Assembly (NCBI GenBank): GCA_951406725.2
Contig: OX597827.1
Span: 77,562,001 to 77,626,000, forward strand
Length of the DNA stretch: 64,000 nt
Direction of reading: 5' to 3'
From: Octopus vulgaris
Taxonomy: Eukaryota
In this document: piece after piece, positions 1 through 64,000 of the stretch
Layout: each line of letters begins with the position of its first letter
Position numbering within the stretch: the first letter of the stretch is position 1
Notes under the pieces: generated by a model
The model's database searches: none
What the model saw: the letters and a program-made list of their open reading frames with translations, nothing else
Told to the model about the DNA's origin: nothing
Translations under genes and position numbers: made by a program

Positions 1-183
1 CATGTGGGCAATAAAGAAATATATATATATATGTATATGCATATATGTACACATACACGTGTATATATTTATATGCATGCATGCATATATCTGCATATAT
101 ATCATATATACATGTATATATTCATATATATGCTTGTGTGTGTGTCTACTTATATATACACATTGATACACACATATCGATAA

Positions 184-549
184 ACATTTGTGAACAATAC
201 ATTTCAAAAATAAAAATGCGATCCCGTCCTCGAATGGAAATTGAACCCTGCACCTCTTACTAAAGAGGTGACCGTTCATAATGCATACATTACGAGAGAC
301 ATCAGCATTGATTCACGGCTTCTTCGTTGAACCACACAAATGTTTTTCTTATTCGACTGAGAACGTTAAGTCGTCAGCACAGGTCTGTCATGATGCAACC
401 AGGATTTACACAGCATTGCTAATTAGGGGCTAGGCTAGACTCCTCGTAATGTAGAGATAAAAAGCCGGTAACTTACGGATGCAGGGTTCCGTTTCCATCG
501 TGGGCACTTGGTCGCATTTTTAATCACAACTTGTATTGTTTGCAAATGT
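184..549. repeat. Diverged inverted-repeat element with two outward-facing tRNA-like arms
   Basis: acatttgtgaacaataca (184) pairs with tgtattgtttgcaaatgt (549); both arms read ctcgtaatgta...tgcagggttc..tttccat...tcgcattttt. Confidence 0.6.
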
Positions 550-709
550 CAAGTTCTGCTGTGTAAATTCATTAGCGTTCTCAGTTGCAAAGAGGTCTCA
601 TTTGCTCATGTCTATACATGTGGGTGTATATAGAGATATACATGTGTATATGCATGGGTGTGTGGCAGGGTGTATGTATATTTGCACACCTACACACTTG
701 TTGGTTAAG

Positions 710-711
710 TG

Positions 712-763
<52 letters not shown>

Positions 764-806
764 CATGTTACATACTTGCACACGTGTTTATATATACGTA
801 TATATA

Positions 807-837
<31 letters not shown>

Positions 838-1022
838 GCATGGGTGTGTGGGGTGTGCATGTTTTTATATTTATATCTATATATATATACACGCATACAC
901 GTTGGTATGTATACACACACATTCATTACCTGCAGTGTGTGTGTATATGTATGTGTATATATGTCTGTGTATGTATGTGTGTGGCTTTATGTATACACAC
1001 AGATGCATACGCACACACATAT
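710..1022. repeat. (TA)n/(TG)n compound microsatellite
   Basis: Directly visible. Confidence 0.9.
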
Positions 1023-2865
1023 CTACGTTATTGTTTCCATTTGCTGGAAAAAACGAAAAGGAAAGAAAGGAAGGAAAACCAGAAGAACGGAAAATGAAAC
1101 ATTGAACGGAAAAAGTGTCATGTTTCTTCCAGTATATTCTGAACCAGGAAAAAAAACAACAAAAACTGCAGACCAATGTTGGAGATAACTTTTGAGAAAA
1201 TATGGGTCGTTTTTCTTCCTTTTTTCAATCTTTAAAACTTTCTGCAGGAAAAGAATTTAAAAAAAAAGGTTTTTTTTTGTTTTAAATGCCAGTGGAGATG
1301 TCAGGAGTCAGATTTGAACCTGAAACATTTTGTATGTAAAAGGGCTCATATATGTGCTGCGTCCTATGAGTGTTGAGTGGAAGGGACACCAATAGAAAAG
1401 GCACATATTGATTGTAGTGAAAAAGGTGGCTGAATCCTGAGAAATATCATAAAAACAAGCATACAATACCAGTGTATACACACAGCACAATGTACGCGCG
1501 TGCGTGTGTGTATAGAAACTGCTGCTGCTGCTACTATTACAAGGACAATATCAAGGAAAATAATAATAATAATAATAATAATAATATACAGTATTCTGAT
1601 GCTATAGCAAAGAGAGGAATCTCGTCTTATTTCTTTTGGAGATGATCAAAAGGGAAGAAGATAAAGAAAAAAGAACTTTTTCAGTAACTACCTACAGTTT
1701 GTGTGTGGTGAGTGTGTGCACACATATATAATATATATATACAAATATATATATATATATTTATGCACACCAAATATCTCTATACAAGGTTGGCTTGCAC
1801 GGAACATTAGGTAGGGTTTCATGCCTTGTTAGACACTCACACACAACCATATATACATATGTATATATATATATATGTATCACAAGCACACACACACACC
1901 TATATAATATATAAATCTTTGGCAGACACAATCATATATATTATTACTACAAATATAAACATATGTAAATACACCATAATTTGTCAAATCAGATTTATTG
2001 TTTGGGGTTTTTTTTTTCTTTGTGTTTTTTTTAAAACAATTTGAACACAAAATCAGAAGAAAAAGATGTTACATTGACTGAAAAAATAGCAAAAAAATAT
2101 TGCTATATCAGTGGTAAAATATGGCTGCCTGTTGGTGGATTTTTAATGAAATGATGATTGGAGGTGGTGAGACGGAGAGAGAGAGAGAGAGCTGCTGCTT
2201 GTGGGGTGAGGGGAAACGAAAGAACATGGTGGTGGTTGACTGACAAACACATGGATATGGTTATTTTGGAAAAAAATACATAAAATGTATATTCTGGATA
2301 AGTCATGGGAAGTTCTATGAAAGTTGTTGAATTGTGTCGGAGAATGATACAAGGAGACACTGCGAAAGACGTGGATAGATAATGGATTCTTAGGAATATT
2401 GTGGAAGACGTAAAGGAACCTACCGATAGGTTTGTTTTGAGAGATATGTCACAGAAAAGCTGAAGACATTGTTAAAAGACACGAAGACATGCCAGATGGA
2501 AGGAAAAAGAAATCAGAAGTTGCCAACAAAACGGAAATGTATTGTGAAAGACAAAAGATGCGCCACACAGAATTAAAACTCAATCAAAGAACATGGAGGC
2601 ATTTTCGCAAAAGACTTTAATGAAGCCATTTAATCAATCGCTGTGGCAATCCCTGTGATGTGGTGGTGGTAATTCCTTAACAAATTGAGTCGATTTTACA
2701 ATTTCTTTATTTTTCATTGCTGGAATTGTTTTCATTTAACATTACTAATTCTTCTGGAAAAAGGCAAGAAGGCCACAACTCCGAGGAAGGAAATTTTCTC
2801 CGGTTTCATTTTTGTCTAACAGGCAATTGTTTATTTTCATTGTTTTTTTTTTTATGTTCTTTTTT

Positions 2866-3330
2866 TAAGGTGGCAAACTGATGGAATCATTGGCTTGCTG
2901 AAGAAAAATGCTTAGCAGTATTTTTACAGATTTCTTACATCCTAACTTCAAATTCTGTCAAAGTCGACTTTGCTTTTCATCCTTTTTGTGGTTGATCAAA
3001 TGAAGTCTCATTCACTGGAGTCAAGGAAATCGACTTGCTCCCTCCCCTCAAAATTCCTGGGCTTCACCAGAATTCCAAAACCTTTGTGTTATTATTACAG
3101 CAGCAAGGTAGCGGAATCGTTAGTGTGTTGATCAAAGTGCTTAGCAAGCATTTCTTTTGACTCACTATGTTCCGAGTTCAGATTCTGCTGAGGTCAACTT
3201 TGCCTTTCATCCTTTCGGGGTCGATAAAATAAGTACCAGTCGAGCACTGGGGTTGATGTAAGCAACTTCACCCCACCCATCCGAAATTGCTGGCCTTATG
3301 CCAAAATTTGAAACCATTATTATTATTATT
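2866..3330 (+). mobile_element. Two tandem tRNA-derived SINE copies (family A)
   Basis: B-box-like gagttcagattc, core gcctttcatcctttcggggtcgataaaataagtaccag, tail gccaaaatttgaaacc(att)n. Confidence 0.85.
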
Positions 3331-4034
3331 ATTATCAAATTCATCATCTGGAGGTCAGACTCAAAATACCACCACCAAACATTAATTATAAAAAGGAAAA
3401 AAATTGCAAAATCACGTCAAAATGAGAAAAAATGGTGTAAAATGCGATTTTGTGGCAAAGATAGCTGGAAGATATTTTACCAAAAAAAAAAGACAAAAAT
3501 CTTCGGAGAAATAATAAAAATGACAAAAGGAGTGAAAAAGTGGGTCAAATGAATTCTGAGTGTTTTTTTTTTTTTTTTCTTTTTTTGTAAGGACAAATTT
3601 TGCCCACTTGAAAACATCAAGGAAGGACGCTCATAAGACACAGACACTAAATTAAAGGGAGGTAATTTGATATCCAGCCCGTTTCACAAGGCGGATTAAC
3701 TCCCTTCCCTCTGTGCTACCTTTCTGGTAAATGTCTTTTTATGTCGTCGTCATTGAAATGATCCGTAACCCTTAATTTATTTTGTAATCTTGCTTAAAAA
3801 GGGGGCCGAAAGTAAATGAAACAAAAAAAAAAAAGGGAAGAAAGAAAAAGCAAACCAAATATGTTCGGCAGCTGGGTTGGTTAGCAATGGGGAGGGAGAG
3901 ACTGGTTGGACCGGGGTTATAACTAAACTGGGGGATCAATGTTGGAGGAATAAAAACAACCAAATAATTTCACTGTCGCCGATGTTGTCTTTCTAGTTTT
4001 TTTCTATTTATTATTATTATTATTTATTATTATT

Positions 4035-4410
4035 GGATCTTTTCGCTTTGACCGGCAGATTTAAAAAATAATTTCTTTGTAACTAAACACTTTTAAACTT
4101 CGTATACTGGTAGAATGTGTTACATAAAACATCTCTTTCTCTTGGCTTTCTTGAGAAAATTCTGTAGTTTGTAAGCTATTTCTTGTTAAATTCTTGTATT
4201 TCGGCAATTTCTTGTTCAACTTCTTGACAAACAACAGCAGTAATTGTATTCACCTCAATAGACGTCATTGATTGGTTAAAATTGCCGAAATACGAATAAT
4301 TAAACAAGAAATAGCTTACAAACTACAGTATTTTCTCAAGAACGCCAAGAGAAAAAGATGTTTTCTGTGACACATTCTACCAATATACGAAGTTCTAAAG
4401 TGCTTATTTA
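4035..4410. mobile_element. Palindromic MITE-like element
   Basis: About 125 bp inverted arms, 4084-4210 and 4278-4406, with few mismatches. Confidence 0.8.
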
Positions 4411-4719
4411 ATGTTGTTTACATAAAACCTTGATATATTTTATATGTTTGTGACAGCCTCAAGTAGACCAAAGCCTGACGAGAAGATTTGGTAGACAGAA
4501 ACTAAGAGCTCCATTGCGTGTGTTGGTTTGTCTTCACATCACATAATGTTCGTAAATAAGTGCCACCGTCATACAAGCAGTGTCGTTCATTTCTAATTTT
4601 GTACTTAAAACATGGTTATGAGAGTTACTGCCAAGAATAACATCTGGCTGTGGAAGATCTGCCTCAATGGAAGTATGTGCAATTGGCTGTTCTAGCAATG
4701 ATGATATGTTTCAATAAAG

Positions 4720-5058
4720 TTTACAAATAGCTTCCCATCCAAATGATTGTGGGTTCAGTCCCACTGTGTGGCACCTTGATCAATTGCCTTCTATTATAAT
4801 CTTGGGCTGACTAAAGCCTCTTGAGTGGATTTGGTAGGTAGAAACTGAAAGAAGGCTATCGTTTGTGTGTGTGTGTGTCTCTCCCAACCATTAGTAGATA
4901 ACTGGTGTTGGGTTGTTTACGTCCCCATAACTTAGCAGTTCGGCAACAGAGATCAAAATTAGCACTAGGCTTTAAAAAAGGTTGATTAATTAGACTAAAA
5001 ATTCTCTAAAGGGGTGCTCCAGTCTGGCCACAGTCTCATGACTGAAACAACAAGATAA
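4720..5058 (+). mobile_element. tRNA-derived SINE (family B, CORE-like) with internal (TG)n and LINE-like tail
   Basis: gggttcagtcccactg-tggcaccttg core; tail ggtgctccag..tggccacagtc..tgactgaaac; homologous to 38338-38763. Confidence 0.8.
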
Positions 5059-5193
5059 ATGAAGTTTGACAGAACTCGGCACACTCCAAGAGTGTATAGG
5101 ACACAACTGCAACTTTCAAATGTCAATTGACTTATATCATGTCACACACAAGCATGATTTCATATGTGTCTGTCTATATATCTATGTATATAT

Positions 5194-5565
5194 GGAGGCA
5201 CAATGGCCCAGTGGTTAGGGCAGCGGACTCATGATCATAGGATCGCGGTTTCAATTCCCAGACCGAGCGTGGTGAGTGTTTATTGAGCAAAAACATGTAA
5301 AGCCCCACGAGGCTCCAGCAGGGGGTGGTGGTGAACCCTACTGTACTCTTTCACCACAACTTTGTCTCACTCTTCCTGTTTCTGTTGTAGCTGTATTTCA
5401 AAGGGCCAGCCTTGTCACACACAGTGTCATGCTGAATATCCCTGAGAACTACATTAAGGGTATGCATGTCTGTGGAGTGCTCAGCCACTTGCACTTTAAT
5501 TTCAAGAGCAGGCTGTTCCATTGATTGGATCAACTGGAACCCTCGTCATTGTAACCGACAGAGTA
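5194..5565 (+). mobile_element. Full-length tRNA-derived SINE (family D)
   Basis: A box tggcccagtggttagg, B box ggtttcaattccc; close copies at 34588 and 39590. Confidence 0.9.
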
Positions 5566-6469
5566 CTGTAGTAATTATATATATACGTTCATTATATACA
5601 CACAAAATACACTTAATACGTTGTGTAGAATTGCTATTTATAAGAGATCAGTGGAGGCTGTTTTCTGTTTCGGTCAAGCAAATTTGTCTGGGTGTGTTAT
5701 GTTGGTAAAACACAAGATTGGTGTATATATATACACACACATATATGCATTTATACATGTATGTGATGCTCCTATTCCGCCTGCATTTTTCCTTGTTTTC
5801 TTCTCTCCACTTATCTTCCAGACACTTACATAACACACGTTTGTGTATAATTGAAAGCACATAACAAAGCAAGTTACCAAATTCAGCCTCAACCCTGCGC
5901 ATATGACGGTCTTTCCTGTCAAAGACGACATATAAGTGTTCAACTTTTGCCGCCTGGCGACCTCCACAAATGATTCATTTATAGTGATCAAATGTGTGTG
6001 CTGTACATTGGCTCACTCTCTCCATTGAATCGACGTCCGAAATGGTGTACGGTGTGCTATGTGCCAGGTGTCAAAGTGATTGCAGAGCAATGTGAGATGA
6101 GGTGTTTGGTTCAAGAACACTATGCACCGCCTGGTCTAGGAATTGAAACCATGATCTCATGTTCATAAGTACAACACTCTAACCACACTTGACTATGTGT
6201 CCACACACACACATATATATATGCAGGTATATACATGTACATATATACATCTATAATACATTCCAAGTGATTTGAATCTTGCTTGCATTGTTACTCAGCC
6301 AAACTGGCACGTAAGGGGAAAATACTATGAATTAAGTTTCCCCTGAAATGTGAAGACAGACTAAAACAAGTTTCACATAAATTGGACAAGTGGTTGTTGA
6401 GACATTAGGGGTTTTCAGGGTATAAATACCCATAATGGTTTGTTGTTTGATATGAAACTACCATCGCCC

Positions 6470-7590
6470 AGTCTTAATGTTGTTTTCTTGGTATAGCCCC
6501 ACTGAACTGCCTTGAGTTCCATTATTAGTTTGACACTGTTGGGGTAACCATATTTCAGAGCAGTAATCCAAACAGCTGAGACAAATGTCTTCCATGGGAC
6601 CAGCATATTTTCCTGCTCCTTTGTTCTCGGACTCCGCATGTCTATCCACCTGCACATTACCATTATCTTGGTGATAGGTACATGAATTGATGCACCGTTG
6701 TTCAATCCCTGCATTGTGTTTGACTCAGGGATTAACGCCCCTTTTTTGGTTCAAAATATCTTTTTGTGGCATGTCAACAAAAGTTGGCTGATAGCAGAGA
6801 ACTTGGAATTTTCCTGCATTAAATTGCATGTCCTTTCCTTAGCTGCTCTTTTGAATAGATCTTTCTGGAGAAGATTAGCATTGAGTGGTTTCTTCACTAT
6901 TTGCATTATTTTGTGCCATTGGCAAAACTGGTGAGAGGGGCTGCCTGTATAACTAATGGCAGCCCCAGGACAGATCCCTCAGACATTCCACTCACTGCTA
7001 ATTTCTCCCTGAAGAGGGCTCCATTGGCCAATACAGTCGGACTTCTGTCTTTATAGAAGTCATGTAACCCCTCTCCCTGTTTTCCAATTATGCTGAGTCT
7101 CCATAGCTTGTGTGACATATCAAACTGCTATCAACCTTATCAAAAGCTTTTGTAAAATCAAGATACATCACATCCACATTTGAGAGATTCATAAGTTGAT
7201 TCAACACCCGGTCATAATACTGCCGAAGCCATGTAAAGCAGCTTCCTCCTGAGTGGAAGCCATGCTGGGTGTCAGGAAACAAGTCATTATCTTCCAGGAA
7301 CATGATCAGCTTCCTCCCGCAAATTCATTCCATGGCTTTGTTGATATGTGAGATTAGAGAAACGGACCTGTCAATTTTAGCATTTTCTTGGCTTCCTCAT
7401 TTATGGGTTGGACACATTATGCTCTCTCACCCGACGTCTGGTATAGAGGCTTTCGAAGAGGATCTGCAGGGATCTTGCTAAAGATCCTTTGCTGTTTTTT
7501 AAAGGCAGATTGCTAAGAACTTATCAGGGGCCAGTGGCTGAGTTTAAGCTCATTTCATCAATGGCTGATATTACATGAATATCCTCTACC
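6470..7590 (-). mobile_element. Decayed CR1-like LINE reverse transcriptase fragment
   Basis: Translated pieces QHGFHSGGSC, YLDFTKAFDKVD, SGMSEGSVLG, LDYCSEIW with frameshifts. Confidence 0.85.
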
Positions 7591-7624
7591 TTCATGTAAG
7601 TGATTATATACATACGTACATAAA

Positions 7625-7890
7625 GGAGCACTCCGTCGGTTGTGACGATGAGGGTCTCAGCTGATACGATCAACAGAACAGCTTACTTGTGAAATTAATG
7701 TGCAAGTGGCTGATTCAGTGAAACAAGGCTGACCCTTTGAAATACAGGTACAACTCATTTTTGCCAGCTGAGTGGACTGGAGCAATGTGGAATAAAGTCT
7801 CTTGCTCAAGGACACATGTGACTGGGAATTGAACTCGTGACCTTAATCATGAGCCGAATGCCCTAACCACTAAGCCACACGCCTTCACTA
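7625..7890 (-). mobile_element. tRNA-derived SINE sharing the family D 3' end
   Basis: gcactccgtcggttgtgacgatgaggg tail; tRNA-like head at about 7820-7885. Confidence 0.7.
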
Positions 7891-7956
7891 TACATACATA
7901 CATACATATATATATATGTATAACTTTAAATATATACAATTTCATAAATAATATCA

Positions 7957-7999
<43 letters not shown>

Positions 8000-8502
8000 A
8001 TTTTCATACATAGCAATATATATATATATATATATTAGCTATTTCAGTGAAATCAGACAAATTTTTAAAAAACTCACTTTTATTTACGTTTTTCATGTTT
8101 GATATGTGTTAAAAATGTATAACTTTTAAATTTTATTTATAATCATATAATTGTTTTGTTGTGTCTGGGGAGAGTCATTCTCTTTCAGTGCCTTTTCATC
8201 CTCTTAACACACTCACTGGTAAAGTTTCCACTCATTTATTTATTTTTCCTCACATTTTCATTATGTCTTGCAACCTTTCAATAGTCGTAGACTGTCTGTC
8301 ATCCGAGCTGTGTTCTTTTTGTATGTTTGTGTGAATGTGTGTAGGTCAATGTGTGTGTGCATACACATGTATGTATGTATGCATGCATGCAAGTGTGTGT
8401 ATGCATGTATTTGTGTTTGCATATGTATATATGTATGTGTGTGTGTGTACGTTTGTATGTATATTCACGTGTTCGTGTGTTCATGTTTGTGTCTTTTTAT
8501 GC

Positions 8503-8690
8503 ATCATCATCATCATCATCGTTTAACATCCGCTTTCCATGCTAGCATGGGTTGGACGATTTGACTGAGGACTGGCGAACCAGATGGCTGCACCAGGCCC
8601 CAATCTTGATCTGGCAGAGTTTCTACAACTGGATGCCCTTCTTAATGCCAACCACTCCGAGAGTGTAGTGGGTGCCTTTACGTGCCACCA
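8503..8690 (-). mobile_element. RTE-clade LINE 3' end with (GAT)n tail
   Basis: catcatcatcgtttaacatccgctttccatgctagcatgggttggac; same as the 3' UTR attached to RTE coding remnants at 14250-15185. Confidence 0.8.
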
Positions 8691-9839
8691 ATATATATAT
8701 ATATATATTTATATTAAATAAATCTAAAATAGGACAAGAGCGCAAAGCACCCTGACAGTTAGGTGATACAAAAATGGGACAACAAAACATCCAGATAGAG
8801 GATACAAAGAAAACAAGGACAGGTCATTCGAAGTTTTCTTTCCTCGGTCAAGTACCAGATTATCCTCGCAATTTCAGCTGATTATACTTGAGATTGCTCC
8901 AATCTGGCCAGCACCAAGAAAAAAACTAAGCTAAGAGCATTAGATTTCTTGGAAGAAAGCAGCGAAAGCCAACCACTCCGAGAGTGTAGTGGGTGCTCTT
9001 ACATGTGTGTGTTTATAATTGTTGTAATCTTTTTTATAATTTCAATTTCATTCCTGTTGGATCCACTTTTCTGTAGACAACATCTTTCTTTCTGATTTGG
9101 CTGCATCCTTTTTTCTCCCTCCATCTAAACGATGGAGCAATAGTTTAGATGAACTTAAAGAACACATTCAGTCAGCAGTGCAAACACTCCTGAAATGCTT
9201 CAAAATGTGTCACGCAATGCTAAGGATAGATCGGAAATTTGCAGGGAAACAGATGGAACACATGTTTAAAATCTATTATATAAAATCCATTCTGTCTGTC
9301 TGTGTGTGTGTCTTCTAGGATCTCAGGCATCCTGCATCTGATTGCGCTCAAATTTGATATGGAGGTACCGACGGTATCAGGGCATGTATAAGTCTTGAAA
9401 AAATTACAAAAATCAAATCCAGGTGAGAATGCAATTGATAAAGCCGTGGGAACGTGCATTTGTACACGCAAGTACATCAGCTGTTGTGATCGATACTACA
9501 AGTACGCGAAAAAAATGCATGTGCAGTTTGTGCAAAAGAAGCCAGCCTGTTTGGTGTCTCAAATTTAGATTAAATCAGTGTTTCTCAAAGGGGAGGCCTA
9601 TGGGACGGTCGGACAAGTTGTTTTCAGAAAATTTAGTTAAAATGTTTGACAACTCAGCACTGCCCATTGGACGGGGGGCATTTTGCTGGTTTAGAATAAA
9701 GTTTTGATTTCAGATTTATAAATCTATTTGCTTTGGTATCATAATTTAAATAATAAACATAAAATTCTGTTAACTTTTTTAGAATTTGCCTGATTTCACT
9801 CAAATAAGTAGTTAATTCCGGGACACCCTGTATATACAT

Positions 9840-9874
<35 letters not shown>

Positions 9875-9878
<4 letters not shown>

Positions 9879-11312
9879 CCAGGATGAGTCAAAAGTTTTT
9901 TTCATATTCCAAGCTTTAATTAACAGCTTGAGCAAATTACAGGCTGAAAGCGATTATTCATCAAAATATGTCCCATCATATTCTATTGTCTGCTACCTTT
10001 GTTGTCCCAGAAGCTCAATTCCATTCTCATATCACTGGTTCAGTGGCAGAAAAACTCACTACAGTCGTTTTCAAGTTCCTCCAGATTGTTGAGCCTCTGT
10101 CCTTGAAGGAAATGAGCCCTGGCTTGGAAAAGGTGGTAATCGGATGGTGCAAAGTCTGGACTGAAAGCAGGGTGAGGGACGACTTCCAACCCCTCAAATT
10201 CCTCAAGTTTGTGCTTGGTCTCATTAGCAGTGTTGGCCCCAGCAAGGTAACAAGCTTTCAAACAATCGTATACTCACTACAGCTGTTGAGCATAAAGTTT
10301 AGTGTTCACAGCAGGGCCAGTGCAACACCCCATCTTCCTCAAAATTCCACCAAACACACATGACCTTCTGTTTAAGTTGCCCTTTTTTGACAACAGATTC
10401 TGAAACCTGGCCAGAATGAAACCACTGATTTCTCTTATTAGGGTTATGAAAGGAGATCCATTTTTCATCCACTGATACGGTCTCACATGGCTTGCCAGGT
10501 CTTCTCAAGCACAGCATATCTCCAAAGGACAAGTGACCGAGACCTTTGGAGATATGCTGTGCTTGAGAAGACCTGGCAAGCCAAGCGAGACCGTAGGAGT
10601 GGCCTGTGCCAGTGCACCATGACCAGCCCATTTAAGAGTATCCTTCAATCATTGGGCAATAAACTGCACTTGCAAAGACCTGTCGAGGCAAGTGAAGTCA
10701 TTGTTGTGGCCAATGACAGTACCCACTGATTGGCACCCATGCGAGTGGCATGTAAAAAGCACCAATCAAACGTGATCATTGCCAGTGCCGCCTGACTGGC
10801 TCCCATGCTGGTGGCATGTAAAAAGCATCTGCTAAACTCTCAGAGTGGTTGGCATTAGGAAGGGCATCCAGCTGTAGAAACATTACCATATCAGACTGGA
10901 GCCTAGTGCAGCCATCTGGTTCGCCAGCCTTCAGTCAAACTGTCCAACCCATGCCAGCATGGAAAGCGGATGTTAAATGATGATGATGATGATGATGAGT
11001 TACAGTTCAACTCCAAAAACAAATATCTCAAGGATTTGCCGGTGGTTGTTTGCAAATGTCCACACATTGCTGAGCCTGGTCATTGGTCAGCGTCTGAAGA
11101 ACTTCCTGACAGAGTCTGTTTACAAGACTGAGCTTATGGAAGGGTTGGCTGATGGTGTTTTGTGAAAGATCAACTTCTGCCGATAATGTTAGGTGCTGGT
11201 GGTGTTTGGCTGTTGTTTAAGCAAAGCCTCCTCTTCAACAACAGAATGTCACCCTAAATTTGGTTTATCTTTAAGGCTGGTGTTGCCTTCCTTAAAATGC
11301 CTAAACCAGTTT
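9875..11312 (-). mobile_element. Fossil mariner transposon interrupted by an RTE insertion
   Basis: WFRHFKEGNTSLKDKP, VDEKW, KVMCVWWN and HPAFSPDFAPSDYHLF motifs; TIR-like tataccaggatgagtcaaaag at 9875. Confidence 0.9.
10476..10998 (+). mobile_element. 5'-truncated RTE LINE nested in the mariner, with fold-back 5' end
   Basis: SDRDLWRYAV C-terminus, RTE 3' UTR, (GAT)n tail; 53 bp inverted repeat at the 5' junction. Confidence 0.85.
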
Positions 11313-11346
11313 TGTGTGTGGGTGTGTGTGTGCATGTATATAACAT

Positions 11347-11590
11347 TATCATCATCATCATCATTATCAACATCCGTTGTCCATGCTGGTATGGGAAAGA
11401 CGGTTTGATCAGGGCTGGTAAGCTGGAAAGCTGCACCATACTCCAGTTTGATTTGGCGTGGTTTCTAACGCCAACCACACCATGAGCGTAATGGGTGCTT
11501 TTACGTGCCATTTGTGTCACACCAGTAACTGCCATGACAGAGATTTTAGTTGGCTAGACGGGTCTTTTTCTGAAGCATGGCATAATGCCA
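11347..11590 (-). mobile_element. RTE LINE 3' end fragment
   Basis: (CAT)n followed by catccgttgtccatgctggtatggg...cttttacgtgcca. Confidence 0.65.
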
Positions 11591-11659
11591 CACACACACA
11601 CACACACACATATATAAATACCTACATATGCATATAAACACACACACACACACATATAT

Positions 11660-12635
11660 ACTAGCTGAGGTACCCAGTAATGCCCAGGAGCAGGGATATT
11701 CCCAGTACCCATTACAATGCCTAATTTCTCTCAGACGGAAAGTGTAAATCAAGACATAGGACAGATAATAGAAGGCATAAGCAAATTCAAATACAAATAA
11801 ATATGTGTGGAATCAGAAAAGGACAATCATTTGGTCAGATGAGTGGAAATATATAATCGATGGAAACATAACGAAGGGAATTGTAAAGGAGTGCTATGAA
11901 AAAAAAAAGTTTGTAAAGTAAACAAAAAATTATTTAGTGAAAAGAGATTTTATACTTACAGAAACATTTGGAGATCAGAGGCGACAATGTGGCGGTCATA
12001 AGAGTCGTAAGATGCTATGAAGAGGGAAAAAAAGCAAATTCTCTTGCAACCTGAGAGAAAATTCTAAGTGCACAGCACTTACGTTGATGTCTGTGTTTCC
12101 TGGGTATAGTTCCACTGATCGTGAAAATCAAATATTGATTGCAACGGTTAGACCCAACAATTTTAAGTGAAGGTGTTAAGAAAATACCTGTTACAGCAAC
12201 CTCAGAATGTTAAAAGAGTTAATGAATATTTTAACCCCACAACAATTTAGGTGAAATTTTGTTAATCAGTTAATCAAAAATCATCTTACACTTTGCTTGA
12301 GTGACCTAGGTAAAAATATATTCGTCTCAACCCGTCCTTAGTGCATATTCCACCTGTGTATAAAATTTCAAGAAAATTAGTCGAAGACTTTAAAAGTTAT
12401 GGAAGAAAATAACAATCCTATGAGAATTTGCATTTTGAATGTCCTATTGATTTTTGAAAAAAAATCGATGCTGATTAAAAATTATTGATTTTTTTAAAAA
12501 TTCCAAGTTTGTGAGCACATAAGCCCCACACATGTCAAGTTTTATCAAGATCAGTTGGATAGTATCGGTGGAGTTATAGTAACAAAATTCACAAACATAC
12601 ACAGCCACAAACAGACAGAAATTGCCATTTACATA

Positions 12636-12637
<2 letters not shown>
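11660..12637 (+). mobile_element. Helentron/DINE-1-like non-autonomous element
   Basis: Starts actagc...cccagtaatgcccagg; ends with aagttttatcaagatc..ggagttatag and an (ACAG)-like microsatellite, the layout typical of these elements. Confidence 0.55.
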
Positions 12638-12676
<39 letters not shown>

Positions 12677-12704
12677 TACACATACATATGTATACATATA
12701 TCAT

Positions 12705-12985
12705 TGTCATCATCATCATTGTTTAACGTCTGTTTTCTATGCTGGCATGGGTTGGACGGTTTGACTGCGGTCTGGAAAGCCAGTGGCTGTACCAGGATCC
12801 AATCTGATCTGGCAGTGTTTCTACAGCTGGATGCCCTTCCTAATGCCAACCACTCAGAGAGTGTAGTGGGTGCTTTTTACATGCCACCAGCACAGGAGCC
12901 AGTCAGGCGGGCCTAGCATTGATCATATTCGGATAGTGCTTTTTACCTGCCACCAGCATGGAAGCCAGTCAGGGAAGTGGTGGCA
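12705..12985 (-). mobile_element. RTE LINE 3' end
   Basis: Same 3' UTR and (GAT)n tail as 8503-8690. Confidence 0.8.
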
Positions 12986-12989
12986 TGAC

Positions 12990-13930
12990 TTCCTAAAAGG
13001 CAAAAGTCAGACAATTGCAGCCGATGTTGTTCTCTTTGGGAAGATCAATTCTCAGTGGAATCCCTCAAGGAACTGTATTGGGACCCCTACTGTTTCTGGT
13101 GGTTCCCTCAGCCACTCACACCAGCCATATTGATGACACAAAATTATTATTGACCCTGATGACTGACACTGCCAAACACCCTGCAAAAGGGCTGATGAAA
13201 AATAACATGCAGTTGAATGCTGAGAATGTTCAAGGCCTCCACTGTTGGCTCACAAACAGACTAGAATCAGAATACAGAGGGCTAGAGGGTAGAGCATTCA
13301 CTGAGTCAGAGGTGGTGTGTGACCAGAGAATCCACATGAGAAAGCATGCAACATTCCATGAGCACATTATTGAGATGGCAGTATTTTTTACAGGTGAATA
13401 GCTGGATGGATTCCGAGATCATTCAGAATCAGAAAAAAAGGTACTACACTACCCTTAGGGAGAACTTTCATTCTCAGTTGTCTGATTTATGTCTCCCCAC
13501 TCATGTCGGCGGAACTTGAAGCAACCACTACACAAAGACTGATTCAGAGAAACATATGAGCTTCTCGGACAGGCTAAAGGAATTGACGCTCTACTTCCAA
13601 GGAGAAAGTGTGGAAGATATGCAGTGGTATGGAAGACCCTGGAAGATCTGGCTCCCAACTTTGGAATTTAAAGCTATTCCAATCATCAGACTGAATGGTA
13701 CTGCATAGAACCAAAGATCCCGACTTCTCCATCTAGAATATGGAGCCAGTATTGTAACAGCTTAGGTTACAAGGGTCCACAACTGTTCGACATTCTGCCA
13801 AACAGCCTCAAGAATTTGTGATGTGTAAATGCGGAGATCTTCAATGAGTATCTGGAAAAATTTTTATTTGTGATACCAGATGAACCTACATCATGACAGG
13901 AGGCACAAAGGAGTGTCTCCACCCAACTTC
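12990..13930 (+). mobile_element. Decayed CR1-like LINE ORF2 fragment
   Basis: SGIPQGTVLGPLLFL, DDTKL, NNMQLN; the 3' part resembles 16240-16735. Confidence 0.8.
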
Positions 13931-13967
13931 AACAGAAGCAGCACACAAAACAACTCTAATCACACTG

Positions 13968-13998
<31 letters not shown>

Positions 13999-14039
13999 AC
14001 ACACATACATATATGTGTGTATACATACATATATTCTTT

Positions 14040-14240
14040 TATTCTTTTACTCGTTTCAGTCATTTGACTGCGGCCATGCTGGAGCACCACCTTTAGTCAA
14101 ACAAAATTGCCTCCAGGACGTATTCTTTATAAGCATAGTACTTATTCTATCAGTCTTTTTTGCTGAACCACTAAGTTACAGGGATATAAACACATCAACA
14201 TTGGTTATCAAGCAATATTGGGGTGGGCAAACACAGACAC
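14040..14240 (-). mobile_element. SINE family B 3' half
   Basis: tttcagtcatttgactgcggccatgctggagcacc. Confidence 0.8.
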
Positions 14241-14249
14241 AAATATTAT

Positions 14250-15185
14250 TATCATTGTCGTTTAACATCCGTTTTCTATGCTGGCATAGGTTGGATGGTT
14301 TGACTGAGGGCTGGCAAGCCAGAAGCCTGAAACAGGCTCCAATCTGATCTGGCAGTGTTTCTACAGTTGGATGCCAACCACTCTGAGAGTGTAGTGGATG
14401 CTTTTACATGCCACCAGCACAGGAGCCAGTCAGGTGGTACTGGCATGGACCACGCTTGAATGGTGCTTTTCACTTTCCACCAGCAGGCGATGCTGGCAAC
14501 GATCATGTTCAAATGGTGCTTTTTATGTGCCACCAGCATGGGTGCCAATCAGGCGGCCCTGGAAACGATCACGCTTGAATGGTGCTTTTAATGTGCCACT
14601 GGCACAGGTGCTAATTGGGCAGTATTGTTATCGGCCATGACAATGATTTCACTTGCCTCAACAGGTCTTCGCAAGCGCAGTTTATTGCCCAATGATTGAA
14701 GGACACTATTACATGTGATGGTTATGCTGCATTGGCATAGGCCACGGTTATTATCTCACTTGGCTTGTTGGGTATTCTCATGCACAGCATATCTCCAAAG
14801 GTCTTTGTCATTGCCTCAGTGAGGCCCAATGTTCTAAGATCATGTTTCAACACCTCATTCCAGAACTTCCTGGGTCTACCTCTTCCACAGGTTCCCTCAA
14901 TTCCTTGGGTGTGACACTTTTTCACACAGCTGTCCTCATCCATATGCAACACATGACCATACCAGCACAGTTGTCTCTCTTGCACACCACATCTGATGCT
15001 TCTTAAGTCCAACCTTTCTCTCAGGGCGCTTACACTCTCTCATGTATGCACACTGACATTACACACCCAGCAGAGCATACTGGCTTCATTCCTCGCAAGA
15101 TTACGCATGTCCTCAGCAGTCACGGACCAGGTTTCACTGCCATGTAGCAAGGTTGTTTGCACACATGTGTCACACAGTCTGTACC
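14250..15185 (-). mobile_element. 5'-truncated RTE-clade LINE; 3' UTR holds about four 60 bp tandem units
   Basis: WYGHVLHMDEDSCVKK..GRGRPRKFWNEVLKHDL C-terminal RTE motif; repeated ggtgctttt...ccaccagca units at 14390-14620. Confidence 0.9.
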
Positions 15186-16239
15186 CATAAATATAGATCT
15201 ATAATATTCATGAATGCACATACAGTCTCCATCTGCCTAAGTTCTTCTCACATTACTGACCCTGAAATAGATCTTTTAGGTTATATCAGACAAAAAATAA
15301 TTTAAACACATTTGAAAAAAAAAAAAAAGGATAAAAATGAAAACTGAAAAAAAAAATTAGTGAGGCTTTGTAAATGGATTTATTGAAATATAAATACAAA
15401 TTAACATCTAGATTTTAACGAATAAGGCAATTAGCTATTCTATTTTGTACAATACTTAAGACAATTATGATGGAGAGAAGATGTAAAACATTGCCCCGCC
15501 ATCATACAGATCTAGGAGAAAGTATGGTTTGTTATTGTCTGGTCACCTTATTGTATTTTATTTCGTCGAGGGAATGAGATAACAACGGAACGGGGTTAGG
15601 GGTCGGGGATATTTCATTTTGATGGTTGTCAGAGGGGTTGGTCATGGTGGTGATGGAGGAATTGTAGATTGATACAGAGACACACTCATATACGTTTGTA
15701 CCTGCACAGATGTATATACAGGTAGATATATACATGTATGTCCAGTTTGCACACACAGATACACGCATACATATAAAGCAACCTGTGGGATTGAATTTAC
15801 GGTCACACAAACTGGAGACGTGAGCAGAAGGAATGAGGGAAATGGAAACCAGAAAAACACAAAACAAAAGCAAAAAGTATCTTTGACTGAGAATCATAAA
15901 AAAGAGAAAGAGAGAAGGAAGAAAGGAGGAAACAGAGGAGAGATAAAGAGGGGAAGAGAGAGGAAGTCGGAGAGACATGAGAGAGGGGGAGGGAGATATC
16001 TGGGGCTGTTGCTTTTGGTGCTTAGCTGCAGGTCAGCACTGACTTTGCAGGTCCACAGTCAACAAGGCTCTAGCCATGACCATCTCTGTCGATTATTAAA
16101 AGAGATTTCAACAAAAATTAATTGTACTTCTTTAGTGTTTGACATGATCAATGATTAGTAATAAAAAGAAAAATTAGAAAATTAAAAGGATGGAGTTGGT
16201 GGCATTCATGCCTTTCTGAGGTTCATCTTGATGTGACAT

Positions 16240-16735
16240 GTCAGCTCCTGGGAGAGACTGAAAGAGTAAAGGCTCTACTCCCAAGAACAAAGGTGGGAAA
16301 GATATGTAGTGATATACATCTGGAAAACCCTGAAAGGGCTTGTACCAAAATTTTGGTATTGAAAGTTACACAAATAGCAGAACAGAGCACCACTGCATAG
16401 TACCAAAGGTCCCACCATTGCCATCAGGATACAGAACCAGAAACTACAACAGCTTGTGTTTTAAGGGCCCACAGTTCTTCAATGTTCTCCTGAAAACCCT
16501 GAGAGAACTACATGAAGTGAATGTAGTTGTCTTAGAAACAGAACTGGATCTCTTCTGGTCAAGGATTCCAAATGAGCCTACCTCAATGCTGGAGGCGTAG
16601 ATGAGGGCAGCAACATCAACCTCCCTCGTTCACCAGATGCCACACATTAGGGGAGGTTTCAAGAAGTGGAAGTGTAGCAAGACTAATGGCAGTGCCCCAG
16701 TATGGCCACAGCACCCCAACTGAAACTAATAAATG
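16240..16735 (+). mobile_element. CR1-like LINE 3' end
   Basis: NSLCFKGPQFFNVL..LDLFWSRIPNEP ORF2 C-terminus, followed by a 3' UTR and (AAAC)n. Confidence 0.75.
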
Positions 16736-17607
16736 AACAAAACAAACAAACAAAAAAAGTGATTAGCAAAATAAACCAATTTGAAGCAGGAAGATGAAGA
16801 AAAGTAGTGGCCCGTGGCCAACACCTGTTAATTATGTTTATAGTGAGTCATGGTCAGACATGATCAAAGACATTCCAGAAATGACCATCCCAGCCTTGTA
16901 TTTGTGGGGAGGGGACATCCATTATTTTATGTGGCCTTTGTATGAGATGGTGTGTTGTCGAATGAAGGGAATTTGGTTACTATTTCTACTATTTCACCCC
17001 CACCCACCACCGTGGTTCATACACAGACTAATACAACCATCGAAGGGTGAAGAAGGTAGAAAGACACACAGCCTAGTTGTAAATGGGTTCAGTTCCTGGA
17101 CTGGGCAGTACACTATGCCTTTTAGCAAGGGACTTCATTTTGCATTGCCTCAGTCCACTCAGCTGTAAACAAGTACCCATAAGGGAGCACTGGATGTAGA
17201 CTGCTCCCTTCCTTCCTTCTCTCTATCTCTCTCACTATGTTCAGGAAAATCGAGTGATCCAAGATGGCCCCATCTCTGCTTCCTCACTCCTAAGAACCCA
17301 AAACTACTTTTGAAAGCCGGTGGCATATTATAAGGACATATTCGCTAACGAGTAATGGCTGTACTTTTGTGCTGTAGTAGCAGCAGTGGTGGTGGTGGTG
17401 GTAGGGTGGAGTGTCCCAGTACGTGCGCAGTTAATAACCGCCATCATCTCTACAACACCCATAAACTCCACAAACAAATCCTCCTTTGACAGCAGGAGTG
17501 GGGCCGGATTCTTTATTGCCACCGTGGACGACAGGTAGAGCCGAAGCAGGCCACAGTTACCTCCCTTGCATCATTGTCCTGACTCTGACCGTTATCAATT
17601 TCCATAT

Positions 17608-17810
17608 GTTTCAAATTTTGGCACAAGGCCAGCAATTTCCGGGAGCAGGTTAAGTTGATTACATTGACCCCCAGTACTCAAGTCAGTAATTTTTTTATCG
17701 ACCCTGAAAGGGTAGCAAGCAAAACTGACCTCGGTGTAATTTGAACTCCCAAAGCACAGAAGGACAACATGCCCAGCGTGCTAACAACTCCGCCAGCCTG
17801 CTACCTTATC
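17608..17810 (-). mobile_element. SINE family A
   Basis: tttcaaattttggcacaaggccagcaa...tttgaactc. Confidence 0.8.
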
Positions 17811-19034
17811 ACCTATTTCTATATTAACAATTAAATGTGCTGCCACAACACCCTCGGGTAACAATGTCCACTCATAACACATCCATGTTTTTCCACAGTT
17901 GTTTGTTTCCGAAATGATTTTCACGTCTGGATGTCCAAGCTAGCATTAAACCCTCTCAACTGTGAAGAAGTAGGATCTGTGTTTAGTTCAGTCAAGCAAA
18001 CTGTTAACAAAATTAGGTCTGTGACCCAGGACGACATAATATAACGACTGTCGTGGTCAGGTTTGAACTCAGTGGTTCAGCACTTTTACCTTATATATAA
18101 ATCTTTCTCCTAGCTATTAACACCCTCAAGAGTAGGCAGACTTCTAAAAGGACCCTAAACTCTCTCTCTCAGACTTTAGGGGACAAGCTTCCAATTCAGT
18201 CATAAACCTTAACAAAAAAACAAGGGACATTAGATAATGTAGTCCTTGATGTATTATGCCTGAAAATAAGATGGGATGGTCATGACCTGCTCCAGTCAGA
18301 TGTGGGACTCTGATGACTATCAGCACAAAATAGTTTGGCATGACAGCCACAACTTCACCAAATACTGACATCCAGTTTCCAATAAGACTCAAGTGAACTG
18401 TTTTCTGTTTACAAATTATTTTTCTTAAACAAAACTAATTCTAGGAAAATGTGATGTTGTAACATTCATGCTCTTGTCAAGAGTAAACCAACAGGAATCA
18501 GAATCTAGGCGTTGAGCATTAAGGGCTGATAGAGAGAACCCTTCCCAGTACAATATTTAAGGGAGGTTAAAGTCAAAGAAAAAAAAACGTTTGGAAATGA
18601 AGAAAATCACTGAAAAAAATTCACAGCAGAAAGATGGCATCAGACATAAATAAATAGGAAATTTTCATATTTTAATTTCTGAATTTATACTTCCATGGTT
18701 TGTGAAGGATTTTACACACACAAATAGGCTGACAAACACATATATACACAGAGATAGAGAGAGAGACAAACGGGACATATACACACATGAAACCAAATCC
18801 TTTGCTTCTCTACCATTTCTGATGTGTGTTGATTCCTTCTGACCGAGATCAGCTTTGCCTTTCGTTCTTTTGAGGCTGATAAAACAGAGAAGCAACCAGT
18901 AAAAGACAGGGAAGAATGGAAAGGATTAAAACCCTCTCCTAAAAGACAAACAAAAAAAGTAAGTTGGGCCTCAATCAGAAACCGTTTATAATAATAATGA
19001 TAATGATGAGGATGATGATAATGAGGAGGAGGAT

Positions 19035-19235
19035 TTCAAATTTTGGCACAAGGCCAGCAATTTAGGGGAGGGGATAAGTGGATTACATTGACCCCAGTGC
19101 TCAACTGGTATTTGTTTTATTGACCTGAAAGGATAAAAGATAAAGTGGACTTCAGTGGAATTTGAACTCAGAATGTAAAGAGGGATGAACTGGCACCAAG
19201 CATTTTGCTTGGTGTGGCTAATGATTCTTGCAGCT
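19035..19235 (-). mobile_element. SINE family A
   Basis: Same consensus, preceded by an (AAT)/(GAT) tail. Confidence 0.85.
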
Positions 19236-20396
19236 TGTATAATAATAATAGGCCCAGGGGGGGAGTGATACGGCGAAGGCAACTCTTGCAGGACTCGAAG
19301 ACAGTGTTTGCTGGACTCACAATATATCAGGTAAATCCCGTTAAAGTTAGTCATTTATCAAACAGAACCTTGAGTGATGCCCCAGCATGGCCACATTTCA
19401 CTGCTTGAAACCAGCCTAAGTAGAGAACAGCACAGGACAATTTGGTCTGATGCAGCACCAGAATTCCTTCTAAAACAGACCCAAACACAAGGAATTGCCA
19501 AGGTGAGAGGTCAATAAGTTACATCAAACCCTAATTCATGACTGGTACAAATCCCACCCCTACTTCACAGATGCTTATAAAAAAACACAGACAATGTCAT
19601 GAGGGATTTAAACCCAGAAGCTGAAGGGATGTAACTAAACACCACCAGGTATTGTTCTGTGACCTCTCCAGTTTCTACCACCCATTGCCCTAACTCTAGT
19701 AATTTCTACCATATAAGGGCACAAGACCTGAAATTTAGGGGCCGGAAAAAAGTAAGTTACACTGACCCCCCCCCCCAGTACGTAACTGGTATTTTGTTTC
19801 ATCAGGCAAAGCTGAAATAATAAACTAACAACAAATAAATGAAACCAGAGAAAGGAAGAAATATTTTGCAGCCAAAAAATAAGTCAAAACATTAAAAAGC
19901 CAATAGGTTGAGTGATGGTGATTGATGGAGACTGATGAAGATTCGTGGCATGTTTAGGCTGATTGATGCTACAGGATGCCGTTGCAATATGCTGCATATA
20001 GGGGCAACGGGGGGGGGCAGCAAATAGCAAACAGCAGCATGATATGAATTGTCATGATCAGTGAGAAGGGGGTGGGGGCTGTTGGGGGGGGGGGTGGCGT
20101 TGTCTGGGGATGGGATGGGGAGCAGAAAGAGGGGGGTATGCAGTGTGGTGTGAACTGGAGACGTACGGGACAGAAGAAACACACAAACAGGATTAAGCAT
20201 ATTTATACAAACTCAGCAATGTTGATTGTGCACACACACACACCTGCATATATATACATATACACATACACATGTATGTATATATTTATGTAGGTGCATA
20301 TATACACACACACATACACAGACACACATACATACACACACACACACAAGGATGTATAATAGTTCTATGTACACGCAATTTAGTTGGGCAACATAC

Positions 20397-20520
20397 TCCC
20401 TAGTAAGATCCGTTTTGGCGCCATCTTTGATGGTAACCCCATATGAAATGAAAGGGGCCAGAAATAGGCCCTTACTGTGATGGTATCATAACAGTGGTTC
20501 GGTTTGAAGTAATGACATCG
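20397..20520 (-). promoter_or_regulatory. Candidate promoter/first exon with YY1-type motif
   Basis: AAGATGGCG on the minus strand (20419-20427) followed 22 nt later by the donor-like GGA/GTATGT (GT at 20396-20395). Confidence 0.3.
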
Positions 20521-20904
20521 GGGGCTAGACAAAGAGGGGCAAAAAAAAAAAATCTAGAATTCACTGGATATAATGAAATAGTAGTAGTAGTAGTAGTAGC
20601 AGTAGTAGTCGTAGTAGTATTAATATTGATTGTAGTCAGAAGTTTATACAACACATGGTGTACATAGCTTTATGTGTGTATATACACACACACACATACA
20701 CACACATATATATATATATATATATCGTTCGTTTATAGAGATTTTAAAAACAAACAGAAAATGAAAAGTCTTGATAATGTAAATCATGAGAACACACAGG
20801 TGTCTGTGTGGGGGGAGTGTTATGGGAGTGGCTGTATATACAGGGATTGCTGTGGGGGTGGGCATGTTGTGTGGACAACAGGGCACTCCCACTAGGAAAA
20901 GTAA

Positions 20905-20972
20905 AGTTTTATATATATATATTTATATATATATATATATACATGCATACATATATATATAAATGTGTGTGC

Positions 20973-21055
<83 letters not shown>

Positions 21056-21095
21056 TATATATGTATGTATATATGTATGTATATATATGTGTATG

Positions 21096-21132
<37 letters not shown>

Positions 21133-21218
21133 ATATATGTATGTGTGTATATATGTATGTATGTATATATGCATGTATGTATGTGTGTGTGAGTGTGTGT
21201 CTGTCTGTCTGTGTGCGT
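20905..21218. repeat. (TA)n/(TATG)n/(TG)n compound microsatellite
   Basis: Directly visible. Confidence 0.95.
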
Positions 21219-22554
21219 GAAGTATAGGTTGAACAATTCGATAATACTCCAAGTCTACCAGGGAGGGTCATAGCAACGGAGAGGCTTAGATCTTGCCACA
21301 GAACACAATCGACAGACTCTGTCTGTGAGACGAGTCCTTTTCTTCACCGTCCCCTCTAACTATGCTGCCATACTCCAGCTTCATGGTCGAGTGGGGTCTG
21401 ATGTTAGGAGAGAGAGAGAAGAGAACAAATTCAGTAGTAAAATTAGTGTCAGCACCAATATAATGTCAATGTTTGCAGACCCAGTCAACCCACACTATTG
21501 TATGAAAACAGTTTTTAAAATAGCAATATAAGAATCTGATGTAACTGTTCTGGACAATCATCATTGAAAAACGATGAATAAAATCACTGATGCTAATTGA
21601 ATCGGGGCTTATCTAAGTAAGTAGATGGCTGGCTAATTAGGACAGCCCTCATAACACTGATTTAAAAACAAAGTAACCAGCTTTGAGCGTCTTGGGTTGA
21701 AAAGGGCCAGCCCAACGTTGATTGACATGTTATGAAATCAAAGCTCTGTTTTGTGGCCTTTTGAAAGAAATAAAAAAAAAAAACTAATTGTAAAAAAGGG
21801 GCTAAAGTGAAAAGACCCTTAAAATGAAAAGGACAGCCAGCTGCTCTATATAGAAAAGGACAAATTATAAACACCCCATTGAAGTAGAAAACATGGTTGC
21901 AAAAAGAGAAAAGAAAAAGATGTCTTTTGTTTAAATATATTTATAATGGAGACTCTACAAGGGTTTACTAAGGAATAAGTATGACAGATAAAGGGGTCGG
22001 GTTTCTACTTGACAATAAAATTACTCACTGCAGACATCTTTCTATAGGATGTGATGTGAGCAGATTTAATAATAAAGAATGTAGCCTGGAGGAGAAGAGA
22101 TTCTTGTGAGGTTCCCAGCTACAACCTTGCTATCATTTAAACATCTCAATTTTCTTCACTTTGTGTGTGTGTGTGTGTTTGTTTGTGTATGTGTGTGTGT
22201 GATGCTAGGAGTTTCACAGGTGGTTTCCCACCGACTCATCATGTCCTAATTTCCCACACTGATTGTAGGACAAACTACCACAGCTTTCTATAAAGAAGGA
22301 AGTGGACTAACGCAGACTGATAAGAAAATGATGTAATAACAGTTTTTTAGAAAAATACTCATTGCACCCTGGACTGGAGACGCATCAAGGGAATCGCTTC
22401 GTCGTAGACTTGACAAGATTTTTTTCCCTCTGGAGTTTGAAAGAAAGATTAAATCAAATGATGGGATCGTAGACCGTTTCAAAAAAGGGTCTACAAACAG
22501 AATTCTCATGCTTGTCTTTTCCGACTTGTTTCTCCACAAGTATTGTCAGAAAAG

Positions 22555-23000
22555 TTATTGTAAAAGAGTCTGGATGTAGCGGACAGCCTCTTGGCTCTCG
22601 CACTTTCTTTGTCCGACGCCGTATGTCGTGGTAGCCGGTTGGTTGGACCAACCAGAATTCCATGCTGTGGTAACGGGGAAGCTGCGCTTCCAGTAGTTGT
22701 TGTCAGGTCTCTGTGGAAGTTGATGGGGAGATGTGGAGTTCATTGATGCTGACGCTACGGTGGCTGGTTGCTGCCGAATGGAAGCATGTTGGGACATCAT
22801 CTGGTGAGAACAGGCTGCGGGGGACATTGATGACGACGACGATGACGATTTGCGGAGTCCTGCTTGATGTTGTGACATCATTTGACACGATGAAGATGGG
22901 GAAGACGATGGCGTGGACTGCTGTTGATGATGATGGTGATGCTGAGCCTGTTGTTGTTGTTGTTGCTGCTGCTGTTGCTGTGGTGGTGGTGGTGGTGGAG

Positions 23001-23036
<36 letters not shown>

Positions 23037-24612
23037 TCCTTGGAGGTGGCGGTGGTGGAGCTGCATGCTGTGATGATGAAGACTGCGTCATCTGATGAGA
23101 GCAAGAATTGGAAGCTAGGGTCCCCGGGGTAACGACAGTGGGAGACGGTGACGTAGCCGAGTGCTGTGGCTGCTGTTTCCTCATTGACGATGTATGATGG
23201 GTTGATGCTGTCCCAGATGAGGTCGATGCTGAACTAGAGCTGGCTGCCATCTGGTGGTGGGTCGTAGTACCACCAGCACCACCACCACTGGACACCAGGG
23301 CTGGCGTTTGCTGCTTGCTTCCATGGCCATCAGCGGTCATTTGAGAGTCCGAAGGGCTGCTGTTGGTGTGATGGTTTTGGTGCTGACTATGATTATGGAC
23401 ATGATGATGATGATGGTTATGGCCCATGGACTGAGAGAATTCTTCCCCGACGTGAATGCGACTGTGCTGCTTCAGGTGGGTCTTCTGGGAGAAGGTTTTC
23501 AGACAAATTGTACACTGGAAAGGTTTCTCGCCAGTGTGAGTCCGTCTGTGCTTGTTTAAATGGTCCTTCTGGGCAAAAGACTTATTGCAAATGGGACACT
23601 GGTGTGGCTTCTCGCCACTGTGTGTGTGCTTGTGGGTATTCAGGTGGGATTTTTGCGCAAAACTTTTCCCACAAAGGTTACACGTGAACGGTTTCTCCCC
23701 GGTGTGGGTTCTTTGGTGGTTCTCAAGACGGTCTCTCTGTGGGAAGACTTTGCTGCAAAACGGACAAGGGAAGTGTTTGCCAGTTTCAGGGGCAAGTTGG
23801 TGCCTGAGTAGGTAGGCCTTCAAAGTAAAACCCTTGCGACATACATCACATTTAAAGGGCTTATCTCGAGCTTCATTTCCTCTGTTAATCGGGAATGCTT
23901 TGGAGTTAAAGTGTCCGCTGTTCTGGAACGACACATTGCTTCCGTGAAAATGGCCGTGACTGTGGTTGTGATTGTGGTTGTGGCCATGGTTATGGGCGTG
24001 GTTGTGGGCGTGGCCGTGGTTGTGAGAGTGGGTGTGGCCATGATTATGACTGTGGTTGTGACTATGGGTGTGACCATGATTGTGGGAGTGGTTATGAAAC
24101 TGCTTTCGAGGAACCATCATTGCCATGTTGGTAGAATGGTTGTGGAGGTTCTTGTGTTTCACACGGTTGGCTGGTTTAATTCCCTGGTGAACCATTTTGT
24201 GTGTGTTCAGGTGAGACTTCTGTGAGAAGGACTTGGAGCAAATGTCACAGGTGAACGGCTTCTCACCTGTGTGGGTCCTCTCGTGTTTCTCTAACCTGTC
24301 TCGCTGCGGAAACACTTTGCTGCAGAAGTTACAATTGAAATGCTTGCCAGCTTCTGGGGCCATCTGGTGCCGCTGGAGGTAGGCTTTTAGTGTGAAACCT
24401 TTACGACAGATATCACATTTGAATGGCTTGTCCCGGGCTTCGTTACCTTTCGGTTTAAACATGAACGAGCCATTGTTGTTGTTGTGATGGTGATGGTGGT
24501 GGTGATGATGGTGGTGGTGGTGGCCATTCGGTGGTGAAAAAGACTGAGAGTGATTATGGCCCCCACCTCCACAATTCTCAAAGCAGTTATCATTGGACTG
24601 GACCGAATACAT
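22555..24612 (-). CDS. C2H2 zinc-finger protein, 685 aa, 8 fingers (3+5; two lack the last His), poly-His/HxH tracts, C-terminal Ser/Gln/Pro low-complexity region
   Basis: Long ATG-initiated ORF with repeated CxxC-x12-HxxxH motifs and TGEKP linkers; pyrimidine tract plus AG acceptor at about 24641-24680, 28 nt upstream of the ATG. Confidence 0.95.
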
Positions 24613-25809
24613 TTCGGTGTTGGCTGAATTCTTTCTAAATCTAAAATTTGGAGAAAATAGAAAACGAACAGAAGAAAAAGAAAGTTCAAACTTGCTGTTA
24701 TCTTCTCATTGGTAAACAATGTTCGGTCAGGGTTTTGTCCCAAGATTTCCCTTTTAACACAACACAAATGAAATCATTCTTGTGTTTGTGTCCTCACTTC
24801 ACACAATACAGGACATCTTTAGGTTTTTGTACGGATTAATTTCTGCGGCCACCCACAACCACAGATGGCGGAATCTTAGATTTCTGTCGGTTCATATTGG
24901 AATTTGGACAACAGAATGTCGTGCACGAGAGGAAAATAAAAAATCCGAGAATTATCCCAATAAAAGTAATGTATGTCTTCAGAAACTTTGGTTGTCTGTC
25001 TGTGCGTCTGGCAGCTTCTTGTTAAATATTATATAAATATGGAGGCACAGCAATATTTTTGAAACACAGAAAAACACATCTAAAAAAAGGGTTTAAAATC
25101 TTTGAAAAGTTCCAAATGAGTTTAGATACTCAGCTGCAATATTATTCTGCTTCGATGGAAGTTGGGGGTCAAATGACGACAACAGCCAAGACCTGGGGGG
25201 GAGAAAAAAAAAAGAAGAAAATTGGTTTTGATTTCATATTTATTCCATTTAATACAGAAAAACAAAAGAATAATAATTATACCAAGCCACCTGAGACCAC
25301 CCCTACTTTTGTAACCTCAGCCCTTTTGAGAATAACCCTAGCTCTTTGACACTAAATCATCTGAGACCACCCGAGTTCTATGAGACCAACCTACCTGAGA
25401 TTTCACCCCTTTGGTGCCAATCTACCTGAGACTGCCCCTGGTTCTGAGATATAAACTTTCTGATTTAAACTTCCATGCTATGCGTCAAACAACAGTTTAA
25501 TAAACGACAAGGATTTTACTAAATTCTTCCCTATTTTCAAAACTAATTGAAACAAAGGCAGTGGTATTTCAACCAAGATATGGTAACAAAAGGGTTAAAG
25601 TGATCTAAACTAAAACCTTCCATTCAAAATTTCATGTTAACTGATGTTCCAAGCATCCGATTCATAATGACAAAAATATTTCATTAAATTTCGTTATATT
25701 TGTAACCAAGTCAAAGAAAGGCAGAGTATTTCAACAGAAACAATGGTGATGAAAGGGTTCAAGCGATCCAAATACATTAACAAAAGTGTTAAAGCGTAGA
25801 AAATCTGTT

Positions 25810-26037
25810 TTAACCCTTTTATTACAACCCGGCTGAAAACGCCTCTGGCTCTGCGTACAAATGTCTTGTTTTCATAAGTTCTGAATTAAAATCTTCCATC
25901 AAACCTTCGTCACAATTCCTGTTCCTAACACTAGCTGAATGATAACTAAGTTATATTATTAAATTCTTTGTTATATTTAAAATTAATTGAAAGAAACACA
26001 GAGCATCTCAACAGGAATATGGTAAGAAAAGGGTTAA
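25810..26037. mobile_element. piggyBac-type MITE
   Basis: TTAA-ccctttt ... aaaaggg-TTAA termini; homologous to 51633-51861. Confidence 0.85.
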
Positions 26038-26234
26038 ATCATCTGACAGATGAAGAACATGAAAAAAAATGACCCGGCCCCCATTGTGTAATATGTCTAC
26101 CAGTGTGGCCTGTGTTAAGGGCATTCACATGGCCCTCAGCTCAAACACACTGACTACAACAGTTATTGCAAAGCATGTAAATTTGCATCTCTGTCAAACC
26201 AGTCTAACCACTACATATAAAGAAACCTAGCTTT

Positions 26235-26450
26235 CTTTTCTACTCTTGACACAAGGGCCAAAATTTGGGGGGAGGGGGACCAGTGGATTAGGTCGACTCC
26301 AGTATGCAACTGGTACTTAATTTATTGACCCTGGAAGGATGAAAGGCAAAGTTGACCTCAGCAGAATTTGAACTCAGAAAGAAAGGACAGACGAAATACC
26401 GCTAAGCATTTCACCTGGCATGCCAACGTTTCTGCTAGTTCGCCACCTTA
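26235..26450 (-). mobile_element. SINE family A
   Basis: ggaaggatgaaaggcaaagttgacctcagcagaatttgaactcag...cgccacctt. Confidence 0.85.
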
Positions 26451-27758
26451 AAGAAACCTAGTTTCAATACAAGAGACTCTCTTTACTATAAACCCTTAAG
26501 ATGAAACAACACTGACTAAGAGCAGTTGTATTAATCAAGGGTGAAACAGAATTGGAAACGTAGCTGTTCCCTTATTCCCCAAGTGGAGAGTAACTGAAAT
26601 GTTTAGAGTGAAAACTCCACTCAAACTCAATGTGATAAAACTGATATACACAGGTATTAACAAGGTTTTCTTCTTTTAAGCATATAATCCAAGGGGTCAC
26701 CAAATCTGACCATTTCCTTCAAGTTGGTGTAGGCTGGAATAATTTGCTGTTGAGGCAGGTTATCTTTCCAATGGGAGGGTGTGGAGGGGTCTTAATACTG
26801 ATGATCATTGGAGCGAGGAAGACCTGTTAATAGAGTTGGGACCCTGCAATATTTGCTGCACCATGTAACAAGTTCACAAGAATCCAAATGGTCCCAATAC
26901 TACAGTACCTTACACCCGACCTAATGAGAGCTTGACCTGCTAGAAATAGCAACCAAACTTCCCTCAAACTAAACTTACTCGTCTTATAATATAAATCCAG
27001 AATAAAAAATAGGATGGTCACAGTTCGAAGATCTTTGTGACCATGGGTCTGTTAAGTAAAGGACTAACCGGGGGCTAAACAACAAAAAACCACAACAAAA
27101 ACATGCCAGGAATCAGATAACCAGTTCGGAAGAGTTAAGAAATTTGGCCCCGATTTCAATTTATCTCAGTCGTTTATGGACCCTATGCATGTATTTGACC
27201 TTCGTAAGGGTCAAACTCTCAGACCCTAAATTTCCTTCACAGGTAGAAGCCATTTTAACAAACATCACACTGAAGAATCTTAAAGAGCGACTTTCTCTCA
27301 ACTACTCAATCGTAACTCTACGTTTATGAGATCGAATCCAGCTTTGATTACCTCTTACATACTTACTTATTTCTTACCTTTTGAACGCGACTGGTATGGA
27401 TATAATACCAACCCCTTATTATATGTTAATTAGTATACATTAAGTGTCAAACATGAAAATAAAGAACTAAATTCAAAGCATAAGTTGATGGGACTGCAAA
27501 TTATTTATTTATTGAACGAGCAGAGAAAACTAAGAACAGCTATTAATCGTGGCCAAATCTTCAAATTTATACCCTACTGTCTTGGAGAGGGGAAAAAAGG
27601 TGGGGTTGGCGCACACATTAAGGTTAATGTAGTCGGCAGCTGGAATGCTTTTGATCATGGGGCTAACTGATTGAAAAAAATCAGAGTCTGCCTGGAGCTA
27701 AAAACAATATCACAGGGAAATAAAAACATATCGGAATGTACTGAAATTAACAAATCAA

Positions 27759-27811
<53 letters not shown>

Positions 27812-29125
27812 GCGCCACATACACACACGAATGTTGCTTCTGATAAGATAAGATATAGATATTTATAATTATGCTGAAAGTGTATAGAAGTCAGTCTCAC
27901 GGAAAAAGTTGACAGCCACAAACGTATGTTTTTTTAAAAACCGAAAACCTGCATCATGTTGTTGCCGATGGTAAACATATTTATGTTAAAGTACAACCAA
28001 TATATACCAATAGTGGTGTGTGGGTGTGTGTACGTGTGTGTGTGATGACTAATATTTACTTAGAACCAGCCAGGGTGAGCGATGTTGTGACGGGGATTCC
28101 ACATCGACGTTTATTTTTAACACAGAATTGCTAAATAAAGCGCTTTCGGTTCTTCGTTATTAGAATATAAAAATAATAATAATAATAATGTCATATGACC
28201 TATATATATAAAAGTACTTGCTCCAACGAAATCTATTAGAGGTACGTGTAACGTACACACACACACATCATACATACATATATATATGAGTGTAAGGCAG
28301 ATCACATACGTATATATATATATATATATAAAATATATATATATATACACAACATATTTGCATAATCATGCATATTAACACACCACATGCATATATATAT
28401 ACCCCATATGTATACACACACACACGTGTATGTGTGTGTGTATATATGTGTATGTATTATATATATATATATTATAAATTAGCATTTATTTATGAATCTG
28501 TGAAATATTTGTACACTCATATAATAGAGGGATAAGTTTTATGTATGGTTATTTTATGAAGGATTTCGTGGCTTACTGTTTAAAATGTAGAATTTATGGC
28601 GGTAAAGAAGGTTGTCGCTGGAGGACACCTCGCCTTGACGCCATAAAAAAATATATAAAGAAAGATAAAGAGGGTGAGGGGGGAAGAAAAGAGGGAGATG
28701 TAGAGAGGAGAAAGAATAAAGGGGGAAATATATATATATAGTGGCAGAGACAGATATGATGGATAGATAGATATACATATATAAGACAGTGAGATTAGAG
28801 AGACAGGGAGATGGATAGATCGATATAGAGAGAATGAAATAGAATAGAGAGACGTGTGTGTAGAGAGAGAATAGAAGATGAAGAGAGGAAGATAGAGTAT
28901 AAGGATAGAGGGAGGGAAAATGTACTGAAAGAATAAAGAAAGTGGGAGGGGGAGAGGAAGAGAAGTGTTGAGTTGGAAATAAATCGTTTTAAGATGGATT
29001 GATGGAATGAAATGACCGGAGGAGAGGATATTGGGGGGGAAAAGGAAAAATTGTAAGTAAATGCGAGATAAATGAGACGGGAGGAAAGCTGGAATAAATA
29101 AAGCGATTGTGAATGTGTCACTTAC

Positions 29126-29450
29126 TCTCTAAGTCTGGTCCTTCAAAGCGAGTGTAACGAGAGAGAGAGGGGGGGAGGGAACCCCTCCACGGCATCAGGC
29201 AGCTCCGTTGGTTCCAGCAGAGCCAAACAGCGAACGGTCGGAATTCATTCGGGTGGTTTACATGTCAAAATGATACCCTAATATTCAGCTTGCCGTTGTT
29301 GTTGTAGATGTGGTTGTCATAGCAGGTACCTTTTAGGAAAAAAAAGAGACCCAAGGTAGATATAGCGGGAGGAGGAGTGCGTCAGCGACGACATAAGCCA
29401 AAGGGAAGTAACTCGGTAACAACTGTCGAGCTAGTTAAATCCGGATTATT
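29126..29450 (-). promoter_or_regulatory. Candidate promoter and non-coding first exon of the 8-finger ZNF gene
   Basis: Locally CpG-richer unique sequence ending in a consensus donor GTAAGT (plus-strand cacttac, 29119-29125); TSS position not determinable. Confidence 0.5.
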
Positions 29451-30454
29451 TAGGTTAACATCTATTTCATTGTTTTCCCCTCCACTTTATTTCTCACGAT
29501 TCCTGACAATAATTACAAAGCAATTAACTAAAGGCATCATCTTATATTAACTCCTACGAGACAGGATAAAATATGCTGAGTGCAAAAACATGACAAATAC
29601 CAACCCCAGAAGTTTTTTTACGGAGGAACATTCTTCAATATGTCCGAATCAGAGTGACCTAGTTAATAGTTTATCAGTATTATTTATCAAATTTGGATAT
29701 TTTAAACCAGAGATTTAGCCAAACCGCCGTGCAAAGTGGATATAACATGAAACACAGTAAAACAATATAAGAAGCTAACTTATATTATATAATTTTTACT
29801 TTATTCAAAAATATCAATTCCTCGCATTAACTTTAAATGGGACGGATTTCTTTTTGCAAGGAACTATTCACCGCTTTTCATTGTCTCGAGTGAAAGGCTT
29901 AGGAGAGACAAAGAAGTGTTCCAGACTCACTCCTCCACTCTTCCTCCCCTTCCCTCCTACTCCTCATACTCTAATCTGATACTCTGTCAGTTTCCCCCTC
30001 TCTCTCTGTCATAGTACCGTTACTCCTGCCCTTCTTTAGAGGCGTAGAAGGAGGGAGGAAGGGGAGGAGGCTTTAGAAGTCGTTAGAAAAATGTGGGAAC
30101 GGAATTTTGAAAATAAATGCACGGCTGCGAATTAACTGATCGCTATTACACCATTCGCCTGTGGAAATATGCGCTCGTATATGTATATATATAGACTGAT
30201 GGATAGATAATATTATATGTAATACCATATCCAATATATATATACGTATACATATATATATATATATAAATACGTACATATATACACAGATATATGTATA
30301 TAACAGTTTATATATGTGTATGTAAATGTCTATAATTAATGTCTACCGTGCCAAAGCAGATACTGGGACATAATTCAGCTCTTGTCAAAGCGTCCTACCC
30401 ATGCCAGCATGGAACGTGGACGTTAAATGACGATGATGATTATGATGCGTGAGA

Positions 30455-30640
30455 TAACCGGTGTCGTTTTGTTTACGTCCCCGTCGCCTAGCGGTTCGAC
30501 AAAAAAGATCGATAAAACAAGTACCAGTCTTTGAAAAAAATATGTGCTGGGGTCGATTTATTCGACTAAAATTCTCCAACGCTGTGCCCCAGCATGGCCA
30601 CAGTCCAAAGACTGAAACAAGTGAAAACATGAAACAAAAG
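30455..30640 (+). mobile_element. SINE family B 3' half
   Basis: gtttacgtccccgt...gtgccccagcatggccacagtc..gactgaaacaag. Confidence 0.75.
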
Positions 30641-30699
30641 ATATATGTAATATACATATAGCTATATGTATATTCTCACCACGGATCACGCACCACTAA

Positions 30700-30922
30700 T
30701 ATACATCTATCTATCTATCTATCTGTCTCTATCTATCTATCTATCTGTCTCTACCTATCTATCTATCTATCTATCTATCTGTCTGTCTATCTTTCTGTCT
30801 CTATCTATCTCTATCTATCTATCTAGCTATCTGCCTGTCTATCTACCTATCTATCTATCTATCCTTCTCTCTCTCTATATATATATATATGTGTGTGTGT
30901 ATTTCTATCTATCTATCTATCC

Positions 30923-30954
<32 letters not shown>

Positions 30955-31028
30955 GTGTGTGTTTGTGTGTATTTCTATCTATGTATCTACCCATCTATCT
31001 ACCTATCTATCTATCTATCTATCTATCC

Positions 31029-31076
<48 letters not shown>

Positions 31077-31200
31077 ATTTCTACACATGCATATATCTAT
31101 ACATATATACGTACATTTACACACTCACATATATGTATATACATACGTGTGTATTTATGTCTATTTACACACATGCACACACACACACACACACACACAA
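30700..31200. repeat. (TCTA)n compound microsatellite
   Basis: Directly visible. Confidence 0.95.
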
Positions 31201-31889
31201 ATGTCTTCCCCTGCCCCTCTGTATCCCTGGCAAGCCACCCGTCCCTTCCTTACGTACAGCCCTTCAAATTATCCCTCTCTTCCTCTCTCTCTCTCTCTGT
31301 CTCTTTCTCTCCTCCCGCCCCCCTTTCCCCCCACAGTAGATGTCTTCACTGACCGCCATAATAAACAGAACGTCATAAGCAACTCCCTATTTCATTCTTC
31401 TCCTTTTTCCCTTCTGCAAAAATACAATCTGGTTTCTGCTGGTTCGGACGAGTCCAGTAATATTGCGATGTTGGCTGCATCTTTATCAGCCATTTTCAAT
31501 GCCGTAAAAGTGCTGGTCTTTTAGCCCCAGTTAAGCTCTGACCAAAGCTCTCCAGCTATGACCATCCTGTCTCATTTTTAATATATCCATCAATGTTTTA
31601 TTTTTCCATCTAATTTCTCCTTTTCTTTTTTTTAAGATGCTAAAGTTGTGGTTTGAGGGTAATACGACTGCTATTTTTCGCTGGTGAAGCAATATCTTAG
31701 AGGCGCTCCCCTGTGACACAGTTGATGCAGTTGCGTGACCTGCTAGAAATAGTAGCTATGGATGTGTATGAGATTGTGAGTGCCTGTTTTTCGCATAAAG
31801 TTCTGCATAAACAAGTATATGCACGCCTACATCTATGTGTTTGTGTGTGTGCACGCATATGTGTGTGTGTGTGTGTGTGTGCATGTATA

Positions 31890-31923
<34 letters not shown>

Positions 31924-31960
31924 CATATATATATACATATATATATACATACATACATAT

Positions 31961-32006
<46 letters not shown>

Positions 32007-32088
32007 GGAATTTACAGAAAAACAAAACAAGACAGGTGTATAAACAACAAACAGGTGTATTAGTTTGATACTCAGGAAGGTGAGAAAG

Positions 32089-32126
32089 TCTTTTATGTTT
32101 CGAGCCTATGCTCTTCAGCAGAAAGA
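32089..32126 (-). ncRNA. Degenerate Penelope-type minimal hammerhead motif
   Basis: Minus strand tcttt-CTGCTGA-a-gagc(atag)gctc-GAAA-cat-a-aaaga; core position 6 is C instead of A. Confidence 0.4.
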
Positions 32127-32318
32127 AACACAAGGAAATAAACAGAGAGAGAATTAAAAATGCTTTCGGGGCTGGCACTCAATCATGGTGGCTTGCTGGA
32201 CAGAGGTGGTTAGACAGAAGAGTTAGATACACACACACACACACACATGCATACACATATGTACATCATCATTTTATATCATTTTTTCTATGCCGACAGC
32301 AGTTTGATGGTTTGACAG

Positions 32319-32554
32319 GCGGCGAGCTGGCAGAATCGTTAGCATGCCAGGCAAAATGCTTAGCAGTATTTCGTCTGCCATTACGTTCTGAGTTCAAATT
32401 CCACCAAGGTCGACTTTGCCTTTCATCCTTTCGGGGTCGAGAAATTAAGTACCAGTTACGCACTGGGGTCGATGTAATCGACTTAATCCATGTGTCTGTC
32501 CTTGTTTGTCCCCTCTGTGTGTAGCCCCTTGTGGGCAGTAAAGAAATAAAAATA
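32319..32554 (+). mobile_element. SINE family A with target-site duplication
   Basis: ggcggcgagctggcagaatcg head; ggtttgacag repeated at 32309 and 32555. Confidence 0.9.
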
Positions 32555-33113
32555 GGTTTGACAGGGACAGATAAGCTCAAGGTCTCTGCCAGATTCCGTG
32601 TCTGGTTTTGCCTGTTTTCTGCAGCTGGGTACCCTTCCTAATGGCAACCTATTCACTGAATGTACTGGGTGCTTTTTATGTGTGTACAGGGTGCACCAGC
32701 ACTAGTGAGGACACCAAGTACCTGCAAGATAAAACTGCTCTCAACTGAGTGGGGGTAAAGGATGGTGGGAGAAGAAACTAGGACAGAGGGAGAGAAGCAA
32801 GTACCTTGCTGAAGAGGTGAAGACATTGTTTGCCCACCTGGAGAGAGAGAGAGATAAAGAGATGTTAGGTGGAACAGGTGGATGTGTAGTTAAGTGCACT
32901 GGGTGAGAAATAGTGTGACAGATGATTAAAGTTAGGAAAGGAATTGGATGCAGAAGGCATCAGTTCAGGGTGGAGAGAAATTGAGAAAATTGGGTAGCAT
33001 AGAAGATTAATGGAAGAGTGGCTGTTAGAAAAGGAGTTGTGGAGGAAGGCTTGACAAAACCTCCATTCTTGTTGAGATGGACAGGTCTTTTCAAGTACAG
33101 CATCATGCCATTC

Positions 33114-33406
33114 CGCAATGGCCTGGTGGTTAGGGCAGCGGACTCACAGTCGGAGGATCGTGGTTTCGATTCCCAGACCAGGCGTTGAGTGTGTTTATTG
33201 AGCAAAAACACCTAAAGCCCCATGAGGCTCCGGCAGGGGGGGGCAACCCCTGTTGTACTCTTTCACCGCAACTTTCTCTCACACTTTCTTCCTGTTTCTT
33301 GAGTAACGCTGCATTGGACTGGTGTCCCGTCCAGCTAGGGAGGAACACATACGCCACAGAAACTGGTAAACCGTTAGGCTTGAAAAGGGCAACATATTTT
33401 ACGTTT
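33114..33406 (+). mobile_element. SINE with family D head and V-domain-like 3' half; 12 bp TSD
   Basis: atcatgccattc at 33102-33113 and 33407-33418. Confidence 0.85.
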
Positions 33407-33914
33407 ATCATGCCATTCATGTTGGTCCCCTCCATCTCCTCAGAGGGTCTCAACATCTTGAGGTCAGTCTTCACTTTATTCCTCATCTTCCCAGATCCAC
33501 CTCTTCTACAGGTTCCTTCCATGTTTAATGATTAGCACTTCTTTATACAGCTGTCCTTACCCAGCTGCATCACATCACTGTACCAGCACAGTCTTCTTGC
33601 CTGCACTCCACATCTAATGCCTCTTATACCCAATTTTTCTCTAAGCACGTCTGTTCTTTGTCATGCTTTCACACTAACATTGCACTCCAGTAAAGCATAC
33701 TTGTTTCATTTCTTTCAAGTCTTCACATGTCCTCTGCATTCACAACCCGAATTTCACAGTCATGTTGCATTGCTGTTCCTACACAGTTACCATGCAATCT
33801 GCCTTTCATTCTGAGAGAGAGAGGCCTGTTACCAACAGAGGTGAAAGTTCTCTGTGACATGGTGGTCCCTAAGGAAGCTAGAACTAGACAGATGACTTGG
33901 GAAAGCTGTGCAAG

Positions 33915-35085
33915 CATGTAAAAGGGAGCAGTTAGTAAAGGGACAGTTAACTGTGAGTTCAGTAATGAATTTAGAGTATAGGTAGGCATTCACCAGGGCT
34001 CAGTTCTCAGTCCTCTCCTATTCATCATAGTCCTCCAGACCAGAACAGAAGAATTTAAGACCAGCTGCCCCAGGGAACTATCATATGCTGATGATTTTGC
34101 TCTCATGGTAGAATCTGTAACAGTATTAGATAATAAATTCTGGGTGTGGAAGCAAAACCTGGAATCAAAAGGCCTTAAAGTTAACATAGCAAAGCCCAAA
34201 GATCTAGTAAGCAGGATTCTACCCACTTCAGGTAAATGGCCCTACTCAATATGTAGGAAGGGTGAAGGCAGGTCTTCCATTTGGTGTGCCCAGTGCAAGC
34301 TATAGAATCAAAAGAAGGTTAAGTAAGAAAGTAGTGTATGTGGAAGATTCACAGAAGCAGTGAACACTAAGGAGTCATGGCAAATAGATTTTCTTGAATG
34401 CCATGGAAGCTTCCTGGAGGTGGCAGATAGCTTTCTGTTACTTAAATGACCTAATTAGCAGTGGTGGAGGATGATCCAACAGGATAGTTGCAAGAGTAAG
34501 AACAGGATGGAGAAGGTTCAGAGAGTTATTACCTCTGTTCTCTTTCTCTGAATGAAAGACATTGTATTATGCTTGTATGGAATGGAAGCACTCCGTCAGT
34601 TACAACGACGAGGGTTCCGGTTGATCCGAATCAACGGAACAGCCTGCTCGTGAAATTAACGTGTAAGTGGCTGAGCACTCCACAGACACGTAGTTCTCGG
34701 GGATATTCAGCGTGACACAGAGAGTGACAAGGCCGGCCCTTTGAAATACAGGTACAACAGAAACAGGAAGTAAGAGTGAGAGAAAGTTGTGGTGAAAGAG
34801 TACAGCAGGGATCACCACCATCCCCTGCCGGAGCCTCGTGGAGCCTTAGGTGTTTTCGCTCAATAAACACTCACAATGCCTGGTCTGGGAATCGAAACCG
34901 CGAGTCCGCTGCCCTAACCACTGGGCCATTGCGCCTCCACTACGATGCTTGTATATGAAGAGCAATGCTACATATTAGAGAGGAATGAAACTAGTATGCT
35001 CTGTTTGATGTGCAATGTCAGTGTGCATTGATGCCAAAGCACTGATGTACTGACCAAGATCTTATGCATCAGAAGGAATCAAGGT
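33915..35085 (+). mobile_element. RTE LINE reverse transcriptase remnant interrupted by a SINE
   Basis: GIHQGSVLSPLLF, YADDFAL, GLKVNIAK and CRKG..C..C read in plus-strand frames. Confidence 0.85.
34588..34938 (-). mobile_element. Full-length SINE family D
   Basis: Reverse complement of 5194-5565; atgcttgtat repeated on both sides. Confidence 0.9.
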
Positions 35086-35418
35086 ATTCCTATTTCTTGA
35101 GTAACGCTGCGATGGACTGGTGTCGCGTCCAGCTGGGGGGAACACATATGCCACAGAAACCAGGAAACCGGGCCCGTGAGCCTGGCTATGCTTGAAAAGG
35201 GCGACATATTTTACATTTATCATGCCATATATTATTATTACCATTATTCAGGTCACTGGAATCAAACTCGGAATCTTGGGGTTAGTAGCCTGCGCTCTTA
35301 ACCACTACACCGTTCGATTCCAGGCAGTGACCTGATTAATAATAATGATAATAATAACAACAACAACAACATCAAAAGGTACCTTAGGAATAAGAACCCA
35401 GGTTCAAAATTTCCTCAA

Positions 35419-35464
35419 GACACCTGATGAAGGCTGGAGGATATATCAGCAGAAACGTTGTGTT
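35419..35464 (+). ncRNA. Type I minimal (Penelope-type) hammerhead ribozyme motif
   Basis: gacac-CTGATGA-ag-gctg(10 nt loop)cagc-a-GAAA-CGTT-gtgtt: stem I, stem II, intact core and palindromic ACGT stem III; the pair closing stem II is mismatched. Confidence 0.65.
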
Positions 35465-35644
35465 AACAACCAACAAGATGTGGACAATTATCTGTCAAAT
35501 GTAAATAATGTAAATAATTCCTCATCGCTGAAATATCGAACTGATCTCTTTCCCTTCACTAAGCAACAAATTAATATATTTCTTGTGCACTTCGTCATTT
35601 TTTTTTCCTGTTTTTTGTTTGTTTATTTGAATCATATATATATA

Positions 35645-35684
<40 letters not shown>

Positions 35685-35688
<4 letters not shown>

Positions 35689-36190
35689 TGTAGTTGTGTG
35701 AGTGTCTGTCCCCTTCGATTTTGATTCCTAACTCCTCCCACATTTTGCGGTGCAGTTTAACCAAATTCGGGTATCTTATAGTCGTGATTAATATCGAGCC
35801 TGTCTGGCTATTAGCGCGCGTCTACGATGAGTCTACGATTTTAAAAATAATTTAACATCATTTTTTATTCCATTTTAATGCATAATTTTTCGTGTGTCGT
35901 TGGCGGCGGAGTTGGCGTCCACGCTCAAACACCTGCACCTGTGTTTGCTTCTCCCCCTTCTTCCCTCCCTCGTGAAGCTGTGGGGAAGGGAGTTTAAGGA
36001 AATCAACGTCGTAATGCGTTGTCAAAGAGACCAGCGTTCTTTTAGAACAACAACTTCATGGCTTGAAGACACCAAAACAGAAATGGCTAAGAAAGCCCGT
36101 ATTGGCATCTATAAAGGAAGTAACTCTCTAAAAATGCTTATATAGTTATTTCCCTTACAAACCCGAGCAACGCCAGGTGATACTGCTAGT
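35685..36190 (-). mobile_element. Helentron/DINE-1-like non-autonomous element
   Basis: Minus strand starts actagcagtatcacctggcgttgctcggg; ends gacagacac..acaactacagttttata inside (TA)n. Confidence 0.65.
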
Positions 36191-37424
36191 ATATATATAT
36201 ATATATACACATACATACATATATTTCTACATCATTGTTTTAATGGCTACTTTACCAAGATTGCAAGGCTCAGATAGAAATTCACGGAGGCAGATTTTCT
36301 ATGACTGGATTTCCTTCTCATCACCAAACCTCACCTGTTTCCAAAGCAACATAATATTTCTCCACATTTACAAGTGTTTTCACCGGAAATAAACACTGCT
36401 CATATGACAGTGGACACTCACTCACATCTACCACATGATGACAAGACGAGGAATCACAAATATACACATGTATATCAGGGTATCAGCTATCAGATGTTGT
36501 TATACATCACTGGTCACAATGCACTTTGCATTGTTTTAGCTTTCAAATGATGCCACTCCACAGGCAAGGTGAGCAGGCCAACATCCCTCCTCCTGATCAG
36601 AAGACTAGTCTATTGCAGTGTGACCCATCTACAGCCGAGTGGACTGGGGCAACATATTAAATTCCAATTCCAGCCACTGTGTTGGAGAAGATATTTGTCC
36701 AACAGTCTGGGAATTGAATCCTAGATCTAGCAATGACGAGTGGCCCTAACCACTGGGCTATGTGCCTTTACCGCAGACAATCTTTTGAATTCTGGTGCCA
36801 CAGGGAAATGCACACACCACTCTGTGAAAAGTGGTCAGTTTTTGGAAGAGGACCGAGCCATAGAAATCAAGCCAAAAGTGGAATGTGCAAATAAGTTGCG
36901 ATCATTTGAGATGTGTAGGAGGGTAGTAACTCTGGATGACAACAGGTTCAAATTGTGATGAACCAATCAGCATGGAACGTGGATGGAAGACAAAGTTGGT
37001 GATGATGAAGACTTAAATGTAGAGAAAGTATATTTTACCTGGGCTTCAATCTGTGACCATGCTGAAGCATCCCACGAAGGAATTTTAATCAATCACATTG
37101 ATCCTGATGTATATTCCAGTCCTGTTCCAATTTATCAGTCTCTGTTTATCAATTCACTAAGTTGTACCGGTTTGGTATAAAGGGACACAACTCAATGCAC
37201 TACTTTTAATAAGCACAGCTACAAACACACATATACATTCACAGAGTTACACACACACACATGTATACACACACTCATTCTCACATTCCAATGTGGCTTT
37301 GCACAGTTTCTATCCATCAAATTCCAGCCACTGAGTCGGAGAAGATATTTGTCCAACAAGCAGTGCATTGGGCTTGAACCTGGAACCACACTGTTGCAAA
37401 GTGCCCTCCTCGACCACAGGCACA

Positions 37425-37745
37425 GGTGTGGCTGTGTGCTTAAGAAACTGCCTTTGTAGCCACATGGCGCTGAGTTCAACGCCACGGCATGAAACTTCCT
37501 GCAAGTGTCTTCCACCATGGGTCTGCACTGGCCAAAACCTTGTCAGGCCATTTGGTAGACAGAAACTGTGGGAGCCCATCATACACACGTGTGGTTAAGA
37601 AACTTGCATCCTAACCATGTGGTCTTGAGTTCAGTCTCACTGTGCTGCACCTGAGTAAAATTCTTCTACTATAGCCTTGGGCTGACCAAAGCCTTGTGAG
37701 TGAATTTGGTAGATGGACACTATAACAAGCCAAGAAGCCCCTCGT
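37425..37745 (+). mobile_element. Two tandem SINE family B heads
   Basis: gtggctgtgtg..taagaa..; accaaagccttgtgagtgaatttggtaga. Confidence 0.7.
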
Positions 37746-37784
37746 ATATGCTCATTATCTACGTGTAGACACAGGATCATCATT

Positions 37785-37975
37785 TTCATCATCGTCACTT
37801 AACACCCATTTTCCATACTGGCATGGGTTGGACAGTTTGACAGGAGCCGGTAAGGCCAGGGGCTGCAGCAGGTTCTACTGTCTGTTCTGGAGCATAGTTT
37901 CTACAGCTGGATGCCCTTCCTAATGCCAACCACTTTATAGAGTGGACTGGGTGCTTTCTATGTGGAACCAACACC
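37785..37975 (-). mobile_element. RTE LINE 3' end
   Basis: ttttccatactggcatgggttggac...tttctacagctggatgcccttcctaatgccaaccac. Confidence 0.75.
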
Positions 37976-38159
37976 AGAGCTTTTGATGATATAGAACAGT
38001 GGTCCACAAAGTTAGTACCGGGGGTCCATGAACTAAATTTAAAATTTCATATATATATATAAGGATAAGTATATTAAAAGGGGTCCATGGGAAAACCCAT
38101 CTAAATAAAAAGGGTCCTTGCTAATGAAAAGGTTGGGAACCACTAATATAGGTTATATT

Positions 38160-38810
38160 CTTTTCTACTCTAGGCACAAGGCCTGAAATTTTGGGGGAGG
38201 GGGGCCAGTCGATTAGATTGACCCAGTATGCAACTGGTACTTAATTTATTGACCTCCCTGAAAGGATGAAAGTCAAAGTCGACCTTGGCGAAATTTGAAC
38301 TCAGAACGTAAAGACAGATGAAATACTGCTAAGCAGTATAGGTGCAGGAGTGGCTGTATGGCTGTGATAGGTGCAGGAGTGGCTGTGTGGCAAGTAGCTT
38401 GCTTACCAACCACATGGTTCCGGGTTCAATCCCACTGAGTGGCACCTTGGGCAAGTGTTTTCTACTATAGCCTCAGGCCGACCAAAGCCTTGTGAGTGGA
38501 TTTGGTAGACGGAAACTGAAAGAAGCCCATCGTATATATGTGTATATATACATGTGTGTGTGTGTGTGTGTCTGTGTTTGTCTCCCCAACATCGCTTGAC
38601 AACTGATGGTGGTGTGTTTACGTCCCCGTAACTTAACAGTTCAGCAAAAAAAACGATAGAATAAGTACTAGGCTTACAAAGAATAAGTCCTGGGGTTGAT
38701 TTGTCAACTAAAGGCAGTGCTCCAGCATAGCTGCAGTCAAATGACTGAAACAAGTAAAAGAGTAAGCATTTTGCCCAGTATGCTAACGTTTCTGCCAGCT
38801 TGCTGCCTTA
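38160..38810 (-). mobile_element. SINE family A split by a full-length plus-strand family B SINE (38338-38763)
   Basis: Family A sequence stops at ctaagca (38335) and resumes at taagcattttgccc (38763). Confidence 0.85.
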
Positions 38811-39354
38811 TTGATATAGGTTATACTATAGATATACATATATTTATGTATGTATGCTTATCTTGATATTGTGTGACAGTTATAAATGAACATCACCATC
38901 ATACGAGTGATGTTGCTTGTTCCCAGTCATTCATGAAATATGTCTGGCCACAGAGAAATATTACCTTGCTTGGAAACAGGTGTGGGTTGGTGACAGGATG
39001 GGCATCCAGCTGCAGCAAATTCGCTTCACTGAATTACGTCTGATCCATGCAAACATGGATAAGTGGACATGAAATGATCACATGCACACTAGCAGCCAGT
39101 CCACTTTGTAAAGTGGTTGGCATTAGGAAGGGCATCCGGCCACAGAAACCATAGCAAAACAAATAGAGCTTAATGTAGCTCTCCTGGCCTTGCCAGCTCC
39201 TGTCAAACCCTGCAGCTCATACCAGCATGGAAAAACAGACATCACATGATGATGATGATGATGACATAAGATGGTATCAGAACTGCCTGGATTATATCTT
39301 GTAAATGTGTAACCTTAAGTTTACAATATCTGTGTTCAAGCTTGCGTATTTGTG

Positions 39355-39990
39355 TTAACCCTTTTGTTACCAATCTGCCTCAAACCAGCTCTGGTTCTGT
39401 AGTACATATATTTTGTTTTCAAAAGTTTTGAATCTCTCACCAAAAATTTAAAATCTTTCACCAAACCTTAGTCACAATTAATGGTCCTATCGCTAGCTTA
39501 ATGATAACTAAATTATTTTACTAATTTCTCTGTTATATTTTAAATAATTGAGAGAAAAACAGAGCATCTCAACAGATATAGTCTTCTTGGCACTCCGTCG
39601 GTTACGATGACGAGTATTCCAGTTGATCCGATCAACGGAACAGCCTGCTCACAAAATTAACATGGAAGTGGCTGAGCACTCCACAGACATGTGTACCCTT
39701 AACATAGTTCTCGGGGGGAGATTCAGCATGACACAGAGTGTGACAAGGCTGGCCCCTTTGAAATACAGGTACAACAGAAACAGAAAGAGAGAAAGTTGTG
39801 GTGGAAGAGTACAGCAGGGTTCACCACCACCTCCTGCCAGAGCCTCGTAGATCTTTAGATGTTTTCAATCAATAAACACGCACAATGCCTGGTCTGGAAA
39901 TTGGAACTGCGGTCCTACAACCACGAGTCCGCTGCCCTAACCACTGGGCCATTGCGCTTCCACATAGAAATACAGTAACAAAAGGGTTAA
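39355..39990. mobile_element. piggyBac-type MITE containing a nested family D SINE (39590-39962, minus)
   Basis: TTAA-ccctttt and aaaaggg-TTAA termini; SINE homologous to 5194-5565. Confidence 0.85.
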
Positions 39991-41139
39991 TCTACCAAAC
40001 TGACAAAAAGAAATGGGTGAGAAATGCACTAATCCTTATCAGATGCACAACGAGAAAATTTGTGTGCAGAGTAATGCCTAATTTCTCCAGGTAAACCATG
40101 CCATGGCCTGTCTGAGGCTGAAGGGGTAGCACGTGTATGATTGGATTGTACAGACATGGAAGGAGAAAATGGAGGAAACAACCAGATTTGATGGTTCAAA
40201 CAGAGGAAATTAAACAAAAAAACAAAAGTTCTGCACATCTTTCAGCTACTAGACTGCAGCCATGCTGGAGCATCACTTTAAAGAGTTTAGTTCAACAAAT
40301 GGATATCAGTACATATTTTATTGATTGCTTTTTGCCAAACCACTAAGTTACAGCAACATAGGCAAACCAACACAAAGGGCTTCTTTCAGTTTCCATAGAC
40401 CAAATCCACTCACAAGGCTTCAGCTGGCCCTTAGCTATTGTAGAAGACACTATCAAGGTGGCATGTAGTGAGACTGAACCCAAAACCATGTGGTTGGGAA
40501 GCGAGCTTCTTACCACACAGCCATGCCTGCACAAAAAAAAAAAAAAAAAAACAGAAAAAAAATACAAAAGTTCAATAAAAAAAGAAATTTTTTAAGACAA
40601 CAAATTGTACGGAGACATTTTATCTAATTTTATTTCATCAAATTGTGAAATCTGTTATCTTACATAGCAAGCAAGCCTCTGTGGGTGTTATTTCTGCAAC
40701 AACTACTACTACTACAACTACTACAGATACTATTATTAGCTCTTCTACCATTGCAACTATTATTATTACTACTACTACTACTACTATTACAAACAATTTC
40801 CTCACATTGCCCCTTGAACTGTTTGATGGGCTAACACAAAGGGTTTAGGGATGGGGGGATGAGGGGTACAGCCAAACTGATTCAGTATCTTCAAAGATGT
40901 ATTCTCCAGCTTCAAGTCTGGGATGTGTTTTACCTTTACAAAAAAGCAAGGGGTTGGTGGGGGGGGGGGAGAAAAGGAGAGACTGAGAAAGAGAGGGTAA
41001 AAGTGACAAGGGATTAAAAAAATACAAAATAACATTAATAAAAAAAAAATGAAAATTTAATTAAAATTCTATTAAAATCATTATAATCAGAAATTTACAT
41101 ATATTTCATGTTAATGAATTATTATTTTTAGTAATAATA

Positions 41140-41786
41140 ATGGTTTCAAATTTTGGCACAAGGCCAGCAATTCTGGGGGAGGGGCTGTCGATTACATTGA
41201 CCCCAGTGTTCAACTGGTACTTATTTTATCGACCCCTGAAAGGGTGAAAGGCAAAGTCGACCTCAGTGGAATTTGAACTCAGAATGTCAAGACAGACAAA
41301 ATGCCACTCAGCCTTATGCCCAGCATGCTAACGATTCTTCCAGTTCACCACCTTAATTATGACGATAATGATTTTTCTTATTTGCTCCTTTTTAATTAGA
41401 CATGAAGCTACAATTTTAGGGGGAAAGTGTAATCCATTATAATGATCTCTGTACCTTCTCTCACACACACACACTCTCTCTCTGAAGGATAAAAGGCAAA
41501 GTTGGCCCAGGAGGGGAGTTGGACTCAGAACACAGACACTTTAGTTGCTCTGATTTTAAATAGCATTTATTAATTCTCATTCTTTCTAATTTTGGCCCCT
41601 CCTTTCCACTATTTTGAAGGGAGGAGCAAGTCAGTTACACTGGCCCCAGGACCTGAATGTATTTCATTAACCCTCCAATGAATAAAAGCTAATTTTGACC
41701 TTAGGCAGATTTGAACTCAGAATATCTCCGGCTCGGCCATGTCTACTGATCTGCCAGTAATAATATTGTTGTGACGTCTTTAAACT

Positions 41787-41824
<38 letters not shown>

Positions 41825-43612
41825 ACCAATTTATTAAGGGAGCAACTAGCAGTATGTTTTCTTCCATTGGCCCTCAACATCTTACTGGTAATTTAACTGC
41901 ATCACCCAACAATCACTTATAGGGATAAAAAATAAAATTGACAAGAGAGAAAGAGAGAGAGAGGGGCGAGGGAGAGAGTTTGGGGTATCAAAAAAGGCAG
42001 CCACAAAACCGTGTTCAATGTCTTCTCGAGTTTGAAATAGAAGCTTTTTTTTTTTTAAACCAAATCACATCCTCTAAAGATGATGATGATGAATTTGTGA
42101 ATTGGATGAGAACTACAAATTTACAAGGAAGGTAGGTCCTGTAGCAGTGAATTGAGAAGTGGGCCCTCATCCCCAGTATATGGGTTTTGTCTTTATTTCA
42201 GTGAAAACCTTCTTTTAGCCAAGGAGTGGAATAAAGGAAAAGTCAAAGTTGGCAGAAATTGAAATAAGGGGACAGGAGGGGAGAGAGAAAGGGTGGTTGG
42301 GGTGGGGGGAGAGAAATGAAACTGATTAATACTGTCTCTGCCATGCCACTGATCTTGATTGCAAACCTTGGCACAAGGCCACACATTTTCATCAGTAGGA
42401 GTTGATTTGATTGACCCAGAAGGATGATGATGATGATGATAATAATTATAATGGTTTCAAATTTTGGCACAAGGCCAGCAATTTCAGGGAAAGGCAGTAA
42501 GTTGATCACATCAACCCCAGTACTCAACTGGTACTTATTTAATTGACCCCAAAAGGATGAACGGCAAAGCTGACCGCAGTTGCATTTGAACTCAGAATGT
42601 GAAGAACTGGAAGAAATACCACAAGGCATTTTGTCCAAAGATTTTAATAATTCTTCCAGCTTGCTGCCAGAATAATAATGGCTTCAGGCTTGGCTACGAG
42701 GTCAGCAATTTTGAGGGCAGGGAGTGAGTTGAAATGCCAGTACTTGACCACTTGACTAGTAATTTTATTTCATTGGTCCTAAAAAATGAAAGGCAATGTT
42801 TGACTTTTGGTGGAAACTGAACTCAGAACACGGAGCGTCAGAATAAATACCATACAGCGTTTTTTCTGATGCTCAACCAGTCCTGCCAGGTCCCTCCATC
42901 TGCATAAAATATAATAGCAATAATAGTTATGCCTGGCTTAGAAAGGGGAGGCTCAGCTCATTTCACTGACCCTAGTAAAAGACTGGTACTTTAGTATGAT
43001 GATAATAATAATAATAATAGTAATGATAATTAGTATTAACAAAGTAGCTTGCATTGGATTTGAAATATGTAAAACATGGTAAAATGGTGAAAAATAAAAG
43101 GATGACACACATTAAAACTATGAACTATATGAAAAGCATGTTACATTAGATGAGTTGATTGATCAGTCGAGGGGAGGGAGAAGAAAGGGAAAGAGTGTGT
43201 GTGTGTGTGTGTAGGCATACACATGAATACACAGTCTTCACTTACCAACAAAGACAGGGGATTGGTGCAGTCAGGGGCCACCACTGTCATAGTCACATCA
43301 GATCTGTACATTAGAGTGTCTGTGTTTTTGCATAAATGAGTATATAAATAAGTGTGTGTCTGTATATATATATATATATATTTCTTTACTGCCCACAAGG
43401 GGCTAAACATAAAGGGGACAAACAAGGACAGATAAAGGGATTAAGTCGATTACATTGACCCCAGTGCGAAACTGGTACTTTATTTATCGACCCCGAAAGG
43501 ATGAAAGGCAAAGTCAACCTCGGCTGAATTTGAACTCAGAACGTAACGACAGACGAAATACAGCTAAGCATTTCGACCGGCGTGCTATCACTTCTGCCAG
43601 CTCGCCGCCCTA
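41140..43612 (-). mobile_element. Cluster of about 7 co-oriented SINE family A copies of differing divergence
   Basis: Copies near 41140, 41400, 41600, 42190, 42450, 42680 and 43385. Confidence 0.75.
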
Positions 43613-45741
43613 TGTGTATATATATATACACACACACACGTTTGAGAGGGTTATGAACATGGAAGAGGTACTGTTGGTGCTAGCAGAATGTAGCAAAGTG
43701 AATTACTGCAGCATGAGTATATAGAACCAGTGAGAGTGTGGGGTGGATGTGTGAACATACACATCAGTGTGTTGAGAGGTGCAGGCAGGACTGAGATTAA
43801 GAAGTTCACATCCCAACCACGTTTAAGTTCAGTATAGCATTTTGGACAAGTGGTTTATACTATGGCCCCAGGTCAACCAAAGCCTGTGAATGGATTTGGT
43901 GGATGGAAACTGAATGAAACCCATTGTATATTTGTGTCTGTTTACTCAACATCATTTGATGTCATCAACCCTTGCCTGCTTCCATGCAAGGTATAATTAA
44001 TTCTTTCATATCCTTCAATCAACGAACAGCTCAATGACCGAGCATATTTTTGTGGCAGATTTTAAACAACTGCATCGTTTTTCTGTATAAACGGTCACTT
44101 TGTTTTTAAACAATGTACAAACATCAAAGATAGGACACAAAGGATGAGCTGCCATCAGTTTCTGAGCACCAGTTCCATTCACACCCCAAACCATTGGCTA
44201 GTCTGAGGCCATCACAGAACTTACCAACCAATGTGGTTTTGGAGTGAATTCCTTTATTGCATGGCCATGCCAACACCGTAACAATATACACATTGACATC
44301 ACAAGAAGAGATTAGGACAAGGGTAACTTGTGCCCCCAACACCTTCATGGAGTTTTAAGAAGTGTGGGGGAATTTCTGGAGCAAGATGTAGTATTCTCCT
44401 TCACTTGCTGTGACACTAAATTGGGGAAAATACTGCAGTTGGTCTTTAAGATGACCGACCCAGCTGGGATAATATGTTCCAGCAACTCAAAACGAATGTC
44501 AGAGATCACAGGCTCAGCCAATTCACACTCAGTTTTAAGGGATCTCTACGCAAAGGAGATACTACAGGACACTTGATCTACTGAAAATAGCAGTCAAATC
44601 TCCTCTACATCACATCCAACCAGCTTTATTTGTAATCTTAGATAGACTATGACAGAAAAGACAAAAGATAAGAGTGGTCCCAGCTGGATCACCTTTGATC
44701 ATGCCTACTGGGTCAGTATTGACCAGGAGCCAATATAAAGTATTTTGGGTGGGCGGGTAGATAGTATGAAGGGTTGATGGCTGAACAATGGCTGAACAAT
44801 GACAGAGCAATAAGAACTGTTTCTGATTTAGGCACAAAGCCCCAGCAGTTTTAGAGAGAAAGGGACCAGTCTATTACACTGACCCCAGGACTTGACTGCT
44901 TACTGTAGAAGGATGAGAGGCAAAGTTGACCTTGGCAGGACTTCAATTCAGATTGTAAAGAACTAGAAGAACTACAGCCAGGCATTTCGTGTGATGGAAG
45001 TTCTGCTGATTCTACCCAACAGCCAGAATAACAATGGAAAGAAGCAGTGAATGGAGTCCATTTTGGCACCAGGATTTATCCGTAAGCAACAACACGCTTG
45101 AACTAAATTAGAACCACAAAAATGTTTGCAGAATTTCATAAAACTGACCCTTATTTACAAGATGATACAACCTTCTCAATCTCCTTCTTGGATAGAATAA
45201 GGGTGGATAAATTAAATATTCAGTTTCTGTATTACCTAATTTCTTTTTAAATAGCAGAGCAGCATGCTTCTCAAAAGAAGGCTGCCCCATGCTTGCTCTA
45301 CATGGTAGTTCAATCTGCTGGAAATGGCAGCTGAGTTTCCCTCAAATCACACCCTATCACCTTAAAACAAACAAAGGACACGTAGAGCAATATAGTCCTT
45401 GATATTATATAAAACGATGAGATTGGCATGGTTGGAATGGCTTTGGTCAAAGGCCTGCTCCATCTGGGATGATCTGGAGCTAATCAACAACAAACTATGA
45501 CGATTATTACCAAAATTGGGGTTTAGTTGTTTTTATCGTGGATATCTCCTTCAACAGAGTCGAGATTCTTTTACAAGGAAGGCACAGCTAGGTTTAGAAC
45601 CATTGTTCAGTGGCAGTAAAAGACCAAAAACAGCAGGACCACTACACCTTATTGAAGACTATACTGCTGCACCTACCCAAACACACACACACACACATCA
45701 TGTCTTTGTCAATATGGGTAATGATAACGCAAGTATGACTG

Positions 45742-46657
<916 letters not shown>

Positions 46658-48307
46658 TGGGGTGGGTCGAAAGGCCAAATCTCCTATATCCTTATATATA
46701 TCTCCCTATATGTATAATCAGTATATTTGTAGAGTTTTGTAAAAAGGGGGTGGGCGGGGCTTTTTTTCGTTTTCTTGTTTAAGAAGGAATTCACACAGCA
46801 CAAGGGGATGAGGGTTAGGGGACGGGGGTTGGTGGTGGTGGAGGGGTCAATCAAGCTGTAGTGGGTGTCCAATAAGTGAAACAAACATACATACATAAGA
46901 GTTTTTTTTTTTTCTTTAAAAACAAAAAAAAACTGACAAGCTTTCTTTAAATGTCATGCTTTTTAGTTAAGACACATATACACGTGTATATGAACTGAGT
47001 GTTGAGGGTGTATATGATGGCTAATGATTGAAGCTATGGCTAGTTGTCATTGTACATACATACGTATATACACACACATATATGTGTATGTACATATATA
47101 TAAATATACACATGCATACGTATAGGTCCACATGTGAATACATGAGATTGTGTATCAATTCAGTTTTAATGTAGGCAAATATGGGAGCTTTTCAGTTGAT
47201 TATTTACATGTTCTATATTCACACATATCTGTGTATACATGGCTACTATTTTCATGCACATATATATATATATATATATATATGCGTGTGTGCATGTATT
47301 AATGTGTGTGTGTGTGTGTGAGTTTATGCTTATCCAACAGACAGCCAATAAGTACTTATATATATATATATGAACTCCTAGATCTGTTTTACTTGACCTC
47401 TTCCTCTCCAGCATTCCACATTACACTGGGGGCTATGTGGCACATAAGGGAGCAGTTTGCCCTTCGTGCACTGCTGCTGCACCGCTTGCTCCTGTTGTTG
47501 TTGTTGTTCTTGCTGTACTCTTACTTGTCCCGTAAAGAAGCACTGATTTGTCCCAATCCAAAAATGGTCGGCAGTATTCGCAGACGTCTCGAACGCAGTT
47601 AGAGGTCACCCGTTTCTTATTGTTTAGCCAGGGGGGTCAACCTTAACTGAGTAGCCCTATAATCAAATCATTCCAACCACGACCATCACGTCTACAGTGA
47701 GCCACAATACGAGACCAGAAGACTGCATTGCAGTCACAGTTTAAGAGCATTCCTTTGAAGGTGTATGAAAGGTGGGGGTGGAGGCTGTAGCCATGGCCAT
47801 CCATCCTCACTGCCACACACATTAAACATTATTCAGGAACAGTCACTATTGTTAACAGGGAGGGAATTACAGAAGGTAAATGTTTGGGGTAGCAGGGAAG
47901 AAGGACTGGGTTTTTAACAGTGGGAGCAGCAGAATGTGGGGTGCTGGGTGGGATGGACACAGCAAAAACTCAACGTTTTTCTACAGTTGTGATGGCAGTA
48001 AGGGACAATGGTCTGTGCCACAAGTCTAGGAAGCAAGCAGCTGCATGGAGAGGGCATAACGAATTATATGCAAATTAGTTGTGGCTTTTCTCAGTAGATC
48101 GTTATAATGTGTGTTGTGTGATGGGGGGGGGCATAGAAGAAGAAGAAGAGAAAGGAACAATATCTAGAAGTGTGGAGAAACAGGGGAGAGAAAGAGTTGG
48201 GGGGGGGGACAGGATTTTCTTGGATATTTCAGTTGTTAGTGTTGTCATGAATTTTTTTTTTATACACAATAATGGTAATCATTGACTGTTCCTTTGTACA
48301 TATAAAT

Positions 48308-48355
<48 letters not shown>

Positions 48356-48951
48356 TATATAAATACACACACATATGTATATCTATTTGTCTATATGTAT
48401 GTATATGTGTAGCAATATACATAGGTAGAAATACCTCTACAGATTCATGTGTATATACTAGTGTACATATATAAATGTATGTGAATATGTGTACATGTAT
48501 TAGAGTACACACACACACATATATATCAGTGTATGTATGTATGTATGTATATATATATATATATATGTGTGTGTGTGGTGTGTATGTGTTGCATATAATT
48601 GAGATCTAATTACAATATCCCTCGTTAAAAAAAGGGACAGTTCATGTGTACAATGTTGGTTAGTGTTTGACCAACCACAAAAAGCCCACTATTCTCTTTC
48701 AGCCTGGTCAAGACTGATAATCTGGATAAAACTCACTCATTTGCCATTTGAAAGCAGCCATTCAGCAGCTGTTTTTTTACAACTGAATGGCCAGGAAATC
48801 ATTTCACAACTTGTAACAACCCTTGCTGTTGTTGTTGATGTTGTTGTTGATGACATTTGCTCATGAAAATCCATTCGTTTTTCAACGTTTACTTTGCAAC
48901 AAGACTTTCAATACTCTATAAGTCACCTGCTCCGTGCCAACATCCATGGGC

Positions 48952-51291
48952 CTACAGCTGCCACAGGTATGTGCTCATTGGTGGAAACTCTTCAATTGTT
49001 TTATTGTTGGAATTAACAGACACTTTGTGAGGTTTGCTGCTCGGTTGGGGTCCGTTGTGAGTCTTCTTGTGTCTCTGCAGGGTATCCCCTCGTGTGAACT
49101 GTTTCGGGCACATATCACAATGGTAGGCTTTCTCTCCGCTGTGTGTAATCTTGTGCAATCGCAGGTATTGTCTTTGAGCAAAAGACTTGAAGCATATCTC
49201 ACACTGGTACGGTTTCTCACCAGTGTGGGTTCGACAATGGATCTTCAAAGAGTTTTTCTGTGCAAACTGCTTCAGGCAGAAGTCACATTGAAATGGCTTT
49301 TCCCCAGTGTGGGTCCGTTTATGTAATCTTAGATAGTGTTTGTGGGCAAAGTTCTTGAGGCAGACGTCACACTGGAATGGTTTTTCTCCTGTGTGGGTTC
49401 GCTTGTGTATCTGTAATGTGTTTCTCTGAGCAAACTGTTTAAAACAAACTTCACATTGGAACGGTTTCTCTCCCGTGTGAGACCTCTGATGGACATGAAG
49501 ATAATGTCTCTGCGCAAACATCTTTAAGCAAATATCGCATTGATACTGACGCTTCGGTGCATGAGTGCGACGGTGAACTCGCAACTTATCGCTCTGGGCG
49601 AACCTCTTGTCACAAATCTCACAATGGAACGGTTTTTCCCCCGTGTGAGTCCTCCGGTGAATTTGAAGGGTCGTTTTGCGAGCAAATTTCTGGATGCAAA
49701 AGTCACACTGGAATGGTTTCTCTCCCGTGTGGGTTCTTCGGTGAATGATTAAGTAATGTTTTTGAGTGAACTTCTTCAAACAAATGTCACAGTGCATCAG
49801 TTTTTCACCGGTGTGCAGTCGTCGATGGATCTGTAGGTAATACCTTTGTGCAAAATGCTTCAGACAAAATTCGCATTGGTGCCGTTTCTTCAAAATGTGT
49901 GTTTTCTGATGAATCTGAAGCTTTATTCGCTGTGAAAATCTCTCCTGACAGACTTCACACTGGAATGGCATCTCTCCAGTATGGGTGCGTCGATGGATCT
50001 GAAGCGTGTCTCTTCGAGCAAATTTTTGGATACAGAAATCACATTGGAATGGTTTCTCCCCAGTATGAGTCCTCTTATGAATTTCAAGATAATTCCTCGT
50101 ACCGAAATACTTCATGCATACATCGCATTGAAATAGTTTATCTGGTGTAAACTGCTTTTTCGCCATTTGAGAATTCTCTTGCATAGGAACTTGGTAGCTG
50201 TTTCCAAGAACTTTGGGGGATTGGACAAGACCCTCCATATGGTTTTTCTTATGTCTTTTCATAACATCTTTGCGAGAGAACTGTTTGTTGCAGATATCGC
50301 ATTGGAACGGTTTCTCTCCTGTGTGTTTCCTTCGGTGCATGTGCATCAAATATTCCTGAGCAAACTTCTTGCCACAGTAATCGCAGAAGAGCTGCCTCAA
50401 TACTTGTGGTTTGGGTTGGCTTGGCGACAATTTGTTCGGGCCATATTGTTTTTGAGACACATCACCATGGAATGATTTATCAATACTAGAAGTGGAGCTC
50501 TTTTGAGAAGAACTCTCCTTAGATGATTGTCCGCCCTCCAAGCTTGACTGCATTCTGTCAGTAGTTGGTAGGTAACATGGTTGAGAATACTGGCTGCTGT
50601 ACATATTGTTACCAGGAAACACTGTCTGACCAATATAGGGCAGTCGCTGGCTCTCTATAGTCGACTCATGAGAGAACTGGCTCCCAGACAGGTCGCTGTT
50701 GCTATTGTTGTCTGGTTTGTCAACTGGTGAGGCTATTCTCTCCTTCTCCAAGTTATGTCTGTGGGAAGAGATCTGTTTACTGGAGATGCTGTTGTGAATG
50801 TTTTTCTCTGGAACATGTGACATCCTTGGAGTCTCCTGACAACTTCCATGAGACATATGCTTGCCGGAGCTATGGGAAGACTTCTCAGCCACATGAGAGA
50901 TCCTGTGTGTGTCATGGGAGTACTGCTTCCCAGAGTCACTGCTGCTATTGTGGATAGACTTCTCACCGGGTTCTAACATTCTTTGAGAGCTGTGTGAATG
51001 AGAAGAACTATGTCGATGGTGAATGTGCTTCCCAGAACTGTTGCTATGGTGATGGCTGGATTTCTCAGCAATCGGCGTCATCCTTTGCTGTGAGTGAGAA
51101 CTCTGTGAGCTATGAATAGGAAATTGTTTGCCCCCTAACGGAGCCATCCTTTGAGTATCAAGAGCATGTTCCTGGCCGAAATGCTTGCCAGAAAAGTCGC
51201 TAAGGGTTGGCATTCTTGGTGTGGGAAGTCTGTGATGGAATGGCATGCCATACATTTCACCATAGATTGGAATCCCGGCAGACCTCTCCAT
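48952..51291 (-). CDS. C2H2 zinc-finger protein, about 779 aa, 15 fingers (2+13), Ser/His-rich repetitive N-terminus
   Basis: 15 canonical fingers, mostly TGEKP linkers. The ORF-track start at 51315 is TTG; the first in-frame ATG is at 51291 in good context (ATCATGG). Acceptor ttttcactgtttcAG at 51392-51393. Confidence 0.95.
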   Translation of the reverse strand: MERSAGIPIYGEMYGMPFHHRLPTPRMPTLSDFSGKHFGQEHALDTQRMAPLGGKQFPIHSSQSSHSQQRMTPIAEKSSHHHSNSSGKHIHHRHSSSHSHSSQRMLEPGEKSIHNSSSDSGKQYSHDTHRISHVAEKSSHSSGKHMSHGSCQETPRMSHVPEKNIHNSISSKQISSHRHNLEKERIASPVDKPDNNSNSDLSGSQFSHESTIESQRLPYIGQTVFPGNNMYSSQYSQPCYLPTTDRMQSSLEGGQSSKESSSQKSSTSSIDKSFHGDVSQKQYGPNKLSPSQPKPQVLRQLFCDYCGKKFAQEYLMHMHRRKHTGEKPFQCDICNKQFSRKDVMKRHKKNHMEGLVQSPKVLGNSYQVPMQENSQMAKKQFTPDKLFQCDVCMKYFGTRNYLEIHKRTHTGEKPFQCDFCIQKFARRDTLQIHRRTHTGEMPFQCEVCQERFSQRIKLQIHQKTHILKKRHQCEFCLKHFAQRYYLQIHRRLHTGEKLMHCDICLKKFTQKHYLIIHRRTHTGEKPFQCDFCIQKFARKTTLQIHRRTHTGEKPFHCEICDKRFAQSDKLRVHRRTHAPKRQYQCDICLKMFAQRHYLHVHQRSHTGEKPFQCEVCFKQFAQRNTLQIHKRTHTGEKPFQCDVCLKNFAHKHYLRLHKRTHTGEKPFQCDFCLKQFAQKNSLKIHCRTHTGEKPYQCEICFKSFAQRQYLRLHKITHSGEKAYHCDMCPKQFTRGDTLQRHKKTHNGPQPSSKPHKVSVNSNNKTIEEFPPMSTYLWQL

Positions 51292-51632
51292 GATGATAAT
51301 GAAAGCATGAAACAAGAACTAGTAGAGTCTTAACGAATGTGGCTCGGACCGACTGATTGTCTTCTCAACAAAACAGGTCACACAGTACACTCTGAAACAG
51401 TGAAAAGAAAACAAAAATAAATACTATAGATATATATATATATACATGTAAAGATGTGTATATTTAATATATAAGTGCAAAAATGGCTATCAAATACAGA
51501 AGTGGTTTCTTACACTGGATTATACACAGGATTCTTGCAGCAGAGGAACCAGAAAAACTATTCACATTTTAGAGGAGGGGAGTTGGAAAAGTGCTAGGGT
51601 GTATAGGTGTGTGAGGTGTGAGTGTGTGTGTT

Positions 51633-51861
51633 TTAACCCTTTTGTTACCAACCCGGCTGAAACTGGCTCTGGCTCTGTAGTACAAATGTCTTGTTTTCAT
51701 AAGTTTTAATTTAAAAGCTTCCACCAAACCTTAGTTACAATTTATGTTCTTAACACTAGCTTAATGATAACTAAGTTACTTTACTAAATTCTTTGTTACA
51801 TTGAAAGTAATTGAAAGAAACACAGAGCATCTCAAAATAAATATAGTAAAGAAAGGGTTAA
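51633..51861. mobile_element. piggyBac-type MITE in the ZNF 5' intron
   Basis: TTAA-ccctttt ... gaaaggg-TTAA; close match to 25810-26037. Confidence 0.9.
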
Positions 51862-51872
51862 GATAAACTGAC

Positions 51873-52101
51873 CTGTAGAAGAACTGTCTGGGTTGACATG
51901 CTCCAGAGGAGAAAAAATCTTTGAAAAGGTTTTCTCCCTCTCTCTCCGTCTCTTCTTTTCTCTTCCCAACACCAGCAGGGCACCAAGTAGTGGCGACAAT
52001 TTATCGAGATACAGTTGGAGGTTAACGAGGCGGCTGTCACAACGACGCTGTAGTCAAAGGTCTCAGTCAATGTGAAGAACTGCTGCTTCCTCTGGTAAAA
52101 A
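51873..52101 (-). other. Probable 5' UTR exon of the 15-finger ZNF gene
   Basis: Non-repetitive 229 nt block bounded on the minus strand by ttattttgtAG and CAG/GTCAGT, about 480 nt upstream of the coding-exon acceptor. Confidence 0.65.
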
Positions 52102-52569
52102 CCTACAAAATAACAGCAACAACATTTAAAGCAGGTGAAGTCAAAATAAGCATCGTAATAAGGATTTCTAAGAGAGGTCCAAGGTTTGAGATTTAAGAGG
52201 GAGATGTAGTCAGTTATATGAAGCTCTGTAATTAACAGGTTCTCTATCTTAATGAGCATGGAAAGATAAAGAGCTAAGAAGCACAATTAAGTACAGGGTG
52301 GCTTTGTTCGATGCTCTAACGACACTGCCAATCCATCACCCTATAATAACGATGATGATGATGATGATGATGACAATGATTACAACCATGATAATTAACA
52401 ACCAAATATCAAAACTTCTAATGTCCAGAAAGAGACCCTGTGAGACCTCGGACAGCAGGATGCTGTCCACTCTCACAGGATCTACCAGGGCAAACAAAAA
52501 TGAGCACTCTGAGAAGTAAAACGATGATGATGATAATGATAATCGTAATCATCATCATCATCATCAAGG

Positions 52570-53730
52570 ATTGAAAAAAAAACACCTGTGTACTGATAGA
52601 TATTGCAGTCCCTTCTGACCAAAATATTGTCCAGAACAAAGTGAAGAAATTGTCAAACTACAAAGAGCTGGAGATTGAAGTATTCAAGATGTGGGACACA
52701 AAGGTGAAAATAATACCAGTAATTATTGGAGCATTGGGTATGATAAAAAAGAAACAAAAACATAGAAGCTATATCTGGACCCTCAACACCACACACTGTC
52801 CAAAAAATAGCCCTGCTGGGAACAGCCCAGATCCTATGCAAAACACTAGCAATTCAATAATACAGCTCATAGAAAACAATCCATGAACACAAGACACATT
52901 CTATACAACAAATATCCAATAAAATAAACCACCACCAAAACATGGATTCCACTAGGCAGAGACCCAACAGAGCTCAACTCGAATTACACACACAACACAA
53001 ACACTGGTACAACAAAAGACTGCAACCAGAGCCCATAACAAAACAAACTGACGCAATACCGTACCAGAAAGAGTTTTCACTCCCCCAACAGCAAAAAGAA
53101 CACACAATGCTACACAGACCCCCAGCAACACAGGTGATGCAGTAGAAATTTGCTTGAACCAACCAAAGGTTGAATAGCTCTGATGCAGCACCAGGCAGTG
53201 GCTCTCAAGGCTTCTGATCTTAACTGATCGAAAGTGTTATCATGTACATTGTTTTGTCTTGGTATAAAAGATGGGTTACAGCAAATATTCTGCTCAATAC
53301 CACAGATTTGCTTGTCAGTTGTTTGACCATAACCAGTTGAGCATGTCCCTTAGTGGCTGACGATATGTGCATCTCTGATCACGAGCAGAAGTAGTGGGGG
53401 AGCATCATAGCCATGTGTTGAGAGGAACTCTTTGGGGTTTGGATAATTCGCCTCTGGAAACATAGGTGTTTTGTTCAACATCCTTAAACAACCCTCATTC
53501 AGGGACCTTTTGAATAGGATGGGCTACTCGACCAGAAGAAAATTCTAACTGGGCCCCACCTGCAAGGTCAAGCGCTGTTTATCTTGATATGCGATCACCA
53601 TGTCGTGCACATGTGGTTGTGACGCATGTGCCTGATGTACCCTTATCAGATGGGTAGTCATGATGGGTATACAGGGATTTGTATATTTTACCCCAGTGTC
53701 ACTTTGATGGCATGCACTGCTCTCTCACTC
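52570..53730 (+). mobile_element. 5'-truncated R4/Dong-clade non-LTR element (restriction-like endonuclease C-terminus and 3' UTR)
   Basis: LIDIAVPSDQN..KKLSNYKELEIEV.KMW..KIIPVIIGALG; ends in (AAT)n. Confidence 0.75.
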
Positions 53731-53778
53731 AATAATAACAACAACAACAATGATGATGATGATGATAATAACAATAAT

Positions 53779-53814
<36 letters not shown>

Positions 53815-53816
<2 letters not shown>

Positions 53817-54160
53817 GAGCACTCAGAGAATGCAAACCTCTGCCAAGGCAATACCAAATCAGAGATGATTTTTAAAATGAGAATATCTGAAATAAACTCG
53901 ATTGCTCTCACAAACAAGAATACTAAAACTGAACCTGACCACTCTCAAAAATGAAGTAAAAAAAACAGGAAAAATAATCCAGAATCCTTGTCCAGTACCC
54001 GATCGATCCCAAAATCTAATCAGTCTGTGCCAGTCACAAGGCCAAACATCCCTGAAAGTTTCATTCGAATCCATCCAGCAGTTCTTGAGATATCTTGTCT
54101 ACAGACAAACAAACAGACACAACTGAAAACAATACCCCTGCCTTCATTAAGGTGGAGGTA
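53815..54160 (+). mobile_element. Helentron-like non-autonomous element, copy 1
   Basis: aagagcactcagag start, (ACAA)n, terminal hairpin; homologous to 55744-56112. Confidence 0.65.
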
Positions 54161-54179
54161 ATAATAATAATAATAATAA

Positions 54180-55715
54180 TGGTTTCAAATTATAGCACAA
54201 GGCCAGCAATTTTGGTGGAGGGGTAAGTTGATAGCATTGACCCCACTGCTCAATAGGTACTGATTTTATTGACTCTAAAAGGATGAATTTGAATTGAGAA
54301 TGTAAAAGAGAGAAGAAATGCTGTTAAGCCCCTCGTCTGGGGTGCTAACCGATTCAGTCGGTTCACCATCTTGATAGTAATAATTGGTTCTACTAAAGCA
54401 CAAGACACATGATATCATGTGTGTTGGTACTTACTCCATCAGCCCCAAAAGGACAAAAGGCAAAACTGACCATGGTGGAATTTGAACTCAGAACATAAAA
54501 ACAGATGAAATGGCCCCTATGCACTCTGCCCGGCATGCTAAGAGTTCTGCCAGCTTGTCACCTTAATAATAACCCTTTCTCTTATAGGCTCAAGGCCTCA
54601 ACTTTTGGCAGGGAGCAGATTACTCTGTTATATTGACCCCAGTGCTTATTTCATTGGCCCTAAAAAGATCAGAGGAAAAATGAACCTTGGCAGAATTTGA
54701 ATTCAGAACACGGTGGGAGTAGTAGTAGTTTCTTATATAAGCACAAGAACTCCCGAATTTGAAGAGAGAGACGTAGACAATTATATCAATCCCAGCACTG
54801 ACCCCAGGAGAATGGAAAACAAACAGTCATCCACCTCACGCACACACAACAGACATCTGTTTAGTTTCCATCTTTCAATGCCTACTCACAAGACAGGGGT
54901 CGGCCCAAGGCTATAGTAAATAAAATACACTTGTCCAAGTGACCATGCAGTGGGACTGAACCTGAAACCACAGTTGTGAAGCAAACTTCATAACCACACA
55001 GCCAAGCTTGCATCTACACACACAGATGACAGGCTTCTGTAGTTTCTGTCAGACCAAATTGTCATTCACAAGATATTGCTCAAGACGAAGATACAATAAG
55101 AGCCCCTTGCTCCAAAGTGCCACATTATGGGATTGAACCTAAATCCACAGGGTCGGGTGGCTATGTACAAAATAAAAACATATTTTTGGTCCACACAATC
55201 AATTAGACTTTAATTAATAATTAATGTAAAAAGCACTGGTGCTGGTTCCATGTAAAAAGCACCCAGCAGACACCCTGGAAAGTGGTTGGCATTAGTATTA
55301 GCCAGCTTAAAGTTATTGGTAAAAGATGCTACCCAAAGGTGTTAGGCAGCCTAAAGGCGTGGTAAAAGACACTATCCTAGGGTGCTGTGCAGTAGGATTG
55401 AACCAGAAATCTCATAGCTGTAAAGTGAACTTCTTAAACCACACAGCCATTTGTCTGGCACTCCAATAATATTGACAATAACAACATCAATAACAATAAT
55501 TTCAAACTTTGGCACAGGGTCAGCAATTTTTGAGGGCAGGGAAAAGTCAATTACATCGATCCCCCCATTACTTGACTGGTACTTTTTTATTGACCCCAAA
55601 AAGGATGAAAGGCAAAGCCAACCTTGGAGGAATTCAAACTCAGAATGTTAAAACGGATGAAAAGCTGCTAATTAGCCAGCCTGGCATGCTAACGATTCTG
55701 CCAGTACACCACCGT
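54180..55715 (-). mobile_element. Cluster of co-oriented SINE family A copies and family B fragments
   Basis: Family A at about 54180, 54430, 54575 and 55500; family B at about 54860-55150 and 55370-55450. Confidence 0.7.
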
Positions 55716-55743
55716 ATCTAACAACACCTAACAACATTGATAA

Positions 55744-56112
55744 CAAGAGCACTCAGAGAGTGCAAACCTTTGCCAAGGCAACACCAACATCCTCTGAATA
55801 ATTAACCAGAGATGATTTTAAAATAAGAATATCTGAAATAAACTCGACTGCTCTCACAAACGAGAATATTAAAAATGACCCTGACTGCTCTCAAAAATTA
55901 AGTGAAAAAAAAGCAGGAAAAATAATCCAGAATCTTTGTCCGGTACCGGATCGATCCCAAAATCTAATCAGTTCATGCCAGTCACGGGGCCAAACATCCC
56001 CGAAAGTTTCATCCAAATCCATCTTGTGGTTCTTGAGATATCCTGTCTACGGACAAACGAACAAACAAACACAACTGAAAACAATACCCCCGCCTTCACT
56101 AAGGTGGAGGTA
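55744..56112 (+). mobile_element. Helentron-like non-autonomous element, copy 2
   Basis: Same layout, ending taccccCGCCTTcactAAGGTGgaggta. Confidence 0.65.
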
Positions 56113-57016
56113 GTAATGACTTGTAACACAGACAGAGGAAGACAGTTGATTATAGAGCCCACCCCACAGCAGTCGACTGGTACTGGATCTATCATATTAT
56201 AGAGACCCACCCATGACTGTTACTCTATTATGTCATGTAGACCCAGTAATGGACTGGTATTGTAATATAGCATATAAGCCCCACCGGTTCACTGGTACTG
56301 TATCATTCATACACCCCAGTAGTTCACTGGTATTACTGTCTTCATCATTATTGTAACATTCAGTTTTCTGTGCTTCCATGGGTCAGATGGAACTCTCAAA
56401 GCAGACAACCGGAGGCTCTTCCTGTCACCCACCCTCTCCAGTTTCCAATCAACGTAATATGTCTTCATGGCCAGATGTGTTTCATGGACAACCCTAAACC
56501 TAATGAACAATGAAGTGAAACCGAGCTGAGTCTGAGTCCACAATGTTAAGATATATAACAAAACTAACACAGCACCTCTATCCTCTGTTGTTGCTCTACC
56601 GGTCCCATCGCCCACTGGTGCAGTAAACAATACAGAAAGACAAAAGATGGGAGCCAGGTGCAGCCTGATATTATATATCTCTGACTCCAGAAATATGACA
56701 AAAGTTAAGCTCAGTAGGACTTGGTTCAAGAACATTCAAAGAGGGATCAAATACTATAACAGAATCTTCTTCGATGCTAACATTTCTGCTGATCTGAAAC
56801 AAGCAACACAGGTTTAGGGGACAGGCTAGGGAGTTATAGTTAATGAAACTAAGCCCTTAACTTGATTGATATTTCAATATACTCTTATCTTTGGCCCTCG
56901 GTCCTTGAAGGGGTTGTGTGGGTTTGTTGTAACAGAGGGTTCCTTCAGGGGCATCTAAACCTGATCGAGCCCAGCTTTATGTCTGACCAACATCTTTTTC
57001 TTCCAGGAAAGCAAAG

Positions 57017-57047
<31 letters not shown>

Positions 57048-57177
57048 ATCCACTCCAGTACTTAATGACCCCGAAACTAAAGATAAGTAAAGTTGACCTT
57101 GGTGAGATTGGAACTCAGAACATAAAGGCAACTAACTAAACACCACCCTAGCAACTCCGTCATTCCACCTTCAGAAT

Positions 57178-57500
57178 CATCATCATCATCTCACATCCAT
57201 TTTCCATGCTGGCATGGGTTGGATGATTTGAAAGGAGCCGGCAAGGCCAGGAGCTGCACCCAGTTCCATAGCTTGTTTTGGGCTTGGTTTCTACAGCTGG
57301 ATGCCCTTCTTAATGCCAACCCCTCCACAGAGTGGCACCAGCACCGAGAGGGTCACTGAGTAACCGGCAAAACAAAAACCCCCTCAGCTGGGAGGAGGGA
57401 GTAGGGGAGGCTCTGTGCCAGTTGATGAGGGATCAGAGGTGTAGAGGGACAGGGATGGGTGTCCTGCTGTTAAGTAGACAGAGAATGGCTACTCCCATTG
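57178..57500 (-). mobile_element. RTE LINE 3' UTR
   Basis: (CAT)n...tttccatgctggcatgggttgga...tttctacagctggatgcccttc. Confidence 0.75.
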
Positions 57501-58104
57501 AAAAGGAAAAGAAGATGGGTTAGAGAAGACGGTAAAGAGAGCGGGTGAGTTAGGGAGAGAAGGAGAGCATTTCTATAAGGGGGACAAAATTACATGTTTT
57601 TAGGGATAGGCATAGCTACTTGACTGTGCGGTTCAGAAACTTGCTTCCTGACCAGGTGTCTTGAGTTCAGTCCCACTTGGGGAAGAGTCTTCTGCTACAA
57701 CCCCAGGCTGACCAAAGCCTTGTAAATGAATTTTGTGGATGAAAACTAAGTCCATTGTATACATATGTATGTGCATGTGTGTGTGTGTTCATGTATATTC
57801 CTGTTTTGATATCATGTGTTGCTTGCAAGCAAGCATCACTCCATCCATACAAGCAATGGTGTTCGTTTCCAGTCTTATGTGAAAAACATGCTCAGGCCAT
57901 GGTGAAATATGACCTCAATTGGAGGCAGGTGAGGGTTGGGGACAGGAAGAGCGTCTGGCCACAGAAAACCAGCCTCCACAAACTTTGTCTTACCCATGCA
58001 AGCATTGGAAAGTGGACATTAAAATGATTGACCCCTGCAGATCCAGGTCAGATTTTGGTGTCAAAATTTACATGCAAGAAATTAGTTCTACTTCTACACT
58101 GCAA

Positions 58105-58431
58105 AATACTTTACTCTTTTACTTGTTTCAGTCGTTTGACTGTGGCCATGCTGGAGCACCGCATTTAGTCGAACAAATCGACCTCAGAACTCATATTTTA
58201 TTCTATTGGTCTCTTTTGCCAAACCGCTAACTTATGGGGATGTAAACATACCAGCATTGGTTGTCAAGCATTAGTGGGGGGACAAACACAGACACATAAT
58301 AATAATAATAATAATAATAATATGACAACAAAAGAATGAATGAGACCTCGATATTATGTAAACTCTGAAACTGAGTTTTATTATGACAACCAACTAATTG
58401 TCACATATTTTAAAAGAAGCCGATCATATAT

Positions 58432-58486
<55 letters not shown>

Positions 58487-58640
58487 CGGCTTCTTTCAGT
58501 TTCTGTCTACCAAATCCACTCACACGGCTTTGGTCAGCCCAAGGCTATAGTAGAAGACACTTGCCTAAGGTGCCACACAGTGGGACTGAACCCAGAACCC
58601 TGAGATTGGTAAGCAAGCTACTTACCACACAGCCACCCCT
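58105..58640 (-). mobile_element. SINE family B (tail 58105-58295, head 58485-58640) split at its internal microsatellite
   Basis: Reverse complement of the 38338-38763 consensus. Confidence 0.8.
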
Positions 58641-59551
58641 AACAATTTTTTTTTTTATATACAATTTCTAATAATATTCAATCATAGGATTTTTTTAAAA
58701 CACCAAATGACTGGGGGTGGGGGGGGGCAGTGGAGTAAAAAAAAAAAAGTATGAAAAGGGTCCAGTAGGCAAAAATTGGTTGAGATGCAACTGATCCACC
58801 GTATTCTTTGAGATAATATCTTTGAGGTGAATGAAGAGATTTCGGTCATTATTGCTTTTTCTCAGGTTAAGCTATTTGCACAGAATCTTTCTCGGTTGAG
58901 CTCAGTTTTTTTTGACTAGGATGATCTTGAATATAGGCACAAGCCCCCACTCCCCCTTAAGCCTTATATGGAAAGGGGGTGGGGACAGTGACAACACTGA
59001 ATGGAGAGAGAGAGAGAGAGAAGAGTGGGGAACGGAGCAAAAGAATGAGTTTATAATAATGGAGAAATAAGAGATTCACATTGGATTACAAACAATAATA
59101 TTATCACATTCATTATAAACACATTTATAAAAATAATAACAATGATAAATAACGATGATGACAGGCTGAGAAAAATCTATCACCAAGGATCAACAAATAT
59201 TGGCATTATCGAGTAGTTTTTGATAATGAGTCATTAAGTGATTAACCCGTTTGTTTGGTAATTAATTATAAGCAAACATTTGTTTACATCTTTGCACAGG
59301 GAAAAGAAGTTGGTGACAAGATAATATACACCCAAGTGCACAGAAACGAAAACATATACACACAGAAAGGGAAAGAAATTATATATATACACACACACTC
59401 ATATATATATGTATGTATATATATTCATGTATAAATATGCACACACACAAACGTTATATATGTATATATTCTATCACAAAAACGAAAAGTTTGTGCTTCT
59501 ATGCACACACACACACACATATATAAATATACTTATATATCGTATGTTACG

Positions 59552-59597
<46 letters not shown>

Positions 59598-59869
59598 AAT
59601 ATATACTTGTATATCGTATGTTAGGATATTTCTCTTTCTCTCTCTGACACACACACACACATGCTTAAGAAGGACATGTAGAGGTGTAGGGGGTTAATGC
59701 CATGATGGACAAGTAGTAACATGAACACACACATCTATGTGTGTAAATATACACATTTCAAACAAAGAATACATACGTCAGGCCTGGTGGTGTGTAAGTT
59801 GTCTTGTGTGAGTGTGTATCAATGATACTTTTGGATATTTCAACAGAAATATTTCAAGTATGTAAGTGC

Positions 59870-60778
59870 TAATAAAAGTAGTCACACACGTTGTATGTGC
59901 GTGTGTGGTGGTGTGGAGTATACGTGTGCATAAATTGTAGAGCTTGCCCGTGTATGTATGTATGTATGTATATAATGCTGATCGCGTGTGTGTGTGTGTG
60001 CGTGTGTGTACGAGAGCAGGGTGACTGTGTTGCGTGTGAATGCTATATAGAACCAAGGCTTTCGTGTATGGGTGTGTAAGAAGGGTGTGTGTGTGTGTGT
60101 GTGCTTGCGTGCGTGTGTTTGTGTGAGGTATGAGAATGCACAGAGCTGTCTACGTTTGATTGAGTATGTGTGTGTGTCTGTGTGTGTTTGCGTGTGCGCT
60201 TATAAATATATATATGTATATGTGCGTGTGTGTGTGTGTGGCGTGTGAATGTGTCGGGCTGGCTATATTTGCATGACTGCGTGTGTGTGTGTGTGGTGTG
60301 TGTGTGTGTGTGTGTGACGTGTGTGCTGGCAATAGATGCCTGTCTATATATGTTTGTATGACGTGTGAGCGTGCATAAATTGTAAAGCTGTCTAAGATGG
60401 CGTGTATGTATATGTCAGTGTACAGCATATATCTATATATACATACACACACACACATATATATAATCTGTCGTTGTATGCGAATGTATGATTGCGCCTC
60501 TGTTTCTATGGCGTGTGTGTGTGTGTATGTGTGTGCGCGTGTAGCACGGCCTATGCGTATAATGTGATTATGTGTGTGTGTGTGTGTGTGTGCGTGTGAG
60601 AGCAATGCTGGTTGTGTGTATTTAGCTGTATTTGAACAGTGTGTGTGTGTGTGTGTCTGTGTGTGACGTGTGAGTGTGCATAAATTGTAGCAAGGCCTCA
60701 GCGTATGTACGCGTGTATATGTATATATTATATATATATATATATTGTGTGTGTGTGTGTGTGTGTGTTGTAAGGTTG

Positions 60779-60810
<32 letters not shown>

Positions 60811-61960
60811 GATGTAGTAGCACTGGATCTGTGTATAGCTGAATGTGTGTAGGTGTGGCTGTTACTGCCTTCTCTCTCTCTCTCTGTGTGCTTATGTAGT
60901 AGCTTTGTATATATATATATATATATATATCTATATCTATCTATCTATAAATATATGCGTGTGTGTGTGTGTGTGTGTGCGTGCCTACTGTATAGCTAGC
61001 TCCCTGATGGTGGTGCTGCTATCTTCCAAACACGCACGGGCCACCCTCCCCTCCCGCCGCCCACACACACACACACACACACGTGTGTATACATGTATAC
61101 ATGTATATACATATATATATATATATAGCAGTGTGTGTGTGTGTGTCACGCTGCCACATACTGTAAAGTACACATACACACAGGTCTGTGTGACATGTAC
61201 ACTACTTAAGTAAACTGTGAGCCATGCGTTTTGTCCAGTTAAACACAGAAGACAAACACACAGTCATGTTCCCACCATCACACACACACACAACAGATAG
61301 AATGTATATATAATTATATGGTGTGATGTGTGTGTGCGTGCGTGTGTGTGTGTGTGTAATGCCTGCTGTATGTTAAGTTAATGTAAGGCTATCTCTATGG
61401 ACGTCAGACACAAGAGAGAAGGGTAGGGGGAGAATAGAGAGAGAGACTAGGCAGGGAGGGGGGAGAAGAGAGAAAGGTAGAGAAGAAAGGGGTACAAATA
61501 CACTCATATGTATACGTACACACTGATAGATATATATATATATATATATATACAGACAATGCACACACAGACACACATGCGCGTTTATACAGATACACAC
61601 ACACACACCACCCAAACTATCCTTCCAGGTCCACATAAAAAAAAGTTGGTTTCAGCGAAGTAGTGAGGAGATGGGAGCTAAATAGGAAGTAAATACTGGT
61701 AAACACAACACACATGTGTGTATATACACAGCGTATATATAATGTAAAATAATATATATACACACACATATATATATATATGTGTGTGTGTGCCATACAC
61801 ACACACACACCATTGTATGCTACACTTGCATATATATATGTTCGCTATGCACGCAACCCTCGCATCACACACGCAACAGACACATATAACACACACACAC
61901 ACACGTGAGCATAAATATATATATATATATTATATCTATATATATTGGTGTATATACACA
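59870..61960. repeat. Extended degenerate (TG)n/(CA)n/(TA)n field
   Basis: Directly visible alternating purine-pyrimidine sequence. Confidence 0.85.
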
Positions 61961-61989
61961 CGACACACGCAAACATGGGAGGGAGGGAG

Positions 61990-62247
61990 GAGGGGGTGAG
62001 TATTGATTATGTTAGAAATACGAGACGGTAACAATAGTTGACAAGGTGGTGGCGGCGGTGGAGTTGCACCATTAGAGGTATTTCATGAGAGTGGCGAAGG
62101 AGAGGGTGGAGTGCAGGAGGCACACCACCCCGTTGACACCCGGAATAGGAAGGATCGCGGGTGAATACAGCCAGGGAACCACTTAAAGGGACACCTTCCT
62201 ATATAAATATATGCCTGAACGTGTATCTATACGAATAGGTATGTGTA

Positions 62248-62296
<49 letters not shown>

Positions 62297-62995
62297 TTAC
62301 ATACACACACACATGCGCGCGCGATTTCTTCTATGGATTGGATTGGATTTTAGAAGCCGAGTGTGAATACGAGACATTGATGCCATTCTCAATGAAACGT
62401 AGCTAGTGATCGAAACCGCATCGCCCGCTCACTGTCGGCTTACTTCCCTCCAAAATAAGTTAATAGTGCAGTTTGGAGAGACCTCAATATATAACTGGTA
62501 ACTGTCCTGTCGACGCCGGAGGAGAGGAAAAGTTGAACGCAGACGGGATTTGAACTCGGAAACAACGAGAGAACGTAATTAGATACTTATAGTTACACAC
62601 CTATAAGTTCTAAGTTCAAATCCAGCCGAGGTTTTAATTTCCCTTTTCGCCCCGGTAAAGGAACACAGAAAAGTACTTTCCTATATTAGCCCCTGCACTC
62701 TTAGTTCAAATGCTGTGGAGGTCAACTTTGCCTTTCGTCTTTTCCCTGGGTGAATAAAATAAAGTACCCGTCCCATAATGAGGTTGATCTTTGTTCAACT
62801 ATAATATCCACGAACTCCATCCAACCAAAACAATATTGGAGAACAATCGATATTCCAATAAAACACTTTGTTGACACGAGCTGAGCCGCCGGCGAACCGG
62901 TTTCGATACCTGGTTACTTCAAGGTAACTTCAAGCCACACACGTCGAGTGGTGATGAAGGCCTTACCTTATAGTAACTCTATATTAATATGATAT

Positions 62996-63056
<61 letters not shown>

Positions 63057-63097
63057 CGTGAGTCGTCCAAGAGACCATAATTTAGAGAAAAGATGGG

Positions 63098-63129
<32 letters not shown>

Positions 63130-64000
63130 AATGTACACAGAATAAGAGACACAAGCTACCTGTGTGTATTAAATATTTACCTCTCGCTGGATGGAATACT
63201 TTTTTTGTTGATCCTACCTTAACGGAACAGTAAACTTTATATACATATATATATATTTATTTATTTAATTATTTGTGTAATGTAAACAAATAGACAATGC
63301 GAGAGAAAGAGCGATGCTAACTAACACTTAACAGCGAATTAAAACCCGCATCACTTAATATACAAAGCATGAAATACGAATCGGAGAAATAATGATCTCC
63401 GATACAAAACGAAAAAGGGATCTTCATAGCAACGAATACACAGGACTCGCTCGAATGTCTGACAAAATCCTAAATTACGGGTGTTTTATTTGTTTACAAA
63501 ATTAACAGTGAAACTGTAATTAAACGAATTTATTAGTCTGCGTAATTAGATGCTCCCACATTGGCTCATAAAGTATTTATTTACACAACACGTATGGATT
63601 CCCTCCGAATGTCCACCACACCAGCTCTAAAGGTGTGCTGGTTTAGTGTCTATGAAATGGACCACAGACGGTAATTAACTCAGACTAATTAATCGCAAGA
63701 GTCACTTGACATGAAATGAGAGTGAATGGGGGGTGAATGTAGCATGCCGTGTCTCTGGACCCTTCTGTTTGCTGCAGGAGCTCATTGTTTATATACGGAC
63801 GGATTCGACAACCTTTACCTCTGTATGGCGGAGAAAACCTTCCACATCTCTTTACAGGTCGACAAACGTGAAATATGGCAAGTTTTTTTTGGTTTTCTAC
63901 CGCCGGCCTTGCAATCTGCTAAATGCAGTCCTTTAGGCCGGAACAAAGTAACAATGCAACGGCGAGGTTGCACTTTTGAATTACAGCGGAAAAAAAAAAA
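61990..64000. promoter_or_regulatory. CpG-enriched promoter-like region, possibly the 5' end of the 15-finger gene
   Basis: Visibly more CpG than the rest of the window, tandem ATTGG (CCAAT) near 62340, several minus-strand donor-like sites (about 62965, 63180, 63216). Confidence 0.3.

Follow-up and report, generated by a model that had tools for sequence, protein, structure and literature searches.

Background

By the usual definition a SINE is a parasite of a LINE. Helenus and Ajax are described as tRNA-headed non-autonomous LTR elements (PMC10886601). In schistosomes, Sm-alpha (derived from tRNA-Gln) and Sj-alpha are reported as tRNA-derived, apparently Pol III-transcribed elements which carry a type I hammerhead; Sm-alpha is non-coding and exceeds 10,000 copies, and both often stand in tandem and are processed by their ribozyme (PMC6765202, PMC2770079, PMC8490949). 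Animal non-LTR retrozymes consist of tandem units with circular RNA, according to the accounts available, and have been proposed to derive from Penelope-like elements (PLEs) (PMC7229834; bioRxiv 10.64898/2026.07.22.740005). A tRNA-derived head was not found for them in the available portion of the former paper, and the word 'tRNA' occurs zero times in the latter.

PLE insertions are described as truncated at the 5' end and as lying next to an inverted copy that is likewise truncated; they may carry a tail of 30-40 bp and favour microsatellites (PMC8557442). The Poseidon protein of Anolis is reported to cut at ATT, to extend both strands and to be, by prediction, a dimer; it starts at two internal sites, which define the tail. 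The Poseidon hammerhead cuts only when the protein is present, insertion in vitro proceeds without the ribozyme, and uncut RNA was the dominant substrate of the reconstituted PLE (PMC11167929). For minimal hammerheads, no cleavage is reported for single copies and little for dimers (PMC4209133). Non-autonomous PLEs are known as well, for example MRC1 of Chlamydomonas (PMC8557442; PMC6685494), and Chlamys elements are described as mostly lacking canonical hammerheads (PMC8557442).

Here we describe an element of Octopus vulgaris that combines a tRNA-derived head with (AAT)n, a minimal hammerhead and a PLE-type tail. No description of this family, or of any dispersed tRNA SINE with a PLE end, was found in the literature; Repbase, Dfam and SINEBase were outside the scope of this search, and the family may already be catalogued there. 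The word 'hammerhead' is absent from PMC8967140, and none was seen in the accessible part of PMC13282606 or in its supplement; the latter study reports 893 unclassified recently active SINE families, with a library on Zenodo.

Results

Genomic setting

The window, by which we mean the whole analysed stretch of 64,000 nt, is AT-rich animal DNA (GC 33-48%) with many microsatellites and short interspersed repeats. Among the 18 of its 122 listed reading frames that were scanned, C2H2 zinc-finger frames were found on the minus strand at 22555-24705 and 48952-51318. These are 716 and 788 codons long from stop to stop and probably belong to a zinc-finger gene array. The reading frame overlapping the element gave no Pfam match, and a coding gene was rejected as the identity of the element. 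The window copy lies between the two zinc-finger genes as a decayed remnant, and nothing points to a role for the host.

The element, 35230-35545, is the last member of a nest of repeats and directly adjoins the 3' part of a SINE at 35087-35228, which is homologous to 33289-33416. This left flank is the truncated 3' part of a SINE subfamily (33114-33416 and 35087-35228) that has its head and body in common with the tRNA SINE at 34579-34944, the 3' part being unlike. The tRNA SINE at 34579-34944, which has an exact 10-bp target duplication, interrupts a decayed LINE fragment (33472-35086, with RVT_1 at 33982-34305). On the right, the flank 35546-35609 reaches a summed depth of 600-4,200 in X1, one of the public contig sets introduced below, well above single copy; it is either a low-copy repeat or part of a longer subfamily of the element.

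Self-complementary stretches lie elsewhere in the window at 4080-4410 (about 330 bp, 80%), 10469-10602 (134 bp, 87%) and 58413-58496 (84 bp, 95%), the first of them with a MITE-like look. A second, unrelated minimal-hammerhead-like motif was read by eye on the minus strand at 32130-32000. Its stem II has four pairs and its stem I five, its core and palindrome are each decayed by one base, and about 90 nt and a (TA)n run follow; it is likely the truncated end of another Penelope-like family.

The tRNA-like head and the inverted arms

The original prediction had seen inverted arms around a minus-strand tRNA-like head with A and B boxes, then (AAT)n(AAC)n and a type I hammerhead with paired stems I and II, and each of these parts is borne out by the data given here. 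The arm 35245-35267 equals the reverse complement of 35312-35338 except for two mismatches and a 4-nt gap, and the arm region folds at a z of about -5, with none of 200 shuffles as good. The four letters absent behind 35255 occur in other copies (33 contigs in X1, 32 in X9 and 13 in X15) and make the arms match.

The inverted copy (copy 1, minus strand) comprises a tRNA-derived head at 35249-35311, recognised by its boxes, by alignment to SINE heads and by depth, and an (AAT)n tract at 35230-35248, evident from the sequence. Here the copy stops, with no hammerhead beyond, and a second hammerhead copy was not found in the window. In 128 X1 and 78 X9 contigs the loose ends that precede 35256 consist of (ATT)n. 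The head of copy 1 is without roughly the first 15-20 nt that are present in other copies, and at this head X1 has loose ends behind 35307/35308. Its Pol III A box (35302-35312, minus strand) has one mismatch, the first base having been lost at the junction; the missing T is supplied by the loose-end letters of other copies. The B box (35258-35267, minus strand) also has one mismatch in the window copy. The boxes are 34 nt apart, as they are in another of the SINE heads of the window; among 2000 shuffles of 35245-35338, 0.8% scored as well. The arm could be aligned to five SINE heads of the window with no gap of its own between the boxes, and an anticodon-loop-like heptamer (35282-35288, minus strand) falls at tRNA positions 32-38.

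The cloverleaf stems are mostly broken in the window copy, with two of five pairs each in the anticodon stem and the T stem. ARAGORN and Rfam made no tRNA call at the head; a control SINE head reached only 12.7 bits (E 2.6). A functional tRNA gene was rejected as the identity of the head, and so were the relaxed ARAGORN calls at thresholds of 70 or below, in which the arm hairpin is misread as an acceptor stem. A blastn search of phages gave five matches, by chance only.

The forward copy (copy 2, plus strand) begins abruptly at an intact B box, 35312-35321, which is likely a 5' truncation point. The 3' end of its head, 35312-35334, is the reverse complement of 35249-35267. It is followed by the (AAT)n(AAC)n tract, read directly from the sequence at 35335-35371, and by a linker between microsatellite and ribozyme at 35372-35418 which is common to the family.

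The hammerhead motif

The minimal type I hammerhead (35419-35464, plus strand) was identified by a descriptor match and fits the consensus in the supplement of PMC4209133. It is made up of the core 35424-35430, an extra A at 35431, stem II (35432-35436 with 35447-35451), GAAA at 35452-35455, the palindromic stem III ACGT at 35455-35458 and a stem I of five pairs (35419-35423 with 35460-35464); the cut site is predicted after 35459. Measured against the PLE consensus, the motif has CUGANGA, one extra base, stem II, GAAA, the palindrome, UH and a short stem I. The G10.1-C11.1 closing pair of stem II is present in the family majority, but not in the window copy, where four pairs are closed by a G-A mismatch. 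The mismatch had already been noted in the original prediction; according to the family letters it is a private decay of this copy, whose hammerhead is likely impaired.

The descriptor, which was composed after the motif had been seen, has a single match in the 64-kb window; in 300 block-shuffled windows it matched 0.033 times on average, or 0.01 times when stem III had to be palindromic. None of the Rfam hammerhead models matched the motif. The active fold is not the minimum-energy fold, either for the monomer (-8.6 vs -9.8 kcal/mol) or for the dimer form (-16.1 vs -26.6 kcal/mol).

An abundant family in public runs

Four of 24 public runs, X1, X9 and X15 (contig sets) and X22 (raw reads), were compared with 35030-35625 at 80% likeness; X1 may come from the source sample itself. 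Matching records number 25,816 in X1, 12,258 in X9 and 3,707 in X15, counts which include the neighbouring SINE; the 3,707 contigs of X15, a set only presumed to be RNA, were not counted as evidence of transcription. In X1 the summed depth reaches 3.1 million over the head, 3.0-4.0 million over the hammerhead and 1.5 million over the linker at 35390-35409; two low bins have about 26, and single pieces 40-74. This suggests 10^4-10^5 family copies, summed depth not being a copy number. The depths of arm and hammerhead are within about twofold of each other in X1, X9 and X15. X22 contributed only three reads from 1,934 million letters, all with the family majority letters, and no read on the neighbouring abundant SINE either. 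X22 therefore seems not to represent this genome, and the estimate of abundance rests on contigs.

At several sites the majority of the family differs from the window copy. A35451>C, with 73% (X1), 83% (X9) and 86% (X15) of the depth, restores the closing pair of stem II. In X1, A35264>G (78% of depth) gives a consensus B box, T35291>C (70%) adds an anticodon-stem pair below the heptamer, and T35481>A (89%) completes an 8-bp tail stem of 35477-35484 with 35519-35526. With the family letters both A and B boxes are exact, and in the core 35424-35430 no change of 10% or more is listed. These letters are majorities per site only and show decay of the window copy, not covariation. The family is short, non-coding and of high copy number and looks dispersed, with thousands of contigs and unlike flanks, and the contigs support placing the tRNA-derived head, with its Pol III boxes, and the Penelope-type minimal hammerhead in a single abundant family of non-coding repeats.

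Inverted junctions between copies

At least 14 distinct same-strand junctions join the arm to 14 different points at 35399-35498. In 13 of the 14 the exit from the arm lies at 35303-35311, so that it is the 5' end of the head, inverted, which is joined. Among the joints listed (15 of 86), nine are same-strand links between the arm and the hammerhead or tail, two connect opposite strands and four are deletions within ribozyme and tail. Of the 12 rows listed (of 81) that give the letters between the joined parts, 11 connect the arm with the ribozyme or tail; six junctions appear in both tables. The neighbouring SINE (35087-35216), which is similarly deep and served as an internal control, appears in no joint among the rows listed. 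The family therefore has variable 5' truncation with an adjacent inverted copy, as described for PLEs, with an atypical left outer end at the window locus.

At the 5' end of the head, a short palindrome (about 18 nt, 2-nt loop) is still shared by 435 X1 contigs, beyond which their sequences part (agreement 0.56-0.57). One junction, 35307-35493, which connects the inverted head to a ribozyme-less tail, has a depth of 1429, about 20 times that of other single joints. This joined form must itself have been multiplied.

The region 35331-35382 was masked in the read comparison, which removed nine joints and 26 loose ends there. For this reason, the direct link of head, (AAT)n and hammerhead is seen only at the window locus and in one contig, record 17 of X9, which spans 35312-35440 (B box, (AAT)n and hammerhead) with nine other letters, three gaps and a different upstream sequence. 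The link is also implied by the two opposite-strand joints, 35229-35475 and 35265-35420, which read head-sense into the ribozyme region.

The original prediction had taken the inverted arms for part of a cassette, in a copy that looked internally deleted. More probably the arms mark the place where two copies meet, and not a fixed cassette. An internal deletion is retained as one of two readings of the locus, of which a junction of two copies fits better.

Two 3' ends

Behind the hammerhead follows a PLE-type 3' segment (35465-35519, plus strand), with the main family end near 35518-35519. This end lies at the foot of the 8-bp stem, about 60 nt past the cut site; 166 X1 and 158 X9 contigs diverge at 35518 into unlike DNA (agreement 0.45 and 0.44). 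For the tail of the window copy itself the fold is not significant (z +0.86). A minority of copies, the window copy included, has an additional optional tail of about 25 nt (35520-35545, plus strand). Over this boundary the X1 depth drops from 2.07 million (35510-35529) to 0.17 million (35530-35549), and four of 24 listed pieces end at 35541-35543. The optional tail of the family resembles that of PLEs. Since copies extend 60-85 nt past the cut site, the template should have been uncut RNA.

A target-site duplication of 8 nt or more was not found at the locus. Neither a 3' end shared with a LINE nor an A-tail with target duplication was found; the 3' end consists of the hammerhead and a PLE-type tail.

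Searches for relatives elsewhere

An exact 21-nt hammerhead pattern had no match in viral and metagenome contigs. A generic (AAT)n-hammerhead pattern found 72 metagenome and 19 genome loci, many of them with minimal-hammerhead-like stems after (AAT)n. When the element was compared with all 91 loci by BLAST, only (AAT)n matched and none had the head of the window element; ARAGORN found no tRNA in the 60 of 91 loci scanned. An inverted pair of A and B boxes was present in five of 75 metagenome matches (three loci). These were rejected as relatives, the boxes belonging to unrelated SINEs next door, and the inverted SINE upstream is absent from the other members of the L003 family. Chance can thus place an inverted SINE next to a hammerhead, and this gives the junction counts and the SINE control their weight.

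Nine of the loci (L003, L005, L006, L012, L032, L040, L052, L061 and L063) form this single hammerhead family. Its members mostly have an inverted copy of the 3' tail directly upstream, the usual Penelope-type fold-back, in contrast to the window element. At two further loci (L053:437-564 and L059:801-928), which share one family with each other, two minimal hammerhead ends stand back to back, forming a near-perfect palindrome around a centre of (AAT)n and poly-A/T.

Discussion

The mobile unit and alternative explanations

We consider it probable that the mobile unit is about 320 nt long, consists of a tRNA-derived head, (AAT)n and a PLE end, and is mobilised by PLE proteins, the window locus being a decayed head-to-head pair of such units, one of which is likely 5'-truncated. 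The two ends, the inverted junctions and the retention of both sides of the cut site lead us to read the unit as likely PLE-inserted from uncut RNA. Against this reading count the blank searches for a partner PLE, the direct link of head, (AAT)n and hammerhead in two places only, the missing target-site duplication and the three reads of X22. Furthermore, the multiplied junction 35307-35493 is not explained by joining anew at each insertion, and ordinary PLE pairs, as at the L003-type loci, have 3' tails at both outer ends, whereas here the left end is (AAT)n.

The multiplied junction would be accommodated if, in line with the architecture of the original prediction, the whole palindrome, inverted and forward head together with (AAT)n, hammerhead and tail, were mobile as one RNA; copies like that of the window would have lost the middle through a jump of reverse transcriptase to the apex of the hairpin or through a deletion afterwards. 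In the loose ends of X1, X9 and X15 the apex letters indeed hardly vary, one row passes the apex into the forward head and then jumps to 35402, and the window locus retains a left arm without ribozyme. The 435 X1 contigs, however, diverge behind the apex, as expected for the 5' ends of single units, and no promoter is evident for an RNA starting left of the inverted arm; we regard a mobile palindrome as unlikely. Rather unlikely, too, is a meeting of two independent families, namely a short tRNA SINE that is mobilised by LINEs and has (AAT)n as its tail, and ordinary truncated PLE ends, for which (AAT)n is the target, so that they often come to lie next to such a SINE. It can draw on the 72 unrelated loci with (AAT)n just upstream of minimal hammerheads, in a search whose pattern required (AAT)n, and on the unrelated inverted tRNA-SINEs upstream of five of 75 matches (three independent loci), apparently there by chance. 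With some 50,000 copies of each family and an assumed genome of 2.7 Gb, about ten chance abutments are expected by our estimate. Yet it is the 5' end of the head that enters the junctions and not the (AAT)n tail behind it, all 14 run in a single orientation, and the similarly deep neighbouring SINE takes part in no junction among the rows listed.

The original prediction had further called the element a retrozyme and ribozyme-processed. In the strict sense this would mean tandem units that are cut at their hammerheads, circularised and reinserted, with a tRNA-like promoter as in Sm-alpha. A hammerhead next to a tRNA-derived Pol III head would agree with it, and a unit of about 320 nt is inside the 170-400 nt range of animal retrozymes. 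But there is no tandem copy in the window and no tail-to-head joint among the joints listed (15 of 86), the flanks behind 35518 are unlike between copies, the ends run 60-85 nt past the cut site instead of stopping there, and the hammerhead is of the minimal PLE type. Neither term is thus supported, and a strict retrozyme appears very improbable. Least credible of all is a miniature DNA transposon (MITE) with tRNA-derived terminal inverted repeats and a PLE end inserted alongside: the arms are inverted and bordered by (ATT)n and (AAT)n, but the junctions start within the left arm and bypass the right one on the way into the hammerhead or tail, and there is no target duplication. The remaining part of the original prediction, mobilisation by Penelope, is the best inference from the two ends, the inverted junctions and the PLE-consensus hammerhead. 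Since defining features of a retrozyme and of a classical LINE-dependent SINE were looked for and not found, we class the element as neither of them; its behaviour is that of a non-autonomous PLE derivative headed like a SINE.

A possible mechanism

In such a PLE-mobilised unit, some 320 nt long, the Pol III transcript would begin about 15 nt before the A box and would take in the (AAT)n tract, the hammerhead and the tail. The stretch 35312-35597 has no run of four T, but the same holds for 29% of the 234-mers of the window. A PLE protein, a reverse transcriptase-endonuclease, may then bind the region of hammerhead and tail and nick AT-rich DNA on both strands, and reverse transcription would begin at either of two sites within the uncut RNA, which would account for the two 3' ends. 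With both strands extended, two cDNAs joined head to head would result, one reaching the 5' end of the RNA and the other stopping early; at the window locus the plus copy would have stopped at the B box. The (AAT)n end of the left copy could have come about by priming on (AAU)n by an ATT target end, or by a later deletion. The hammerhead itself is likely a PLE signal carried along, which would cut weakly, and only as a dimer or with protein. As to the putative partner, no PLE protein was detected among the 18 window frames scanned, and two protein searches with frames over the ribozyme were blank, both being weak tests.

Taking these steps together, the element may be a true tRNA SINE with a PLE as partner, a third route after the LINE-driven SINEs and the LTR-driven Helenus and Ajax. 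We offer this joint reading, including the origin, the priming of two strands and the fold-back, as a tentative one that may well fail in one of its parts. The family would then be among the major short repeats of the genome, with tens of thousands of copies, and would owe its origin to the insertion of a PLE end into a tRNA pseudogene, within its (AAT)n tail. A dimeric PLE protein would prime both target strands, using the tail stem-loop and (AAU)n, and a short hairpin at the 5' end of the RNA would let the cDNA fold back. Such a fold-back, if it takes place, would explain the constant apex as well as the head-to-head pairs.

Comparison with known elements and implications

The combination of a SINE with a hammerhead, which the original prediction had proposed as a hybrid, is not a new idea, being already known from Sm-alpha and Sj-alpha. 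Compared by description, Sm-alpha shares with the octopus family the tRNA-derived head, the type I hammerhead, the high copy number and the lack of coding capacity. In Sm-alpha, however, the ribozyme is reported to free monomers in which the promoter ends up 3', whereas the octopus family looks dispersed, has its head at the 5' side, ends 60-85 nt past the cut site and has two 3' ends and inverted junctions. With animal retrozymes, as far as these are described, it has in common that it is short and non-coding, carries a type I hammerhead and is proposed to be mobilised by PLEs.

The likeness to the pseudo-LTR ends of endonuclease-bearing PLEs that carry minimal hammerheads, as set out in PMC4209133, PMC8557442 and PMC11167929, extends to the extra base after the core, the palindromic stem III, the short stem I, the optional tail, 5' truncation, an inverted partner and AT-rich microsatellites. 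Unlike PLEs, the octopus element has no reading frame, and a tRNA-derived Pol III head replaces the PLE sequence; its inverted partner is head plus (AAT)n instead of a 3' tail, and its optional tail has about 25 nt instead of the 30-40 reported. MRC1 is likewise non-coding with PLE-type ends, and no tRNA-derived head is mentioned for it in the available text of PMC8557442. With tRNA SINEs and with Helenus and Ajax, as described, the octopus element shares A and B boxes at tRNA spacing as a putative internal promoter, and a probable life as parasite of an autonomous retroelement. The source of the 3' end differs: LINEs for classical SINEs, LTR elements for Helenus and Ajax, and a PLE-type ribozyme with its tail for the octopus element.

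Repeat libraries probably divide a family of this kind among 'SINE', 'Penelope' and 'unknown'. If the proposed reading is true, it would provide a minimal natural substrate of about 320 nt with thousands of dated insertions, which would bear on the role of the PLE hammerhead and on the way in which inverted PLE insertions are formed. An abundant Pol III SINE with a Penelope-like end would, moreover, widen the definition of what a SINE is.

What the first reader, a model, noticed from the sequence alone, without database searches (positions are those of the whole stretch)
50443..51201. Array of ligand-less fossil zinc fingers forming the N-terminus of the 15-finger protein
Seen: the apparently disordered N-terminus is 7-9 units of about 28 aa. 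S-DF-S-GKH-F-GQEHA-L-DT-Q-RMA-P-LGGKQ-F and S-DL-S-GSQ-F-SHEST-I-ES-Q-RLP-Y-IGQTV-F match the C-x2-C-x3-F-x5-L-x2-H-x3-H-TGEKP-F spacing exactly, and DKSFHGDVSQKQY mirrors EKPFHCDVCxKQF. Cys ligands are mostly replaced by Ser and the first His mostly by Gln, while the hydrophobic core and linker EK persist and the frame stays open. Established: cephalopod C2H2 genes are greatly expanded and lack KRAB. Inference: finger arrays were recycled into a Ser/His-rich effector or phospho-regulated domain, a possible route to effector domains in this family.
Basis: partly seen in the sequence, partly recalled or inferred. Interest (0 to 1): 0.8.

Follow-up and report, generated by a model that had tools for sequence, protein, structure and literature searches.

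The report
Decayed zinc fingers kept by cephalopods
The front third of this octopus-type zinc-finger gene is built from worn-out copies of its family's own zinc fingers, and related octopus and cuttlefish genes keep a similar stretch, which likely serves as a flexible docking region for regulatory partners, a role that is untested.

Summary
Window 48952-51291 (-) encodes a 779-aa protein with 15 intact C2H2 fingers. Spliced contigs from two studies cover its start. Residues 9-283 hold about ten units of 22-34 aa. Only one (aa 29-57) beats shuffles against a ligand-masked finger profile (p about 0.001), and its best matches among 2,053 fingers are this subfamily's own first finger. Six further units link to it by internal homology and shared Ser codons, so they were probably multiplied after decay. 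No Cys ligand survives, one unit keeps both His, and the region is predicted disordered.

The larger result lies outside the window: 14 related proteins, the named ones from octopods and a cuttlefish, most with related N-terminal units. A profile of these units retrieves zinc fingers in 18 of 19 PDB hits. The units form a conserved island (67% octopus versus cuttlefish in one 40-aa window, against 15-30% downstream). Substitutions at aa 195-270 are mostly synonymous.

Decayed fingers as such are common. A conserved N-terminal module made of them was not found in ten literature searches. Cofactor docking is inferred, not shown. A conserved C-terminal YLWQL-type motif is a rival effector.

The parts
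51873..52102 (-). non-coding 5' exon
   Evidence: one contig each in runs X1 and X10 (different studies) joins 51873 to 51391; GT-AG ends; the unspliced run X17 reads through
51392..51872 (-). 481-nt GT-AG intron in the 5' UTR
48952..51291 (-). ORF without a stop, 779 aa (P0001); in-frame stop at 51319-51321 upstream of the ATG in the same exon; A at -3 and G at +4
51208..51267 (-). unit 0 (aa 9-28): shortened fossil finger, Gly and Tyr in the two Cys columns; start motif shared with paralogues
   Evidence: not significant alone
51121..51207 (-). unit 1 (aa 29-57): best-kept fossil finger, exact register, no ligand left, closest to the subfamily's first intact finger
   Evidence: p about 0.001 versus shuffles; top 6 of 2,053 fingers are first fingers of this subfamily
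50704..51120 (-). units 2-6 (aa 58-196): Ser/His-rich copies of a decayed unit, S-x2-S-G-K ... R-[MI] ... E-K; unit 4 keeps H-x3-H
   Evidence: each matches the rest of the N-terminus at p<=0.009; alignment; 22 His and 35 Ser in aa 58-180
50620..50703 (-). unit 7 (aa 197-224): fossil finger in exact register in this copy
   Evidence: matches unit 1 at p=0.002; a 2-residue longer form is seen in runs X17 and X20
50527..50619 (-). unit 8 (aa 225-255): family-conserved motif F-P-x-[DN]-x-Y-x3-[FY]-x-Q-x-C-Y-L, with Tyr in the second-Cys column (one extra residue in P0001)
   Evidence: Q-x-C-[YF]-[LFV] in 9 of 15 family N-termini and 0 of 91 others (pattern chosen after seeing the data); BLAST E about 1e-4 to 2e-5 to four relatives in a 13-sequence set
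50443..50481 (-). unit 9 (aa 271-283): half finger (linker plus hairpin), 27 aa before finger 1
   Evidence: closer to intact fingers than to the other units at DNA level; best matches are the family's FHCD-type fingers
50224..50391 (-). intact fingers 1-2 (aa 301-356)
   Evidence: pLDDT 70-90
49042..50133 (-). intact fingers 3-15 (aa 387-750)
48955..48993 (-). C-terminal motif P-[MVL]-x2-Y-[LMT]-W (ends YLWQL), a candidate second regulatory motif
   Evidence: 11 of 15 family proteins, 0 of 107 others (pattern chosen after seeing the data)

Best explanation
The first 300 residues of this 15-finger protein derive from decayed copies of its own family's C2H2 fingers that lost their Cys ligands, are predicted to be disordered, and likely act as a short-motif docking region for regulatory partners while the intact fingers likely bind DNA. 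Steps: (1) shown by sequence: finger ancestry of unit 1 and of the family's N-terminal units, and loss of every Cys ligand. (2) Inferred: an octopus-cuttlefish ancestor already had two or three such units at the N-terminus, with Tyr in the second-Cys column and a new Cys in Q-x-C-Y-L. (3) Inferred: in this gene's lineage a Ser-for-Cys unit was duplicated in frame several times, giving the Ser/His-rich units 2-7. (4) Shown: the region is in a spliced transcript, and substitutions at aa 195-270 are mostly synonymous. (5) Untested: the conserved aromatic units (0, 7-8) bind a cofactor or partner, while units 2-6 mainly add disordered length. Whether the effect is activation or repression cannot be told.
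For: Ancestry: unit 1 p=0.001-0.0015 against masked profiles. Its top 6 matches of 2,053 fingers are the subfamily's first finger; 25 of 36 nt match finger 1 of the same gene, versus 14-22 for the other 14 fingers. A profile of ten N-terminal segments holding no intact finger retrieves zinc-finger proteins in 18 of 19 PDB hits, best E=7.7e-4, and aligns to a three-finger profile at probability 81.5, E=1.1e-5, with 0 of 15 column shuffles as high. 10 of 15 family N-termini beat shuffles at p<=0.013. Coleoid-family fingers are 9% of the pool but 13-19 of the top 20 matches for 7 of 11 fossil units. Amplification after decay: units 1, 3, 4 and 7 share AGC in the first and TCT in the second Cys column; units 0-5 and 7 score higher against each other than against intact fingers at DNA level. 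Disorder: pLDDT below 50 for nearly all of aa 1-292 while fingers 1-2 reach 70-90 (single sequence). Constraint: run X17 differs at 10 sites in 50444-51291, all synonymous; run X20 shows 11 synonymous and 10 replacement changes at aa 195-270, omega about 0.2; gap totals in the contigs over this region are 6, 6 and 3 nt. Conserved island: O. bimaculoides P0010 versus cuttlefish P0013 67% at aa 41-80, against 15-30% over aa 81-240; versus P0011 and P0015 55-62% over aa 1-80. The octopus-decapodiform split is put at about 275 Mya (PMC9068888, passage) or 220 Ma (PMC9795677, passage).
Against: No functional data at all. Residues 59-300 alone do not beat shuffles against the generic profile (p=0.52); the N-terminus alone finds nothing in Pfam, PDB or the 50% library. 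One of three low-complexity control regions gave p=0.022, so p-values near 0.02 are weak. Whole N-terminus profiles of two of three orthologue groups did not match fingers better than shuffles (5 of 15 and 7 of 15 shuffles as high), and alignment A2 was cut by eye. Selection is shown for aa 195-270 only: aa 1-160 differ at one synonymous site in X17 and X10, and only 21 of about 61 X20 differences in this region were listed (worst case omega 0.47 for the one contig). The differing contigs may come from a near-identical sister gene rather than an orthologue. Identity in the island (55-67%) is below that of the fingers (75-92%). Decayed fingers are common upstream of arrays in unrelated proteins (26 of 91). 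A C-terminal motif is as well conserved and could carry the regulatory role. Translation was not shown.
Confidence: 0.5

Rival explanations
1. Finger-derived but generic disordered spacer: the region is kept for length, solubility, condensate behaviour or DNA scanning, with no specific partner; residual similarity is slow decay under weak constraint.
For: Unit lengths vary from 22 to 34 aa; a 2-residue length difference exists among close copies; unit number differs widely among paralogues; no fold is predicted; decayed fingers are common upstream of arrays (PMC2604467, figure legend passage).
Against: The finger-derived block is far better conserved than the equally disordered sequence next to it (55-67% versus 15-32% for most windows), and specific derived residues (Tyr, Q-x-C-Y-L) recur across several paralogue groups.
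Confidence: 0.27
2. The units act mainly as a phospho-switch or degron that controls the level or timing of the protein.
For: 64 Ser in aa 1-300 and five S/T-P sites; N-terminal position; conserved Tyr in the family motif.
Against: The linker Thr that is a mitotic phospho-site in canonical fingers (recalled) is absent from every unit; the best-conserved residues are aromatic rather than Ser; Ser enrichment follows directly from one-step TGY to TCY/AGY changes and repeat amplification.
Confidence: 0.12
3. The His-rich units still bind metal (a loose Zn site or buffer) or fold as non-canonical fingers on a partner.
For: 28 His in aa 1-300; unit 4 keeps H-x3-H and unit 5 the second His; several paralogues keep His in the second-His column.
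Against: No Cys in any Cys column of P0001; the His-rich stretch was not seen in the closest paralogues found; register is not kept; no fold is predicted.
Confidence: 0.09
4. Chance resemblance in low-complexity Ser/His sequence.
For: Most units are not significant alone; one control region reached p=0.022.
Against: Unit 1 picks out the subfamily's own first finger among 2,053; the family profile retrieves fingers from PDB; the reversed sequence scores like shuffles.
Confidence: 0.02

Closest known systems
Degraded C2H2 repeats in mammalian poly-ZF and KRAB-ZNF proteins (PMC2604467, passages; PMC2865497, passages)
   Same: Finger-length units that no longer match C-x2-C-x12-H-x3-H and lie in frame with intact fingers. 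My control found such units upstream of the first finger in 26 of 91 unrelated proteins.
   Different: In those controls 19 of 26 abut the array and 17 of 26 keep two or more ligands. Here the conserved units lie at the far N-terminus, well over 100 aa before the first intact finger in most family members, mostly keep no ligand, share derived residues across paralogues and are conserved between octopus and cuttlefish.
N-terminal accessory domains of expanded ZNF families: KRAB, ZAD, SCAN, BTB, FiNZ (PMC10547256, PMC12774644, passages)
   Same: Lineage-restricted, N-terminal, more conserved than the neighbouring spacer, shared by a family of poly-finger genes.
   Different: No Pfam match to any of them. 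The module is in the same ORF stretch as the fingers in P0001, whereas FiNZ and KRAB are on a separate exon; it derives from fingers; no fold is predicted; no function is shown.
Isolated N-terminal C2H2 fingers reused for dimerization (Drosophila IMZF group, PMC12774644, passages)
   Same: A finger taken out of DNA binding and placed at the N-terminus.
   Different: Those keep zinc ligands and a solved fold; these have lost the Cys ligands.
Coleoid-wide C2H2 expansion clusters (PMC12513265, parts 1-2 of 7 read plus term search)
   Same: Poly-finger genes shared by octopods and decapodiforms; the named relatives here come from Octopus bimaculoides, O. vulgaris, O. sinensis, Argonauta hians and Acanthosepion pharaonis.
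   Different: That paper has 0 occurrences of 'effector', 'degenera', 'N-terminal' or 'motif' in its main text. I did not open its supplements or Dryad data, so cluster membership is untested.

Membership tests
Classical C2H2 zinc finger (N-terminal units) | two Cys ligands in C-x2-C | tested here: not met
   0 of 18 Cys-column positions hold Cys
Classical C2H2 zinc finger (N-terminal units) | two His ligands in H-x3-H | tested here: not met
   both kept in 1 of 8 units, one kept in another
Classical C2H2 zinc finger (N-terminal units) | 28-aa register with Phe/Leu core | tested here: inconclusive
   exact in units 1 and 7; spacings of 22-34 aa elsewhere
Classical C2H2 zinc finger (N-terminal units) | zinc-dependent beta-beta-alpha fold | tested here: inconclusive
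   no fold predicted, but from one sequence or a 10-row alignment; zinc binding needs an experiment
Sequence descended from C2H2 fingers | masked-profile or profile-database similarity above chance | tested here: met
   unit 1; family profile; units 2-8 only weakly (best two of 4 PDB hits are fingers, E=0.094 and 0.84) or by internal homology
Poly-C2H2 transcription factor (whole protein) | tandem canonical fingers with TGEKP-type linkers | tested here: met
   15 fingers
Poly-C2H2 transcription factor (whole protein) | sequence-specific DNA binding | not testable with these tools
   inferred from the family
KRAB / SCAN / BTB / ZAD-ZNF | the Pfam accessory domain | tested here: not met
   none in P0001 or six relatives, including the cuttlefish protein whose source name is 'KRAB'
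Lineage-specific N-terminal effector module (works like KRAB/FiNZ) | conserved N-terminal block shared by a ZNF subfamily | tested here: met
Lineage-specific N-terminal effector module (works like KRAB/FiNZ) | recruits a cofactor and changes transcription when tethered | not testable with these tools
   needs a reporter and pull-down

The most novel reading that the evidence does not exclude
Coleoid cephalopods built a new accessory module for a clustered zinc-finger subfamily out of their own dead fingers: a Cys-to-Tyr fossil finger fixed before the octopus-cuttlefish split became a cofactor-binding motif that does for these genes what KRAB, ZAD or FiNZ do elsewhere, and single genes such as this one tune it by multiplying decayed units.
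Probability: 0.3. Interest if true: 0.85.

Novelty: new variant of a known kind. Interest (0 to 1): 0.6.

Why it matters
Coleoids carry hundreds to thousands of C2H2 genes (PMC12513265, PMC9068888), and the papers I could see name no effector domain for them. This gives two short, testable candidates in one octopus-cuttlefish subfamily: the N-terminal fossil-finger motif and the C-terminal YLWQL-type motif. It would also be a traceable case of a folded DNA-binding repeat turning into a conserved disordered regulatory region, with the donor finger still present in the same gene. If the region is only a spacer, it remains a clear record of how disordered regions arise from domain decay.

Tried and rejected
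No genome is held for this window, so paralogues and synteny could not be read directly. Searches with the N-terminus alone found nothing: Pfam, region search among proteins of 428-1364 aa, 50% representatives, PDB sequences, Atlas features. No full-length orthologue of P0001 was retrieved. The Atlas search with P0018 aa 1-170 gave top scores of 0.75-0.77, below the useful level. The family-profile search returned 10 proteins, none named from outside cephalopods, which is weak evidence of restriction and missed known members.

Idea that unit 1 came from the neighbour gene's His-to-Pro fingers (shared M-A-P register): rejected as the main source, since that finger ranks 21st of 2,053, behind the subfamily's first finger. 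(A3 versus A2, probability 90) is discounted because both alignments share P0001 residues. The binomial p for one-step Cys codons (16 of 18 versus 28% background) is not used, because columns were hand-anchored and the units are not independent. Motif counts use patterns written after seeing the proteins. A homodimer prediction for the 85-aa N-terminus of P0011 gave no answer. AlphaFold of that segment gave pLDDT 55, pTM 0.10, so no fold search was run. The tree is the quick version only; it places P0001 outside the P0010/P0011/P0013/P0015 clade and leaves deeper nodes open. Two coleoid family members (P0095, P0108) were still in the 'generic' training set and were removed from then on. Three look-ups of earlier findings returned nothing.

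Literature: ten searches showed no description of this module. The 2015 octopus genome paper is not held and no supplements were read, so a prior mention cannot be excluded.
Full report
The gene. The minus strand at 48952-51291 encodes a 779-aa protein (P0001) with 15 canonical C2H2 fingers, two at aa 301-356 and thirteen at aa 387-750. Contigs from runs X1 and X10, of different studies, join 51391 to 51873 across a 481-nt GT-AG intron, and in each a single contig runs from about 50790 through the ATG into the upstream exon; run X17 reads through unspliced. The runs are marked RNA by guess only, but the spliced joint shows a processed transcript. An in-frame stop lies 28-30 nt upstream of the ATG in the same exon, so this ATG is the first possible start. 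Translation was not shown.

Check of the observation. Residues 9-283 hold about ten units. The Arg that marks each unit recurs at 22-34 aa spacing (mean 27.5), and DNA repeats recur in frame. Against a profile of 1,756 fingers with the four ligand columns masked, aa 29-56 score 14.2 bits versus -2.6 +/- 3.3 for composition shuffles (p=0.0015); the reversed sequence is at chance. A gapped, cyclic version with all coleoid family proteins removed from training agrees (p=0.001), but aa 59-300 score like shuffles (p=0.52), and one of three control regions from the neighbouring gene reached p=0.022. With a profile of cephalopod fingers aa 57-300 give p=0.003. So one unit is a finger relic on its own evidence, and the others need indirect support. 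That support exists: units 1-7 each match the rest of the N-terminus at p<=0.009, units 0, 8 and 9 do not (boundaries set by hand), and a profile of units 2-8 has zinc fingers as its best two of four PDB hits, at weak E-values.

Donor and order of events. Among 2,053 fingers from all proteins fetched, the six best matches to unit 1 are the first intact finger of this subfamily. At DNA level 25 of 36 nt match finger 1 of the same gene, against 14-22 for the other fingers; finger 1 has TGC and TGT at its Cys codons where unit 1 has AGC and TCT. Over the full 84 nt finger 1 is not the best match (44, versus 46 for finger 3), so the signal is in the first half. Units 1, 3, 4 and 7 share the AGC/TCT pair, and most units resemble each other more than they resemble intact fingers. 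The simplest reading (inference) is decay of one unit followed by in-frame duplication, not 7-9 separate losses. Unit 9 is a half finger closer to intact fingers than to the other units, probably a separate event. No Cys column holds Cys; unit 4 keeps both His. AlphaFold from the single sequence gives pLDDT below 50 for nearly all of aa 1-292 and 70-90 for fingers 1-2.

The family. Searches returned 14 related representatives; the named ones are from O. bimaculoides, O. vulgaris, Argonauta hians and the cuttlefish Acanthosepion pharaonis, the rest are unnamed. Four (P0010, P0011, P0013, P0015) share P0001's finger order and about 50% identity, and their first 60-80 aa match both the start of P0001 and its units 7-8 (E 1e-6 to 2e-4 in a 13-sequence set). 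Ten of 15 family N-termini beat shuffles against the masked generic profile at p<=0.013. A profile of ten N-terminal segments, cut by eye and holding no intact finger, returned 19 PDB sequences at E<=10, 18 of them zinc-finger proteins (TFIIIA and Aart counted as such from recall), best E=7.7e-4, and matched a three-finger profile at probability 81.5. Profiles of whole N-termini were weaker: one of three groups beat all 15 shuffles, two did not. For 7 of 11 fossil units the top 20 matching fingers are mostly coleoid-family fingers, which are 9% of the pool. Shared derived features are Tyr in the second-Cys column (27 motif hits in 13 of 15 proteins, none in 91 other N-termini) and Q-x-C-[YF]-[LFV] (9 of 15 versus 0 of 91); both patterns were written after seeing the proteins.

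Constraint. P0010 (octopus) and P0013 (cuttlefish) are 67% identical at aa 41-80 and 15-30% over aa 81-240; the first 40 aa of P0013 do not align, possibly an annotation difference. P0010 versus P0011 and P0015 gives 55-62% over aa 1-80 and 17-42% beyond. The octopus-decapodiform split is dated at about 275 Mya (PMC9068888) or 220 Ma (PMC9795677; passages only). In laid contigs, X17 differs from the window at 10 sites in 50444-51291, all synonymous, where 21% of sites are synonymous; X10 differs at 4, all synonymous, three shared with X17; X20 shows 11 synonymous and 10 replacement changes at aa 195-270 (omega about 0.2, Fisher p=0.0015), from 21 listed of about 61 differences. Nine of the ten X17 changes fall in aa 196-257, so constraint on units 1-6 is barely tested. 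Contigs over 50444-50826 are deeper in all four runs and another contig shares 50249-50473 before diverging, so a near-identical sister gene may contribute these differences; they would then show constraint between copies.

How it likely works. The intact array likely binds DNA (family knowledge). The N-terminus cannot form Cys2His2 sites. Its conserved part is a short aromatic motif in disordered surroundings, the usual look of a protein-binding linear motif (established knowledge, inference here), so cofactor docking is the reading I favour (0.5), ahead of generic spacer (0.27), phospho-switch or degron (0.12), metal binding (0.09) and chance (0.02). Finger ancestry alone I put above 0.9. 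The C-terminal P-[MVL]-x2-Y-[LMT]-W motif is in 11 of 15 family proteins and 0 of 107 others and is an equally good effector candidate.

Comparison with what is known. Degraded fingers inside poly-finger proteins are documented (PMC2604467 and PMC2865497, passages) and appeared upstream of the first finger in 26 of 91 unrelated proteins, 19 of them abutting the array and 17 keeping two or more ligands. Lineage-specific N-terminal modules such as KRAB and FiNZ are also known (PMC10547256, passages). No such Pfam domain was found in P0001 or six relatives. A recent survey of cephalopod C2H2 genes (PMC12513265; parts 1-2 of 7 read, rest by term search) has no occurrence of 'effector', 'degenera', 'N-terminal' or 'motif'. 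Ten searches showed no description of this module; the 2015 octopus genome paper and all supplements were not seen. What appears new is the combination: ligand-free finger relics at the far N-terminus, shared by paralogues, kept between octopus and cuttlefish, and re-amplified in one gene. Verdict: new variant of a known kind, interest 0.6.

Noticed in passing
window 48955-48993 (-): C-terminal motif ending YLWQL, conserved in 11 of 15 family proteins and in none of 107 others; a candidate cofactor-binding motif that matches no motif I could name.
   Followed up: partly
window 22555-24612 (-): Second C2H2 gene (P0002, 685 aa) with 8 fingers in two blocks; the first three-finger block is internally duplicated, and fingers 1 and 4 keep both Cys and the first His but have Pro for the second His. 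An O. vulgaris protein (P0131) has the same kind of finger. It also has His-Asn/His-Ser repeats and Gln/Pro/Ser tracts.
   Followed up: partly
window 50249-50826: Laid contigs are deeper over 50444-50826 in all four runs, and a 1,034-nt contig in X17 matches only 50249-50473; joints from 50249 to 49731 appear in three runs. This suggests a near-identical sister gene sharing units 6-9 and fingers 1-2.
   Followed up: no
window 51631-51861 (intron): High-copy interspersed repeat inside the 5' UTR intron, with contig depth orders of magnitude above the gene in three runs.
   Followed up: no
window 51305-51307 (-): An out-of-frame ATG 16 nt upstream of the main ATG opens a short frame that overlaps the start of the coding region (read).
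   Followed up: no
protein P0013: A cuttlefish protein named 'KRAB' by its source has no KRAB match in Pfam; probably an automatic label.
   Followed up: yes
proteins P0008, P0012, P0018, P0095, P0108: Paralogues with 530-640-aa N-termini hold clearer fossil fingers, up to six motif hits in P0012; the first unit of P0018 still has one Cys ligand. Good material for staging the decay.
   Followed up: partly
window 52575-52886 (+): A 103-aa open stretch resembling the end of a non-LTR retrotransposon protein (recalled resemblance, not tested); other short reverse-transcriptase-like fragments lie near 12997-13401 and 33982-34305.
   Followed up: no
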